DNA of 64,000 bases from assembly GCA_963749345.1 (NCBI GenBank), contig CAVVMO010000004.1, forward strand, positions 135,187 through 199,186, read 5' to 3'. Both the position numbers and the translations under genes were made by a program. The number at the start of each line of letters is the position of its first letter. Positions within the stretch are counted from its first letter, which is position 1. The DNA is from an uncultured Bacteroidales bacterium. GTDB taxonomy: Bacteria; Bacteroidota; Bacteroidia; Bacteroidales; JAADJA01. Positions 1-64,000 of this stretch are shown here, one piece after another. Below the pieces are notes generated by a model that searched no databases, was not told the origin of the DNA, and worked only from the letters and a program-made list of their open reading frames with translations.

Positions 1-1
1 T

Positions 2-1168
2 TACATTGTAGTCGGAATATTCAGTGCTGAGGCATCTCTGGATGGGAGAATAAAGGTCTTCGGTGTCGATTTCAACGATGGTCATGACCCACGCGGCCGA
101 ATCAGTAAACTCTGCCGTGGTGGGAAGGCCGCGATAAATAAAATGCGAAACCCAATTGCCTTCTTTGGTTTCCCATCTTACGTCGCTGGCATTCGTAAAC
201 CGGCCGTTGAATTTTTTAGCAACTTCTACCGGAATGTCTACCGTCAACAGGAATTGATTCTTTAACTCCTCGTCCCGGTTGGCTTTGATCAGTCTACCTG
301 TTTTGTCGAAAAACAATTCAAATTCAAGTGGCTTGAATTGCCCTTTTTGAAATCTTTCAAGCTTTACATAATATATGTCCGGCTGATCGACAACGGAAAC
401 TTTTTCTGCAATGATCAGCTCATCATCCCAATGGTTTTCTTTAATATATTTTAGGATTCCTTCACTGAGTGATTTTTCATCAAACTCAATCCGGGTTTCA
501 ATCCATGCTCCGCTGGATTGAAATTTGGCACGCGTTACCCGCTCTTTGTAAAGAAAAGTAGCCAGATAGTTGGTTGAGTCAATCGAAATTTTAACTTTAG
601 TCCAGACTATTTTTTCAGCACGGGGAAACCGTATTTGCCATGCGTCGATCACTGCAGCAGGCGTATCAGAATTCGGGTTATCAATACCCACCACTGTCAT
701 TTGCTGAACACCTTCAGGAGTTTTTACCTGATCGATATTTCCTGTTTTATCGAAAAACAATTCAAAGATATAGGGTTCTTTGCGGTCTTTCTCCTTACGG
801 GCAACTTGTACATAATAATAATTCTTCTTATCTGCCCTGGTCGCTTGTTCGGCAAGGACTACTTTGTCTTTTTTAAAGTTCTCATTCAGGTATCTTTCAA
901 CAGGCGGATAGAGTGCTTTTATATCCATATCCGTTACAGTCTGAACCCATTCGCCTTCGGGTGTGTATTCAGCATAAGTTCCTCTTCCGCGATAGAAGCA
1001 GTCGACTTTGTAGTTGTTATCTACTTTAGACCATGAAACATTTTCGGCACGAAGAAATTTTTTGCTGAAATTTTTTTGAACTATATCCGGTATGTTTTTG
1101 TCAAAAGAAGCCTGACCAAAGGATACAAGCATTATTACCGCCAGGAAAATACTTAAAAATGATCTCAT
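2..1168 (-). CDS. Secreted protein with tandem PepSY-like (BLIP-like) repeats; 3' end runs off the window
   Basis: Not in the ORF track because there is no stop in the window. Manual translation from ATG 1168 gives MRSFLSIFLAVIMLVSFGQASFDKNIPDIVQKNFSKKFLRAENVSW..., a signal peptide followed by at least three ~145-aa units (P..V...F...F..A..V.W ... A.F...G.W..T ... FELFFDKTG). Confidence 0.8.
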   Translation of the reverse strand, partial: MRSFLSIFLAVIMLVSFGQASFDKNIPDIVQKNFSKKFLRAENVSWSKVDNNYKVDCFYRGRGTYAEYTPEGEWVQTVTDMDIKALYPPVERYLNENFKKDKVVLAEQATRADKKNYYYVQVARKEKDRKEPYIFELFFDKTGNIDQVKTPEGVQQMTVVGIDNPNSDTPAAVIDAWQIRFPRAEKIVWTKVKISIDSTNYLATFLYKERVTRAKFQSSGAWIETRIEFDEKSLSEGILKYIKENHWDDELIIAEKVSVVDQPDIYYVKLERFQKGQFKPLEFELFFDKTGRLIKANRDEELKNQFLLTVDIPVEVAKKFNGRFTNASDVRWETKEGNWVSHFIYRGLPTTAEFTDSAAWVMTIVEIDTEDLYSPIQRCLSTEYSDYNV

Positions 1169-1391
1169 ATTAATATTTAGTTTGTTATACTTTATTAATT
1201 TAAAAAATCCAACTATAATTGGTTTTATACTTCAAATCTGCAATAAAGTTTACAAAAACATATAAATCTTTAGAAGAAATTTTATTTCATCTAAATTGAT
1301 AAAAAACTATTTAATCTTCAATAAGAAAAACAAATACTGAAAGATTTTTCTCTCAAAAACAATGGAGAGGTTAGTAACCTTATTTACCAAT

Positions 1392-2681
<1,290 letters not shown>

Positions 2682-2834
2682 TTAACCAGAAATAAAAATT
2701 TGAAATGCGACAGAGAAGTATTCAATTTACTATCTAAAAATTTATATCTTAATACAAAAGATTCATGGCTAAAATAACCATAAAAAGAAATCGTACTAAA
2801 ATACACTAAAAATCTATTGGTTTTATTTCCAAAT

Positions 2835-3275
2835 TTATTTTTTGCCGCCGTAAAAAGTTAGGGAATGGTGACTGATTTTTACTCCGAGTTCTTTTTCAAC
2901 GGTATTTTTAATTTGTTCAACCCTGGCATCACAGAACTCAAGGACTTCGCCCGAACTGAGGTTGATGAAATGATCGTGCTGTTTGAATCTGAATGATTTT
3001 TCAAACTGTGCGCAATTATTTCCAAACTGGTGCTTGGTAACAAGGTTGCAATCGAGCAAAAGCTCAATGGTGTTGTAAAGAGTAGCCCGGCTGACTCTGT
3101 ACTTATTGTTCTTCATTCTGATATAAAGGGTTTCAATATCGAAGTGGCCTTCAGTTGAGTATATTTCCTTTAGAATGGTATACCTTTCTGGTGTTTTACG
3201 ATTCCCTTTACCTTCAAGATAGTCGGTAAATATTTTTTTTATGGTTTCAAAGGTGTCCTTGTTAGAGGTCTTCAT
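2835..3275 (-). CDS. fur: Fur family transcriptional regulator
   Basis: [33 protein letters not shown] motifs. Confidence 0.9.
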
Positions 3276-3508
3276 TGATCTGAAATTATTTAATCACAAT
3301 TATATTAACAATAAAACATGTGAGAGGATCATTTGTTTAATCCTGCACTTTTCAATTGAAAGTCAAAATAAAATGCAGTAAATTTCGAAGGCTAAAAATA
3401 GAAAAATTTTCTTTATTAGTATTTGGAATAAATAAAAATAAATTATTAGTGCCCTATCAATTAAAATCTGCGTGAAAGTAAAGCATGGTTTTGTGGTGCA
3501 AGCAGACC

Positions 3509-5746
3509 CTAAAGAGTATTTATCCTGTCGATTTTCTTTATGTCGGGGAGTTCTTTAATGTGCCGGATCAAATTGGTAAGATTCTCGGTACTGTAAGCAT
3601 AAAGCATAATTGAAGCCTCAATCATACCTCCCTGGCTTTCGAGATGAAAGGATTTAATATTCAGGTCAAAAGTTTCAGTGATGATTTTAATAATGTCGTT
3701 GATAAACCCCTTTTTATCAATTCCACTAATCTTAATTCCTGTCATAAATCCAATCGATTCCTTGTCATTCCATTTTGTCCGGATAATTTTATTTCCATAT
3801 TTCGACATCTGTCCTACTGCAACTGAACAATTGGTCCGATGAATTACTATTGCATCGTCTGTCTTTATGAAACCAACGATTTCATCACCAGGAATCGGGT
3901 TACAGCAATTTGCAATGTCATAGCTGATCTTCTGGATCTTTTTCAGATCCTTTTGCTGATCATCCCCTTCTCTCAGATTATCGAGTACCGTTTCGGTTAA
4001 TGTTTTGTGGTCAACAGGTCTTGATTTCCCAAACGGTATCTTTATCACTTTACTGAACCAGCTTTCTTTATCAACAACTCCGCAACAGTCTTTTAGCTCC
4101 TTCAGTCCGATCAAATCCTGCGCAATATCATAATACAAATCAATCGTACTGATATAATTATATTTCTGCTGAAGTAACTTTAAATTGACACTATTTAACT
4201 CTATGTTGAGTTGTTCAGAATATTCCTTAAGCTTGCTCTTTCCTGCTTCAACGAATTTCTTCTTTTCTTCTTTGATGGCAAATTTTATTTGGGTCCTGGC
4301 ACGGGCAGTAACCACATACGTAGACCATTCAGCTTTCGGAAACTGCTTTTTGGAAGTTAATATTTCCACCTGGTCACCACTTTTTAATTTTTGGTTCATA
4401 GGAGCTAACTTATGGTTTACCTTGGCTCCAATGCAGGTATTTCCAATCTCGGAGTGGATGGCGTAAGCAAAATCCAGTACTGTGGAACCGGCGGGTAAGT
4501 TTCGTAATTCGCCGTTTGGTGTAAACAAATAGATCTCGTGAGTAAACAAAAAACCCTGGAAATCGTCGATAAAGCCAAGAGCGCTTGAGTCATTGCTTTG
4601 GAGCATGTCCCGGATGCGCCCGAGCCAATTGTTAATATTGGCTTCAGAAACACCGCCTGATCCATCTTTATATCTCCAGTGAGAAGCATATCCTTTTTCA
4701 GCAATTTCGTCCATTCGTTTACTTCTGATCTGCACTTCTACCCATTGACCCTCTGTACTCATTACTGTGGTATGAAGGGCTTCATAACCGTTGGCTTTAG
4801 GAATGGAAATCCAATCACGTAAACGGTCAATATTCGGCCGGTAATGATCCGTAATGATGGAATAAACTCTCCAGCAATCTACTTTTTCCGTTTCGCGCGG
4901 AGTATCAATGATAATTCTGATGGCAAACAGATCATAAATTTCTTCCATGGGAACTTCCTTTTTCTTCATTTTGTTCCAGATAGAATATATGGATTTATCC
5001 CTTGAAATTATTTCGTAAGTAAACTGCTGCCGGCTCAGTGTCTTTTTTATAGGATAGACAAACTTATTAATGAACCTTTTTCTTTCCTTGAAAGTATTCT
5101 TAAGCTTTTCAAAAATAGAAGCATAAATTTCAGGCTCAGTATATTTCATCGCCAAATCCTCGAGCTCCGTCTTGATGGCATACAAACCAAAACGATGAGC
5201 AAGGGGCGCGTATAAAAAGGTAGTTTCTGAAGCTATTTTCAATTGCTTATCAGGAGGCATGACATCAAGGGTGCGCATATTGTGCAACCTGTCAGCAATT
5301 TTAATCAGGATCACCCTTACATCATCCGACAGGGTTAAAAGCATCTTTTTAAAATTCTCTGCCTGCATCGAGGCGGAGTTAGTATCGAAAATTTCCTTGA
5401 TTTTTGTCAACCCATCAATGATTCTGGCAACTGAAGGACCAAACATTTTTTCAATATCACTCAGGGTATATTCAGTATCTTCCACAACATCATGAAGCAA
5501 AGCACATATAACAGAAGTCTTGCCTAATCCGATCTCACCCGCTACGATCCGGGCTACTTCGATGGGATGGTAAATGTAGGGTTCTCCCGTTCTGCGTCGC
5601 ATATCCTTGTGGGCATCCACTGCAATATCAAAAGCTTTGCGAAGCATTTTTTTATCTTCCGGCTTATCGGGGCTCCATTCCCGGAGCAGGTTCCGATAGC
5701 GGCTTATGATAGCTTTATTTTCCTGAATTGTATCCGGGATAAACAT
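3509..5746 (-). CDS. relA: Bifunctional (p)ppGpp synthetase/hydrolase (RelA/SpoT, HD-SYNTH-TGS-ACT)
   Basis: RRTGEPYIYHP, LLHDVVED, KIADRLHNMRTL, PKANGYEALHT, TGS (DFAYAIHSEIG), CCNPIPGD. Confidence 0.95.
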   Translation of the reverse strand: MFIPDTIQENKAIISRYRNLLREWSPDKPEDKKMLRKAFDIAVDAHKDMRRRTGEPYIYHPIEVARIVAGEIGLGKTSVICALLHDVVEDTEYTLSDIEKMFGPSVARIIDGLTKIKEIFDTNSASMQAENFKKMLLTLSDDVRVILIKIADRLHNMRTLDVMPPDKQLKIASETTFLYAPLAHRFGLYAIKTELEDLAMKYTEPEIYASIFEKLKNTFKERKRFINKFVYPIKKTLSRQQFTYEIISRDKSIYSIWNKMKKKEVPMEEIYDLFAIRIIIDTPRETEKVDCWRVYSIITDHYRPNIDRLRDWISIPKANGYEALHTTVMSTEGQWVEVQIRSKRMDEIAEKGYASHWRYKDGSGGVSEANINNWLGRIRDMLQSNDSSALGFIDDFQGFLFTHEIYLFTPNGELRNLPAGSTVLDFAYAIHSEIGNTCIGAKVNHKLAPMNQKLKSGDQVEILTSKKQFPKAEWSTYVVTARARTQIKFAIKEEKKKFVEAGKSKLKEYSEQLNIELNSVNLKLLQQKYNYISTIDLYYDIAQDLIGLKELKDCCGVVDKESWFSKVIKIPFGKSRPVDHKTLTETVLDNLREGDDQQKDLKKIQKISYDIANCCNPIPGDEIVGFIKTDDAIVIHRTNCSVAVGQMSKYGNKIIRTKWNDKESIGFMTGIKISGIDKKGFINDIIKIITETFDLNIKSFHLESQGGMIEASIMLYAYSTENLTNLIRHIKELPDIKKIDRINTL

Positions 5747-5770
5747 CTGATTTAGTAAATTGAATCAACG

Positions 5771-5778
5771 CAAAATTA
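5771..5778 (-). promoter_or_regulatory. Bacteroidota sigma-A -7 box for relA
   Basis: TAATTTTG on the minus strand, about 25 nt upstream of the ATG. Confidence 0.6.
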
Positions 5779-5929
5779 AATTAAAGTACGCAATAATTGC
5801 ACTTCGCCTTGATTAAATAAATTTTAGTGAATAGCCGTACAAATAATCAGTCAAGTGCCTCGTTATAGCTAAATGAAAATTATGTGTATTTTTGATCGGG
5901 TTATCCTGCTTTGAATTTTGAACGACAAG

Positions 5930-8532
5930 ATGAAAATATTTTTTTACACCCTTTTTCTTATTTTTTTCCACTCTCTTGCTTTCGCAACTCATGAAAGAGC
6001 AGGTGAAATTATTTATGAACACATTGATGGACTCAAATACAAGGCTACCATCATTACCTATACTTATTCACCAAGTCCGGCCGACCGTCCGCAATTAACA
6101 CTTATGTGGGGCGATGCAACAGCATCCGTGCTTGACCGGACGGAAAAAATACCCATTACTGAAATTATTCAGCGCAACGTTTATGTGGGTGAACATACTT
6201 ATGCCGCCCCCGGAATTTTTAAATTGGCTATCGAAGATCCAAACCGGAATTACGGTATTGTTAATATTCCAAATTCTGTCAATATTCCATTTTATATTGA
6301 AACGGAGTTAATTATCAATCCTTTTTTAGGTAACAACAGCTCTGTAGTATTGCTGAATCCACCTTTGGATTTCGGATGCATTAACCGCGTTTACATTCAT
6401 AACCCCGGCGCCTATGATCCTGATGGAGACAGCCTTTCATACAAACTTACCATTTGCAAAGGTGCAGGTGGACAACCTGTTCCGGGTTATATTTTTCCGC
6501 ACCTGGTGGATCAGGGAAATCCGGGGAGCTTTAGTATTAATGCCTATAATGGTGATTTGATCTGGGATAGCCCAACATTACAGGGAGAATATAATGTTGC
6601 TTTCATCATCGAAGAGTGGAGGTTCGGGCAAAGAATTGGATATGTAACAAGGGATTTACAAATCCAGGTTGTCGCCTGTTCCAATAATCCACCTGAAATC
6701 ATTACCATTTCAGATACCTGTATCAATGCGGGTGATTCATTGTTTTTCCAGGTTACAGCCACAGACCCTGATGGTGACCAGGTTAAGTTATCAGCAACCG
6801 GAAGTCCTTTTCTACAAGCAGAATCTCCCGCTGTAATGGACCCAAATCCTGCCATTGGAAATGTGAATGCAATTGCTCAGTTTCATTGGAAAACTGTTTG
6901 TTCACATGTATTAAAGAATCCCCATCCTGTTTATTTTAAAGCCATCGACAATGACCCAATAGTAAGCTTAAGCAGCTATAAAACTTTATATATTAAAGTT
7001 GTTGGACCCGCTCCGCAAAATCCACTTGCCACTTCGTTGGGTAACTCGATAATTCTTAGTTGGGAAAAAAATGGTTGTGATAATGTTAAAGGGTATTTTA
7101 TTTACCGTCGGAAATCCTATTACGGATTCTTCCCCGGCCATTGCGAGGTTGGAGTTCCGGAATATACCGGTTATACAAAAATTTCCGAAATTGACGGAGC
7201 AGATAATCTTTCCTATACTGACAGTGAAAATGGTAATGGGCTGATACCCGGAATTCAGTATTGTTATATGATCACAGCCATTTTTTCGGATGGTGGAGAA
7301 AGTTATGCCACTGAAGAAGTTTGTGCTTTGTTGAAAAGGGATCTGCCAATAATAACAAATGTTAGTATAATTTCAACAGATGGTAACGATGGTTCTGGTT
7401 ATATCGCCTGGGCAAAGCCTACAGAGCTGGACACTATTCAAATTCCAGGACCCTATGAATACCAGTTGTACCGTAAAGACAATTCACAAGGGTCCACATT
7501 TAACCAGGTTGCTGTATTCAACTCACTCAACGATACCACTTACAATGATGGTTCAATTAATACCAGAGATTTGCAGTTCAGATACCGTGTTGACCTGCTG
7601 ACAAAAAACCCCGATAATCCTTTTTACATCGGATCGACTGTGGCTGCTCCTTCCATTTTTATTTCGATTGAACCTACAGATAAGGCTTTGCAATTAAACT
7701 GGAACAACGATGTTCCATGGATCAATGATACTTTTGAGGTTTACAGAAAAATCCCTTCGGTATCTTCCGATTTTGAATTGATAGGAACTTCTCTGACTCC
7801 TGATTATTTAGACACAGGGTTGGAGAATGGTAAAGAATATTGTTACAAAGTTAAATCTATTGGCAGGTATTCTGCTTTGGGACTAGTTGATCCGATTATT
7901 AATTTTTCTCAGGAAAATTGTGGCTTTCCAATTGATAAAGTCCCTCCATGCCCACCGGCATTAAAGGTTGAAATTAATTGTGAAGAATTGGTTAATTATT
8001 TGACATGGTAGCCTTACCCGGATACTTGTCAGGCAGAGATTCAGTTTATTTTAAAGTTTATTATGCACCATCCGAAGATTCTGATTATTCCTTGTTTCTA
8101 CCACCGGACCGGATGTTTTTGAATATACATTTTCAACTACCCCTCCTTCAGTGGTAGGGTGTTTTAGCGTTACAGCCCTTGATACTATGAATAACGAAAG
8201 TCACTTTCAGTAATGTTGTATGTATTGATATTGATGCTTGTGGCGCTATTTGGTTTCCAAATGTTCTGACACCCAATAGTGATGACTTTAATGATTTTTT
8301 TCAGGCCGATTCGATAAATTCTGTAAAACAATTCCGATTGACAATATTTAACCGCTGGGGGACAGTTGTCTACGAAACGGAAGATCCTTTTTTTAAATGG
8401 GATGGAAAAGACCAGAGCAACAACAGGGATTGCAGTCCGGGAGTCTATTTTTATGAGGGGCTGGTATCCGTTTATACTTTAAGAGGACCCATTGATAAAA
8501 AAGTACAGGGCTCTGTAACATTGTTACGATAA
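5930..8532 (+). pseudogene. T9SS type-B (gliding-motility-associated CHU_C) CTD protein with FN3-like domains, interrupted near 8009-8210
   Basis: Starts with a signal peptide followed by ATHERAGEI. The C-terminal FPNVLTPNSDDFNDFF...IFNRWGTVVYE...GVYFY...GSVTLLR lies beyond an in-frame TAG (8009-8011) and about three frameshifts. These may be sequencing errors rather than true pseudogenisation. A TATTTTTG box is at 5887-5894. Confidence 0.8.
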
Positions 8533-8535
8533 AAA

Positions 8536-8558
8536 AAGGAGGGTGAAATTCCCTCCTT
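8536..8558. terminator. Intrinsic terminator hairpin between convergent genes
   Basis: AAGGAGGG-tgaaatt-CCCTCCTT with a 5' A-tract (U-tract on the minus strand). Confidence 0.75.
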
Positions 8559-8580
8559 CTTACAATATATTTCCTAAATT

Positions 8581-9585
8581 CTATTTATCAAATTTCATTA
8601 TCAGGCCGATCAGGTCAACAACCCGGTTTGAATAGCCCCATTCATTATCATACCAGTTCAATGTTTTAATGACACGCTTGCCTAAAACTCTTGTAAACTC
8701 GGGATCATAAATAGATGAATACGAGTTCCCCACGATATCAGATGAAACTAATTTTTCTTCAGAATACAATAAAACATGTTTCATCCGCTCCGTTTTTGAA
8801 GCCATTCTGACGGCTGCATTTACTTCATCCACTGTAACATTTCTTTCCACTTCAACAACCAAATCTACAATGGAACCATCAGGAACCGGAACACGACAAG
8901 CCATTCCATCCAATTTCCCCTTAAGCTCCGGCATTACTTTACCTACGGCTTTTGCAGCACCGGTGGTTGTAAGGATTATGTTTTCAGCAGCGGCACGCCC
9001 ACGCCGCCAGTCTTTATGAGGCACATCCGCCAAACGCTGATCATTGGTATAAGCATGGGTAGTGGTCATTAATCCTTCGATGATCCCAAAATTATCATGA
9101 AGGACCTTGGCCATAGGGGCAAGGCAGTTAGTGGTACAACTTGCATTTGAGATAATTTTATGTTCCGGTTTCAGACCGTCTTCATTTACCCCAATTACAA
9201 CAGTGAAATCAATTTCATCTTTTGATGGAACTGTCAAAATAACCCTTTTTGCTCCTGCGTCAAGGTGGAGCTGCAGCGATTCACGCGAGCGGAAAATACC
9301 AGTTGCTTCAACAACAATATCTATCCCAAGTTCCTTCCAGGGTAAGGTTTTGGGATCCTTGATGGCAAGCATCTTCACAGTTTCGTTTGTAGTAATCAGG
9401 TCATCACCTTTAATTTTAATATCCTCACCAAAACCTTTCATAATGCTATCGTACTTGAGCAGATATGCCAGTACATCATTATCGAACAAATCATTTATTG
9501 CAACTACATCAATATCCTGTCTGCTATTTAAAATGCGGAATACAGACCTCCCAATTCTTCCAAATCCATTAATTGCTACTCTCAT
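8581..9585 (-). CDS. gap: Type I glyceraldehyde-3-phosphate dehydrogenase (catalytic residues intact)
   Basis: INGFGRIGR, INDL, SNASCTTNCLAP, THAYTNDQ, RVPVPDGS, WYDNEWGYS. Confidence 0.97.
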   Translation of the reverse strand: MRVAINGFGRIGRSVFRILNSRQDIDVVAINDLFDNDVLAYLLKYDSIMKGFGEDIKIKGDDLITTNETVKMLAIKDPKTLPWKELGIDIVVEATGIFRSRESLQLHLDAGAKRVILTVPSKDEIDFTVVIGVNEDGLKPEHKIISNASCTTNCLAPMAKVLHDNFGIIEGLMTTTHAYTNDQRLADVPHKDWRRGRAAAENIILTTTGAAKAVGKVMPELKGKLDGMACRVPVPDGSIVDLVVEVERNVTVDEVNAAVRMASKTERMKHVLLYSEEKLVSSDIVGNSYSSIYDPEFTRVLGKRVIKTLNWYDNEWGYSNRVVDLIGLIMKFDK

Positions 9586-10595
9586 TTTGAACCTCCTTTC
9601 CTGTCTGCTTTATCATAAGCTAATATTAATTCTTTAATTCTGGCTGCCATGGCAAATGCGCCATGATACCAGATAAGGTTTTTAACCATTCTGCCGGGTG
9701 AAAGCATGGTTGCTTTCTTATCAAATACAAGGGAATGTGGATTATCGATCACATCAGTCGATACAATTGGGTCATCAACTACCTGAATAATGTGGGGTAG
9801 CGATTTAGCGGCTTTTTCCATTACCTTATTAATGTCTTCAACTTTGACTTTGGTTTTAAGGCCAGTATTCAAATCGAGCAATGATCCGTTTGGAATCGGC
9901 ACATTAATTGCCGAACCCTCAACTTTTCCTATTAGTTCAGGCATAATGTTTTCAATCCATCTGGGCACGAGGGTGTCGAATGGTATGATGTTTTCAGCAG
10001 CTGAACGGCTTCTGCGGAAGTCTGTTCCTGCCTTGTCTCTTAAGGGTTGGTCTGATGTATAAGAATGCACTGTCGTAAACATAGCATAATCGATACCGAA
10101 ATTTTCGTCCAGAATTTTCAGCATTAAAGACGCTGCATTGGTTGTTGCTGAGCCCGCTGAAATCAATCTGTCAGAAGATTTAATAGTGTGATCATTCACA
10201 CCCTGAACCACAACCCGGTCGATCATATCGGTAGGTAAGGAAGTTAAAACAATTCTTTTGGCTCCGGCTTCGAGATGTTTTTGCATATCATTTTTGGAAC
10301 GGAATTGTGCTGTTCCATCAACAACAAAATCCACATCAAACATATCCCATGGAATTTTACCCGGCTCCCCGCCACCAATAAACCTCGCTTTACCATTGTT
10401 CGATACAAGGAAATTTCCTTCCATTTTAACTTTTGCCTTGCCTTTCGTTTCGGCTCCTACTAAATAACTTAAAATTTCAGGCTTTCCAAGGTCTGAAATC
10501 ACTACAACCTCTATCCGGTCGTCCTCCATGCACATCCTGTAGATATGCCTTGGTATTTCGCCGAATCCTTTTAATCCTAATCTGATTCTGTTCAT
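9582..10595 (-). CDS. GAPDH-like paralog lacking the catalytic Cys (candidate pseudoenzyme)
   Basis: Colinear with GAPDH along its full length (GLKGFGEIPR, HLEAGAKRIVLT, SAGSATTNA, VHSYTSDQ, RRSRSAAENIIP, PIVSTDVI). ATGA overlap with gap. Confidence 0.9.
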   Translation of the reverse strand: MNRIRLGLKGFGEIPRHIYRMCMEDDRIEVVVISDLGKPEILSYLVGAETKGKAKVKMEGNFLVSNNGKARFIGGGEPGKIPWDMFDVDFVVDGTAQFRSKNDMQKHLEAGAKRIVLTSLPTDMIDRVVVQGVNDHTIKSSDRLISAGSATTNAASLMLKILDENFGIDYAMFTTVHSYTSDQPLRDKAGTDFRRSRSAAENIIPFDTLVPRWIENIMPELIGKVEGSAINVPIPNGSLLDLNTGLKTKVKVEDINKVMEKAAKSLPHIIQVVDDPIVSTDVIDNPHSLVFDKKATMLSPGRMVKNLIWYHGAFAMAARIKELILAYDKADRKGGSK

Positions 10596-10704
10596 ATAAC
10601 TTTTCTTAAAATTAATTTTTTGTTTTTACTAAATATAGCAAAGTCATTTTCTCTTCCCAAAAGCAATTGCTTGAAATTAACGTTTGGTAAATTAAAAAAG
10701 CGTG

Positions 10705-10712
10705 CAAAGGTA
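10705..10712 (-). promoter_or_regulatory. -7 box for the gap-like/gap operon
   Basis: TACCTTTG on the minus strand, about 110 nt upstream of the paralog start. Confidence 0.55.
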
Positions 10713-10745
10713 AAAAATATCTGAAAATGGTATGTTAAAGAATTA

Positions 10746-12914
10746 TTATAGGTGATTACCGGTTTTAAAATTCTCCAGGCCCGTATCCAAAAATTTAATG
10801 AAAGCATCAATGTCCAGATCATAAGCTCTGGGTTTGGCTAGTAAATCGCCGTCATGATCCAATAATATGTAATAAGGTTGAGCATTTATATTAAAGTTAT
10901 AAATCTGCAAATCAGCATATATCTTACCTATTGATTTTTTTAGTTTGCCATCGGCAGAGGATAAAACCCATTCCGATTCGGGGAGTGTAGTTTTGTCATC
11001 CACATAAAGACTGATTACAACATATTCTTCTTTCAATCTCCTCAATACACCCGGATCAGACCAAACATTGGCTTCCATTTCACGGCAATTCACGCAGCCG
11101 TGGCCGGTAAAATCGACATAAATAGGTTTGCCTAATTTCTTTGCACAAGCAAGTCCCTGTTCATAATCATAGTATCCTTCAAGTCCATGAGGTAAATGAA
11201 GAAATTCATGAAATTTAGGTGTTTCGCAAATGGATGAACCTTCTTTTATTCCCATTTGCGCTGAACTATTTTGCTGAATGATTTTGTTTAAATCAAAATC
11301 ATGTGTCGTCATCGGGGGTAAATATCCTGATAAGGCTTTCAAGGGTGCTCCAAACATACCTGGTAACAGGTAAATCACAAAAGTAAAGGTGATGATGACG
11401 AATGTAAGCCTGGGAACACTTATAAATTTTACCTCGCTGTCGTGAGAAAATTTTATCTTGCCAAGAAGGTAAAACCCCATGAGAGTGAAAATAATAATCC
11501 AGAAGGCAAGATAAACCTCCCTGTCGAGTATTCCCCAATGATAGGTTTGATCAGCCACACTTAAAAACTTCAATCCCAATGCAAGCTCAATAAATCCAAG
11601 TATAACTTTTACGCTGTTTAACCATCCACCCGACTTTGGAAGTTTGTTCATCCAGGATGGGAAAAATGCAAAAAGTGTAAAAGGTAATGCAAAGGCCACT
11701 GAGAAACCCAACATCCCAACAATTGGTTCAATCCATGCACCGGTAGCTGCCTTTACCAAAATAGCTCCAACCAAAGGACCCGTGCATGAAAATGAAACCA
11801 ATACAAGGGTAAATGCCATGAAAAATGCTCCTGTAAACCCACCTTTATCAGCCTTCGAATCCGATTTATTGATTAGCCAGCTGGGTAAAGTTATTTCGAA
11901 CATGCCAAAAAAGGATGCCGCGAAAATCACAAATATCAGGAAGAAAAGCACATTGGGAAGCCAATGCGTGCTTAACCAGTTAGCAAAATTTACCCCAAGT
12001 GTCACCGCGATTAAGGTTCCGACTACGGTATAAATTAAAATGATAGAAATGCCGAAAACAATTGCCTGTATTTTTGCTTTTGCTTTCTGTTCCTTCATAA
12101 AAAAGCTGACTGTCATAGGAATCATCGGAAAAACACAAGGAGTTAGTATGGCTGCCAAACCCGCTAATATTGAAAAGATAAACAATTCCCAGAGCGATTT
12201 ATTGGAAATGTTATCCACATCGGCTCTTTTCAATACCGATTTGTCTTTAAGCATTTCATATGTTTTCTTATACTCTCCAGGTTTCCGGATCTCCTCCTGA
12301 TCAGTACCGATAGATATTGTTGTAACTTCGACTAAAGGAATTTTTTTTGAAGTATCCTGAGTTTTTACTACAACTTCTTTTTCACTTCCATTAAAGGTAA
12401 ATTGAAATTTGTATTCATCATTCGGGGGTAAGCATTTAGAGTCATCGCAGCACATGAAATAGACATATCCTGAAACAGTCAGCGGATCTTTGGTTACAAC
12501 CTTTATCTTTCGGGTAAATTCGGCTTCATGCTCAAAATATTTGATAACTGCATTATTAAACATTGGGTCTTTTTCTTCGTGCCCTTTTGGTTCAATAAAT
12601 GTGACAATGTAATCAATATCGTTTTCCTTTTCGTAGGAAGCTTCTTCGGTAATTTTAGCATCAGATCCTAAGAATTCAATTCCTTTAATATCATAAAAAT
12701 AAAATGAGGTTTTAACCGGCATTCCATCTCCCTCAGGAACAAATTGCGAATACAAATGCCATTTTTTTTCAATGGTAGCCTTAAATACAAATTCAAATTC
12801 ATCATTTCCCAAATCTGACTTGCTGAAACTCCATTTCACCGGGTCTAATATTTGGGATTGTACAATACAGGCAAAAAATAAAAGAATGCCTGCTGATATA
12901 ACTAACCTCTTCAT
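10746..12914 (-). CDS. dsbD: Protein-disulfide reductase DsbD family (N-domain, CcdA transmembrane domain, thioredoxin domain)
   Basis: CCDDSKC, LTPCVFPMIP, FSCTGP, LPKSGGWL, DFTGHGCVNCREME. Confidence 0.92.
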   Translation of the reverse strand: MKRLVISAGILLFFACIVQSQILDPVKWSFSKSDLGNDEFEFVFKATIEKKWHLYSQFVPEGDGMPVKTSFYFYDIKGIEFLGSDAKITEEASYEKENDIDYIVTFIEPKGHEEKDPMFNNAVIKYFEHEAEFTRKIKVVTKDPLTVSGYVYFMCCDDSKCLPPNDEYKFQFTFNGSEKEVVVKTQDTSKKIPLVEVTTISIGTDQEEIRKPGEYKKTYEMLKDKSVLKRADVDNISNKSLWELFIFSILAGLAAILTPCVFPMIPMTVSFFMKEQKAKAKIQAIVFGISIILIYTVVGTLIAVTLGVNFANWLSTHWLPNVLFFLIFVIFAASFFGMFEITLPSWLINKSDSKADKGGFTGAFFMAFTLVLVSFSCTGPLVGAILVKAATGAWIEPIVGMLGFSVAFALPFTLFAFFPSWMNKLPKSGGWLNSVKVILGFIELALGLKFLSVADQTYHWGILDREVYLAFWIIIFTLMGFYLLGKIKFSHDSEVKFISVPRLTFVIITFTFVIYLLPGMFGAPLKALSGYLPPMTTHDFDLNKIIQQNSSAQMGIKEGSSICETPKFHEFLHLPHGLEGYYDYEQGLACAKKLGKPIYVDFTGHGCVNCREMEANVWSDPGVLRRLKEEYVVISLYVDDKTTLPESEWVLSSADGKLKKSIGKIYADLQIYNFNINAQPYYILLDHDGDLLAKPRAYDLDIDAFIKFLDTGLENFKTGNHL

Positions 12915-13089
12915 TTATTACTATATTATCCTTATTTATGTTGATTTGGAAGACAACTTCTTAATTTAAATAGTTGTACAAATTGGCAAATGTAAATATT
13001 TCCTTAAATCAGTGGTAGAGTCGTTAATGATTTTTAACGAATATCAAATTAAAGGCTAAAGGTTTTATCCGCACAATTTATGAAAAACC

Positions 13090-14421
13090 TCATATATTAC
13101 ATTGTATCCTTAGGATCCTTTTCGTTTCCGGAGTAACTTTAAATCTGTTGTCAATTCTGTGTCCTATGATCCAGACAACCTGATCCCCGGAAGTCAGTAA
13201 CCAGATTTTTTCTTTTTCAGGAATGGAAAGCTTAATATCAATAAAGAAATCACTGATGAGTTTTTTATTTTTCATTCCCAGCGGATAGAAAGAATCTCCT
13301 TTTTGCCATTTCCTTATCAATAGAGGATATATTAGTCTGTCTTTGTCGAGAAAAGCTTGATTCGTATTGCTGGTAAATTTAATATCAGATTTTTTTAGAA
13401 TTAAATTAAATTCCATCTTAATCGGGAATATGATTTCCGTCGTGTCTTTCTGAATTTCGTAATATTTTTCATTTGGCTCAAGACCTTTAATTTTTTCGAT
13501 GATTAGATAGTCACGGTCTTTAAATAGCCGGTGTGAATTTGAAAGAAACATTTTACCGGATTGTTTACTTAGAGAAGCCAAAATGCTTTTCACATCAGAA
13601 TAGTTGAACCCATAAGGCGACAAAAATTCATACAAATAAGTATCGACAAATTTAAGGGCATTTAATAATTGAATAGAAATTTTAATTCTGTCGTTTTCTT
13701 TTGCAATTAACTGATTAGCGACAGAGTCAATTTGTTGAAAATAAATCGTCTCAGCCTGCCGCAATCGTTCAATGTTATCAGTAAAAATTTCAGCGTACTC
13801 CTGGTTGATCTCTTTTATAACAGGAAGTAGTTGATGTCGAATTTTATTTCGGGTATAATCAGCACGAAGGTTTGAACTGTCCTCTCTGAAACGGATTTTG
13901 TTTTTTTTTGCAAATTTTTCAATCTCATTTCGGCTTGTAAAGAGCATTGGATGAATAAGTCGTCCCTGCCGGGGCAGAATTCCGTGTAAACCGGAAATGC
14001 CGGTACCTCTCAACAAGTTAATCAAAAAAGTCTCGATTTGATCGTCCTTGTGATGTGCCGTGGCATAAAAACGATACCCATATTGATCCGTTAAATTTTC
14101 AAGCCAGTTTATTCTCAGTTGGCGGGCCGCCATTTGAATTGAAATCTTATGCTGCTCTGCATACTTTTTCGTATCAAAATTCTCAAGGTGGAATTTAACT
14201 TTATTCTTTTTTGAAAGCTTTTCTACAAACAGTGCATCACTATCAGACTCCTTTCCTCTTAACTGGAAATTGCAATGGGCGATTGCGTAGGTAAACCCAC
14301 ACCTATCAAATAGCCAAGTCATTACCAGGGAATCTATTCCACCGCTTACGGCCAATAAAATAGGGTCATCCGGGTTGAATAGTTCATTTTGCCTGATAAA
14401 GCTTTCAAATTGTTGAACCAT
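13090..14421 (-). CDS. tilS: tRNA(Ile)-lysidine synthetase
   Basis: AVSGGIDS, HCNFQLRG, ATAHHKDDQIET, RNKIRH, TilS C-terminal domain. Confidence 0.96.
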   Translation of the reverse strand: MVQQFESFIRQNELFNPDDPILLAVSGGIDSLVMTWLFDRCGFTYAIAHCNFQLRGKESDSDALFVEKLSKKNKVKFHLENFDTKKYAEQHKISIQMAARQLRINWLENLTDQYGYRFYATAHHKDDQIETFLINLLRGTGISGLHGILPRQGRLIHPMLFTSRNEIEKFAKKNKIRFREDSSNLRADYTRNKIRHQLLPVIKEINQEYAEIFTDNIERLRQAETIYFQQIDSVANQLIAKENDRIKISIQLLNALKFVDTYLYEFLSPYGFNYSDVKSILASLSKQSGKMFLSNSHRLFKDRDYLIIEKIKGLEPNEKYYEIQKDTTEIIFPIKMEFNLILKKSDIKFTSNTNQAFLDKDRLIYPLLIRKWQKGDSFYPLGMKNKKLISDFFIDIKLSIPEKEKIWLLTSGDQVVWIIGHRIDNRFKVTPETKRILRIQCNI

Positions 14422-14425
14422 TGAA

Positions 14426-14433
14426 CAAAATTA
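14426..14433 (-). promoter_or_regulatory. -7 box 4 nt upstream of the tilS ATG (probable leaderless transcript)
   Basis: TAATTTTG-TTCA-ATG. Confidence 0.6.
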
Positions 14434-14601
14434 GTTAATCCGGTTTTTAAGTTGACAATACTGCATCATTTAATGCTAACATGAATAGAAATAAAAAAAA
14501 TAATATTTTTGCAATGCAAAAATTATTTCTCCTATTGAGAGAAAATAGTGATTAACAATTTATAAATAATTTTAATAGTCATTATAAACACACTTTATAA
14601 A

Positions 14602-15552
14602 ATGAAAAAAATTACATTACTATTATCAGGGATTTTAGTGTTAAGCCTTTTCTCGTCAGCGCAAAATGAAGCTGATACTTCATGGAAATTTAAAAGCGAT
14701 GTAGCATTAATGTTTTCTCAATCTTCATTTACCAATTGGGCAGCCGGTGGTGAAAACAATATTACGTTAAATGGCTTTTTTAATTTTTATGCTGGGTACA
14801 TTAAGGGTAAGCACAAATGGGAAAATATTCTTGGCCTGGCTTATGGCATGAACAAAACCGGTGAGCGGGATTTCAGGAAGAGCGAGGACAAAATAGATTT
14901 TCTATCCAATTATGGAATCAAGGCTTCTGATAAGTGGTACTATTCAGCAAACTTTAATTTTAAGTCACAATTTGCTGAAGGTTTTAAGTATCATGATGAT
15001 ATAAAACCTGATTCTTCAGTGAAGATTTCAAATTTTTTAGCTCCTGGTTTTACTTCTTTAGGGGTTGGTATGGAATACAGGCCATTTAATTATATGTCGT
15101 TTTATTTATCACCTGCCACAGCAAGGTGGATCATAGTAAATGACCAGTATTTAGCTGATGCCGGAGCGTTTGGCGTTGAACCTGCAAAATATAATCAGTT
15201 CGATTCCACAGGAATGCCTGTTATTGAATCAAAATATCAGGATGGTGAGAATATTAAATTTGAATTGGGTGCTTATTTCAGATTTTTATTTATAAAAGAC
15301 ATCATGAAAAATGTGAATGTCAGCACAAAACTGGAGCTTTTCTCAGATTATTTAGAAAATCCACAAAATATTGATGTAAACTGGGATACCATGATCAACA
15401 TGAAAGTTAACGAATGGATTAGTGCAAGTTTTGGGCTTCAAATGTTGTATGATGACAATACTCCAATTACTGATAAAGATGGAAAGACAGGCCCACGAAC
15501 ACAAATTAAAGAATTACTTTCAATAGGTTTAAACTATAAAATTTTTCAGTAA
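14602..15552 (+). CDS. DUF3078-family outer-membrane beta-barrel protein
   Basis: Signal peptide, SQSSFTNWAAGGEN, RKSEDKID, FKSQFAEGF, ENPQNIDVNWD, aromatic C-terminus. A TATTTTTG box is at 14504-14511. Confidence 0.85.
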   Translation: MKKITLLLSGILVLSLFSSAQNEADTSWKFKSDVALMFSQSSFTNWAAGGENNITLNGFFNFYAGYIKGKHKWENILGLAYGMNKTGERDFRKSEDKIDFLSNYGIKASDKWYYSANFNFKSQFAEGFKYHDDIKPDSSVKISNFLAPGFTSLGVGMEYRPFNYMSFYLSPATARWIIVNDQYLADAGAFGVEPAKYNQFDSTGMPVIESKYQDGENIKFELGAYFRFLFIKDIMKNVNVSTKLELFSDYLENPQNIDVNWDTMINMKVNEWISASFGLQMLYDDNTPITDKDGKTGPRTQIKELLSIGLNYKIFQ

Positions 15553-15666
15553 TTTTTGAAAAACCAAATGGGATTTACTAAACTTTTTAAACTTTAGCAG
15601 CAAGATAGAATTAGATTCCCAAATTTGGATTATTTTCGTAGAAGGATAGTTTTTTTTTAATATAAT

Positions 15667-15698
15667 TTTGTAAAAGTTATAAATAACACCTAATTTTG
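15667..15698 (+). promoter_or_regulatory. Complete Bacteroidota -33/-7 promoter for the small Gly/Pro gene
   Basis: TTTG (15667-15670), a 20-nt spacer, then TAATTTTG (15691-15698). Confidence 0.65.
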
Positions 15699-15798
15699 CA
15701 TAGTCAATAATTTATGATTTTGTAACTATTTTGGATTTAAGTTATTGTTAATTAATCGATCACGAAGAAATTAAACGAATATAACAAAGCCGTAAATA

Positions 15799-16029
15799 AT
15801 GAAAAAAAATATCAGACATATTGTTATTTTAGTGATTCTGGTTTGTCTTCCTGCATTCATAAGCAGCATTTATGCTGACCAACCCCCAGATCCGGGAGGT
15901 GGACCCGGCGGTGGCGACCCGGTGGGAGGAGGTTCACCACTGGGCGGTGGCTTAATCATGATGTTTGCTCTTGGGCTGGCATATGGTTCAAAAAAGGTTT
16001 TTAGTGCAAGGAAGAAACTATTGGAATAA
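15799..16029 (+). CDS. Small secreted Gly/Pro-rich protein with a PID-CTERM-like C-terminal anchor
   Basis: Signal peptide (…SSIYA|DQ), PPDPGGGPGGGDPVGGGSPLGGG, hydrophobic helix, LAYGSKK basic tail. It has its own promoter and terminator. Confidence 0.75.
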   Translation: MKKNIRHIVILVILVCLPAFISSIYADQPPDPGGGPGGGDPVGGGSPLGGGLIMMFALGLAYGSKKVFSARKKLLE

Positions 16030-16105
16030 CAGTTTAATATTTCCTAACCTGACCCAAATTCATATTTGAATTTACAGGAGTCGGTGTGGGATAAGTCATG
16101 AACTT

Positions 16106-16149
16106 AAAAAGAGGAGTGAAATTTATAAAATTTCACTCCTCTTTTTTTT
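16106..16149. terminator. Strong bidirectional intrinsic terminator
   Basis: AAAAAGAGGAGTGAAATTT-ata-AAATTTCACTCCTCTTTTT, a perfect 19-bp stem between convergent genes. Confidence 0.85.
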
Positions 16150-16201
16150 CGGAGGTCTCTCCAATATCCTTGTTGCTTTTAAACTATACTTTCATTGCAA
16201 T

Positions 16202-17569
16202 TTAACCAAATAACCGGCTAAAAACTTCTTCTATTTTACTTACCGGTATTATCTGGATATTAAACTTTCCCTGACTAATGCCTTTAAGATTATACCTGGA
16301 AATAAATATTTTTTCAAAGCCAAGTTTATCGGCTTCAGCTATCCTCTGTTCAATTCGATTAACCGATCTGATCTCCCCGGAAAGACCAACCTCAGCAGCA
16401 AAGCAGATCTTCTGATTAACCGGAATATCTTCACTCGAAGAAAGTACCGCACTGATAACTGCAAGGTCAATGGCAGTATCGTCTACGCGCAGTCCACCAG
16501 CTATGTTCAGGAAAACATCTTTTATACCCAGTTTAAAACCACTTCGCTTTTCCAAAACTGCGAGCAGCATATTTAGTCTTCTTGAATCAAAACCTGTAGA
16601 AGATCTTTGAGGCGTTCCGTAGGCGGCCGAGCTAACCAGTGCCTGTGTTTCAATCATCATAGGCCTTAAACCCTCTATCATAGCAGAAATAGCTATTCCA
16701 CTGAGGTTTTCATCGCGATGTGAAAGTAGTATTTCAGATGGGTTTTCAACTTCACGCAGTCCCGTGTTCTGCATTTCATAAATACCCAACTCTGATGTCG
16801 ATCCAAAACGGTTTTTAACACACCTTAAAATACGATATCCATAATTTCTTTCTCCTTCAAATTGCAATACTGTATCCACCATATGCTCCAAAATTTTTGG
16901 TCCGGCTAATGTTCCATCTTTCGTAATATGACCGATTAATATGACCGGAACATTTGAGATTTTCGAATACTTTTGGAACTCTGATGCGCATTCACGAATT
17001 TGGGAAATACTTCCTGCAGAAGAATCAATATAATCCGTATGCAGCGTCTGGATGGAATCCACAATGATCATTCCCGGCTGCAATTGCTCAATATGCTGAA
17101 AAATATTCTGAGTAATTGTTTCAGCTAAAACATAACAATCCGGGTTAACTATACCAATCCTTTCAGCCCTCATTTTTATTTGATGTTCGCTTTCTTCACC
17201 TGTAACATAAAGAACCTTAATTCCTTTGAGGTTTAAAGCAACCTGCAACATCAGGGTTGACTTACCGATGCCTGGTTCACCCCCAACAAGAACTAACGAA
17301 CCAGATACAAGTCCCCCTCCCAGTACCCGATTTAGCTCGTGATCAGATGTATTGATTCGGATTTCTGCTCCGCTCCGGATCTCTTCTATTTTCTGAGGTT
17401 TAGGAGAATCTTTATGAACTTTAAAGGGCGATTTATTTTTGGATGTCTCGTGTTGAATTATTTCTTCCACATAAGTGTTCCATTCTCCGCATGATGGACA
17501 ACGGCCAATCCATTTGGATGATTGTGCTCCGCAATTTTGACAAAAGAAGACGGTGTTTGTCCTGGCCAT
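16202..17569 (-). CDS. radA: DNA repair protein RadA/Sms
   Basis: CQNC..CPSC zinc finger, GEPGIGKSTL, KNRFG, Lon-like C-terminus. Confidence 0.97.
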   Translation of the reverse strand: MARTNTVFFCQNCGAQSSKWIGRCPSCGEWNTYVEEIIQHETSKNKSPFKVHKDSPKPQKIEEIRSGAEIRINTSDHELNRVLGGGLVSGSLVLVGGEPGIGKSTLMLQVALNLKGIKVLYVTGEESEHQIKMRAERIGIVNPDCYVLAETITQNIFQHIEQLQPGMIIVDSIQTLHTDYIDSSAGSISQIRECASEFQKYSKISNVPVILIGHITKDGTLAGPKILEHMVDTVLQFEGERNYGYRILRCVKNRFGSTSELGIYEMQNTGLREVENPSEILLSHRDENLSGIAISAMIEGLRPMMIETQALVSSAAYGTPQRSSTGFDSRRLNMLLAVLEKRSGFKLGIKDVFLNIAGGLRVDDTAIDLAVISAVLSSSEDIPVNQKICFAAEVGLSGEIRSVNRIEQRIAEADKLGFEKIFISRYNLKGISQGKFNIQIIPVSKIEEVFSRLFG

Positions 17570-17588
17570 TTAAGATTCTAATGAGTAA

Positions 17589-18080
17589 TTAGCATTTTTT
17601 TATTTTTTCGATGATTGCGCTGGTGGAATAACCATCAAGAAAATCAATTGTTACAATGTGACCACCATTTTCTTTCACGATATCCGAACCGACTATGTCA
17701 TGGATCTTGTAATCACTTCCTTTTACGAGAACATCCGGTTTGATTTCTTTTATCAGATTATAAGGTGTCGTTTCATTGAATAATACTACTCCATCAACAA
17801 ACTTCAGAGAAGCAAGAAATATAGCACGTGCGTTTTGATCCGTTACCGGCCGATGTATACCCTTGATCTGACTGACTGATTCGTCGGTATTAAGGCCTAT
17901 CAATAATTTATCTCCAAGATTTTTTGCTTTGGATAAATAATTAAGATGGCCAAGGTGAACAATGTCAAAGCATCCATTTGTGAAAACGATTTTTTTCTGA
18001 AAAAACCGCCAAATTGAGAGTTGTCTCTTTAGTTCTGGCAGTTCCAGAATCTTTGACTTAATGATCTCAAGATTTTGCAT
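17589..18080 (-). CDS. rfaE2: Stand-alone HldE/RfaE domain II-type nucleotidyltransferase
   Basis: VFTNGCFDIVHLGH, GLNTDESV, PDVLVKGSDY, GYSTSAII. Confidence 0.85.
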   Translation of the reverse strand: MQNLEIIKSKILELPELKRQLSIWRFFQKKIVFTNGCFDIVHLGHLNYLSKAKNLGDKLLIGLNTDESVSQIKGIHRPVTDQNARAIFLASLKFVDGVVLFNETTPYNLIKEIKPDVLVKGSDYKIHDIVGSDIVKENGGHIVTIDFLDGYSTSAIIEKIKKC

Positions 18081-19083
18081 TTGGTTTATTATTGATTATT
18101 GGCAACAATATCATCGAAATTAAACCGGTAATTATTACCATTACGGTTTGACCAGTCCATAATAACCACCCCAATGCATATCCTGTTGTTGAAGGAATGG
18201 CAAAAAGGACGAGAATTTCAGCAACAATCCATGGATATATTCCAATTCCACCCTGAACCAGTACAATAGCAATAGATCCAAATACCAATACGGCTAATCC
18301 TACTCCAAGATTAAGATGGCTGGTTTCGGGAAGACAGAAAAATATTATCCAGGTCATGGATAAATACATCAACCAGATAAATATCGTATGAAAAATGAAC
18401 CAAAATGGTTTCTTTATGGTAGCAAGGGATTTTAATCCTTCAAGAAATCCGAAATAAATATTTTTAATCTTGATATAAATTTTAAAATGAGATATCCTAT
18501 GTCTGAATTTCAAAAAAAGAAAAATAACTATAACCGCGATGACAATGATTGCATAAAAAATAGTATTTGGATTTTCAATTTTACTGTACTTCTCTGAAAT
18601 ATTTAAGAATAAGGCTGATTCTTTAAAAAGCTTTACTTTATTTAGGTGGACAAATAAACTTACAATAAAAATCAAACCGAGCATTATCACATCCAATCCT
18701 CTTTCAGTAACGACCGTTCCAAAAGATTTTTGCATCGGTATTTTTTCATACTTCGACAGTATACCACAACGTGTTATTTCGCCAAGACGGGGAAGTGCAA
18801 GGTTGGCAAAATAACCGATCATAATCGCAAGAAAGGCATTTTTTTTGCGGGGAACATAACCCATTGGTTCCAGCAGGATCATCCACCGAAGGGTTCGGCT
18901 GATGTGACTTAGGATGGCAAAAACGAAAGAAACAAGTATCCAGAAGTAATTGGCATTAATAAACGAATTGTAAATTTCTTTCTTTTCGTCTGAGGTTAAA
19001 TTGTGCATAAACAGCCAGATAAAAAAAAGCCCCAGCCCAAGAAAGAAAGTTACTTTTAAAACATTAAAGAATGTCTTTTTCAA
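18067..19083 (-). CDS. Lysylphosphatidylglycerol-synthase TM / flippase-like (UPF0104) membrane protein
   Basis: Multi-pass hydrophobic protein with RW..LL, GYFANLALPRLGEITRC, FGTVVTERGLD, QGGIGIY. Confidence 0.85.
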   Translation of the reverse strand: MKKTFFNVLKVTFFLGLGLFFIWLFMHNLTSDEKKEIYNSFINANYFWILVSFVFAILSHISRTLRWMILLEPMGYVPRKKNAFLAIMIGYFANLALPRLGEITRCGILSKYEKIPMQKSFGTVVTERGLDVIMLGLIFIVSLFVHLNKVKLFKESALFLNISEKYSKIENPNTIFYAIIVIAVIVIFLFLKFRHRISHFKIYIKIKNIYFGFLEGLKSLATIKKPFWFIFHTIFIWLMYLSMTWIIFFCLPETSHLNLGVGLAVLVFGSIAIVLVQGGIGIYPWIVAEILVLFAIPSTTGYALGWLLWTGQTVMVIITGLISMILLPIINNKPNAKS

Positions 19084-19088
19084 CCGAT

Positions 19089-19436
19089 TTACTTCAGTTT
19101 GTTGTTATCGTCAGGGAATATTATGGTTGGCTTGAATTGTTTTGCCATTTCAAAATCCAAAGAGGCATAAGAAACAATGATTACTTTATCACCAACTGCA
19201 ACTTTGCGAGCCGCGGCACCATTGAGTGAAATAATCCCTGAATGTCGGGCTGCTTTTATTACATAAGTTTCCAGTCGTTCACCATTATTAATGTTGTAAA
19301 TATGAACCTTTTCATTCTCAATCAAATTGGCAGCCTCAATTAAATTCTCATCAATGGCAATACTTCCAATATAATTCAGTTCTGATCCGGTGATCGTTGC
19401 TTTGTGTATTTTCGATTTTAGTACTTCTATTTGCAT
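19089..19436 (-). CDS. panD: Aspartate 1-decarboxylase
   Basis: KSKIHKAT, YIG|SIAID autocleavage site, NGERLETY, LNGAAAR. Confidence 0.96.
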   Translation of the reverse strand: MQIEVLKSKIHKATITGSELNYIGSIAIDENLIEAANLIENEKVHIYNINNGERLETYVIKAARHSGIISLNGAAARKVAVGDKVIIVSYASLDFEMAKQFKPTIIFPDDNNKLK

Positions 19437-19448
19437 GACGCTGCAAAA

Positions 19449-20294
19449 TTATGAAAATAAAATGATATTATCGATCAAACGGACATTTCCAACATAAACG
19501 GCAATACAAGCGATCACATTACTGCTTTGTGCCCATGTTGTCAGGGGTTTAAGTGTGAACATATCGACAATCTCAAAATACTCCAGCTTTGTATTTTTGG
19601 TTTTGCGAAAGAGTTGTTCTATAAATCTTTTAATTTCATTAATGGTTGAATAGCCTGACTGAATTTTCACCATTTTTAAGGCTTCATAAATCATAGCTGC
19701 CTGCATTCGGTCAGTCTTTGTAAGCAATTGGTTCCTGGAACTCATGGCTAATCCGTCCTCTTCCCTTACGGTTGAACAAGGCACTATTTCTACCGATAAT
19801 TTAAAATCACTCACAACTTTATGAATGATAACCAGCTGCTGGTAATCTTTTAATCCGAAATAAGCCCTATCAGGTTTAAGTATTTCAAAAAGCTTTTTAA
19901 CAACTATAGCCACTCCATTAAAATGTCCGGGGCGAAACAGCCCTTCCATCACTTTATCAAGATTACCCAAATCAAATACTTCATTGACGGGTTCCGGATA
20001 CATTTCTGTTTCTGAAGGATGAAAAAGAAAATCACACCCCGATGATTCCAATAACTTAATATCCCGGTTAATATCCCGTGGGTAAACTTGAAGGTCATTT
20101 TTATTATTAAACTGAATTGGATTCACGAATATGCTGCAGGTAACATAACCATTTTCTTTCTTTGCCTCCTTGATCAGAGATAAATGCCCTTGATGAAGGG
20201 CTCCCATTGTAGGAATAAAACCAATTGAAATGTTTCCATTTCTGATTTCTTGCAAATGATCCGAAGCATCTTTTATTGTTTCCAGTATTTTCAT
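19449..20294 (-). CDS. panC: Pantoate--beta-alanine ligase
   Basis: PTMGALHQGH, SIFVNPIQF, RPGHFNGV, FGLKDYQQ, GLAMSSRN, RLIDN. Confidence 0.97.
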   Translation of the reverse strand: MKILETIKDASDHLQEIRNGNISIGFIPTMGALHQGHLSLIKEAKKENGYVTCSIFVNPIQFNNKNDLQVYPRDINRDIKLLESSGCDFLFHPSETEMYPEPVNEVFDLGNLDKVMEGLFRPGHFNGVAIVVKKLFEILKPDRAYFGLKDYQQLVIIHKVVSDFKLSVEIVPCSTVREEDGLAMSSRNQLLTKTDRMQAAMIYEALKMVKIQSGYSTINEIKRFIEQLFRKTKNTKLEYFEIVDMFTLKPLTTWAQSSNVIACIAVYVGNVRLIDNIILFS

Positions 20295-20340
20295 TCAATA
20301 AGGCATTAATCGAATAATCTCATATTTCCCCAGTTGAATT

Positions 20341-20850
20341 TTACTTATTGAGGATATTATAAATGTCTTCTTCAAGAGTAAGTGATGGTATTTCGGTAAT
20401 CCTTCCTTTTTCAATTCCTTCCTTATAAAAAATAAAAGTTGGAACACGCTCAATTTGTAAACCCGAAATATCAATTCCTGCAGTTTTTTTTCTGTCAACA
20501 CAAATAATTTCAATGTAATTTGTGTTGTAATCAAGTTCATCCAGAATTTTAAAGAATTTCGGGACCTGTTCTTTGCTGTCACCGCACCAGGTTCCTAATA
20601 TAATAGTAATGGAATAGTTGTAAATTTTATTTCTAAGCAGATCTGTAATTTCTTTTTTGGGATAATAATTAGTATATTCATTAAAGAAAAATTTCGAGAA
20701 CTCTCCTTTTTGAAGACCGGTTCTCTGACATTTACCGAACAGGTAATCTGGAATAGCGCTTTTTTCTTCTAAGACTGCTTCAGATTGTGAAATTACAAAC
20801 TGGGTAATCAGCATAAAATTGAGTATAAATAAAGCCGATTTAAAATTCAT
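20341..20850 (-). CDS. Exported thioredoxin-fold protein with a CxxS motif
   Basis: GTWCGDS, IERVPTFIFY..G.EKGRI. Start moved to ATG 20850 (signal peptide MNFKSALFIL; TATATTTG box at 20877-20884). Confidence 0.8.
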   Translation of the reverse strand: MNFKSALFILNFMLITQFVISQSEAVLEEKSAIPDYLFGKCQRTGLQKGEFSKFFFNEYTNYYPKKEITDLLRNKIYNYSITIILGTWCGDSKEQVPKFFKILDELDYNTNYIEIICVDRKKTAGIDISGLQIERVPTFIFYKEGIEKGRITEIPSLTLEEDIYNILNK

Positions 20851-20952
20851 ATTATCAATCTTTTTTACGGCAAAAGCAAATATAGAGATAATTGGGACTC
20901 TATAAAATATCATAATGGACATTCTAATCCACGAATCCGTGTGCAGGTTGGC

Positions 20953-21297
20953 TTAATTGAATTCTATGAGGATTTTTTCCTTGGTTACTTTTTCACCTTC
21001 CTTCACAAAAACCCCTTTTATTGTTCCATCAATTGGTGATATAATATCATTTCTCATTTTCATAGCTTCCAGCACCAGAAGTTTATCTCCAGCCTTGACC
21101 TTTTTTTTGGGAGCAATATAAATATTGGTAATAGTACCTGGAATAAAAGCAGTTATTTTTTTAATATCCTTAGGAGTATAAGGTTTCTTCTCCTGATATT
21201 TTTTTGTCAGGAAAGTCCTGTATTTTATGTTTTCAATGAGAAGAGACTTGTATTGCTCTTTCTTTATATCTTGTTGTAAATCTTTAATATCAGCCAT
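20953..21297 (-). CDS. Biotin carboxyl carrier protein
   Basis: AFIPGTI...LEAMKMRNDIISP biotinylation motif. Confidence 0.9.
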   Translation of the reverse strand: MADIKDLQQDIKKEQYKSLLIENIKYRTFLTKKYQEKKPYTPKDIKKITAFIPGTITNIYIAPKKKVKAGDKLLVLEAMKMRNDIISPIDGTIKGVFVKEGEKVTKEKILIEFN

Positions 21298-21359
21298 TAT
21301 TGAAACAAATTAAAATTCTTTTTAATATACAAACGAATTTTCTAAACTATTTAGCGTCA

Positions 21360-22907
21360 TTAAAAAGGTGGTATTCCATGTTTTTTCCTGGGTGTAACTT
21401 CTAGTTTTAAGGACGAGACCTCTAATGCATGTACAATAAAATTACGGGTTTCTTTAGGTTCTATAACAGCGTCAACATAACCATATGCAGCAGCAACGTA
21501 AGGATTTGCAAATTTAACCTTATATTCTTTTATTTTCTGTTTGCGCATTTCTTCAGGATTCTCGGCATTTTTAATTTCATTTCTGAAAATGATATTGGCG
21601 GCACCTTCAGGACCCATAACTGCAATTTCAGCAGTAGGCCAGGCACATACAAAATCAGCTCTTAAATGGTGAGAACACATCGCTATGTAACCTCCGCCGT
21701 AAGCCTTTCTCATGATAACGGTAATTTTAGGAACAGTGGCTTCACTGTATGCATAAAGTACCTTTGCTCCATGCCTGATCACACCTGCATGTTCCTGATC
21801 AATACCGGGTAAATAGCCAGGCAGGTCTACCAATGTTACCAGCGGAATATTAAATGCATCACAATATCGAATGAACCTCGCGGCCTTATCAGAAGAATCT
21901 ACATCGAGTACGCCTGCGAGAACCAGCGGTTGATTGGCAACAAAACCCACAGTTTGTCCTGAAATCCTGGCAAATCCAATGATCAAATTGGCAGCAAAAA
22001 GTTCCTGGATTTCAAGAAATTCAGAATCATCACATATGGCTTTGATTACATCTCTTACATCATAAGGTTGACGCGGATCAGCAGGAATAATTTCATCAAT
22101 ATTAAATTGCCTTGCTTTGGGTGGTTTTTTTGGAAATGGATCAGCTTTTTTGTCATTATTCCAGGGAATGAAACTGATAAGTTGCTTTATCTGATCGAAA
22201 CACTCTTCTTCACTTTCTGCAAAAAAATGTGCACTGCCGGTAATTTCAGCATGAACCCTTGCTCCTCCCAATTCTTCCATCGAAATGTCTTCACCCAGCA
22301 CTGTTTTTATAACTTCAGGTCCGGTAATAAACATTTTAGAAACATTTTCAACGACGAATACAAAATCAGTTAAAGCAGGAGAATAAACTGCGCCTCCAGC
22401 GCAAGGTCCCAGGATAACAGAAATCTGCGGAATTACACCTGAAGCTTGAGTATTTCGGTAAAATATTTCACCATATCCGGCCAAAGCATTTACCCCTTCC
22501 TGTATACGTGCGCCACCTGAATCATTAATTCCAATAATTGGGATTTTCAGCTTCATAGCATGATCCATAATCTTGATGATCTTCCCGGCATGCGCCCAAC
22601 CAAGTGAACCGCCTGCCACTGTAAAATCCTGCGCATATATACATACAGGATAACCACTTATGTTGCCTGTTCCTGTTACAACTCCATCACCCGGAAGATA
22701 CTTTTTGTCCATGTCAAAATCCCTGCCTGCATGCTCTACAAAAAGATCATATTCGTGAAATGATTTGGTATCTAGGATGGATAAAATACGTTCCCGGGCA
22801 GTTTTTTTACCGATGGCCTTCTGTTTCTCAATTGCTTCTGATCCACCACCTTTGATTGCTTCCCGCATTCGCTTTTTGAGATCGGCTGTTTTTTGTTTCA
22901 AGCCCAT
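21360..22907 (-). CDS. Acyl-CoA carboxylase beta / methylmalonyl-CoA decarboxylase alpha-type carboxyltransferase
   Basis: QDFTVAGGSLG, DSGGARIQEG, GPCAGGAVYSPALTDF, RKAYGGGY, KKHGIPPF. A TAAATTTG box is at 23058-23065. Confidence 0.93.
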   Translation of the reverse strand: MGLKQKTADLKKRMREAIKGGGSEAIEKQKAIGKKTARERILSILDTKSFHEYDLFVEHAGRDFDMDKKYLPGDGVVTGTGNISGYPVCIYAQDFTVAGGSLGWAHAGKIIKIMDHAMKLKIPIIGINDSGGARIQEGVNALAGYGEIFYRNTQASGVIPQISVILGPCAGGAVYSPALTDFVFVVENVSKMFITGPEVIKTVLGEDISMEELGGARVHAEITGSAHFFAESEEECFDQIKQLISFIPWNNDKKADPFPKKPPKARQFNIDEIIPADPRQPYDVRDVIKAICDDSEFLEIQELFAANLIIGFARISGQTVGFVANQPLVLAGVLDVDSSDKAARFIRYCDAFNIPLVTLVDLPGYLPGIDQEHAGVIRHGAKVLYAYSEATVPKITVIMRKAYGGGYIAMCSHHLRADFVCAWPTAEIAVMGPEGAANIIFRNEIKNAENPEEMRKQKIKEYKVKFANPYVAAAYGYVDAVIEPKETRNFIVHALEVSSLKLEVTPRKKHGIPPF

Positions 22908-23236
22908 AAAATAATTTTTGGTTAATTAATTTTGAAAAACTTTGTCCTTAATTAAAAATTGCCGGTTGAGACATTGTACTAATTGATCAAAAGATTTGGT
23001 AATCAAACCTTATAAATTTAAATTTCCGGCATTAAAAACGAATTAATTAAACTATTGCAAATTTACAATGAACGGATTTACAACTATAATGGGTAGATTT
23101 TCATATACTTTACCCGTAAATTTTACTACTTATATTCGTAACCATTTAAAAAATGGCAGGCAAAGATAGAAAATATAAATTATATAAGACCATCCAATTT
23201 TTCATGATTTCTTTAACTTTGAAAAAACTTTTTGCA

Positions 23237-23590
23237 ATGAACATAGAAGAATTAAGAGAATATTGCCTGTCGAAAAAAGGAGTAACTGAAAGCTTTCCTT
23301 TTGATGAAACCACATTGGTATTTAAAGTTATGGGTAAAATGTTTGCGCTGTCTGATACTGAAGATGAGTTCAGCATTAACCTTAAGTGCGATCCGGAAAA
23401 AGCCATTGAGCTGCGAGAAAAATATCCTGCTGTTCAACCCGGGTATCATATGAATAAGAAGCATTGGAATACGATTTATATAGATGGAAGCCTCAGCGAT
23501 GATATATTGAAAACCTTGATCGAGGATTCGTATAACCTCGTTGTTAATACTATCCCGGGAAAATTAAAAGATCAGCTAAAAAAAATATAG
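23237..23590 (+). CDS. MmcQ/YjbR family protein
   Basis: MNIEELREYCLSK, FPFDETTLVFKVMGKMFAL, LKCDPE, PGYHMNKKHWNT; start set at ATG 23237. Confidence 0.9.
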   Translation: MNIEELREYCLSKKGVTESFPFDETTLVFKVMGKMFALSDTEDEFSINLKCDPEKAIELREKYPAVQPGYHMNKKHWNTIYIDGSLSDDILKTLIEDSYNLVVNTIPGKLKDQLKKI

Positions 23591-23616
23591 CTTTCTCCAA
23601 AAACTTATAAATCTCT

Positions 23617-24459
23617 ATGGAATTCTCCATTGATTTCGAAAAAATAATAAGCTGGGTAATAATTTTGGGGATAATAGTTTTTATTGCTTTTAGACCAATT
23701 TTTAGAACATCCAGTATTTTTAAACCACTGGTTGATTTTGCAAAAGGGAAACCTTTATGGATTCATAACAATTGGTTTTTTAGAAAACTAAATTATAACG
23801 ATGAGGTTTTATTGAACAATCATGTTCCTTTTTATTTTAATTTATCTAATGAACAGAAACTGGTTTTTGCCAATAGAGTTTTGCGTTTTATGGATGATAA
23901 AGTCTTCAGGATTGATCCGGCAATCTCAAATAAACAATTGGTCAAGCTTCTTATTTCTGCCTCCTCTATTAAAGTAACTTTTGGGCTTCAGACCTATTTA
24001 TTCCCTTCATTTCATACCATTGTGGTAAGGCCTGAATCCTACTACTCAAGGTTTACACGATCGACCAATAAAGGAGAGACAAGCGGTGCTGGTTTTATAG
24101 TTTTCTCCTGGAAAGATTTTATATTTGGTATTAAGGATGAAACCGACAGTTATAATTTAGGTTATCATGAATTTGCTCATGCCTTGCATATAGAGCAGAT
24201 GAAGCAATCAATGGAACCTGATTTCTCTAAAAACTTTAACCAATGGCAAAATTATGTTGAGGATCAATCAACGGAAAAGGAACTCAGGGAAAATAATTTT
24301 TTTCGTAATTATGCCTATACCAATATCCAGGAATTTTTTGCAGTATCGGTTGAAAATTTTTTTGAAAAACCAGCTCAGTTTTCAAAAGAGCTTCCGCAAT
24401 TGTATTATTTGATGAAAAAAATGATGAACCAGGATCCGCTGTCAATCACTAAGAGTTAG
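23617..24459 (+). CDS. MtfA/M90-family zinc peptidase with an N-terminal transmembrane helix
   Basis: NLGYHEFAHAL, YAYTNIQEFFAVSVENFFEKP, NQDP. Confidence 0.85.
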   Translation: MEFSIDFEKIISWVIILGIIVFIAFRPIFRTSSIFKPLVDFAKGKPLWIHNNWFFRKLNYNDEVLLNNHVPFYFNLSNEQKLVFANRVLRFMDDKVFRIDPAISNKQLVKLLISASSIKVTFGLQTYLFPSFHTIVVRPESYYSRFTRSTNKGETSGAGFIVFSWKDFIFGIKDETDSYNLGYHEFAHALHIEQMKQSMEPDFSKNFNQWQNYVEDQSTEKELRENNFFRNYAYTNIQEFFAVSVENFFEKPAQFSKELPQLYYLMKKMMNQDPLSITKS

Positions 24460-24715
24460 GCTTTTCTTGTTCTTTGGTTTTTTTAGCTTTAAACATGTCA
24501 AAAACCAGGTATCCAAAAGCACCTCCCCATGCTGCACTCATCCAGGGATTTGAAGCGATTGCGCAGGTGCCCGAAACGCAACCCACCTTTAAATAATAAA
24601 TATAGCCGCCAATTGCACCCACAATTAATCCAGCTAAAGCAATAACAGGTATCCGTTTAATCAGGTTCTTTTTTTCCGGTTGAACAGTATTTTGATTTTC
24701 CATTGTATTCTCCAT
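24449..24715 (-). CDS. DUF6132-like small membrane protein
   Basis: GAIGGYIYY..VGCVSGTCAIASNPW with two transmembrane segments. Confidence 0.75.
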   Translation of the reverse strand: MENTMENQNTVQPEKKNLIKRIPVIALAGLIVGAIGGYIYYLKVGCVSGTCAIASNPWMSAAWGGAFGYLVFDMFKAKKTKEQEKPNS

Positions 24716-24719
24716 ATGA

Positions 24720-25151
24720 TTAAATGTATGCATTGATAGCTTTGATAAGTACCGGCTTTGGTTTCACACCAACAAACTTCTGGACCATTTTCCCATCCTT
24801 AAAGATTAATATTGTTGGGATACTTTGGATTCCAAGTTGTCCGGCAATTTTCTTATATTGGTCAATATCCAGCTTGCAAATTTTTGCCTTATCACCCATT
24901 TCATCTGCTATTTCATCCACAATTGGTCCCTGTACCCGGCATGGTCCGCACCAGGCAGCCCAGAAATCAACAAGTGAGACACCATTTTTTATGGTAGCAT
25001 TAAAGTTTCCATCTGTAAGAATTTTAACATTTTCGGAAGGTGGCTTTTTCATCCTGTTCCGGTTTCTGATAAACATATAAACAATATACGCCAGTATTAA
25101 CCCTGCTATAATGTAAGTAATAGAGCTTCCGCTATCTGTAGTCTGAATCAT
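24720..25151 (-). CDS. Thioredoxin with an N-terminal membrane anchor
   Basis: Transmembrane helix followed by DFWAAWCGPCR and SIPT. Confidence 0.9.
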   Translation of the reverse strand: MIQTTDSGSSITYIIAGLILAYIVYMFIRNRNRMKKPPSENVKILTDGNFNATIKNGVSLVDFWAAWCGPCRVQGPIVDEIADEMGDKAKICKLDIDQYKKIAGQLGIQSIPTILIFKDGKMVQKFVGVKPKPVLIKAINAYI

Positions 25152-25155
25152 TATT

Positions 25156-25482
25156 TTAAAGATTTTTTAAGATGGTGGATAAAATTTTTTCTTTTGGCTG
25201 AACCCCAACAAACTGATGAACATTTTGTCCATTCTTGAACAGGATCATCGTTGGAATGCTCATGATATTGTATTTTGAAGCCAGGGTTCTATTATCGTCA
25301 ACATTTACTTTACCGATCAGGGCCTTACCGTTCAACTCCTTAGCAACTTCTTCCAAAATTGGATCCTGCATTTTGCAAGGTGAACACCATGCTGCCCAGA
25401 AATCAATAAGAATTGTTGAATTTGCCACAACCTTATCGAAATTCGGATAATTCAAATGTATGGGTTTCAAAGTATCAACCAT
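25156..25482 (-). CDS. trxA: Thioredoxin
   Basis: DFWAAWCSPCK, MSIPTMILFKNG. Confidence 0.88.
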   Translation of the reverse strand: MVDTLKPIHLNYPNFDKVVANSTILIDFWAAWCSPCKMQDPILEEVAKELNGKALIGKVNVDDNRTLASKYNIMSIPTMILFKNGQNVHQFVGVQPKEKILSTILKNL

Positions 25483-25528
25483 ATAAGTTTTTTAAATGGT
25501 GATATTCAACAAATATGATGCCATTATA

Positions 25529-27967
25529 TCACTTAAGTATCACTACCGTTATTCCATGCCCTCCCCGTTCAATATGTTCATCATTAAATTGCCGAACTTC
25601 AGATACAGTTCTTAAATATTCATGGATCAAGGTTCTGAGGATACCAAATCCTTTACCATGAAGGATTCTTACTTCACGAATATTAAGTAAAATGGCATCA
25701 TCAATATAATGCCCTACCATGTCTACTGCTTCTTCACCTCTTTTACCCCTGACATCAAGTTGGTGATTGAAATTTGCCAGTTTGTCATTCAAGTTACTTA
25801 TAACAGAGTTTTTTAGAGACTGGGTGGATTTACTGATTTTCGGTTGGTCCTGCCTGTTTATCTTTTCTAACTTATTTAATTGCGTCTTGAACCGGATTGA
25901 ATTAAACCCTATGACTGCTTCATCATCAATAATTTCAAGGACTTCTCCGGTAACATCCTGCTCAAATATTTTTACAAAATCTCCTGTTTTAATCTCTCCT
26001 TTGTCGTCAGTCTTTTTCTCAGTCTTGGCCTCAGCCTTGTCCTTAGCCTTTTTCAGAGGTTGCTTCTGAACAACAGGTTCAATATCTTTGATTTTCTTTT
26101 CCTTTGCTTTGATCTTCTCCCTGAGCAGTTTTGTCTTCTCTTTGTCCGCCTGTGATTCTCTTATCTCCTTAATGGTATTTTCGATCAACCTATTCGAGGA
26201 ATCAATCAATTCTTCAGCTTCCTTTTTTGCTTTGAGAATGATATCCGATTTTCGGGATTCTAAACTTTGGAGCAAGTCCTGATACTTGTTAACTAATCCC
26301 TTTAGCTTTTCATCAGCAACTGTAACTTGCTGCTGGTCCTTTTCAAGTTCTTTCTTTTCAATTTCAAGCTGCTGCAATTGTTCATCAAAATCAAGCTGCT
26401 TTTTGCCAATGAATTTTTCAGCATTTTTTAGAATTTGTTTTGGAAATCCAATATTTCTGGCTATTTCGAAAGCAAAAGAACTGCCGGGTTTACCGATACT
26501 CAAAATATATAAAGGTTGCATGGCTTTGGTATCGAACAGCATGGCTCCATTTACGATCCCATTTTCTTTTCGGGCCATCAATTTCAGATTGGAATAGTGG
26601 GTGGTTACAACTCCAAATGTCATTTTTTCATTGAGTTTTTCAAGGACAGCCTGTGCAATGGCTCCTCCAAGCTGGGGTTCGGTTCCGGTACCAAATTCAT
26701 CGATGAGAAAAAGCGATGAAGGATTTGAATTCAGAACGAAATGTTTCATATTGGTCAGGTGCGAACTATACGTGCTGAGGTCATTTTCGAGTGATTGCTC
26801 ATCCCCGATATCAATAAAAAGGTTGGAAAAAATTCCGGATTGTGAATCATCTTTAACAGGTATCAATAATCCGCATTGAAACATATATTGAAGCAGGCCA
26901 ATGGTTTTCAGGCATACTGATTTGCCGCCGGCGTTAGGACCAGAAATCACAAGGATTCGTTGTTCCTGATTTAGTTTAATATCCAGTGGAACCACCGTTT
27001 TTTTCTGTTTTTGATGGGATAAAAACAATAAAGGATGAACCGCTTGATTCCAGTCCAGTTCAGGTTTATTTAACAGCTCCGGTTTAAGTGCATTAATTTT
27101 AATGGCAAATTTCGCTTTGGCTCTGATGAAATCAATCATCCCAAGAAACCGGTAAGCTTCAAGTAAGGCAGGAATCTGAGGACGAATAAAACTGCTGATC
27201 CCTTTCAGGATGTGAATGATCTCCCTGCGTTCTTCTCCTTCAATTTCCCGAATCTCATTATTGGTTTCAAAAACTTCCTCAGGTTCAATGTAAATCGTCT
27301 GGCCGGTTGCTGACTGGTCGTGTATAAATCCCCTCATCTGGCGCTTATATGTGGCAGGAACCGGAATAACCAATCGTCCGTTTCTGATAGTGATTTCGGC
27401 ATCATTGGTAACCCAGCCGGACTTTTTTGCCAGTTGTAAAGTGGAATTAATTTTTCTATCGATAGAAGATCGTTTCGATAGAAGTTTTCTCCTTATCTCA
27501 CTTAACTCTGCAGAAGCTTTGTCTTTAATATTTCCTGTGTTATCAATAATGTAGTCAAGTTTCCTGATTATTTCAGCATCAATTTCAATAGAATTTATCA
27601 AGGCATTCAGCTCGGGAAACCTTGCGGCTTCCTGTTTTGCAATAAAAGTGATGCAGTCTTTGATGGTTTCAAGAGATGATTTGAGATTGAAGAGCTGTTC
27701 CTGCTCAATATAGCTTCCTTCAATGCTTATTCTTCTCAACTCATCGGACAGATCATAATAATCATCGGAAGGGAAATTTCCTTCTTTCATCAGCAATTGC
27801 CTGAACTCCTCAGTTTGGTCTGTTAATTTCGAAAGAAGTTCATAGTTTGAAGTAAATCTGATTTTATCCACGTACCTTTCACCCATCGGACTCAGGCATA
27901 ATTCATGCAGCATTTCCCTGATCCTGTCAAATCCTATCTTTTCCTCAAAATTGCGGGGATAAATCAT
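25529..27967 (-). CDS. mutS2: Endonuclease MutS2 (ATPase plus Smr domain)
   Basis: ISGPNAGGKS, DIGDEQS...LSTYSSHL, DEFGTGTEP, Smr domain ILHGKGFGILR. Confidence 0.95.
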   Translation of the reverse strand: MIYPRNFEEKIGFDRIREMLHELCLSPMGERYVDKIRFTSNYELLSKLTDQTEEFRQLLMKEGNFPSDDYYDLSDELRRISIEGSYIEQEQLFNLKSSLETIKDCITFIAKQEAARFPELNALINSIEIDAEIIRKLDYIIDNTGNIKDKASAELSEIRRKLLSKRSSIDRKINSTLQLAKKSGWVTNDAEITIRNGRLVIPVPATYKRQMRGFIHDQSATGQTIYIEPEEVFETNNEIREIEGEERREIIHILKGISSFIRPQIPALLEAYRFLGMIDFIRAKAKFAIKINALKPELLNKPELDWNQAVHPLLFLSHQKQKKTVVPLDIKLNQEQRILVISGPNAGGKSVCLKTIGLLQYMFQCGLLIPVKDDSQSGIFSNLFIDIGDEQSLENDLSTYSSHLTNMKHFVLNSNPSSLFLIDEFGTGTEPQLGGAIAQAVLEKLNEKMTFGVVTTHYSNLKLMARKENGIVNGAMLFDTKAMQPLYILSIGKPGSSFAFEIARNIGFPKQILKNAEKFIGKKQLDFDEQLQQLEIEKKELEKDQQQVTVADEKLKGLVNKYQDLLQSLESRKSDIILKAKKEAEELIDSSNRLIENTIKEIRESQADKEKTKLLREKIKAKEKKIKDIEPVVQKQPLKKAKDKAEAKTEKKTDDKGEIKTGDFVKIFEQDVTGEVLEIIDDEAVIGFNSIRFKTQLNKLEKINRQDQPKISKSTQSLKNSVISNLNDKLANFNHQLDVRGKRGEEAVDMVGHYIDDAILLNIREVRILHGKGFGILRTLIHEYLRTVSEVRQFNDEHIERGGHGITVVILK

Positions 27968-27971
27968 GCTG

Positions 27972-27979
27972 CAAAGTTA
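27972..27979 (-). promoter_or_regulatory. -7 box 4 nt upstream of the mutS2 ATG (probable leaderless transcript)
   Basis: TAACTTTG-CAGC-ATG. Confidence 0.6.
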
Positions 27980-28495
27980 ATTCTAATTCAGTTTTTGCAT
28001 TTCAATTAAAAAAATATGAAAATTACACAGGAGAAAATAATAATAACAGTTGTACTGAAGTGAAATATTTTGTAATATTGTATCATTAATTATAATCTGA
28101 CGAATTACCTTTAATTCAAACAATTGGACAGAAGTGATGAAAAGCTTCCTACATAACTTAATAAGTTCTTTTCACAAGAAACTAGGAAGCTTAGGATCCA
28201 ATGTCAGAATTAAACTATTCCATCATTATTCCCTTCCACCAACCTTCCAGATTACCCGGTATTTCAGTATTAATGGAAGAAAATCCTCATTCTTAATAAT
28301 AAAACCATCACATCCAGGGGTATTAAAAAAAGAAGTTAGCTTTCAGGATTTGCGGACAGTGACTTCTCAGCGACTATCCTCAAGCCACTGCCTAACCGGC
28401 GGCAGCATTTCATGCCCTGTTGGCAGCAGCAGGGCAATATAGCTGGATAAACCTTTTATAAAATCATTTTTTACATTTTTAATTAATCAACACTT

Positions 28496-31400
28496 ATGAA
28501 AAAAACAATACTTTTCCTAATTTTCTGTGCTATCTTTAGTTTTAGCCAGGCACAGCCCTTAACAGGTATCAAAACTGTTGGCGCCGGTGGTGATTATCCT
28601 ACACTTGCTGCTGCAATTACAGATCTGAACACCAATGGCGTTGGTGCGGGCGGCGTGACTTTTAATATAACATCGGGGCATACAGAAACCTTCTCTTCTC
28701 CGACAGCAGGTTTAATCACTGCTACCGGTACTGCTTCCAATCCGATCATCTTCCAGAAAAGCGGTGCCGGAGCCAACCCGCTTATAACTGCAGGTACGGG
28801 TACTTCGACCACAACCGACGGCATCATAAAAATTGCCGGGGGTGATTATATTACCTTTGACGGTGTTGACCTCGCCGAGAACGTTGTCAACATCAACCCC
28901 ACCCAGCAAATGGAATGGGGGTATGCACTGGTTAAAAAGCAGAACACCGCTCCATTCGATGGTTGCCAGAATGTTACCATTAAAAATTGTACAATAACCC
29001 TCAATAAAACGAATACAGCCTCAGTGGGCATTTATTCAGGAAATCATATTGCTACTTCCACTACCTCTCTTAGCATTACGGTAACCACTGATGCAATGAA
29101 CAACTGCAAATTCTTCAACAACTCTATCGCTAATGTTTACTCCGGAATCCAGTTGAAGGGATATGCAGCCTCTGCACCTTATACACTTTATGATTCCAAT
29201 AATGAAATCGGAGTTGACGGAGCCAATGCAATTACAAACTACGGCGGTGGCGCTTCAACTTCTTATGGCATCTATTCAATTTACCAGACGGTTCTAAAGG
29301 TTGCAAACAATCTTATTTCAGGAGGAACAGGAACCTCTACTCTTTATGGTATTTTCATATCTACCGGTACCAGCGTTGACATATACAGCAATACCGTAAC
29401 GATTACAGGAGGGGGAACGAGCAGTTCACTTTATGGTATCAGAAACAACTCAGGGGTGTCAACATTTACTTGTAACATTTACGGTAATAACGTTACCAAT
29501 TGTTCCTATCCCACATCAACAGGCGGGATTTTTACCGGTATTTCTAATGAAGGTACACCTGGTACCCTCAACCTGTATTCAAATTCAGTGAACAACAACA
29601 CCCTGCCCGGAGATGGGAATTTTACCGGAATTTCTGGAGGTTCACCCGCCAACCTGAATATGTATGACAATACGGTATACAACAATTCAAAGACAGGTCC
29701 GGGAACACTATACTGCATGCGTGCCGGCTCCTCGGCTATCAGTTTTCACGATAATGTTATTCATAGCAACACTATTTCAACAACCGGCACGGTCACGGCA
29801 CCCGGAATCATTTATGGCTATTATAACAGCAGTAACTTCACGACAGAATCGATAGTTAATAACCAGATTTACGGTCTCACTGTTTCCGGATCCACTACCA
29901 GCAGCATAAGTACGATATGTGGCCTATACAGTAACTGCACAAACGGATCGTCAAAGATGGAATGGTTGAACATGATTTGGAACCTGTCGGTCACTACCGC
30001 GGGCAGCGGAACCATTTATGGCATGTACAGCGCATTAGGCAGTACAATTAATATTGAACAGAATAATATCTCCAATCTCAGCGCCAGTGGTCCAAGCGGT
30101 TTCGTTATTGGAATTTACCTTCCCAGCGGAACTACAGCGAACATATACAACAATATGGTGGGTGATCTGCATAAACCGGCAGCAAATGGGTCAATCTCAC
30201 TGGCAGGTATTCGGATAGACGGAGGAACGACGGTTAATGCATACTATAACACCGTTTACCTCAACAGCACCAGCACCGGCGCATTGTTCGGGAGTGCAGC
30301 GCTTTACGCTTCCACCACACCAACCGTAACCTTGCGGAATAATATCTTAGTGAATACCTCAACCCCAAGCGGAAGCGGCATAACGGCTGCTTACAGAAGG
30401 TCAACTATCTCCCTTACTTCTTATGGGAGCACTTCAAACAACAACTGTTTTTATGCCGGCTCACCTTCTGCAACGAATGTCATTTTTTACGACGGGGCGA
30501 GTTCTTATCAAACCCTGGCAAACTTCCAGGCATTGGTTGCGCCCCGTGATGATGTTTCTGTTACTGAAATGCCTCCGTTCCAGAGCACAATCAGTCCAAT
30601 GAACCTGCACATTAGTACAACAACTCCAACATGGCTCGAAAGTGGAGGCTCCCTAATTACGGGTTTCGATAATGATTATGATAATGACATCCGCCAGGGA
30701 AGCCCCGGTTATACTGGAACAGGAACAGCACCGGATATAGGCGCGGATGAATTTGAGGGGCAATCTGCCGCCTGCCCGCCACCAGGTAACCTAATCGCCA
30801 CCAATATTACATCGACATCTGCTGATTTAAGCTGGACTCCAGGGGGAAGCGAAACATCATGGAATATTGAATGGGGGCCGGAAGGATTTACACAAGGGAC
30901 AGGAACCTTAATCACGGGTGTTACCGCAAATCCTTATACAATCACAGGCCTTACACTTTGTGAATCCTATGATTTTTACGTTCAGGCAAACTGTGGCTCA
31001 GCTGGAAATAGCGGATGGGCTGGTCCTGCAACCTTCATGACCTCATTGTCGGGCAACTACACCATTAATAGTGCAGAGCCTACAGGGGGTACCAACTTTA
31101 ACAGTTTTACCGATTTAGCAAATGCCTATAACCTCTGTGGTCTGAGTGGTCCCACGACAGTAAACGTTATAGGAGGGAACCAAAAGGAAGTTCATACCGG
31201 GCCAATGCATCTTACATCGCCACCTACGGCTGAACAATTATTAATTCTTGGAAATGGAAATACACTTGAATACCTTTCAACCGATCCAAATGAACCGGCT
31301 ACGCTTTGGCTGGATGGTGTTGATAATGTCACTATAGAAAATTTGACCGTTAAGGCTTTGGGAGAAGATTCCGACGGATTTGGATGGGCAGTTTGGTTAT

Positions 31401-33727
31401 CTAATGGGGCTGACAACAATACCTTTAATAATTGCCAATTTATTACAACGATGGATTCCCAGGATCCCGATTTTATACCGTTTGTGACTACAAATTTCCC
31501 CACTAATCCAGTAATATTTGATCAAGCAGCAAGTAACTTGACAGTCAGTAATTGTATTGCCAAGGGTGGTTATTATGGAATGATCATCAAGGGTTCAAAT
31601 AATGAAATTACAAATAACCAGATGAAAGACTTCTATAGTTATGGTTTATGGGTAGGTGGTTTTGGAAATTCTCTTATTTCTGGAAACATCCTTTCTCGTC
31701 CTGAACGCACAGAGGTAGCAACATCTATGATGTATCTGAAAGGTAACTTTAGCGGAACCTCAATTACCAAAAATAGACTGATCAAATTTGCACCTAATGC
31801 CAACACAACCTCGACATCCTATGGCATTTATGCAGAACAGGTTTATAATTATACTGAATTTCTTATCGCCAACAATGTTATTAGTGGATTTCAGAATATG
31901 GATGGTATCCAATATGGCATATACATGAATGGAACTATTCTTGGATTACCTGTGAATATAAAAATTTACCACAATTCTGTTTCCCTTGACAATGAAGATC
32001 ACCCTGGAGCAAGCAATATTTATGGGCTTTATTTCGCTGGACATTATAACACCCTGGACATACGCAACAATATCATTTCATATACTACAAACTCAACCGG
32101 GGCAAAATACTGTTTATATTTTAATTTTCATCCTGCTTCTAATCCTATTGTTACCTGCGATTACAATGTATTGCACCGGGGTGCGAAAGTCGGTACGGCA
32201 AACCGAACCGGCTTCTGGTCGAATTTTCCCTATGAAACTTTGCCGGATTGGAAAACAGCCTATGGCGGTATGTTTGACCAGAATAGTTTGCGTGTTAAAC
32301 CCATGTTTTTCGATCCGTCTTCAGGAAACCTGCAACCACAGAATCCAATTATTAACGATAAAGGAACGAATCTTATTTTAGTTGTTCCAGATGATATCAA
32401 TTATGTTTCAAGGCCACAGGGTGTTGCTCCTGATCCGGGCGCTTATGAATTTAGTACCATAGATCCCTGTGAATACTTTGATGACGGTTTACACAACTTT
32501 ATTACCTATAGTGATGATGGCGGCACGATAACTAATACAACCACCAATTTAGTTGTAGTACAGCCCGGTTCACAAGGCTATACAGGAGATCTGGGACTGG
32601 AGGTTACAGACATTTCCGGAGGGACTTTTGTTTATAACAGTTCAGGTGATTATTCTGGTAACTACAATACCAGTTCTAAGAAATGTCTTTGTTGGGACAT
32701 GAATGTGCTACAAAATAATGGCCAGTCATATTTTCCAAGCCTTCTTATTTACGGAGGGTTTGATCCCAGCATTCCAAGAAGTGCGACTAATCCCCAGTAT
32801 TTAGCAGAGTTTACTTCAAATAGTCTGACTGGTTTAAATGAATGGGTAAGAACCTGTGCCCCGATAAATAAAGCACCCTGGGCACCAATTGGTCCTCCTC
32901 CTGTCAGCAGTAGAGGAACATGGACATGGATTAATAATAATCCTTCTATAAATTGGGAAGCCTTTATCCAGGATATCGATGGTATTATGTTCCGGGTTGA
33001 TATTTTAGGTGGCGGTGGACAGGAGATATTCAGATTGGATAGCATATGCATGGGCTGCCGCAGATTAAAAATGAACTTCCTTGTTTGGTTAGGTGGTGTT
33101 CATTACCAGACCCAAGCAGAGTATGTTACACCACTTATTCAGCCATTTAATACTGAACCATGGAACTACGATGGGACTGAAGCTGTTCCATCCATTCCCC
33201 CAAATGTAGTTGATTGGGTTTTAATTGAATTACGGGATGCACCGGACGCTGCTTCTGCTGTTTCTGCTACCGCCATCGGGCGCAGAGCGGCATTTCTTAT
33301 GAGTGATAGTACTGTCAGAGATATTGAAGGAGATAGTTTACTCGAGTTTGATGCCTCATCTGTTGAGAATAACCTCTTTCTTATTGTCCGTCACCGGAAT
33401 CATATAGATATTATGAGCAGCTCAGGGCTTACATTGATGGATGGAATATATACCTATGATTTTACCGATGCCATGAGCAAAGTCTATGGCGGCAGTCTTG
33501 GTTATATGCAGATCAGTACATCTCCTCCCCGGTTTGGTATGGTTCCAGGAGATGGAAACGCAGACGGTACTGTTGACATAAATGACCTATACCCGATTTG
33601 GCATTATGATGCTGGAAAACAAGGTTACCTTCCTCCGGATTATAATCTGGACAACCAGGTTGATAACAGGGATAAAAATGATATGTGGTTACCCAGTCTG
33701 GGTAAAAGCAGTCAGGTTCCTCAATAA
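28496..33727 (+). CDS. Large secreted mosaic protein: two parallel beta-helix modules, FN3, a Cys-bounded jelly-roll-like domain and a C-terminal domain with dockerin-like Ca-binding repeats
   Basis: Signal peptide; N/S/T/G-rich xGIY..NN.I repeats ending in APDIGADEF and APDPGAYEF; FN3 (CPPPGNL..ADLSW..YDFYVQANC); C-terminal QPFNTEPWNY..VDWVLIELRD..GDGNADGTVDIND..DYNLDNQVDNRD. Confidence 0.85.
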   Translation: MKKTILFLIFCAIFSFSQAQPLTGIKTVGAGGDYPTLAAAITDLNTNGVGAGGVTFNITSGHTETFSSPTAGLITATGTASNPIIFQKSGAGANPLITAGTGTSTTTDGIIKIAGGDYITFDGVDLAENVVNINPTQQMEWGYALVKKQNTAPFDGCQNVTIKNCTITLNKTNTASVGIYSGNHIATSTTSLSITVTTDAMNNCKFFNNSIANVYSGIQLKGYAASAPYTLYDSNNEIGVDGANAITNYGGGASTSYGIYSIYQTVLKVANNLISGGTGTSTLYGIFISTGTSVDIYSNTVTITGGGTSSSLYGIRNNSGVSTFTCNIYGNNVTNCSYPTSTGGIFTGISNEGTPGTLNLYSNSVNNNTLPGDGNFTGISGGSPANLNMYDNTVYNNSKTGPGTLYCMRAGSSAISFHDNVIHSNTISTTGTVTAPGIIYGYYNSSNFTTESIVNNQIYGLTVSGSTTSSISTICGLYSNCTNGSSKMEWLNMIWNLSVTTAGSGTIYGMYSALGSTINIEQNNISNLSASGPSGFVIGIYLPSGTTANIYNNMVGDLHKPAANGSISLAGIRIDGGTTVNAYYNTVYLNSTSTGALFGSAALYASTTPTVTLRNNILVNTSTPSGSGITAAYRRSTISLTSYGSTSNNNCFYAGSPSATNVIFYDGASSYQTLANFQALVAPRDDVSVTEMPPFQSTISPMNLHISTTTPTWLESGGSLITGFDNDYDNDIRQGSPGYTGTGTAPDIGADEFEGQSAACPPPGNLIATNITSTSADLSWTPGGSETSWNIEWGPEGFTQGTGTLITGVTANPYTITGLTLCESYDFYVQANCGSAGNSGWAGPATFMTSLSGNYTINSAEPTGGTNFNSFTDLANAYNLCGLSGPTTVNVIGGNQKEVHTGPMHLTSPPTAEQLLILGNGNTLEYLSTDPNEPATLWLDGVDNVTIENLTVKALGEDSDGFGWAVWLSNGADNNTFNNCQFITTMDSQDPDFIPFVTTNFPTNPVIFDQAASNLTVSNCIAKGGYYGMIIKGSNNEITNNQMKDFYSYGLWVGGFGNSLISGNILSRPERTEVATSMMYLKGNFSGTSITKNRLIKFAPNANTTSTSYGIYAEQVYNYTEFLIANNVISGFQNMDGIQYGIYMNGTILGLPVNIKIYHNSVSLDNEDHPGASNIYGLYFAGHYNTLDIRNNIISYTTNSTGAKYCLYFNFHPASNPIVTCDYNVLHRGAKVGTANRTGFWSNFPYETLPDWKTAYGGMFDQNSLRVKPMFFDPSSGNLQPQNPIINDKGTNLILVVPDDINYVSRPQGVAPDPGAYEFSTIDPCEYFDDGLHNFITYSDDGGTITNTTTNLVVVQPGSQGYTGDLGLEVTDISGGTFVYNSSGDYSGNYNTSSKKCLCWDMNVLQNNGQSYFPSLLIYGGFDPSIPRSATNPQYLAEFTSNSLTGLNEWVRTCAPINKAPWAPIGPPPVSSRGTWTWINNNPSINWEAFIQDIDGIMFRVDILGGGGQEIFRLDSICMGCRRLKMNFLVWLGGVHYQTQAEYVTPLIQPFNTEPWNYDGTEAVPSIPPNVVDWVLIELRDAPDAASAVSATAIGRRAAFLMSDSTVRDIEGDSLLEFDASSVENNLFLIVRHRNHIDIMSSSGLTLMDGIYTYDFTDAMSKVYGGSLGYMQISTSPPRFGMVPGDGNADGTVDINDLYPIWHYDAGKQGYLPPDYNLDNQVDNRDKNDMWLPSLGKSSQVPQ

Positions 33728-33761
33728 CTGTCACCCTTTTATTAATTCAATCAGACCTAAA

Positions 33762-33801
33762 AAAAATTCTGGAAAGTCCGGTGGTACTTTCCAGAATTTT
33801 T
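33762..33801 (+). terminator. Intrinsic terminator after the 1743-aa gene
   Basis: AAAAATTCTGGAAAGT-loop-ACTTTCCAGAATTTTT, a 16-bp stem. Confidence 0.75.
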
Positions 33802-33890
33802 ACATTAGATACTTCATTAATTGATTGAATTTAGATGATTTCCATCAACAGTCGGACGGAATTACTATTTTCGTATCTTATTTCTTTATA

Positions 33891-36395
33891 ATGATCAGAT
33901 TGTACCGATATTTTATCTTCATCCTGCTTTCGGTCAGTTTCCTTTGTTGTAAAAAAGAAGGTGGTATACTGATAAAACCTCTTGCTGACTGGCAGTTCAG
34001 AAAATCAGGAGATTCGGAGTGGCTACCGGCAACGGTCCCGGGTTGTGTGCATACCGATATGCTCAACAATGGAAAAATTGGTGATCCTTACTTTGGGAAT
34101 AACGAGCAAAAACTTCAATGGATCGAAAAGGAAGACTGGGAATATATGTCCTCATTCGAATTAGATGAAAATATTTTAGGAAATCAACGGATCGATCTGG
34201 TTTTTGAAGGTTTGGATACCTATGCTGAAATTCTCTTGAACGGCTCGTCAATACTGGTTGCAGATAACATGTTCAGGGAATGGACAATCAATTGCAAACC
34301 ATACCTCATAGAAGGTGAAAACAAATTGCTGGTTAGGTTTACTTCTCCGGTTGTTATGGATTCGATCAATGCTGCAAAATTAAATTATCAGTTGCCTGAC
34401 AACAGAGGGTTTTCGCGCAAAGCGCCTTACCAATATGGATGGGATTGGGGGCCAAGGTTTGTAACCTCAGGTATTTGGAAACCAGTTTATTTGAGGGTGT
34501 GGAATGAAATCAGCATTTCGGATGTTTATGTATCAACCGTCGCAATTAAAGATGCAGAAGCCACCATCATGATTGAAGCTGAAATTGAAGCCACAGAAAA
34601 AAAATCAGCTGAAATGAGTATTCGGGTTAATGAAGTTAATCATTCTGAAAAAATTACACTACAGAAAGGATTAAATTCCTATAAAACAAAGTTATCGGTC
34701 CCGGGTCCAAAGCTTTGGTGGCCAAACGGAATGGGTGACCAACCCCTTTATCAGCTGAGTTTCCATGTTGAGTCATCCGTTACGGTTGATTCGCAAAATG
34801 TGATTTTCGGCATCAGGCAAATCGAATTGGTTCAGGAAAAGGATTCCATTGGAGAGTCGTTTTATTTCAAAATAAACGGAAAACCTTTTTTCGCTAAAGG
34901 CGCCAATTATATTCCACAAGATAATTTCCCGTCTAGTATTCCTGATGAAAAATACATCCAGACAATTCAAACTGCACTCGATGCAAGCATGAACATGCTT
35001 CGGGTTTGGGGTGGCGGGGTTTATGAAAAGGATATATTTTATGATCTGTGCGACCAAAATGGAATATTAGTCTGGCAGGATTTTATGTTCGCCTGCAACA
35101 TGTACCCCGGTGATTCAGTTTTTGTTGAAAATGTCCGGCAGGAAGCTATTTACCAGGTAAAACGTTTACGGAACCATCCTTCAATTGCATTGTGGTGTGG
35201 CAACAATGAGGTGGATGAAGGCTGGCACAACTGGGGCTGGCAGAAAGCACTGAATTATTCCGCATTCGATTCCACAGAGGTTTGGAATAATTACTTAAAA
35301 ATCTTTGAAAAAATTCTGCCGGAAGAAGTATCCATCTATTCCCCTTACACCTCCTATATCCCCTCTTCCCCGCAAAATGGCTGGGGGCGAAAGGAATCAC
35401 TCACACATGGCGACATGCATTACTGGGGCGTCTGGTGGGGAGCTGAACCTTTTGAAATTTATGAGGAGAAGATCGGGCGGTTCACGAGTGAATATGGTTT
35501 CCAGGGATTTCCTGATTTAAAGACACTGGATTCCTGCCTGCTTCCTGAGGACGGAAACCTTTTGTCGCCTGCACTGCTGAATCATCAGAAGCATCCGCGA
35601 GGTATGGAATTGATACAAACCTACATGGCAAGAGATTTCAAAGTCCCGGCAAAACTTGAAGACTATGCTTATGTTAGTCAGCTGGTTCAGGCTTATGGAA
35701 TTAAAAAAGCCATTGAAGCTCACCGAAGGGCTATGCCGCGATGCATGGGAACGCTTTACTGGCAACTGAACGATTGCTGGCCGGTGATCTCATGGAGTAG
35801 CGTGGATTATTACAACCGGTGGAAGGCGTTGCATTATTTTGTCCGACAAGCATACCAGGATGTGATCATTTCATTTGAAAAAAATAATGATCTGGTTGAG
35901 GTTTATCTCGTTTCTGACATGCAGGAAAACTTTCCCGCGACCTTAAATTTGAAAATAATGGATTTCAGCGGAAATATCAAATGGCAAACTGAAAATCAAT
36001 TTGATGTAGTAAGCCAGGTTTCTAAAATTTATTCAAATGCAGATTACGGGGGAATTTCCGGTGAGAATCATTTGTTGGTTGCACGACTAATGAAGGGGGA
36101 TTCGATCATCGCAGAAAACTTATATTATTCTCTTCCTGCTAAAGATCTTAATTTGCCGGAGTCTAAGATTTCAAGGACAATTACAAAGACAAATTCCGGA
36201 TTTCTTATCGAATTAGCTTCAGACAAACTTGCCAAAAACGTTCACCTGTCTATGGAGCAGGAGGGCTTTTTCAGTGATAATTATTTTGATTTGCTTCCCA
36301 GAGAAACCAAAAAAATATTTTGCCGGTCAAGCCTTGATTTGGAGTCATTTGAGAAGAATTTAAAAATTACAACCCTTCAAAGTATTTACAAATGA
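33891..36395 (+). CDS. GH2 beta-mannosidase-like enzyme, probable lipoprotein
   Basis: RKAPYQYGWDWGPR, KGANYIP, NMLRVWGGG, WQDFMFAC, WCGNNE, SEYGFQG, YWQLNDCWP. Start set at ATG 33891 (MIRLYRYFIFILLSVSFLCCKKE). Confidence 0.9.
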   Translation: MIRLYRYFIFILLSVSFLCCKKEGGILIKPLADWQFRKSGDSEWLPATVPGCVHTDMLNNGKIGDPYFGNNEQKLQWIEKEDWEYMSSFELDENILGNQRIDLVFEGLDTYAEILLNGSSILVADNMFREWTINCKPYLIEGENKLLVRFTSPVVMDSINAAKLNYQLPDNRGFSRKAPYQYGWDWGPRFVTSGIWKPVYLRVWNEISISDVYVSTVAIKDAEATIMIEAEIEATEKKSAEMSIRVNEVNHSEKITLQKGLNSYKTKLSVPGPKLWWPNGMGDQPLYQLSFHVESSVTVDSQNVIFGIRQIELVQEKDSIGESFYFKINGKPFFAKGANYIPQDNFPSSIPDEKYIQTIQTALDASMNMLRVWGGGVYEKDIFYDLCDQNGILVWQDFMFACNMYPGDSVFVENVRQEAIYQVKRLRNHPSIALWCGNNEVDEGWHNWGWQKALNYSAFDSTEVWNNYLKIFEKILPEEVSIYSPYTSYIPSSPQNGWGRKESLTHGDMHYWGVWWGAEPFEIYEEKIGRFTSEYGFQGFPDLKTLDSCLLPEDGNLLSPALLNHQKHPRGMELIQTYMARDFKVPAKLEDYAYVSQLVQAYGIKKAIEAHRRAMPRCMGTLYWQLNDCWPVISWSSVDYYNRWKALHYFVRQAYQDVIISFEKNNDLVEVYLVSDMQENFPATLNLKIMDFSGNIKWQTENQFDVVSQVSKIYSNADYGGISGENHLLVARLMKGDSIIAENLYYSLPAKDLNLPESKISRTITKTNSGFLIELASDKLAKNVHLSMEQEGFFSDNYFDLLPRETKKIFCRSSLDLESFEKNLKITTLQSIYK

Positions 36396-37264
36396 GAAAG
36401 AAGGTACTGTTCCTGCTGTTATTATTATCACTTTCAGGTTTGAGCTTTGGACAAAATTCAATTTATAAAGTCATGACCTACAACATCTGGTATGCTAAAC
36501 AAGATGCAGGTGAAAATATCTGGGAAAATCGCCGTGATGGAGTTGCTAAAGCAGTTCTTGATCAGAAAGCGGATATTGTTGGGATGCAGGAGGTATTATT
36601 CCGGCAGTTGACTGACCTGGAGAATTTATTGCCGGGTTATAAGTGGGTTGGAGTTGGCAGGGATGACGGAAAACAGGGTGGTGAATTTGCTCCCATTTTT
36701 TTCCATCAAGAACGCTTTGGTCTGGTTCAGTCAGGAAATTTTTGGCTTTCAGAAATACCAGATTCTGCCGGTAGCCTGGGATGGGATGCCATGTGTATCA
36801 GGATTGTAACCTGGGTTCAACTCAAAGATAAAAAAACGGATATGGAATTTTTTGTTTTTAACACACATTTTGACCACGAAGGTGAAACTGCCCGCCAGGA
36901 AAGCGCTAAGTTACTTGTGAAAAAAATCTCTCAAATTGCAGGAAATTTTCCGGTTGTTTTGACAGGAGATTTTAACTGTAGGAAAGATTCTCAAACTTAC
37001 AATTTACTCGTGAAATCCTTTGATGGATTGGAGATGGCTGACTGCAGGTATTCAACAAATGAGAAAACATCAGGTCCTGATTATTCCTTCGTTGGATCGG
37101 AATTTTCAGGACAGCCGGGAAATATCATCGATCATATTTTTGTTTCAGATAATATAACGGTACATAATTCTAAAATTATTGAATATTGCAAGAAAGGAAA
37201 ATGTCCTTCCGACCATTTGCCTGTGATATCAATCATTGAATTACCAGCAGATTCAAAACAATAA
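36392..37264 (+). CDS. Secreted endonuclease/exonuclease/phosphatase (EEP) family protein
   Basis: MTYNI, GMQE, NTHFDH, TGDFN, IDHIF, PSDHLPV; ATGA overlap with the GH2 gene. Confidence 0.9.
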   Translation: MRKKVLFLLLLLSLSGLSFGQNSIYKVMTYNIWYAKQDAGENIWENRRDGVAKAVLDQKADIVGMQEVLFRQLTDLENLLPGYKWVGVGRDDGKQGGEFAPIFFHQERFGLVQSGNFWLSEIPDSAGSLGWDAMCIRIVTWVQLKDKKTDMEFFVFNTHFDHEGETARQESAKLLVKKISQIAGNFPVVLTGDFNCRKDSQTYNLLVKSFDGLEMADCRYSTNEKTSGPDYSFVGSEFSGQPGNIIDHIFVSDNITVHNSKIIEYCKKGKCPSDHLPVISIIELPADSKQ

Positions 37265-37268
37265 ATGC

Positions 37269-37757
37269 GTGATAGCAATTGACAAATTAACTGGATTAGC
37301 AAAAAAGAAGGAAAACGAGAACAGGAAATTCTTTTCACGATTGAAAACAAGGGTTCCAAAAGACCTTGATGCAACGGTTCACCATCTGCATGATGAAGTT
37401 TTTTCCGAAATCAATTGTCTTGACTGTGCCAATTGCTGCAAACATCTCGGGCCTCGGTTAGTCAAAAGAGACATTGAACGACTTTCAAAGTTTTTAAAGC
37501 TGAAAAAGGAAAGTTTCATTAACACCTTCATTAAAATTGACGAAGATGGTGATTTCGTTTTTCAAAATATGCCTTGCCCCTTTCTATTACCTGATAATTA
37601 TTGCTCAGTCTATGATGTCCGGCCAAAAGCCTGTGCTGAATATCCGCATACCAACCGGAGAAAATTTTATCAGTTGCTCAACCTGACCCTAAAAAACACC
37701 TTTACCTGCCCGGCAGTTTATGAAATAGTGGAGAATCTGAAAGTTAAATATCCCTGA
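37269..37757 (+). CDS. YkgJ-family cysteine-cluster protein
   Basis: CLDCANCC, PCPFL, YCSVYDVRPKACAEYP, CPAV; start uncertain (GTG 37269). Confidence 0.85.
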   Translation: MIAIDKLTGLAKKKENENRKFFSRLKTRVPKDLDATVHHLHDEVFSEINCLDCANCCKHLGPRLVKRDIERLSKFLKLKKESFINTFIKIDEDGDFVFQNMPCPFLLPDNYCSVYDVRPKACAEYPHTNRRKFYQLLNLTLKNTFTCPAVYEIVENLKVKYP

Positions 37758-37829
37758 TTCTAAGTTTTCCTCAATAGAGTTTTTTCGAACAATGAACCTT
37801 ATAAAGTGTTTACCCTAAAAGCATTTTTA

Positions 37830-39860
37830 ATGAACGAAAAATTATTTCAATATACCAACCAGCTGATTAATGAATCCAGCCTTTATTTGTTACAGCATGC
37901 TTACAATCCTGTCAACTGGCATGCCTGGAACGAAGAAACACTTGCTAAGGCTAAAAAAGAAAACAAGATGATTCTTGTCTCAATTGGATATTCAGCCTGC
38001 CACTGGTGTCATGTAATGGAACACGAATCCTTTGAAGATGAAGGGGTAGCTGAATTGATGAATAGAAACTTCATCTGTATCAAAGTTGACCGTGAGGAGC
38101 GCCCGGATGTTGACCAGATTTATATGGATGCAATTCATATCATTGGAGGAAGAGGTGGCTGGCCGTTGAACTGTTTCGCTTTGCCTGATGGCAGGCCTTT
38201 CTGGGGTTGGACTTATTTACCAAAGAAACAATGGATTGGAATCTTAAATAATGTAGTTCATCTTTATAACTCCCAAAAACTTAAGTTGGAACAGCAGGCA
38301 GCAGATGTGACCGAAGGAATCAGAAGAAATGAACTGTTGGTTCCTGAACAAGAGGATAATGCCATCGATAAAGAGTTGCTTGATGAAATGGTGCAAAACT
38401 TTTCTACCCATTTCGACAACAAAGAAGGTGGGAGTAATGGATCGCCGAAGTTTCCCATGCCCAATAATTACCTATATTTATTGAGGTATTATTCTCTGAC
38501 GAAAAAGCTTGAAATCCTGGATCATGTTGAACTAACATTGCATAAAATGGCAAGTGGCGGAATTTATGATCAGGTTGGTGGTGGTTTTTCACGCTATTCC
38601 GTTGATGATCACTGGCATATTCCTCATTTTGAAAAAATGCTTTACGATAATGCCCAGCTTGTATCGCTTTACTCAGAAACTTACCGGTTAACAAAAAAGG
38701 AATTCTATAAACAAGTTATAATAGAGACTCTTGAATTTATTCAGTGGGAAATGACCAGTCATGAAGGTGCGTTCTATTCTGCGTTGGATGCCGACAGCGA
38801 GGGGGAGGAGGGTAAATTTTATGTCTGGGAAAAGGGTGAAATTAACAACATACCTGGGCAAGATGCTGAAATTGTTTTAGAATATTTTGGTATTGACCGG
38901 AATGCTCAATGGGAAGATAGTAAAAATGTCCTGATCAAGTCGGTGACATTACCCCAGCTCTCAGAAAAATATAAAAAACCGTTAATTGAAATTACTGAAA
39001 TTATTTCGAATAGTAGAAAGATACTCCTTGAAAAACGATCCGAAAGAGTGCGACCAGGACTTGATGATAAGACGCTCACATCCTGGAATGCATTAATGCT
39101 GAAGGGTTATGTGGATGCTTACAAGGCATTGGGATCAAAAGAATATCTTGATGCTGCTGAAAAGAATGCCTCTTTTATTATAAGCAATTTGAAAAAACCG
39201 GATGGAGGCTTATTTCATAATTATAAAAACGGCAATTCAACCATAAACGGATTCCTTGAGGACTATGCCTTTGTGATTGATGCATTTATTTCACTTTACC
39301 AGGCTACATTTGATTTAGTTTGGCTCACTAACGCGATAGACTTGCTGGACTATACCATCACGCACTTTTATAACAGCGAGGCTGGAATGTTTTATTTTAC
39401 ATCCGATGAAAACACTGACCTTATAACAAGAAAATTTGAAATCACCGATAATGTGATTCCTGCGTCGAATTCTTCATTAGCGAATTCACTGTTTCAGTTG
39501 AGCCAATACTATGAAAATCATGAATACCAGAGGGTATCGGAGAAGATGCTTTCTATGGTGAAAGATAAAATGATGAAGTATCCATCGGCTTTTACTAACT
39601 GGGGTATCCTGGCATTAAATCTTGTTAATCAATTCCATACAATTGTAATCTGCGGTGATCAGGCTTTAAAGTTAGCCAGGCAATTCGATCGGCATTACCT
39701 CCCTGGTGTTTTGATTGCTGCCAGTGATTTGGAATCTGATCTGCCCATATTCCAAAACCGGTTCTTAAAGGATAAAACGCTAATCTATGTTTGCTCGGAA
39801 TCTGGCTGCCAGATGCCGGTTGAAACAATTGAGGATGCAATGAAGCTGATTGACAGATAA
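37830..39860 (+). CDS. YyaL/DUF255-type thioredoxin-domain protein with an (alpha/alpha)6 barrel
   Basis: [54 protein letters not shown]. Confidence 0.92.
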
Positions 39861-39998
39861 ATATTTGTTTCCAACGTTTATACTCGCCTCCTATTGAGTC
39901 AGAATAATTAATTCATAAAAGAAAATTCCGATTTACCTCTACTGGAATAAACAAGTTCTGCCATCTGTTGTTAGTTACTCTTAAATAAATCAATCTAG

Positions 39999-40649
39999 AT
40001 GAAAACAAAAATTGGAATTTTAGGATCAGGAGTCGTTGGCCAGGTTTTGGCTGACGGGTTCCTAAAGTATGGCTATGATGTAAAGATCGGTTTACGGGAT
40101 ATTTCAAAATTAAAAGAATGGAAAAGTAAAGCCGGTGCAAAAGGAAGCGCAGGCAGTTTTTCAGAAGCGGCATTGTTTGGAGAAATCATTGTCCTCGCAG
40201 TTAAAGGTGGAGCAGTTATGGAGGCTCTGAAGCTTGCCGGTGAAAATAATCTGAACGGTAAAACCCTTATTGATGCAACCAATCCGATTGACGATAAAGC
40301 CCCGGAAAATGGTGTTTTAAGGTTTTTCACTAACCTTGATGAATCTCTGATGGAACAATTGCAAAAGGCTTTTCCCAAAGCGAAATTTGTAAAAGCGTTT
40401 AATAGTGTTGGAAATCCGATGATGGTGAACCCTGATTATAAAGGGATCAAACCCTCCATGTTTATCTGCGGAAATGATGAATCTACTAAAGGTGAAGTCA
40501 AACACATACTTGACCAGTTTGGCTGGGAAACGGAAGATATGGGGAAAGCAGAAGCTGCCAGGGCAATCGAGCCTCTTTGCATGTTGTGGTGCATTCCGGG
40601 TTTTCTCAGGAATGAATGGACACATGCCTTTAAATTGTTAAAAATGTAA
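39999..40649 (+). CDS. NADPH-dependent F420-reductase-like (FNO family) oxidoreductase
   Basis: GILGSGVVG, IVLAV, IDATNP, VKAFN, FICGND, ARAIEPL. Confidence 0.85.
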   Translation: MKTKIGILGSGVVGQVLADGFLKYGYDVKIGLRDISKLKEWKSKAGAKGSAGSFSEAALFGEIIVLAVKGGAVMEALKLAGENNLNGKTLIDATNPIDDKAPENGVLRFFTNLDESLMEQLQKAFPKAKFVKAFNSVGNPMMVNPDYKGIKPSMFICGNDESTKGEVKHILDQFGWETEDMGKAEAARAIEPLCMLWCIPGFLRNEWTHAFKLLKM

Positions 40650-40675
40650 TTTACTAATTTTAAAACTATTCAAAT

Positions 40676-41590
40676 ATGAAAACTTATGCAATTATTGGAG
40701 CTACCGGTAATACCGGCAAGCCTATTACCCTCGGATTACTTGGACAGGGACAGAAGGTCAGATTGATCAGCCGCAGTGCTGCAAAAGCAAAAGCGTTGGT
40801 AAACAGCGCATCACCAGCACCTTCGAATAACCCACCGGAAATATTTGAAGGGGATTCTTCAAATACTGAACTGTTGAAAAAAGCATTTAAAGGCGCTGAT
40901 GCCGTTTACGCGATGGTACCGTTCAATCCTCTTGCACCGGATTATTTTGCTTTTCAGCAAAGTCATATAAATGCAATGGCTGAAGCATTACGGGAAACCG
41001 GAGTTAAATATGTAGTAACGTTAAGTAGCGTTGGAGCACATTTAAAGTCGGGAGCCGGCGTAGTGCAAGGGCTTCAGAAAATGGAAGAGGTGTTCAATTC
41101 AATACCTGGTTTAAATGTTATGCACCTTCGGGCAACTTATTTTATGGAAAACACGCTTGCACAAATTGGAGCCATCAAACAAATGGGCGCAATGGGTTCG
41201 CCTGTAAAAGCGGATATGTCTTTCCCGATTGTAGCGACCAAAGACATTGCGGCTGTGGCTTTGAAGCATTTACAGACACTTAATTTCACCGGCAAAAACG
41301 TTGAATATGTTTTAGGCCCAAGAGATGTTACTTACAATGAAATAGCTTCGGTTATTGGAAAAGCCATAGGTAAACCAGACTTGAAGTATTATGCTGTAAC
41401 CTACGAAGAAGGCACTAAGGCAATGATTCAAATGGGAATGGGAGAAAGTGTTGTAAACCGCATGATGGAGTTTATCAAAGCGATGAATGAGGGAAAAGTG
41501 ATGGAGGAAACCAAACGAACTCCGGGCAATACAACACCTACTACCCTGGAAGAATTTGCCCATACTTTTAAGGCTGTTTACGAAATGTAA
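40676..41590 (+). CDS. NmrA-like NAD(P)-binding protein
   Basis: IIGATGNTG, LSSVGAH, LRATYFMEN, VATKDIA, TTPTTLEEFA. Confidence 0.85.
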   Translation: MKTYAIIGATGNTGKPITLGLLGQGQKVRLISRSAAKAKALVNSASPAPSNNPPEIFEGDSSNTELLKKAFKGADAVYAMVPFNPLAPDYFAFQQSHINAMAEALRETGVKYVVTLSSVGAHLKSGAGVVQGLQKMEEVFNSIPGLNVMHLRATYFMENTLAQIGAIKQMGAMGSPVKADMSFPIVATKDIAAVALKHLQTLNFTGKNVEYVLGPRDVTYNEIASVIGKAIGKPDLKYYAVTYEEGTKAMIQMGMGESVVNRMMEFIKAMNEGKVMEETKRTPGNTTPTTLEEFAHTFKAVYEM

Positions 41591-41617
41591 ATATAAGCTG
41601 ACAAGGATATTTTGATA

Positions 41618-41722
41618 AGAGGCTGCTATAAAAATTTAATAAAATGATTTATTTTGCTGGATTTGAATTAAGTCCAACTTTATTAGAACTTAAATTCCTA
41701 TTAACTTTTTATCGCAGCTTCT
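41618..41722. repeat. Imperfect 24-bp inverted repeat pair (MITE- or terminator-like)
   Basis: AGAGGCTGCTATAAAAATTTAATA (41618-41641) against the reverse complement of 41699-41722, AGAAGCTGCGATAAAAAGTTAATA: 21 of 24 match. Confidence 0.6.
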
Positions 41723-41830
41723 CTATTTTTATCTAATAGGTTTGCTGTTTTCAAGAAAAAAATGAAACTTTTTATACACATTGATTAGATTTTTTCAAAA
41801 AGTCAAAGGTATAAAATGGTTGAAGGATAA

Positions 41831-42814
41831 TTATATTTTGCAGCTTTTGTAAACGGTTACAATATCGGTTTCCTGACTGGAAAAGTATTGAAGCGCTTTA
41901 TTAAGATTTTGGGTGAAGCCAAGTAAAAAACCTCCACCGCCCGAACCGCAAAGTTTAATAGTATATTCATTGCTATCAAATCCATGCTTCCACATTGGCT
42001 TGAAATCATCGGGTATCATGTCGGCAAAGTAAGTATACTGGAAACGGGAAAGGCTGGTTAATTCTTCGAAAAAGTCTTTCATTTCACCATTGATAAGGTG
42101 TCGGATGCAGGTATTATTCATCGGCAGGAACTGATTGATGATGGCCGATAAATATGGTGGTTGCTCACAACTTTCAAGGAACTTCTTCACCATAGGCTCG
42201 GTTTTTCCCGGTTTGCCAGTATTTACAAGGAAAATAGCTGAATTTGCTTCAAACTTGCTTCTGGGTATTGACACTGTTTGTATTTCTTTCTTCGAATGGA
42301 TCAACAATGGGAATTTGATGTAGGAATTCAAAGGATCAATACCTGAACTTGTGCCATGAAAATGGTTCTCCAGCAAAGACAGGCTTTCTTTAAGCTTGAG
42401 GATATTCTCTTTGCTGATGGACCGTGAGCTTTCAATTTTATCTCTGGAATAACGACTATAAACCGAAGCAACCAGCGCTCCTGAGCTTCCCAGCCCAAAA
42501 CCCTGGGGAATGGTAGACTCGAAAAACAATCCCTTTTCAATATCTTTCAGCAAAGCATCTACATCCAAATTCACCGTTAACTTATCACTGCGTTTTAAGC
42601 CATTCAGTTCTTCTGCAAAACTCCTTAACTGGTTATTGGAATTTACAGCAAAGTCGTAATCGGTGTATTTGTAACGATCGTTCTTATTACTAAAGCTAAG
42701 CTCGCCATGGTAATGGGTAAATGGGATGGTAAGAGCCATCGAATCGTAAATGATCCCATACTCACCAAAGAGAATAACCTTACCATAGAATATTTCGCTT
42801 TTTTTCTTTTCCAT
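41831..42814 (-). CDS. mvk: Mevalonate kinase
   Basis: GKVILFGEYGII, IPQGFGLGSSGALVA, HGTSSGIDP, KLCGSGGGG. Confidence 0.88.
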   Translation of the reverse strand: MEKKKSEIFYGKVILFGEYGIIYDSMALTIPFTHYHGELSFSNKNDRYKYTDYDFAVNSNNQLRSFAEELNGLKRSDKLTVNLDVDALLKDIEKGLFFESTIPQGFGLGSSGALVASVYSRYSRDKIESSRSISKENILKLKESLSLLENHFHGTSSGIDPLNSYIKFPLLIHSKKEIQTVSIPRSKFEANSAIFLVNTGKPGKTEPMVKKFLESCEQPPYLSAIINQFLPMNNTCIRHLINGEMKDFFEELTSLSRFQYTYFADMIPDDFKPMWKHGFDSNEYTIKLCGSGGGGFLLGFTQNLNKALQYFSSQETDIVTVYKSCKI

Positions 42815-42817
42815 GCA

Positions 42818-43927
42818 TTAAATCAATTTTATGGGACCACGACCTGCTTTATCATCGATCCAATGTTCATTCTCGCAAAACTGCAGTAGCTCCTTTTGGA
42901 TGAATTGAAAAATTTGCGTTTCCTGTTTCGCCAGATAAAGAAGGTGAACATTCGGGCCGGCATCGAGGGTAAAGGTAATAAAAACCTTATGTTCCTTTCT
43001 GTATTGCCTGATCTTATAAATAATTTTCCATGTATTTTCATTTAGTAAGGTAAATCCCTCCTCCGAGGCCATCATCATTGCATGAAGACTTAAAGCCTCA
43101 TTTTCAACGATTCCGATAAACATTTGTTCATCACCGGTTTTCAAAGCTTCTAAGAGATTCACAAGATTGTCTTTCGCCTGCATGAATCTAATAGCAGCAA
43201 AAGGGTGGTTTTCCATTAGCTGATGTCCTGCACTGGAACTCACTTTTTTCTTGCCTGTGCTGGTTATCAGGATGGCATCCTTTAAACTGTTAAACTTTGG
43301 AGAGAATTGCTGATTCAGCCTTATTGCGAGTTCATCCGAAGAACCAGGAATATTTTTATGTTTTCCCCACACGACGAAGCCATTAAAAACCGAGCGTGAT
43401 GCACTTCCTGAGCCAAGTCTTGAAAGGAAGGATGCTTTTTGAAAAAATGCTTTTTTATCTTTAGGCGTACCAAATAACTTCAGTTCCATTGAAACTAAAC
43501 AAAGCGCCAATGCGCTCATCGAAGAAGCAGATGAAGCAATACCAGATGAATGAGGAAACGAATTGCTGCTTTCAATCTTAAAATCAAAATAATTGATAAA
43601 TGGAAGAAATTCTGATACCGCAAGGAAAAAATCTTTGACTCTCGATCCAAAATCTGAATTGGGCTTTCCTTCAAATATAAAATCAATTTTCGAAGCCATC
43701 TTCCCTTTATTTCTCTTATACCGATATTTTAATCGGGTTTCGGTGAAGGATTTATCAAGGACAAAACTTAGGGAAGGATTTTGAGGCAACTGGTTCTGAC
43801 GTTTTCCCCAGTATTTGATCAGGGCTATATTCGATGGACTTCTCCAGGAAATTTCACCTTGCCTGTCGGACAATTTTACCTGACCAAGTTTCAGGGCATC
43901 TTTCTTGTATTTTTCCTCAAATTTCAA
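42818..43927 (-). CDS. mvaD: Diphosphomevalonate decarboxylase
   Basis: SPSNIALIKYWGK, FPHSSGIASSAS, RLGSGSASRS, FTLDAGPNVH; TTG start overlaps the upstream TGA. Confidence 0.92.
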   Translation of the reverse strand: MKFEEKYKKDALKLGQVKLSDRQGEISWRSPSNIALIKYWGKRQNQLPQNPSLSFVLDKSFTETRLKYRYKRNKGKMASKIDFIFEGKPNSDFGSRVKDFFLAVSEFLPFINYFDFKIESSNSFPHSSGIASSASSMSALALCLVSMELKLFGTPKDKKAFFQKASFLSRLGSGSASRSVFNGFVVWGKHKNIPGSSDELAIRLNQQFSPKFNSLKDAILITSTGKKKVSSSAGHQLMENHPFAAIRFMQAKDNLVNLLEALKTGDEQMFIGIVENEALSLHAMMMASEEGFTLLNENTWKIIYKIRQYRKEHKVFITFTLDAGPNVHLLYLAKQETQIFQFIQKELLQFCENEHWIDDKAGRGPIKLI

Positions 43928-44841
43928 TTTGTTTTTATTATTTCTTTAAAGGTAAAAATGGTATCAATATTCTTTGTGGCCAGGTATTTTTTAAGTTCCT
44001 TTAATGTATCATGCCAGGTTAACATTGCAAAGTCACCTCCCCATGCTCCCAATGATTTTATTTCACCCTGCAAATCAGAAAACCGCTCCTCTTTTATTCT
44101 TTTTCGATGAAGAAGACTTGATATGATCTCTTCATGCTCTTTTATACCCATTTCAAATTCATCAATGGATTTAGCGGATGCCATTCGAATAGATAATTCG
44201 GATACGTTTTCAATTTCTTTGGCAAATGAACTCTTTTCCTCGAGGAAGGTTTCTACACTTAAGGAAGAATCCTGCTTGCGGCCAAGGTAGATGAAATAAA
44301 CCTTATTAGCGAAAGCAGGAAAGAAGTCTGCCTTTTTTACTGTATAATCTTCATCTTTACGGGTAAAAAAAATCGGACCCTCTGCTTGTGCGCATACCAC
44401 ATCATAGCCTGAACCTTTCGAAAGGAGTTTATGCAACCGGAATGAATCCACTTCTGCCCACAAGGCAATATCAGATAATAACGATGAACTGCTTCCCAAT
44501 CCCCACGAAAGATTAAAATCAGATTTTACAATTACTTTTTTAAATTTTTGTCTTTTCAAAAATCCGGGGTTCAGTTGATCGGCTGCCATCAGCCATAGGA
44601 GCAAACGGTTTGCAACTTCACTGTTTGATGTTTCAATGATTTTTGTGAAGGTTGTGTCGAAAATAGCATTAAACCAGCATCTATCCAGTTCAAAGCTTTC
44701 CCATTTGAGGTATTCGTCACTGCTGTTTACTTCAATTTGCATCTCTTGTCCAAACCTAACCGGAGCAGCAAGTGCCATAGCTCCCTTGATAATAAGGTAT
44801 TCGCCTGTGATCAGCAATTTGCCATGTGAATAGTAATTCAT
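43924..44841 (-). CDS. GHMP kinase of the Bacteroidota GYDIA type; probable phosphomevalonate kinase
   Basis: SHGKLLITGEY, WGLGSSSS, GSGYDVVCA, IKSLGAWGGDF; located inside the mevalonate operon. Confidence 0.8.
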   Translation of the reverse strand: MNYYSHGKLLITGEYLIIKGAMALAAPVRFGQEMQIEVNSSDEYLKWESFELDRCWFNAIFDTTFTKIIETSNSEVANRLLLWLMAADQLNPGFLKRQKFKKVIVKSDFNLSWGLGSSSSLLSDIALWAEVDSFRLHKLLSKGSGYDVVCAQAEGPIFFTRKDEDYTVKKADFFPAFANKVYFIYLGRKQDSSLSVETFLEEKSSFAKEIENVSELSIRMASAKSIDEFEMGIKEHEEIISSLLHRKRIKEERFSDLQGEIKSLGAWGGDFAMLTWHDTLKELKKYLATKNIDTIFTFKEIIKTN

Positions 44842-46199
44842 TATTTGGATGCAAAAATGGCCTTATCGGACTTCACTTTCTCCCTGATATTTTTTAAGTA
44901 AGTTTCTACAGAATTGTAAGATACTTTTTCGTCTTCAAAAAATAATTTTGCCTGTTCCTTTTCTGTGTCAGTTGCTTCGAACTGGTTTAAAATATTAAGA
45001 AGGTGCATTTTCATGTGCCCCTTTTGGATTCCTTTGGTTACAAGGGACTTAATAGCGCCGAAATTATTTGCAAGGCCAACCGCTGCAGCAATCCGCATGA
45101 GTTCGGAGGCCCCGGGGTTACCCAGGAGTTCAAGAGATTTTTTGGCCAACGGATGAAGTGTCGTCAATCCTCCAACTGTGCCTAGTGCAAGCGGAATGGT
45201 GAGGGAATAGTTGAATATTCCATTTTCAATGCGAATATCAGTAAGGCCTTTATATTTCCCATCCCTTGCAGCCCAGGTATGACCGCAGGCTTCTATCGCC
45301 CGGAAGTCGTTTCCGGTGGCAAGTGCTACCGCATCAATGCCGTTAAAAATTCCTTTATTATGTGTGGCGGCTCTGTATGTATCAACTTTTGCTATCTGTA
45401 CGGCTTTTTCAAATTTCCAGGCAAATTGTTCACCTGTAAGGTTTGGATCGATATTGTCAAATTCGCTGACATTACATTCAATACTCGCCTTCACAAGACA
45501 ATCAGGTGTATAGTTTGAAAGAATGGCCATGATAACTTCACAATTGTGCTCTTCATTATCAAAATAGGGGCTTTCCTGGAAAAAAACCTTTAACTCGGAG
45601 GCAAACTCTTCGAGGCAGGTATTAATAAAATTAGCACCCATGCTATCCACCGTTTCGAATATAGCTTTTAGCTGGAAGTAATCCTGAATTTCATCAGTTT
45701 TATCAACCAGTTCAATATCTAGTATCCCGCCGCCACGATTTTGCATATTGGAAGTAATGTATTGTGTGCTTTCTAAAAGGCGATCTTTTAAGTCGGGCAT
45801 CAGGGTTTTCAATTTTTCAACATTTCCTTTCCAGATAAAATGAACCTGGCCAATTTTGGTAGTGGAAACAATTTCGGTTCGAAAGCCGCCCATGTTAGAC
45901 AAGAACTTGGCACTCTTAGCAGCCGCCGCTACCACTGAGCTCTCTTCGATTACCATGGGCACATGGTATACCTTCCCATCGATTAAAAAGTTGGGGGCAA
46001 TGCCGTAAGGAAAGTAAAAATTTGAAATCGTGTTTTCACTGAAATCGTCAAACAACTTTTGCCTGACGTCGTCAGAAATTAAAAAACTTTTCAGTTCTTT
46101 TACCGATTCTTCAGGATCTTCAAAATGGCCGGAAATGAAATTTAATTTTTGGTCTTTTGTCAATTTTGAAAATCCGCAAATAATTTGTTTTTCTTTCAC
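44841..46199 (-). CDS. mvaA: Class II HMG-CoA reductase
   Basis: FSENT, EESSVVAA, DSMGANFIN, RAATHNKGIFNG, GNDFRAIEA, GIQKGHMKMH; GTG start. Confidence 0.93.
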   Translation of the reverse strand: MKEKQIICGFSKLTKDQKLNFISGHFEDPEESVKELKSFLISDDVRQKLFDDFSENTISNFYFPYGIAPNFLIDGKVYHVPMVIEESSVVAAAAKSAKFLSNMGGFRTEIVSTTKIGQVHFIWKGNVEKLKTLMPDLKDRLLESTQYITSNMQNRGGGILDIELVDKTDEIQDYFQLKAIFETVDSMGANFINTCLEEFASELKVFFQESPYFDNEEHNCEVIMAILSNYTPDCLVKASIECNVSEFDNIDPNLTGEQFAWKFEKAVQIAKVDTYRAATHNKGIFNGIDAVALATGNDFRAIEACGHTWAARDGKYKGLTDIRIENGIFNYSLTIPLALGTVGGLTTLHPLAKKSLELLGNPGASELMRIAAAVGLANNFGAIKSLVTKGIQKGHMKMHLLNILNQFEATDTEKEQAKLFFEDEKVSYNSVETYLKNIREKVKSDKAIFASK

Positions 46200-46257
46200 A
46201 AAATTAATTTTTTGTTTTTTTATTTTATACCTAATGCGGGTTTCGAAATAGCGCCCG

Positions 46258-46474
46258 CAAAGATAAACTTTTCATACCAATACCGGTTATAACAAACATG
46301 ATTGAAATATGTTTAATTTTTAGGAAATAATATTAAACAATAATTTATTTCAATGCAAAAAAGGCTGGCGAAAAAGCAATAGGTTTCCTTTTTAATTCGG
46401 TATTGCCATTCTTAATTTATCCATCAATTGATGGATTGATAAGAAAGTGTATAAAAAATTATCTTTTATCTTTG
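46258..46474. promoter_or_regulatory. Divergent promoter pair for the mevalonate operon and the GGR-menG operon
   Basis: TATCTTTG on the minus strand at 46258-46265 and TATCTTTG on the plus strand at 46467-46474. Confidence 0.6.
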
Positions 46475-46492
46475 GAAACTCAAAAAACTTGC

Positions 46493-47728
46493 ATGAATAA
46501 TTCAGAGGTGTGTATTGTTGGTGCGGGACCAGCAGGTTCATTCGCTGCTATGTTTCTGGCTAAAAAAGGGATTCCATGCACACTTGTGGATAAAGCAACA
46601 TTTCCACGTGATAAAATATGCGGAGATGGAATCAGCGGGTGGGTACTGACTATTTTGAATGAACTCGATAAGGATTTATTACATCGGTTATCGCTTCAGC
46701 CTTTTATTATGCATTCATATGGTATTCGGATTATTGCGCCTAACTACAAACAGCTCGACCTGCCATTTTTTGATAACGAGTTATTTGGTAAAGACATGCC
46801 TCCCGGATTCACGGGTCGCAGGATCGATTTTGATAATTTCATGATCGATGAGATTCGAACTAAAAAAGAGATTAAATTTATTGAAGGCACTGAAATAACC
46901 AACTATTCACGGACTAAAAACGGAATCGAACTTACCACCGGTAAAGGAGAAAAAATTGAGTCACCAATGGTGATATTTTCCGATGGAGCTAATTCTAAAT
47001 TTGCCAAAGATCCCGGCAATATATTAAGAAATAAAAAGAATACCATGACCGGGATAAAGGCATATTATAAGGGCATTACAGGATTTCATGATAAAAGCTA
47101 TGTGGAGCTGCATTTCCTGAAAGACCTCCTTCCGGGATATTTCTGGATATTTCCTTTACCTGACGGTCTTGCAAACGTGGGTGTTGGTCTCGACCAGAAA
47201 AAGATCAGCCAAAGAAAGATAAACCTGAAAGATAAAATGCTGGAAATAATCGACACAGTTCCTTATTTACGAGATCGGTTTAAAAATGCCGAAATGATAT
47301 CTAAAATCCAGGCTTATACACTACCTCTGTGGGATGGGAAAAGAAAACTATCGGGTGACCATTATATGCTTGCCGGTGATGCAGCCAGCCTTATCGATCC
47401 GGTGACCGGCGAAGGTGTGGGACACGCTGCTATCAGCGGAATGTATGCGGCAGAACAGGTAAAACGTTCATTGGAAAAAAATGATTTTTCTGCTACTTTT
47501 ATGCATCAATATGATGACAGCATTTATCAGAGAATAGGGAAAGAACTCGACATCAGCCTTAAAATTCCCCGGTTTATCCAATATCCATGGCTTTTTAATA
47601 TAATGATTAATAAAGCATTGAAAAGTAAAACGCTTCAGAAAAAACTAAGCCTGGCTATGTCGGACCTGAAAGTGAGAAAACGGTTAAAAGAACCATCCTT
47701 ATACCTGAAAGTTTTATTAGGGAGGTAG
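46493..47728 (+). CDS. Geranylgeranyl reductase family flavoprotein
   Basis: IVGAGPAGS, FPRDKICGDG, GYFWIFP...ANVGVG, LAGDAASLIDPVTGEGVGHA. Start set at ATG 46493, downstream of the -7 box. Confidence 0.88.
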   Translation: MNNSEVCIVGAGPAGSFAAMFLAKKGIPCTLVDKATFPRDKICGDGISGWVLTILNELDKDLLHRLSLQPFIMHSYGIRIIAPNYKQLDLPFFDNELFGKDMPPGFTGRRIDFDNFMIDEIRTKKEIKFIEGTEITNYSRTKNGIELTTGKGEKIESPMVIFSDGANSKFAKDPGNILRNKKNTMTGIKAYYKGITGFHDKSYVELHFLKDLLPGYFWIFPLPDGLANVGVGLDQKKISQRKINLKDKMLEIIDTVPYLRDRFKNAEMISKIQAYTLPLWDGKRKLSGDHYMLAGDAASLIDPVTGEGVGHAAISGMYAAEQVKRSLEKNDFSATFMHQYDDSIYQRIGKELDISLKIPRFIQYPWLFNIMINKALKSKTLQKKLSLAMSDLKVRKRLKEPSLYLKVLLGR

Positions 47729-47731
47729 CAA

Positions 47732-48457
47732 ATGACAAAAAGGGAAGGAAAAAAACAGGAAGTAAGAGCGATGTTTAACAGCATCGCAAACCGTTACGAT
47801 TTTCTGAACCATTTTCTTTCGGCAGGAATTGATTATCCTGGAGGAAAAAAGCAATTAATCTTGTCGGCGCTCATCATCCCAAAATCATTCTGGATGTTGC
47901 AACAGGAACCGGGGATTTGGCAATAGCAGCTTCAGTTCTTAATCCATTTAAGAATTATCGGGGTAGATATTGCCGAAAATATGCTTGCCATTGGAAGAAA
48001 TAAAATAGCTGAAAAGAATCTGCAGGATCTTATCACTTTCGAAACTGGTGATTGCGAAAACCTGCACTTTAACGATGGAACCTTTGACGCTGTAATGGTT
48101 GCCTTTGGTGTCAGGAATTTTGAAAACCTCGAAAAGGGGCTGAGCGAAATGTTCAGAGTTTTGAATAATAAAGGAATTGCGGTGATTCTGGAGTTTTCAA
48201 AACCAACCCGATTCGGAATCAAACAACTTTACAGTTTCTATTTTAGGTACATCTTACCTTTTCTTGGCCGGAAAATATCTGGCAACTCATCGGCTTACAA
48301 TTATCTACCTGACTCAGTGGGTGAATTTCCGGCAGGTAGACAGTTTCTTCACATACTTGAAAAAGCAGGATTTCACCAGACCAGCTATACACAGTTAAGC
48401 TTTGGGATTGCATCAATTTACACAGGAATCAAAACACAAAATGATGGAACAAATTAA
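47732..48457 (+). pseudogene. menG: Demethylmenaquinone methyltransferase UbiE/MenG, split by two compensating frameshifts (probably sequencing errors)
   Basis: [24 protein letters not shown], then a shift at ~47837 into WRKKAINLV…[12 protein letters not shown], then a shift back at ~47948 into [11 protein letters not shown]…AFGVRNF…LEFSKP. Confidence 0.88.
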
Positions 48458-49187
48458 ATCAAATCCTACGACCCTTTCAAAGGAGGAGAATGTTAGACTG
48501 ATCATAGACTTTTTTCACCGATTGATGATGCACCATGCTATGTGGTTTGCCGAAGTACAGCATCAATTGGGAACAGAAAAAGCTTACGAATCATTGGAAA
48601 CAGCCTGGGCAAAAACCTCTGCTATTCAGATGAGCCGCCTGGCAAAAACCCTTGGATTTGAATTGGAAAACGGACTCCCAAAACCATTGCTTAGCCTTCC
48701 GGAAGAATCTCTTGAAAAACTTAGGGAAAGCATAGCTATCAGCTGGCTTGCCACCGACGGAGTATGGTTTCAGGCTGTGGAATTTAAACACGGGATGAAT
48801 GATGCCAAGCGCTGTAATGATTCATGCTGGGCTCATTTTTCACCCTTTGAAGCTCGTTCCATTAAAAGAATAATTGGACTGGAAGAAAAACCCGGATTGG
48901 AAGGTTTAAAAAAAGCTTTACAATACAGGTTGTATGCCTTTATCAATGAACAATCCTTTGCAGATGAAACCGAAATCAGCTTTGTATTCAGAATGAATAA
49001 ATGCCGGGTTCAGGATGCCAGGAAAAGAAAAGGACTTGCTGACTATCCTTGTAAATCAGGTGGTTTAGTTGAATACACAACTTTTGCCGAAACCATTGAT
49101 CCCAGGATCAAAACAGAATGCGTTTGTTGTCCGCCTGATTTGCATCCTGAGGAATATTTTTGTGCATGGAGGTTTTATATTGAATAA
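48441..49187 (+). CDS. DUF6125-family protein with a Cys-rich C-terminus
   Basis: WLATDGVWFQAVE, CRVQDARKRKGL..YPCK, IDPRIKTECVCCPPD.HP...CAWRF; overlaps the end of menG. Confidence 0.75.
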   Translation: MMEQIKSNPTTLSKEENVRLIIDFFHRLMMHHAMWFAEVQHQLGTEKAYESLETAWAKTSAIQMSRLAKTLGFELENGLPKPLLSLPEESLEKLRESIAISWLATDGVWFQAVEFKHGMNDAKRCNDSCWAHFSPFEARSIKRIIGLEEKPGLEGLKKALQYRLYAFINEQSFADETEISFVFRMNKCRVQDARKRKGLADYPCKSGGLVEYTTFAETIDPRIKTECVCCPPDLHPEEYFCAWRFYIE

Positions 49188-49472
49188 ATTGTTTGATTTC
49201 CAACTAATTAATACCAGCCCCAGAAAAATATTATTTTTTAATTTCCGAAAATTTTCATTCTAAATTCCTGATTCAAATCTTTAAGGCAACCCATACAAAT
49301 TAGGATAATTCATTCGGGATTACTCATTGAAATTGAGCGTTCTCTCCTTTTTAATCAGAGAAAATATACTGATGAAAAATTCTTAAAAAGAGTTGGTTAT
49401 ATCAAATTAAAAGATTTATATATTTGTTGGGTTATAAGAGATGTTGTATTACTAATCTAAAAAAATGATGCT

Positions 49473-52430
49473 ATGAGGAAAATTTTACCTTTGATTTTAG
49501 TTTGTGTGCTCGGATTTTCAGGTTTAATTCTGATTGCACAGGATGGACCCATCGGTCCATCTATTATTGGAACCGGTAAGTACTTTGGTTTAACACCACC
49601 ATTAAGCGAATTACCAACCATCAGCCTTGATGAGTTCGCCCAGATGGCTCTGGATGCGGACAAAAAGAGAAATGAGGAACTCAGAGTAAGAGAGTATCCT
49701 TACGCTGAAACAGCCCTTCCAAAAGGCCCCGATGAAGCATGGCAAAAAATGATGGGAACTTATGAAGGAATGAAAGCTCCTATTGTAAATTTTGATGGCC
49801 AAACTTCACCTTATTATCCACCTGATGATAATGGAACCTCCGGGCCAAATCATTACATGCAAACCATTAACACTGTTTATGCCATTTACAGCAAAACAGG
49901 AGCATTGGTCGCAGGTCCAACCAATATGAATTTATTGTTTAGCGGTGTAACTGGAGCAACCTGCAATGATGGCGACCCTTTAGTTTTATATGATGAGCAG
50001 GCTGCAAGGTGGCTTGCCGTTGAATTTTCAATTTGTGGGGCAAATGACTACATGTTGGTAGCAGTATCTCAAACCAATGATCCGACCGGAAGTTGGCATA
50101 GGTATTCGTTTGATGTAGCTGATATGCCTGATTATGAAAAATTCGGTATCTGGCAGGATGGTTATTATATGGGTACTAATAATTCGACCGGAAATGACAT
50201 TTATGTCTTCCAGCGTTCACAAATGCTTGTTGGTGGAACTGCTCAAATGGTAGGTTTTAATAATGCATGGAGACCAACTACTATTGATGGGTTTATGTGT
50301 GTTCCCCCGATTGATAATGACGGCGCTTTTGCTCCGGCTGGTTCACCGGGATTATTTATCACCATGAATGATGATGCTATCGGCGGTGGTTCTGACCAAT
50401 TGTGGATTTACGAACTTGCTGTAAACTGGACCACACCTTCATCATCTACTTTTAACAGGGTTCAGACTTTGGCTGTAACAGCCTTTGACAGTAATTTTGG
50501 CGCGAACTGGGATAACATTAAACAGCCCGGAACCACCCGCGAACTTGATGCCATTCCGCAGGTTATTATGAATGCACCACAATACCGTAACTTAGGCACT
50601 TATCAAACAATAGTTTGCTGCCACACTGTGGATGTTGACAATACCGATCATGCCGGTATCCGCTGGTATGAATTGCGTAAAACTACAGGTACCTGGTCAG
50701 TACGTCAAACCGGAACCTATGCACCAGATGCCAATTCAAGATGGATGGGAAGTATCAGGCTAAACGGTTTCAATGAAATCGGTTTGGGTTACTCCGTATC
50801 AAGCACATCTGTTTATCCAAGTGTCAGATATGCAGGGCAATCATCAACTGCTTATACAACTGGTGCTGGAACACTTGATGTGGCTGAACAATCCATCCAG
50901 GCTGGCGCTTATTCGCAGACTTCCTATAACCGCTGGGGGGATTATTCGAGTATTGACGTTGACCCAACTGATGATAAGACTTTCTGGTATACAAATCAGT
51001 ACATGGGAAGCACGACTACGAAAAAAACCAAGATAGCCTCTTTCCAGATTTCTGCACCTACACCCTTGCCAGACCTGATTACTCAAAGTCCCACAGCAAG
51101 CCCGACATCTGTATTAGCTGGTGCAACTACAACTGCTTCCTGCACTGTTTACAACCAGGGTACCGCTTCAGCCGGAGCTTCAAACCTGAAATATTATCTT
51201 TCATCTAATGCAACTTATGAAACTGGTGATACTTACCTTGCTACTGATGCAGTTGTTTCTCTGGCAGCAAGCGGATCGGCATCTGTAAGTGAATTAGTCA
51301 CAATTCCTGCAGGAACACCAGCCGGCACCTGGTACATTCTTTTCTTTACTGATGCAGATTTGGTTGTTACTGAAAGCCTCGAAACCAATAATGTTGGTTA
51401 TGTGGCAATTTCTGTTACATCAGGTACAAGTCAGCCTGATCTCATTACACAAAGTCCTACTGCAAGTCCTACATCGGTTTTGGCCGGTTCGACCACTACT
51501 GCCTCAGTTACTGTAAGAAATCAGGGAACCGCTTCTGCCGGTGCTTCAAACCTGAAGTATTACTTATCGGCCAATACAACTTATGAGGTTAGTGATACAT
51601 ACCTTGCAACTGATGCAGTTGCAGCTTTAGCTGCCAGCGCAACAGTTGCGGTAAGCGAATTGGTAACTATACCCGCAGGAACCGCTGCCGGAACATGGTA
51701 TATTTTATTCTTTGCCGATGCCGATGCCGCAGTAGCTGAAAGCAATGAAACAAATAATGTGGGTTATGTTGCGATAACCGTAACTGTTTCTTCAACTGGA
51801 TGCAACAGTGCAACTCAGTACCCAAGCACTACACTCACCCCAACTACAGCATGGAAAACCCAGAATTCAGTTTGGGCAGGTGAGTATTGTGCATTCAATG
51901 TAACCAGTGGAAGAACTTACAACTTTTCGCTGTGTTCAACTGATGGGGCAAGCGCAACCTACGATTCAGAACTTACACTGAGGAATAAAGCTACGGATGC
52001 ATTCATCACTTATTCTGATGATTATTGTGGTGATGATGCAAAAATTATCTGGACAGCTACTTTTACGGGCGTAGTGAAGTTAGTCGTCACAAAATACAAT
52101 TGCTTAACCGGTACCACAAATACAAAAGTCAGGTACAGGTATACAGCAAAAGAGGCTGAGTTACCGAATGAGATAATGGGCCAGGATTTCAGTGTTTATC
52201 CGAATCCAACCAATTCAAATGTTTTTGTAACCGCTGCAACTGATTTCGAAGAAATAACAGAAATACAGGTTTATGATTCGAAGGGAGCAATTTTGCTAAC
52301 TCAAAAAGTAAATGATCCTACTGTCAGCGAAATTGAAATTGGCTTGGGTGAACTTCCTCAGGGAGTTTATTATATCCGTATTTTAGGTAGCAGTGCAAAC
52401 AGCAACCTGAAAGTGATGAAGACGAATTAG
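49473..52430 (+). CDS. T9SS type-A cargo protein with an unknown N-terminal domain and two CARDB-like repeats
   Basis: Signal peptide; PPDDNGTSGPNHYMQ…RWGDYSS domain; two PDLITQSP…ESxETNN repeats; CTD (VYPNPT…GVYYIRI…KVMK). A TATATTTG box is at 49419-49426. Confidence 0.88.
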   Translation: MRKILPLILVCVLGFSGLILIAQDGPIGPSIIGTGKYFGLTPPLSELPTISLDEFAQMALDADKKRNEELRVREYPYAETALPKGPDEAWQKMMGTYEGMKAPIVNFDGQTSPYYPPDDNGTSGPNHYMQTINTVYAIYSKTGALVAGPTNMNLLFSGVTGATCNDGDPLVLYDEQAARWLAVEFSICGANDYMLVAVSQTNDPTGSWHRYSFDVADMPDYEKFGIWQDGYYMGTNNSTGNDIYVFQRSQMLVGGTAQMVGFNNAWRPTTIDGFMCVPPIDNDGAFAPAGSPGLFITMNDDAIGGGSDQLWIYELAVNWTTPSSSTFNRVQTLAVTAFDSNFGANWDNIKQPGTTRELDAIPQVIMNAPQYRNLGTYQTIVCCHTVDVDNTDHAGIRWYELRKTTGTWSVRQTGTYAPDANSRWMGSIRLNGFNEIGLGYSVSSTSVYPSVRYAGQSSTAYTTGAGTLDVAEQSIQAGAYSQTSYNRWGDYSSIDVDPTDDKTFWYTNQYMGSTTTKKTKIASFQISAPTPLPDLITQSPTASPTSVLAGATTTASCTVYNQGTASAGASNLKYYLSSNATYETGDTYLATDAVVSLAASGSASVSELVTIPAGTPAGTWYILFFTDADLVVTESLETNNVGYVAISVTSGTSQPDLITQSPTASPTSVLAGSTTTASVTVRNQGTASAGASNLKYYLSANTTYEVSDTYLATDAVAALAASATVAVSELVTIPAGTAAGTWYILFFADADAAVAESNETNNVGYVAITVTVSSTGCNSATQYPSTTLTPTTAWKTQNSVWAGEYCAFNVTSGRTYNFSLCSTDGASATYDSELTLRNKATDAFITYSDDYCGDDAKIIWTATFTGVVKLVVTKYNCLTGTTNTKVRYRYTAKEAELPNEIMGQDFSVYPNPTNSNVFVTAATDFEEITEIQVYDSKGAILLTQKVNDPTVSEIEIGLGELPQGVYYIRILGSSANSNLKVMKTN
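51069..51786 (+). repeat. Tandem duplication of a 122-aa (366-bp) CARDB-like module
   Basis: Units start at 51069 and 51435; the protein copies are highly similar with many synonymous differences. Confidence 0.85.
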
Positions 52431-52447
52431 TAAGAATTTACTGGGTC

Positions 52448-52490
52448 AAATGAAAAGGCTGCATGATTATCGTGCAGCCTTTTTTCATTT
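52448..52490. terminator. Bidirectional intrinsic terminator
   Basis: AAAAGGCTGCA-loop-TGCAGCCTTTT between convergent genes. Confidence 0.85.
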
Positions 52491-52510
52491 TAAGCTGGTA
52501 TCTTGCTTCC

Positions 52511-53332
52511 TCAGAATTTAATCAGTGCTTTCTTCATCAATTCTGATTTATCTGCTGGATTGTCCGGATACTTATAGTTAAATACTGCACCTTCCCAATC
52601 CCCATACATGGCATTTGGCAAAACGATAAACCGGTTTCCGAATTCGTTTTTCAAACTATCTGTCATTTCAAATCTTTCAGGGATTAATTTCTTTTCGAAA
52701 ACTTCAGAAAAATCATTCAGGTTGTCGCCGATAAGCAAAACGATCCAGTGGGTTCCTGCAATTTTTTCCCTTCGCGCCTTTTTACTTGACTCATCCGTTT
52801 GGAGCAGCAGGTGGTCATTATCAGCATCAGGAAATCCAATCGAAATTAGATTGTTTAGGGTAGCTTCCCTTAACTTTTCCTTGCGATTGGAAATATAAAA
52901 TATGTTAACCCCTTGTGCAGCGGCATTTTGCAAAAATTCAAGTGCGCCCGGCACCGGTTTGGCGCTGGCTTTTATCACCCATTCATCCCAGAATGCAGGA
53001 TAATTGACAGCATCAAGAATACACGTTGCTTCATAAGGACTATTGTCGAGAACGGTTTCATCTATATCCACGATAATAGCTCGTTGCTTCATCATTCCCA
53101 TTGCTTTCGAACTTTGATCCAGTTTATATTTTGCAAAATTGAAAGCCTGGTAGCACAATGCACGATATTCAGCAGCCGTTTGCTGATAAAGTACAGCCAT
53201 CGTCAGATGATCGTTGGAATTGAACGAAGGTTCAGGGTCAGGGCTGCTGTTAAAGGCATTTGAATTTGAGCAATACTGAAAGCAAACCATGATCCCAACC
53301 GATAACAGGACTAATAAAAATAACTTTTTCAT
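52511..53332 (-). CDS. Class C acid phosphatase / 5'-nucleotidase, lipoprotein e(P4) family
   Basis: QQTAAEYRALCYQAFN, VDIDETVLDNSPY, YISNR, IGDNLNDF, LPNAMYGDWE. Confidence 0.92.
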   Translation of the reverse strand: MKKLFLLVLLSVGIMVCFQYCSNSNAFNSSPDPEPSFNSNDHLTMAVLYQQTAAEYRALCYQAFNFAKYKLDQSSKAMGMMKQRAIIVDIDETVLDNSPYEATCILDAVNYPAFWDEWVIKASAKPVPGALEFLQNAAAQGVNIFYISNRKEKLREATLNNLISIGFPDADNDHLLLQTDESSKKARREKIAGTHWIVLLIGDNLNDFSEVFEKKLIPERFEMTDSLKNEFGNRFIVLPNAMYGDWEGAVFNYKYPDNPADKSELMKKALIKF

Positions 53333-53344
53333 AGTAAATAATTT

Positions 53345-53376
53345 AAAAAAAAGCCGGGTATTGATTTTTACCCGGC
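53345..53376 (-). terminator. Intrinsic terminator after nifJ
   Basis: GCCGGGTA/TACCCGGC stem followed by a U8 tract on the minus strand. Confidence 0.8.
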
Positions 53377-53401
53377 CATAAAAATAATGAAATATTAAAT
53401 T

Positions 53402-56400
53402 CTATTTTTGATAAACCATCTCCGCCATTCGCTTGTAACTTGCATACCGCCATTTTGCATTTTCTTCGGCAGCAGCAAATAATTCAGCTGCGTTTGCCGG
53501 GAAGGATTTCTTCAGTGAAGTGTACCTGACTTCCCTTCCCAAAAATTCCTGGAACTTGGTCCAGTCGGGATCTTTTGAGTCAAGAGTAAATGGATTCTTA
53601 CCTTCTTTTTCCAGCATCGGATTGTACCTGTATAAATGCCAGTAACCACATTCAACTGCAAGTTTTTCTTCTTCCTGAGTTTTGCTCATTCCATATTTCA
53701 AACCATGATTGATACAAGGTGCATAAGCAATGATCAATGACGGTCCCGGGTAAGCTTCTGCCTCGCGGATGGTCTTAAGCGTCTGTGACTGGCTTGCACC
53801 CATCGCAATCTGGGCCACGTAAACATATCCGTAGGTCATAGCCATAGCGCCAAGGTCTTTTTTTCTGATTTTCTTTCCTGAAGCTGCAAATTTAGCAACT
53901 GCACCAACCGGTGTAGATTTGGAAGCCTGACCACCTGTATTGGAATACACTTCAGTATCCAAAACCAGCACATTGATATCGTCACCTGATGCAAGCACGT
54001 GATCCAATCCGCCATAACCAATATCATATGCCCAACCATCTCCACCGATGACCCATACCGATTTCTTCGAAAAATATTGTTGCATTTTCAGAAGTTCTTT
54101 TGCAATCGGGTCTTTTTCTTTTTTCAGAGCAGGGACAAGTTTTAACGAAATATCATCAGACTTTTGCCCATCATTCATTGATGCAATCCATTCATTGAAC
54201 AGCTCTTTTGTTGCAGGAGAAACATTGCCATTCGCTGAATTCATTTTGGCAGCAACCCTTTTTCTGAGTTTATTAACGGCCGTTACCATACCAAAGCCAT
54301 ACTCAGCATTATCTTCGAAAAGTGAATTTGCCCAGGCTGGTCCCCTGCCGTTCTTTTTGCTGGGGCAGTATGGGGTGGAAGGAGCAGATCCACCATAGAT
54401 AGAAGAACATCCGGTTGCATTGGCAATCATCATACGCTCCCCAAAAAGCTGGGTAACCAATTTCACATACGGAGTTTCACCGCAACCCGCGCATGCTCCG
54501 GAAAATTCGAACAAGGGTTGAGCAAACTGGCTGTTTTTAACCGATTGGCTTTTATCTGCGATCGTATCTTTATAGGTAACAAAAGCATCCATATAATTCC
54601 AATTATCAGCTTCTTTCATCTGTGATGCAAGAGGTTTCATCACAAGTGATTTTTCCTTGGAAGGACACACTTCAACGCAGTTTCCGCAACCGGTGCAATC
54701 CAGCGGGCTCAACTGAATCCTGAACTGGTAGCCATCAAAGGTTTTTGGAATAGCCTTTAAAGTAGCTGTCCCTTTCAGTAATCCTTTCGCCTCTTTTTCA
54801 TCCAACAGGAAAGGCCTGATACAGGCATGAGGACAAACGTAGGAACACTGATTGCACTGAATGCAATTATCATGAATCCATTCCGGAACATTTACAGCGA
54901 TTCCACGCTTTTCATATGCCGTAGTTCCTGATGGGAGCGTTCCATCTTCCCTGCCGGCGAAAGCGCTAACAGGTAAAGTATCGCCCTTCAAAGTATTGAT
55001 AGGATCAAACACTTTTTTAATGAAATCCGGGACATCACGATTGTCCTTGCGCTCCGTAAGTTTTATTTTAGCCCATTCTTTTGGAACTTTTACCTTAAGA
55101 ATATCAGCACCCCTGTCGACAGCGGCATTATTCATGTTTACTACGATGTCGCCCTTCTTACCATAGGATTTGTAAATGGCTTTTTTCATGTAATTAACCG
55201 CATCTTCATAAGGAATAACCCCTGAAACTTTAAAGAATGCCGATTGCATGATGGTATTGGTCCGGTTACCTAATCCGATTTCCTGGGCAATTTTTGTAGC
55301 ATTGATGATATAAAAATTAATTTCATTCTCTGCCATGAACTTTTTCATATGGTCAGGCAGATTTTTCTTTGTTTCCTCCTCATCCCAAATGCTATTCAGC
55401 AGGAATGTGCCTCCTTTTTTTAATCCTTCCAGCATATCGTATTTTTCAAGATAAGCCGGAACATGGCAAGCTACAAAATCGGGTGTACTGACAAGGTAGG
55501 TTGAATTGATTGGTTTATCACCAAACCTTAAATGCGAGACTGTTATCCCTCCCGATTTCTTGGAATCGTAGGCAAAATATCCCTGGGCGTATTTATTGGT
55601 GTGATCACCAATGATCTTAATGGAGTTCTTATTTGCACCCACAGTGCCATCAGCTCCAAGGCCATAGAATTTACCTGAGTGAGTTCCCTTGGGTGTTACC
55701 CGAACCGGAGCAAGCAATGGCAAAGAGGAATTCTTTACATCGTCATTAATACTAATAGTGAAACTTTTTTTAGGCTCTTTCAATTTCAGGTTTTCATAAA
55801 CTGATATAATATGAGCCGGAGTGGTATCCTTCGAACTTAATCCGTAACGGCCACCAACAATGACCGGGGCATCTTTCTTTCCATAAAACAAATCACGAAC
55901 ATCAAGGTAAAGAGGTTCGCCATTGGCTCCGATTTCCTTCGTCCTGTCAAGCACAGCTATTTTTTTAACCGTTTTTGGAAAAACTTTCAGAAAATATTTT
56001 TCAGAAAATGGGCGGTAAAGATGAACTGCAATCAAACCTACTTTTTCTCCTTTTTCCATCAGGTAGTCAATCACCTCTTTGATGGTATTGGCAACCGAAC
56101 CCATTGCAACGATGATGTGCTCAGCATCTTTTGCTCCGTAATAATCAAAGGGATGGTATTCACGTCCGGTGATCTTTTTGATTTCCTTCATATAATCTTC
56201 AACTTCATCAGGAATATTATCGTAGAATTTAGTTCCTGCCTCACGTGCCTGGAAATAGATATCCGGGTTCTGAGCAGTTCCTCGTGTTACAGGATGTTCC
56301 GGGTTCAGGGCATTATCCCTGAATCGTTGTAATGCTTCATAATCGATCAGTTTTGCAAGGTCTTCCATTTGCATTTCTTCCACTTTCTGAACTTCGTGAG

Positions 56401-56935
56401 ACGTCCTGAATCCATCGAAGAAATGAAGGAATGGTACCCGGGTTTTGATTGCAGCGAGATGGGCAATCCCTGCAATATCCATAATTTCCTGAACACTGGA
56501 GGTTGCCAGCATAGCGAATCCGGCTTGCCGGGTGCTCATCACATCGCTGTGGTCACCAAAAATAGAAAGCGCATGCGCAGCAAGACTACGTGCACTTACG
56601 TGAAAAACAGCTGGCAATAACTCACCGGAAATTTTATACATATTTGGGATCATTAATAACAATCCCTGTGAAGCAGTATAGGTACTGGTTAAAGCACCAG
56701 CCTGTAAGGATCCGTGCACGGCGCCGGCAGCACCAGCTTCAGACTGCATTTCCCTGACATCCACGATCTCATTAAAAATATTTTTCTTTCCATTCGCAGC
56801 CCATTGGTCGACATTTTCAGCCATATCAGAAGAAGGAGTAATTGGATAAATACAAGCCACCTCACTGAACATATAAGCAATATGAGAGGTCGCCCAGTTC
56901 CCTTCGCAAGTAATAAATTTTTTCTCTTTAGCCAT
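53402..56935 (-). CDS. nifJ: Pyruvate:ferredoxin (flavodoxin) oxidoreductase
   Basis: YPITPSS, MQSEAGAAGAVHG, CIQCNQC..CP, CTGCGNC..CP, FSGACAGCGE, GGDGWAYDIG. Confidence 0.97.
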   Translation of the reverse strand: MAKEKKFITCEGNWATSHIAYMFSEVACIYPITPSSDMAENVDQWAANGKKNIFNEIVDVREMQSEAGAAGAVHGSLQAGALTSTYTASQGLLLMIPNMYKISGELLPAVFHVSARSLAAHALSIFGDHSDVMSTRQAGFAMLATSSVQEIMDIAGIAHLAAIKTRVPFLHFFDGFRTSHEVQKVEEMQMEDLAKLIDYEALQRFRDNALNPEHPVTRGTAQNPDIYFQAREAGTKFYDNIPDEVEDYMKEIKKITGREYHPFDYYGAKDAEHIIVAMGSVANTIKEVIDYLMEKGEKVGLIAVHLYRPFSEKYFLKVFPKTVKKIAVLDRTKEIGANGEPLYLDVRDLFYGKKDAPVIVGGRYGLSSKDTTPAHIISVYENLKLKEPKKSFTISINDDVKNSSLPLLAPVRVTPKGTHSGKFYGLGADGTVGANKNSIKIIGDHTNKYAQGYFAYDSKKSGGITVSHLRFGDKPINSTYLVSTPDFVACHVPAYLEKYDMLEGLKKGGTFLLNSIWDEEETKKNLPDHMKKFMAENEINFYIINATKIAQEIGLGNRTNTIMQSAFFKVSGVIPYEDAVNYMKKAIYKSYGKKGDIVVNMNNAAVDRGADILKVKVPKEWAKIKLTERKDNRDVPDFIKKVFDPINTLKGDTLPVSAFAGREDGTLPSGTTAYEKRGIAVNVPEWIHDNCIQCNQCSYVCPHACIRPFLLDEKEAKGLLKGTATLKAIPKTFDGYQFRIQLSPLDCTGCGNCVEVCPSKEKSLVMKPLASQMKEADNWNYMDAFVTYKDTIADKSQSVKNSQFAQPLFEFSGACAGCGETPYVKLVTQLFGERMMIANATGCSSIYGGSAPSTPYCPSKKNGRGPAWANSLFEDNAEYGFGMVTAVNKLRKRVAAKMNSANGNVSPATKELFNEWIASMNDGQKSDDISLKLVPALKKEKDPIAKELLKMQQYFSKKSVWVIGGDGWAYDIGYGGLDHVLASGDDINVLVLDTEVYSNTGGQASKSTPVGAVAKFAASGKKIRKKDLGAMAMTYGYVYVAQIAMGASQSQTLKTIREAEAYPGPSLIIAYAPCINHGLKYGMSKTQEEEKLAVECGYWHLYRYNPMLEKEGKNPFTLDSKDPDWTKFQEFLGREVRYTSLKKSFPANAAELFAAAEENAKWRYASYKRMAEMVYQK

Positions 56936-57173
56936 TGTATATTATTTTAAAATCTTAACTCTAAATCAGTTGTAATAAATTGCCATTTTTGGCGGTGGCG
57001 AAATTAGTAAATTATAATTACAACTTATTGACTGCTCCTTATTTAGAAGTAATTTAGATAACCATCCGGATGAAAAACCTATAGGAAATATTTTATACAT
57101 TTGCCCACCTTAATTTAAGATGATTATATGTCATTGATTTAATGATCACAGAATAAAGTTAAATTTGAATAAT

Positions 57174-58187
57174 ATGGTAAATCTCAAGACAAAGTATATG
57201 GGAATTGAATTGAAAAATCCCATTATCGTTGGAGCATCCAACCTGGTTACACATCCGGAAAACCTCAAAAGAATGGAAGCTGCAGGCGCTGCTGCTATTG
57301 TTTATAAATCATTATTTGAAGAACAAATTCAGCTCGAAAGCCTTCAGATATCGGAGCAGATGGGTGAGTTTGAAGAACGAAATGCTGAAATGACTTCAAT
57401 GTTCCCTGATATTGAACATGCAGGCCCCGAAGAATACCTGATGAACCTTACAAAAGCAGTTCAAAGTTTGAGTATTCCGGTCTTTGGAAGCTTAAACGCA
57501 ATTGATGAAGAGAATTGGGTCGACTATGCAAAAAAGATCGAAAAGACAGGTGTTGCCGGAATTGAGCTTAACTTTTACCATGTTCCTTCCGATTTTGAAA
57601 TTTCAGGAAGAGCGATCATCAATGAACAGCTCGATATAGTAAGGGCCATCCGTAAAGAGATTAAAATTCCAATGGCAATTAAACTTAGCCCTTATTATAC
57701 TAATCCATTATATGTTGTGAATGAAATGGATAAACTTGGTGCTAACGGGTTTGTATTATTCAACAGATTATTTCAGCCTGTAATTGATATTGACAAGGAA
57801 GAGATGCATTTTCCATATAACCTTAGCCAGCACGAAGACAATCGCTTTCCATTGCGTGTTACCGGAGTACTCTATGGTACAATCAAGGCGGATATTTGCA
57901 GCAGCAGGGGTATTTTTGACGGGAATGATGCAATTTCAATGATACTTGCCGGGGCAAATTGCGTCCAGGTAGTCAGTACTCTTTATAAAAATAAAATTGA
58001 ACAAATTAGTTCCATCCTTCAGGATATAGAGAAATGGATGAGCAAAAAGGGGTATAAAAAGCTGGATGATTTCAGAGGGAAAATGTCGAAGAAAAACAAC
58101 CATGATCCATTTGCTTACCGCAGAGCGCAATATGTTGACATCCTGATGAAATCGGAAGAGATATTTAAAAAGTATCCAACCATATAA
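57174..58187 (+). CDS. Dihydroorotate-dehydrogenase-like FMN protein (DHOD_like family)
   Basis: LKNPIIVGAS, KSLFEEQI, IELNFY, IKLSPYY, VLFNRLFQP, AGANCVQVVS. A TACATTTG box is at 57096-57103. Confidence 0.88.
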   Translation: MVNLKTKYMGIELKNPIIVGASNLVTHPENLKRMEAAGAAAIVYKSLFEEQIQLESLQISEQMGEFEERNAEMTSMFPDIEHAGPEEYLMNLTKAVQSLSIPVFGSLNAIDEENWVDYAKKIEKTGVAGIELNFYHVPSDFEISGRAIINEQLDIVRAIRKEIKIPMAIKLSPYYTNPLYVVNEMDKLGANGFVLFNRLFQPVIDIDKEEMHFPYNLSQHEDNRFPLRVTGVLYGTIKADICSSRGIFDGNDAISMILAGANCVQVVSTLYKNKIEQISSILQDIEKWMSKKGYKKLDDFRGKMSKKNNHDPFAYRRAQYVDILMKSEEIFKKYPTI

Positions 58188-58189
58188 TA

Positions 58190-58215
58190 AAAAAAGCGGC
58201 ATAAGCCGCTTTTTT
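58190..58215. terminator. Bidirectional intrinsic terminator
   Basis: AAAAAAGCGGC-ataa-GCCGCTTTTTT between convergent genes. Confidence 0.85.
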
Positions 58216-60839
58216 TATTTCATGATCACCAGTTTTTTATCAATAAACCCTTTTTGTCCTGTTAACCGAAGATAGTAAACACCCTCTTTCATTTCAGGCA
58301 GATCAATTTGCATTTCACCCGTTTCCGGATTTAAATTCTCTGCTCTATATACAGAACGTCCGGTCAGATCGACAATTTCTATCTCAAACGGGGATGTTAA
58401 GGCATTCCAATTTATTGAATTTAATGTAATAGAACCTGATGTAGGGTTTGGATATATTGTTACCAGATTAGGATCATTGTATTCCTCAATCCCAAAAATT
58501 CCTTTCTCGATAAGGATTTCTAGAAGATAGGTTCCCGTTTGTCCCTGGTAATAATTTGAGACAACAAAATAAACGGTTTGTCCCCCTTCCATTACAAAAT
58601 AACCATCCAAAATATCATCATAAACTTCTGTCCAGTTTCCACCTGCACCAAAAGCCCATAACACATCATCTGTGTAAGTGATTCCGTTGCCACTATTATA
58701 GCTGTCATGTGCTCTTGGGGTAATTTTATATTGGAAACCCGATGGTAAGTCTATTTTAAAATAATCCATGTCATTTCCAGTATGGATATTTGATCCGTTA
58801 GTATTTATCACGACCTGACTTCCCGGAATATTTAACGGAAGCTGGTAAGCCTGTTCGACGGTTTCATTATTCTCATACATATCTCCCGGTAGCTGGGGCG
58901 CTGCGATTTGAATGGTAATTGGATTTGAAAAATCATCAGAGCCAACCAGTGTCCAGTTTTCTCCATCTGGTGTATCCCAAATGGCCAGGATATAAGAACC
59001 AGCGGGCACGTTCACACCAGAACAAGTAAATTGAAGATCATCAATATAATACCATGAGGGTAAATCCAGTTGAGGAGTAATGGCAAGTTCTTCCAAATAG
59101 GTCCCTTCCGAATCATACAAATCCGCTGAAACCCAACCATTGAAAGTCTGGTTTCCGTAATTAATAATGTCAAAAGTAATCTGGAACTCTTCATTGCTAA
59201 CAATGTTAATTGGGTTTAAGCTGATTGAAGAATACATCTGCATGTCATTCGCCGGACCTACAATACTGACAGAGGCATAATTTGCAAATTCACCTGCCCC
59301 AATGATTGCCCAGTTGCCTGTACCGGATTTATAATAAATACCAATGTAATAGGTACCCGGTGTAGCAAGCATACCATCGGTGTGAAAAGTATATGAATCA
59401 TAGTTCATCGTAGGTAAACTAATTCCGGATAATTCCTCAATAAAATCTACAAAGTCACCCTGCTCATTGAAAAGTGCTGCTGCCAAACTGCCTGAAAAAT
59501 TGGATTCATCGAAATTTCCGATGTCAATCGTAACATCAAATTCATAGGTAAAATCAATCGGTAGCGGATCAACATACATTGAGGAATAAGCGCGAAGATC
59601 GAACTGGGTTCCTCCCCCACCACCTCCACCGCTTCCTGGCTCAATACCAATAAGCGCCTGCTGGCCGGAATTAAATGATCCGCTTCCACCACCTGCGCCG
59701 CCGGTTCCGGGGCTAAGGTCATTCAATGAATAAAATCCATCATAAACACCTCCCCAACCCCAGTTCATATGGAAAAAATTGCTGTTGTCATAACCATCGC
59801 AAACCCAGGTATGGCCTCCTCCTTGCCCAAAACCGGCATATTGAATTGGTCTGCCTGCATCCAGATCAGTTTTCAGCATTTGTATCCAGGTTGCGTCGTT
59901 ATAATTTTCCCTGAAAAGACCCTGAAGGGTATTTTTATAACCAAAGTAGGTTTTAAAAGCATATTCGCAGCAATGAGTTATGGGCGACTGGGCCTCGATA
60001 ACATAACCTCCACTTCCTCCTGTAGCCGCTACACCATATTGCATTTCAATACCTACACCACAGTGGAACATTAGTGTAGCTATGGCATTATTTGAACCAC
60101 TAAGTGAATTTGGCATATTGTTCCAGTCATAAGTTGTTGCTTCAAAATTAGCTGACAAAGTACCATAATTCTCTGAGTTATAGCTATGATAGCCGGTTCC
60201 GTTTGACGGATAATTCCAAAACTTCATGATTTGAGCCATCGCAGTAGCCGGACATCCGGTTACGGTCAACTCATTATAGTTGTTATCATAGGGGCAAAGG
60301 TCATTATAGTAAGGAGCTTGATTCCAGGTGGTCGACATAAGAGGATCAACAGCTGTAAAGGATTTGAAATTCATCACTGCCTTGTTCCCAAGTAAAGAAC
60401 CCCAGGCATTCTGTACCTGAATTTCCGGTTCGAATTTAATTTTTGTAAGTTCTACTATTTCCTGGGCTCGCCGTTCTAATAAGCCCTCCAATGCAGGAGG
60501 AAGGTTTTCACCTGTAAAAGTACCTTTCAATGCATAGCCAATAACAGGAAGTGCCCGATCATCGGCTGAAATTATTACAAATCCATCGTTTTCACTTGCA
60601 TTGAAAACATAGAAAAGGTCGATTTCTTGTTCGATCGGCTCATTCTTAGTAAAGCTTGTATTTGTATAGGTAACTACAAGATTAAATTCCGGGAGCTCAG
60701 TTACCTGCAGTTTGGCTTTCTCAGCCATCACGCTATAATGCTTTTGAGCAGCTTTTTTTGCAGTTAATACTGAAACTGGTTCAGTGAAAACGGCAATGGA
60801 TAAAAATAATCCAAAAAATAAGAGTAAGGTTGTTTTCAT
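58215..60839 (-). CDS. C10 (streptopain/interpain-like) cysteine peptidase with a Spi-like prodomain, Ig-like domains and a T9SS CTD
   Basis: Prodomain GFVIISADDRALPVIGY, WNQAPYYN, TGCPATAMAQIM (catalytic Cys), GHTWVCDGY (catalytic His), HMNWGWGG, CTD IYPNPT…GVYYLRL…KLVIMK; start ATG 60839. Confidence 0.93.
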   Translation of the reverse strand: MKTTLLLFFGLFLSIAVFTEPVSVLTAKKAAQKHYSVMAEKAKLQVTELPEFNLVVTYTNTSFTKNEPIEQEIDLFYVFNASENDGFVIISADDRALPVIGYALKGTFTGENLPPALEGLLERRAQEIVELTKIKFEPEIQVQNAWGSLLGNKAVMNFKSFTAVDPLMSTTWNQAPYYNDLCPYDNNYNELTVTGCPATAMAQIMKFWNYPSNGTGYHSYNSENYGTLSANFEATTYDWNNMPNSLSGSNNAIATLMFHCGVGIEMQYGVAATGGSGGYVIEAQSPITHCCEYAFKTYFGYKNTLQGLFRENYNDATWIQMLKTDLDAGRPIQYAGFGQGGGHTWVCDGYDNSNFFHMNWGWGGVYDGFYSLNDLSPGTGGAGGGSGSFNSGQQALIGIEPGSGGGGGGGTQFDLRAYSSMYVDPLPIDFTYEFDVTIDIGNFDESNFSGSLAAALFNEQGDFVDFIEELSGISLPTMNYDSYTFHTDGMLATPGTYYIGIYYKSGTGNWAIIGAGEFANYASVSIVGPANDMQMYSSISLNPINIVSNEEFQITFDIINYGNQTFNGWVSADLYDSEGTYLEELAITPQLDLPSWYYIDDLQFTCSGVNVPAGSYILAIWDTPDGENWTLVGSDDFSNPITIQIAAPQLPGDMYENNETVEQAYQLPLNIPGSQVVINTNGSNIHTGNDMDYFKIDLPSGFQYKITPRAHDSYNSGNGITYTDDVLWAFGAGGNWTEVYDDILDGYFVMEGGQTVYFVVSNYYQGQTGTYLLEILIEKGIFGIEEYNDPNLVTIYPNPTSGSITLNSINWNALTSPFEIEIVDLTGRSVYRAENLNPETGEMQIDLPEMKEGVYYLRLTGQKGFIDKKLVIMK

Positions 60840-60977
60840 AGTATTTGATTTTATGTTAATGTTCTTTTTCGCCATAAACCTGTTATGTTTTTACCTGGTG
60901 CAGATTTTTACTTCAGATCCATGTTCCGCCAGCATTTTTATCCAGCTGTTATGAATAGCAATATAACAAAAACCTAT

Positions 60978-63383
60978 CTAAAATGTTAGTGAATATTGTA
61001 AAAGAATCTTCCTCATCTGTTCAGCTTTTAAAGGTCGTAAAGAGTACCATTGATTTAATACATTATCTATAATAAAGGAAACTTTATGTTTCTCCTTGAA
61101 TAGCTGGCTGATCCGAAAATCAAAAATAAAACTACCATTATTATGATTATAATAATAGTCCATATAGTCAATGGGTTGTACAGTACCACCGGTTTGCTTT
61201 GTAAAGTCTTCCAAATCCTCAATCGCTTTGTCTAAGTTTTCTATTCTGCTGAAATACTTAAACCCAATTCCAGTTGAAAAATTACCTATGTCAAATTCAA
61301 TATCCGCTTTAACAGTATGTAAAAACCTATATTTAAGAATATCCTTGCTTGGATCCACACTTGTTGTCTGGAAACTGAATTCACTATTAGCACCCAAACT
61401 ATAGTCCTCTGCAAAAATATAATCAGGATCCAGTGTTTTTGGCATGATATAATTATAACCGATCATTGTTTTTAATACTGCATTCTTAGTCAATTGAGCC
61501 TTGCCGGTTACAGAAATATCAATACCTATAATTCGGGATTTACCAGTATTTACAAAGCGAAAACCATAAAATGGCCATGTAAAGGTAGAGTCCCATTTTC
61601 CAAATAAGTACTCAATTGTATTTTCATAATCCTGTTGAAAGACTGCAAAATCAATATAACCAAAATAATTGATAAATTTAAACCCTTGTTTTATACCAAT
61701 TTCAGCATTCAGGCTGCTTTCAGGGACCAAACCCGGGTTGTCAAATACTCCAAACGACCCTACGTCCATACGAATAAATTTTTCTGCAATAGTTGGATAT
61801 CGAAATCCCTGTCCGACAGATGCACGTAAATAAGTTTCCTGCAATAGTTTAAATGACAAACCAGCTCTGAATACAGGCTTTGTTTCATTGGTCGTATTAT
61901 TCATGCTATAGTGTTCCAACCTGGCGCCGGCCGAAAAATTGACCACTTTAAAAATATTAAAATCAATTTCAGCATAACCCGAAAGATTTAACAAATGATT
62001 ATTCGGAGAACCGGATCCTGTGTACATGTTCGAGTTCACATCATTGTATTGAAATGTGATCCCTCCTATGAAAGCCATTCCTTTAAAGAACTTGTATTTC
62101 CTGCCAAAATTATAATCTCCGAAATACACTGTTGATCGTATATTTTGATCATTGGATTGATCTGTGTTATTATATAATACCCTTGCCTTAAAGGAGTGGG
62201 TATCTCCATTTTTAGCAAAGAGATTTACAAATGGATCTAGGTAAAAAGAAAACTGATCCTGCAATAAAACAGCGCCGGGATAGGCACGATAAAATCCTTC
62301 ATCCAAATCGAGCCATGCAAGAACCAAATTGCTTTGGTTGTACATAATGTTGCCATTAACGCCGTAATTTAATCCCTTTACCCTTTCCGATCGTTGTCTT
62401 ATGTTAAAATTTAACCGGTATCGCTTTTTGGCCATTTGCTTATCTGTAAAATCAGTGAGTGTATCATTTACCAATGTCCCGGGACGCGGAGCGCCAATAT
62501 AACCATGATCAAGCAACACATTGGCGCCAATGGTAAAATCCGTATTTTTGATCATCCGTGTATGGAAATAATCAGCGCCGGTTTCATAAGGAAAATCATT
62601 CCACCACTTCATTTCCTTATCTTTTGGAGTGGAATATGCTCCTCCGAATACTTTTATCCTGGTCAATGGTTCCAGTTTAGGCCGCGCGGTCCGTATATAT
62701 ATTGCTCCGCTTAATGCACTGGATCCTGACAATACGGAAGCACAACCTTTCACAATTTCAATTTGATCAATGTTTTCGGTGGGTATCAAATCCCAGTATG
62801 GTCGGGCTGCATCCCCTGAAAGCACCGGCATATCATCAATAAAAATAGCCACTTTGCTACCAACGCCAAAAGTAAATCCGCTACCTCCTCGTATCTGGGG
62901 TTCTCCATCCAATATATTTAACCCGGGAGCATAATCCAGAATGGAAGTAATATTCGTAACATTTTTACTTTGAATAATCTCGGGTTTGATTATCTCCATT
63001 GATGTGGTAATCTCCTCAATTGACCTGTCAAACCTTCCGACTTTGATTTCAACCCCCTGCAACTCGTTTACATAAGGTTTTAATCTAATCTCTTTATTTA
63101 ATGTTTCACCCGACTTGATATTGACATCAAGTGTAGCAGTTTGCATTCCAGTAAAGGAAACAACGAAAACATAATGTCCTTCAGAGAGTTTTATGCTATA
63201 ATGGCCGTTTATATCAGTTATAGCACCTGTTGACAAATCACCTTTAAGCTTAATATGAACTCCAATCAAGGATTCTCCTGTATCATCCGCTTTAACAACA
63301 CCTTCAAGATAACCATCATTTTGAGCTATAACCTGGAAAGCACATAAAGCCAATAGTATAAAGATAATGGAAATACATTTCAT
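60978..63383 (-). CDS. TonB-dependent receptor with an N-terminal carboxypeptidase-regulatory-like domain
   Basis: Signal peptide, GESLIGV..GAITDINGHY, plug domain (IRGGSGF…IDQIEIVKG), NPGLVPESS..EIG, C-terminal Phe. Confidence 0.9.
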   Translation of the reverse strand: MKCISIIFILLALCAFQVIAQNDGYLEGVVKADDTGESLIGVHIKLKGDLSTGAITDINGHYSIKLSEGHYVFVVSFTGMQTATLDVNIKSGETLNKEIRLKPYVNELQGVEIKVGRFDRSIEEITTSMEIIKPEIIQSKNVTNITSILDYAPGLNILDGEPQIRGGSGFTFGVGSKVAIFIDDMPVLSGDAARPYWDLIPTENIDQIEIVKGCASVLSGSSALSGAIYIRTARPKLEPLTRIKVFGGAYSTPKDKEMKWWNDFPYETGADYFHTRMIKNTDFTIGANVLLDHGYIGAPRPGTLVNDTLTDFTDKQMAKKRYRLNFNIRQRSERVKGLNYGVNGNIMYNQSNLVLAWLDLDEGFYRAYPGAVLLQDQFSFYLDPFVNLFAKNGDTHSFKARVLYNNTDQSNDQNIRSTVYFGDYNFGRKYKFFKGMAFIGGITFQYNDVNSNMYTGSGSPNNHLLNLSGYAEIDFNIFKVVNFSAGARLEHYSMNNTTNETKPVFRAGLSFKLLQETYLRASVGQGFRYPTIAEKFIRMDVGSFGVFDNPGLVPESSLNAEIGIKQGFKFINYFGYIDFAVFQQDYENTIEYLFGKWDSTFTWPFYGFRFVNTGKSRIIGIDISVTGKAQLTKNAVLKTMIGYNYIMPKTLDPDYIFAEDYSLGANSEFSFQTTSVDPSKDILKYRFLHTVKADIEFDIGNFSTGIGFKYFSRIENLDKAIEDLEDFTKQTGGTVQPIDYMDYYYNHNNGSFIFDFRISQLFKEKHKVSFIIDNVLNQWYSLRPLKAEQMRKILLQYSLTF

Positions 63384-63445
63384 CTGATAAAATCTATCGA
63401 ATATCACAAAAGGAATTCAGAAGCATTTTGTATTAATCTCAACCT

Positions 63446-64000
63446 TTAAAATCCCTGATTTTTTATATAAATTTTTCGGCTAATGACATAGTCATCAGAA
63501 CTGATTTTTACAATGCAGATCCCGCTTAAATTAAGCGTTGGTTCAAGAGAAATTTCATCAGAAACTATTTTACTTTGCCATAAGGGCCTTCCAACAAGAT
63601 CAAAAATCTCAAGGGTAGAATGCATCCTTAAATCGTCGGATAGATTACTGATATGCAACGTATTCGCAGTAACATATACACCTACCTGCTCTAATGGATT
63701 TTCATTTATCGCCTGATCTCCTCCGATAATTTCGAGGTCATCATAAAAGGCAATACTTCCAACATTGGGGGTTGTTCCATTTCCGGATGTAATAATGATT
63801 AAAATATACTCAGGTGTTCTGCTATCAAAATAATCAAAGGCAAGTGCAATGCGTGTCCAATTTTCAAATGTGCCTCCAATATCCGCGCGGGTATAAGCAA
63901 CCCGATTGGCTTCATTCTCAGGTTTTGGAGGTAAGGTTGCTTCATCTACATGCAATAGCGCCTGGAATTGCAATGTGTCATTTCCGTCAGGAAGAAACTT
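63446..64000 (-). CDS. Partial secreted protein with a PCMD-like domain and a probable T9SS CTD; 5' end lies outside the window
   Basis: Frame is open to the window edge (KFLPDGNDTLQF…WTRIALAFDY…PEYILIIITSG…GSIAFYDDLEI), followed by IFDLVGR…GICIVKI…SRKIYI. Confidence 0.7.
   Translation of the reverse strand, partial: KFLPDGNDTLQFQALLHVDEATLPPKPENEANRVAYTRADIGGTFENWTRIALAFDYFDSRTPEYILIIITSGNGTTPNVGSIAFYDDLEIIGGDQAINENPLEQVGVYVTANTLHISNLSDDLRMHSTLEIFDLVGRPLWQSKIVSDEISLEPTLNLSGICIVKISSDDYVISRKIYIKNQGF

Follow-up and report, generated by a model that had tools for sequence, protein, structure and literature searches.

[quoted passage not shown] GAPDH is a textbook homotetramer, and its cooperativity and half-of-the-sites reactivity have been debated for decades with the aid of engineered hybrids. 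In the window (the whole stretch of 64,000 nucleotides that was analyzed, from contig CAVVMO010000004.1 of an uncultured Bacteroidales bacterium), the Cys-less gene (B) comes first on the minus strand and is followed by the Cys-bearing gene (A). The two proteins are 36% identical, and both contain the Pfam domains Gp_dh_N and Gp_dh_C. An earlier note on this DNA had suggested that B may be a conserved non-catalytic partner which co-evolves with the adjacent gap gene, and the computational checks that it asked for came out in favor of such a role. Based upon these analyses, we infer that B and A bind to each other and form a GAPDH that is obligately hetero-oligomeric and in which one type of subunit is non-catalytic, a reading to which we assign a probability of about 0.6. 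The features of the locus are listed below.

8531..8558, minus strand: hairpin AAGGAGGG / loop aatttca / CCCTCCTT, followed by a T-run (read directly)
8581..9585, minus strand: gene A, ORF of 334 aa, intact type I GAPDH with the clade marker Met49 (YDSIMKGF)
9582..9585, minus strand: ATGA, overlap of the stop codon of B with the start codon of A (read in the sequence)
9582..10595, minus strand: gene B, ORF of 337 aa, GAPDH fold, with Ala150 replacing the catalytic Cys
9592..9598, minus strand: AAGGAGG, Shine-Dalgarno-like, within the last codons of B and 6 nt before the ATG of A
10146..10148, minus strand: GCA codon for Ala150 of B, the catalytic Cys position (read in the sequence)
10596..10745, minus strand: spacer of 150 nt on the 5' side of B; promoter-like boxes at 10712-10705 (TACCTTTG) and 10636-10629 (TATATTTA)

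The description of B in the earlier note as an intact GAPDH homolog of 337 aa overlapping gap by ATGA agrees with the four positions shared by the two ORFs. The -7 consensus of Bacteroidetes promoters is TAnnTTTG; when this consensus is applied to the spacer 5' of B, the claim of a single -7 box holds for exact matches (TACCTTTG only) and has to be amended by a second site matching at 7/8 positions (TATATTTA). At the other end, the hairpin following A is likely, from its sequence, to be an intrinsic terminator of the B-A bicistron; it is not among the terminators listed by a consensus scan. The motif AAGGAGG has nine matches in the window against 7.7 expected, a count so near to chance that the site before A counts only through its conservation. 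Its core AAGGAG precedes the start of A in 13/13 of the Bacteroidales loci displayed, and GGAGG is found in 11/13 of them; the conserved AAAGGAGG may represent either a coupling signal or a coding constraint.

Protein A has the characteristics of an intact type I GAPDH. Its score against TIGR01534, the equivalog model for type I GAPDH, is 441.4 bits and above the cut-off of 367.2; the catalytic and cofactor residues are all present, including SNASCTTNC (with Cys150), His177, Arg231, and WYDNEWGY, and A departs at none of the positions where ordinary GAPDHs show a conservation of 80% or more. The A-type proteins are distinguished by their own fixed deviations in the S-loop and by Met49, which is present in 73/73 and 70/70 of them vs. 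3% of ordinary GAPDHs. The view that the atypical YDSIMKGF of the active copy fits co-evolution of the pair is upheld.

Protein B has retained the two-domain GAPDH fold (Pfam E-values of 1.6e-14 for Gp_dh_N and 8.5e-44 for Gp_dh_C; AF2 model with a pLDDT of 85.7 and Foldseek TM scores of 0.86–0.88 to GAPDHs). All of the motif changes named in the earlier note are present in it: GFGRIGR is replaced by GFGEIPR, SNASCTTNC by SAGSATTNA, TTTGAAKA of the Pi loop by FDTLVPRW, ACRVP by AINVP, and WYDNEWGY by WYHGAFAM, while ISDL and HSYTSDQ...FRRSRSAAENIIP are kept and the Ala codon is GCA as claimed. The loss of catalytic residues extends to the relatives of B. At the Cys position, 63 of the 73 Bacteroidales copies have Ala and the other 10 have Ser, whereas the 72 metagenome copies comprise 47 with Ser, 20 with Ala, four with Thr, and one with a gap. 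A Cys at this position is found in 0/120 of the closest database homologs of B (65–99% identity), and no Cys position is conserved across the B-types that could supply an alternative nucleophile. The substrate-phosphate residue Arg231 is changed to Asn in 99% of the B-types, and in the Pi loop Gly209 is replaced by Pro or Trp and Thr206 by Asn; this loop, unlike the interface, drifts among the homologs of B. Lacking the Cys, B cannot form the thioacyl intermediate.

Other parts of the active site are conserved in B, viz. His177, Ser149, Thr151, Thr180, and the S-loop Arg-Arg, and position 32 retains Asp or Glu. In the NAD site of the Bacteroidales B-types, Arg10 is changed to Glu (73/73), Gly12 to Pro (43/73), and Asp313 to His (73/73), and Asn314 varies; in the metagenome B-types, residues 10, 12, 313, and 314 are kept as in ordinary GAPDH, and GFGRIGR and WYDNGWG are retained outside the Bacteroidales. 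Because of these replacements, a role as an NAD(H) sensor is disfavored for the Bacteroidales B. The residues Glu13, His311, and Trp213 are invariant in B of the Bacteroidales branch and are found only there.

Two known functions were considered for B and rejected. Its assignment as a type I GAPDH is contradicted by a score of 258.3 bits, under the TIGR01534 cut-off, and by the absence of the catalytic Cys, the substrate-phosphate Arg231, and the Pi-loop Thr-Gly. Epd/GapB of Escherichia coli is among the GAPDH paralogs with a changed substrate (PMC12041015). Epd is an enzyme and keeps its catalytic Cys. B resembles Epd in being a divergent bacterial type I GAPDH paralog, with 222 bits to the Epd models (TIGR01532 / NF010058), but this is far under their cut-offs of 530–539 and the Cys is absent. 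A look-up in the protein atlas gave only GAPDH-named clusters among its matches.

To what extent are the two genes tied to each other? Relatives of B comprise 314 genome matches and 547 metagenome matches, the more distant ones being sought with an alignment of seven sequences as the query. Two sets of loci were analyzed, 80 from Bacteroidales and 80 from metagenomes, the latter matching P0128, a non-Bacteroidales Cys-less representative, at 44–75% identity. In each set, a Cys-less gene followed by a Cys-bearing gene on the same strand was observed in 78/78 judgeable loci, i.e., those with enough DNA downstream of B. In the Bacteroidales, the A ortholog begins at the last codon of B in 76/80 genome loci; the N-terminus of A is visible in two of the four truncated loci and the other two have 36 nt or less remaining. 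Among the distant metagenome loci, both genes are present on the same strand in 71/80, with the order Cys-less to Cys-bearing in 69/71 (the remaining two are artefacts of ORF start-calling), and the N-terminus of A is visible in seven of the nine truncated loci. The absence of the Cys and the tandem arrangement thus recur in 156 independent loci, which is more than chance, and the search for adjacent gap pairs in other genomes that the earlier note recommended has found them adjacent wherever this could be judged. The overlap is of 4 nt in 74/77 Bacteroidales pairs and in 32/70 metagenome pairs, the others of which range from -1 to +4, save one mis-called start.

The co-occurrence of the two genes is equally strict. 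Orthologs of B are present in 29/301 genomes of the order and orthologs of A (at least 75% identity) in exactly those 29, the next-best gap being at most 61% identical. A B ortholog (E <= 1e-90) was found in 0/400 other Bacteroidota genomes, of which only seven are from the same order; the pair is therefore rare in the phylum, a result that says nothing on where it began. When the flanks of 161 loci were clustered, no third conserved gene was found beside the pair. All six of the pair-bearing Bacteroidales genomes checked also carry an ordinary gap that stands alone as well as a gap of the long form; these other genes count against the hetero-oligomer reading. Metatranscriptome contigs from four runs in three studies cover parts of both A and B, although contigs from RNA libraries cannot give level, strand, or a single transcript, and DNA carry-over is possible; among the contigs of those four runs, none bridges the B-A junction with 31 nt on each side.

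Purifying selection acts strongly on both genes: among 2628 locus pairs, 21 have a dS between 0.05 and 1.5 for A as well as for B, and over these the median dN/dS is 0.074 (B) and 0.044 (A). In phylogenetic trees, the Cys-less copies form a clade of their own, as the earlier note had anticipated; the SH-aLRT support is 96 for the B-type clade, 99 for the A-type clade, and 96 for the union of both, and an earlier tree agrees. As the roots of these trees were not inferred, the description of the A- and B-types as sister clades assumes a root among ordinary GAPDHs. The patristic distances of the partners are strongly correlated (r = 0.93 for 31 A-B pairs). These results bear on the possibility that B is a decaying duplicate or incipient pseudogene, or an artefact of assembly or annotation. 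Its lost catalytic residues and its score under the type I GAPDH cut-off are what would be expected of such a sequence, but the ORF is intact in all loci examined, the dN/dS is 0.07, the family has its own invariant residues and occurs in hundreds of species, and RNA-library contigs cover parts of B. B is thus not confined to this genome and does not evolve in a near-neutral manner, and we regard its explanation by decay or artefact as practically dismissed.

The best-conserved surface of B is its predicted interface with other subunits, where 23/44 residues are at least 95% conserved in each of the two sets, compared to 72/293 elsewhere in the Bacteroidales set (p = 2.8e-4) and to 54/293 elsewhere in the metagenome set (p = 4e-6). 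Several interface residues are fixed in an asymmetric manner in both sets, viz. A297 (Phe/Tyr) vs. B295 (Ala, 99%), A299 (Lys/Arg) vs. B297 (Met/Leu), and position 198 (Ala vs. Ser). The modeling of the complex that the earlier note had recommended gave a predicted A+B heterodimer with a score of 0.78, a mark attained by 58/80 solved complexes and 2/110 mismatched pairs; the best control, in a set that did not include the homodimers A-A and B-B, scored 0.00. The model runs share at least 96% of their contacts and the partner pLDDT is at least 91. However, because the GAPDH family has many solved homotetramers, this pass may only mirror likeness to them, i.e., memory, and any two GAPDH paralogs would probably pass the same test.

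A different possibility is that B is a stand-alone homo-oligomer with a new function, either as a binder or sensor of triose phosphates or nucleotides or as a Cys-independent enzyme, which is co-expressed with A due to a shared pathway. The active-site residues that B keeps, together with the full NAD signature of the non-Bacteroidales B-types, could indicate a ligand-binding or catalytic role of its own, and the Ser that replaces the Cys in many copies might conceivably act as a weak nucleophile. With Glu13, His311, and Trp213 invariant, the pocket of the Bacteroidales B looks remodeled rather than decayed, and the conserved interface fits a homo-oligomer of B equally well. However, these putative features of a new pocket are not clade-wide, being limited to the Bacteroidales, where the NAD-site residues kept elsewhere are replaced; what is conserved in B across the clade is the interface and the S-loop. 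Mere linkage by pathway would also not lead one to expect that an A-type never occurs without a B-type in 301 genomes or that A has fixed S-loop deviations, and the 4-nt overlap is retained across very distant lineages. We consider a stand-alone function of B to be unlikely, though deserving of serious attention. Less probable still is that B acts as a transient, chaperone-like factor for the assembly or stabilization of A and is no part of the mature enzyme. The evidence from co-occurrence and coupling is the same for this role as for a subunit, and the fixed unusual residues of A might make it need help; but where overlapping codons couple the translation of two genes, near-equimolar amounts of the products would be expected, as is typical for stoichiometric subunits, and B retains the whole GAPDH interface with no chaperone-like feature seen.

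The hetero-oligomer of B and A has partial parallels in known systems. In the chloroplast GapA/GapB enzyme (A2B2), paralogous type I GAPDH chains are joined in one heterotetramer in which one chain is regulatory; Cys149 is present in both of these catalytic chains, control is exerted through the C-terminal extension of GapB or through CP12, and the two genes lie unlinked in the nucleus. The pair described here is similar in consisting of two paralogous type I GAPDH chains that would form a joint oligomer, and it differs in that the bacterial B is without the Cys and Arg231 and has no extension, and its gene overlaps that of A in one operon. The PDB matches of B include 2pkq and 7q53, entries of the chloroplast GapA/GapB photosynthetic GAPDH, and 1nq5, presumably a C149S mutant; in this sequence search no natural Cys-less relative stands out and ordinary GAPDHs score best. 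A Foldseek match, 1npt, is titled as a Cys149-to-Ala mutant GAPDH. The C149A and C149S mutants of Geobacillus stearothermophilus GAPDH fold, tetramerize, and bind NAD, which shows that loss of the Cys is compatible with a stable GAPDH subunit. B has the same substitution of the nucleophile, but those mutants are lab-made with other sites intact, whereas B belongs to a lineage that arose in nature and has also changed at other sites in a coordinated manner. The concept of a dead paralog beside an active one is known from the trypanosomatid AdoMetDC/prozyme, where the dead paralog is reported to heterodimerize with its active counterpart, whose activity depends on it or is tuned by it (PMC6221367). 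B is likewise a dead paralog that is conserved under purifying selection; the prozyme is eukaryotic and of another fold and family, and activation has been demonstrated for it but is hypothesized for B. The excerpt of PMC12041015 names ALDH16 as a pseudoenzyme but no member of the GAPDH family. Full-text searches of the openly accessible literature likewise found no report of a bacterial GAPDH that is heteromeric or of a bacterial paralog without the Cys.

Because the two genes are always paired across many uncultured bacteria, their products most likely constitute a mixed enzyme with dead subunits. A single bicistronic, translationally coupled message would yield both proteins, which would assemble, most likely, into a tetramer built as in ordinary GAPDH. 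The chemistry would be carried out by A, and B would be a pseudoenzyme subunit keeping the fold, the S-loop, and the main interface; unable to form a thioacyl intermediate and devoid of the substrate-phosphate Arg, and in the Bacteroidales branch also with several NAD contacts replaced, it would act on A in a structural or allosteric capacity and determine how many active sites a tetramer has and what their properties are. From the genes we infer not only the physical binding of A and B but also a defined stoichiometry and an effect of B on the kinetics or stability of A. More tentatively, and at somewhat less than even odds, the pair may represent an old class of bacterial GAPDH, spread over several lineages, in which two catalytic A-type chains (Met49) and two dead, Cys-less B-type chains make up an obligate heterotetramer. 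The dead chains would then hard-wire half-of-the-sites behavior or bind nucleotides as allosteric subunits, and B of the Bacteroidales would in addition have given up NAD binding.

In databases, these proteins are labeled as 'type I glyceraldehyde-3-phosphate dehydrogenase', 'glyceraldehyde 3-phosphate dehydrogenase' or 'hypothetical protein'. As a result of such labels, metabolic reconstructions of these genomes include a GAPDH that is unable to function as one. The two classes can be distinguished by their markers, which are the absence of Cys, Arg231 to Asn, and Ala295 for the B-type and Met49 and Phe/Tyr297 for the A-type. If the proposed association is correct, hundreds of uncultured species would have a new quaternary form of GAPDH, and bacteria would offer a case of pseudoenzyme partnership within central metabolism. 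It would also provide the first natural pseudoenzyme subunit of a much-studied enzyme and a natural system for investigating the cooperativity of GAPDH subunits.

The Cys-less GAPDH paralog (gene B, B-type) and the adjoining intact type I GAPDH gene (gap; gene A, A-type) lie on the same strand of the window, together with the following features.

9582..10595, minus strand: gene B, an ORF of 337 aa
8581..9585, minus strand: gene A, an ORF of 334 aa
9582-9585, minus strand: ATGA overlap of B and A, read in the sequence
8558-8531, minus strand: GC-rich 8 bp hairpin AAGGAGGG/CCCTCCTT followed by a T-run, read directly, just past the stop codon of A

Both Pfam GAPDH domains are present in B as well as in A, and the two proteins are 36% identical; against the cut-off of 367 bits for the type I GAPDH equivalog model, A passes (441 bits) and B fails (258 bits). 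The motif changes that an earlier note had described for B were all found in the sequence, as was the GCA Ala codon at 10148-10146. The hairpin and T-run at 8531-8558 (minus strand) are likely a terminator, which a consensus terminator scan did not list, and in the 150-nt spacer 5' of B, the Bacteroidetes -7 box is matched once exactly and once nearly. In view of the overlapping ORFs, the 3' hairpin with its T-run and the -7-like boxes in the 5' spacer, B and A look like a two-gene operon. A Shine-Dalgarno-like sequence, AAAGGAGG, is located at 9592-9598 (minus strand), 6 nt 5' of the ATG of A, where it is coded within the final codons of B (Lys-Gly-Gly, of which Gly334 is invariant), and its AAGGAG core was present in all 13 Bacteroidales loci inspected at this site. 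According to three papers, such sequences are not recognised by Bacteroidia ribosomes (PMC7797042, PMC9976891, PMC13000453); AAAGGAGG could be kept by constraint on the coding sequence, serve in coupling or be left over from the lineage in which the pair originated.

Among 80 Bacteroidales genome loci containing relatives of B, an ortholog of A (73-99% identity) begins at the final codon of B in 76, and the other four end at a contig edge, two of them with the N-terminus of A and two with at most 36 nt remaining. The 4-nt overlap is seen in 74 of 77 pairs, including that of the window. The search for adjacent gap pairs that the earlier note had proposed recovered them in every judgeable locus (78/78 in the Bacteroidales set and likewise 78/78 in the metagenome set). 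Orthologs of B (E <= 1e-90) were detected in 29 of 301 genomes sampled from the order of the window (15 of 208 genera), and orthologs of A (at least 75% identity) in the identical 29 genomes, the remaining gap matches being at most 61% identical to A; no ortholog of B was found in 400 other genomes of a phylum-wide sample. When each species was represented by a single genome, a scan identified 314 genomes with a relative, and the best 80 of these are uncultured MAGs throughout, nearly all labelled as Bacteroidales, Bacteroidetes or Bacteroidota, with two labelled as Chlorobiota and one as Clostridia.

No third gene conserved beside the pair was found. A large protein, at least about 700 aa long and probably secreted, is encoded convergently at 5918-8011 (plus strand), and its homolog occupies the same place in 43/81 Bacteroidales loci. 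The same-strand 5' neighbours by eye resemble a DsbD-type thiol:disulfide interchange membrane protein (10746-12914, minus; 722 aa) and TilS (13090-14421, minus; 443 aa), and their conservation next to the pair is limited to 21/81 and 10/81 loci, respectively. DNA near-identical to window positions 8400-10800 (54-69% of sampled words) occurs in 16 runs whose labels are freshwater sediment, sediment, wetland or freshwater metagenome, and a small part also in four RNA runs, all these runs together representing 11 studies. The organism seems to occur widely in habitats of this kind, and one of the runs could be the sample from which the window was derived.

The B-A pair is far older and broader than Bacteroidales. 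When protein representatives at 50% identity were searched exhaustively, 8085 matches were obtained, and among the best 147 of these (<600 aa) the Cys is absent in 28, replaced by Ser, Ala, Thr, Asn, Gly, Val or Pro. These 28 proteins are labelled as type I GAPDH or hypothetical protein, and their sources include 'bacterium' and Planctomycetota MAGs, among others. Three long representatives, P0122 (2089 aa), P0141 (1455 aa) and P0251 (1862 aa), contain one to four GAPDH-like stretches and may have arisen by fusion or be multi-domain members of the family. A metagenome scan with an alignment of seven distant Cys-less proteins gave 547 relatives, of which the best 80 (44-75% identical to P0128, a non-Bacteroidales Cys-less query) were inspected. 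Of these loci, 71 contain two GAPDH genes, which share a strand in every case, and in 69 of the 71 the Cys-less gene precedes one bearing SNASCTTNC, the order in the other two being an artefact of ORF start calling. The junctions are -4 in 32, -1 in 18, +1 in 13, 0 in 3 and +3 or +4 in 3, with one wrongly called start; the nine single-gene loci show the N-terminus of A before the contig end in seven and end with B in two.

Phylogenetic trees were constructed from 113 rows (LG+G4) and from 117 rows (LG+C20+F+G4 PMSF), both by quick searches with SH-aLRT support only. For the second tree, the rows were thinned to 10 of the 73 pairs from Bacteroidales, one in three of the full-length metagenome pairs and one in two of the ordinary GAPDHs. 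The Cys-less copies form their own clade, a point that the earlier note had proposed to test, with support of 99 in the first tree and 96 in the second (49 rows, including the Cys-bearing P0136). The A-type clade (31 partners with P0129 and P0161) has support of 99, and the two clades unite (94 and 96) away from the other gap genes of the window's genome. The patristic distances of the partners are correlated (r = 0.93, 31 pairs), and B evolves at about twice the rate of A (mean path 1.52 vs 0.73). If the root lies among ordinary GAPDHs, a single old duplication followed by co-inheritance would account for the pair. One Cys-less protein, P0197, places among ordinary GAPDHs and may represent an independent loss of Cys. 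P0136 keeps the Cys (SAASCTAHA) and has lost Arg231, and may be an intermediate state.

The catalytic Cys is absent from all 120 best homologs of B (65-99% identity), so that close orthologs retaining it, an outcome the earlier note had named as contrary to its proposal, do not occur among them; these share the motifs GFGE[IV]PR, SAGSATTNA, HSYTSDQ, RRSRSAAENIIP, NVP and WYHxAxAMA. Compared with 63 ordinary GAPDHs (positions at least 80% conserved), the A-type retains all conserved residues and has fixed markers of its own, viz. Met49 in YD[ST][VI]M (100% vs 3% of ordinary GAPDHs), Val119, and Arg184, Ala186, Val188 and Trp193 of the S-loop. The changes found throughout the B-type are as follows.

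Cys150 to Ala, Ser or Thr
Arg231 to Asn (99%)
Thr206 to Asn
Gly209 to Pro or Trp
Glu315 to Ala or Gly
Ala295 and Ser198 present

The nucleophile position switches between Ala and Ser even between close relatives, and no alternative Cys is conserved across B-types. Changes of NAD contacts are limited to Bacteroidales, where Arg10 is replaced by Glu (73/73), Gly12 by Pro (43/73) and Asp313 by His (73/73), and Asn314 is variable. Judged by these replacements, the clade-wide function of B would require neither the nucleophile nor Arg231, and that of Bacteroidales B is probably independent of NAD.

A model of B alone has the GAPDH fold, with a pLDDT of 85.7 that drops to less than 50 in residues 180-198 of the S-loop, and its TM against solved GAPDHs is 0.86-0.88. 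Models of A with B scored 0.78, 0.78 and 0.75 (best control 0.00), with contact agreement of at least 96% and partner pLDDT of at least 91, against a mark reached by 58/80 solved complexes and 2/110 mismatched pairs; because GAPDH homotetramers are abundantly solved, this pass indicates likeness to them, not binding or hetero preference. The predicted interface consists of the C-terminal sheet and the end of the S-loop, and it is here that constraint on B is strongest: residues at least 95% conserved make up 23/44 interface positions vs 72/293 elsewhere in Bacteroidales (p = 2.8e-4) and 23/44 vs 54/293 in the metagenome set (p = 4e-6). In both sets, the A-type and the B-type have different fixed residues at several interface positions.

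297 / 295 (A/B numbering): A-type Phe/Tyr, B-type Ala
299 / 297 (A/B numbering): A-type Lys/Arg, B-type Met/Leu
198: A-type Ala, B-type Ser
171: A-type Gly, B-type Ala

Large and small residues at equivalent positions would be the expected look of a hetero-specific interface. The best-supported reading, with a probability of about 0.6, is that B and A form an obligately hetero-oligomeric GAPDH, one subunit of which is a pseudoenzyme. It is unlikely, though it is the main rival, that B stands alone in a new binding or catalytic role and is tied to A only metabolically; in favour of this rival, active-site-proximal residues are retained in B, and the NAD signature is intact in B-types outside Bacteroidales (GFGRIGR and WYDNGWG in the metagenome set). 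We regard a transient assembly factor as more doubtful still. That B is a decaying duplicate is scarcely credible: in the 21 of 2628 locus pairs usable for NG86 estimates (0.05<dS<1.5 in both genes), B has a median dN/dS of 0.074 and A one of 0.044 (0.037 and 0.011, respectively, for the window vs Bacteroidales locus L005), so that the test for purifying selection on the Cys-less copy, as proposed in the earlier note, came out positive. A full-text search of a limited set of papers found no description of a Cys-less/Cys-bearing GAPDH pair, and no GAPDH pseudoenzyme is named in excerpts of a review on aldehyde dehydrogenase superfamilies from 2025 (PMC12041015).

The genome of the window and five other pair-bearing genomes also contain a stand-alone ordinary gap and a long form of about 490 aa, those of the window's own genome being the following.

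L002:1024-2034 (own-genome locus): ordinary gap, 336 aa, with SNSSCTTNN and YDSVHRRF
L004:586-2061 (own-genome locus): long-form GAPDH-family gene, 491 aa, with an N-terminal extension

Since an ordinary gap and the long form reside together with it, the B-A pair is in those six genomes an additional GAPDH system and not the sole one.
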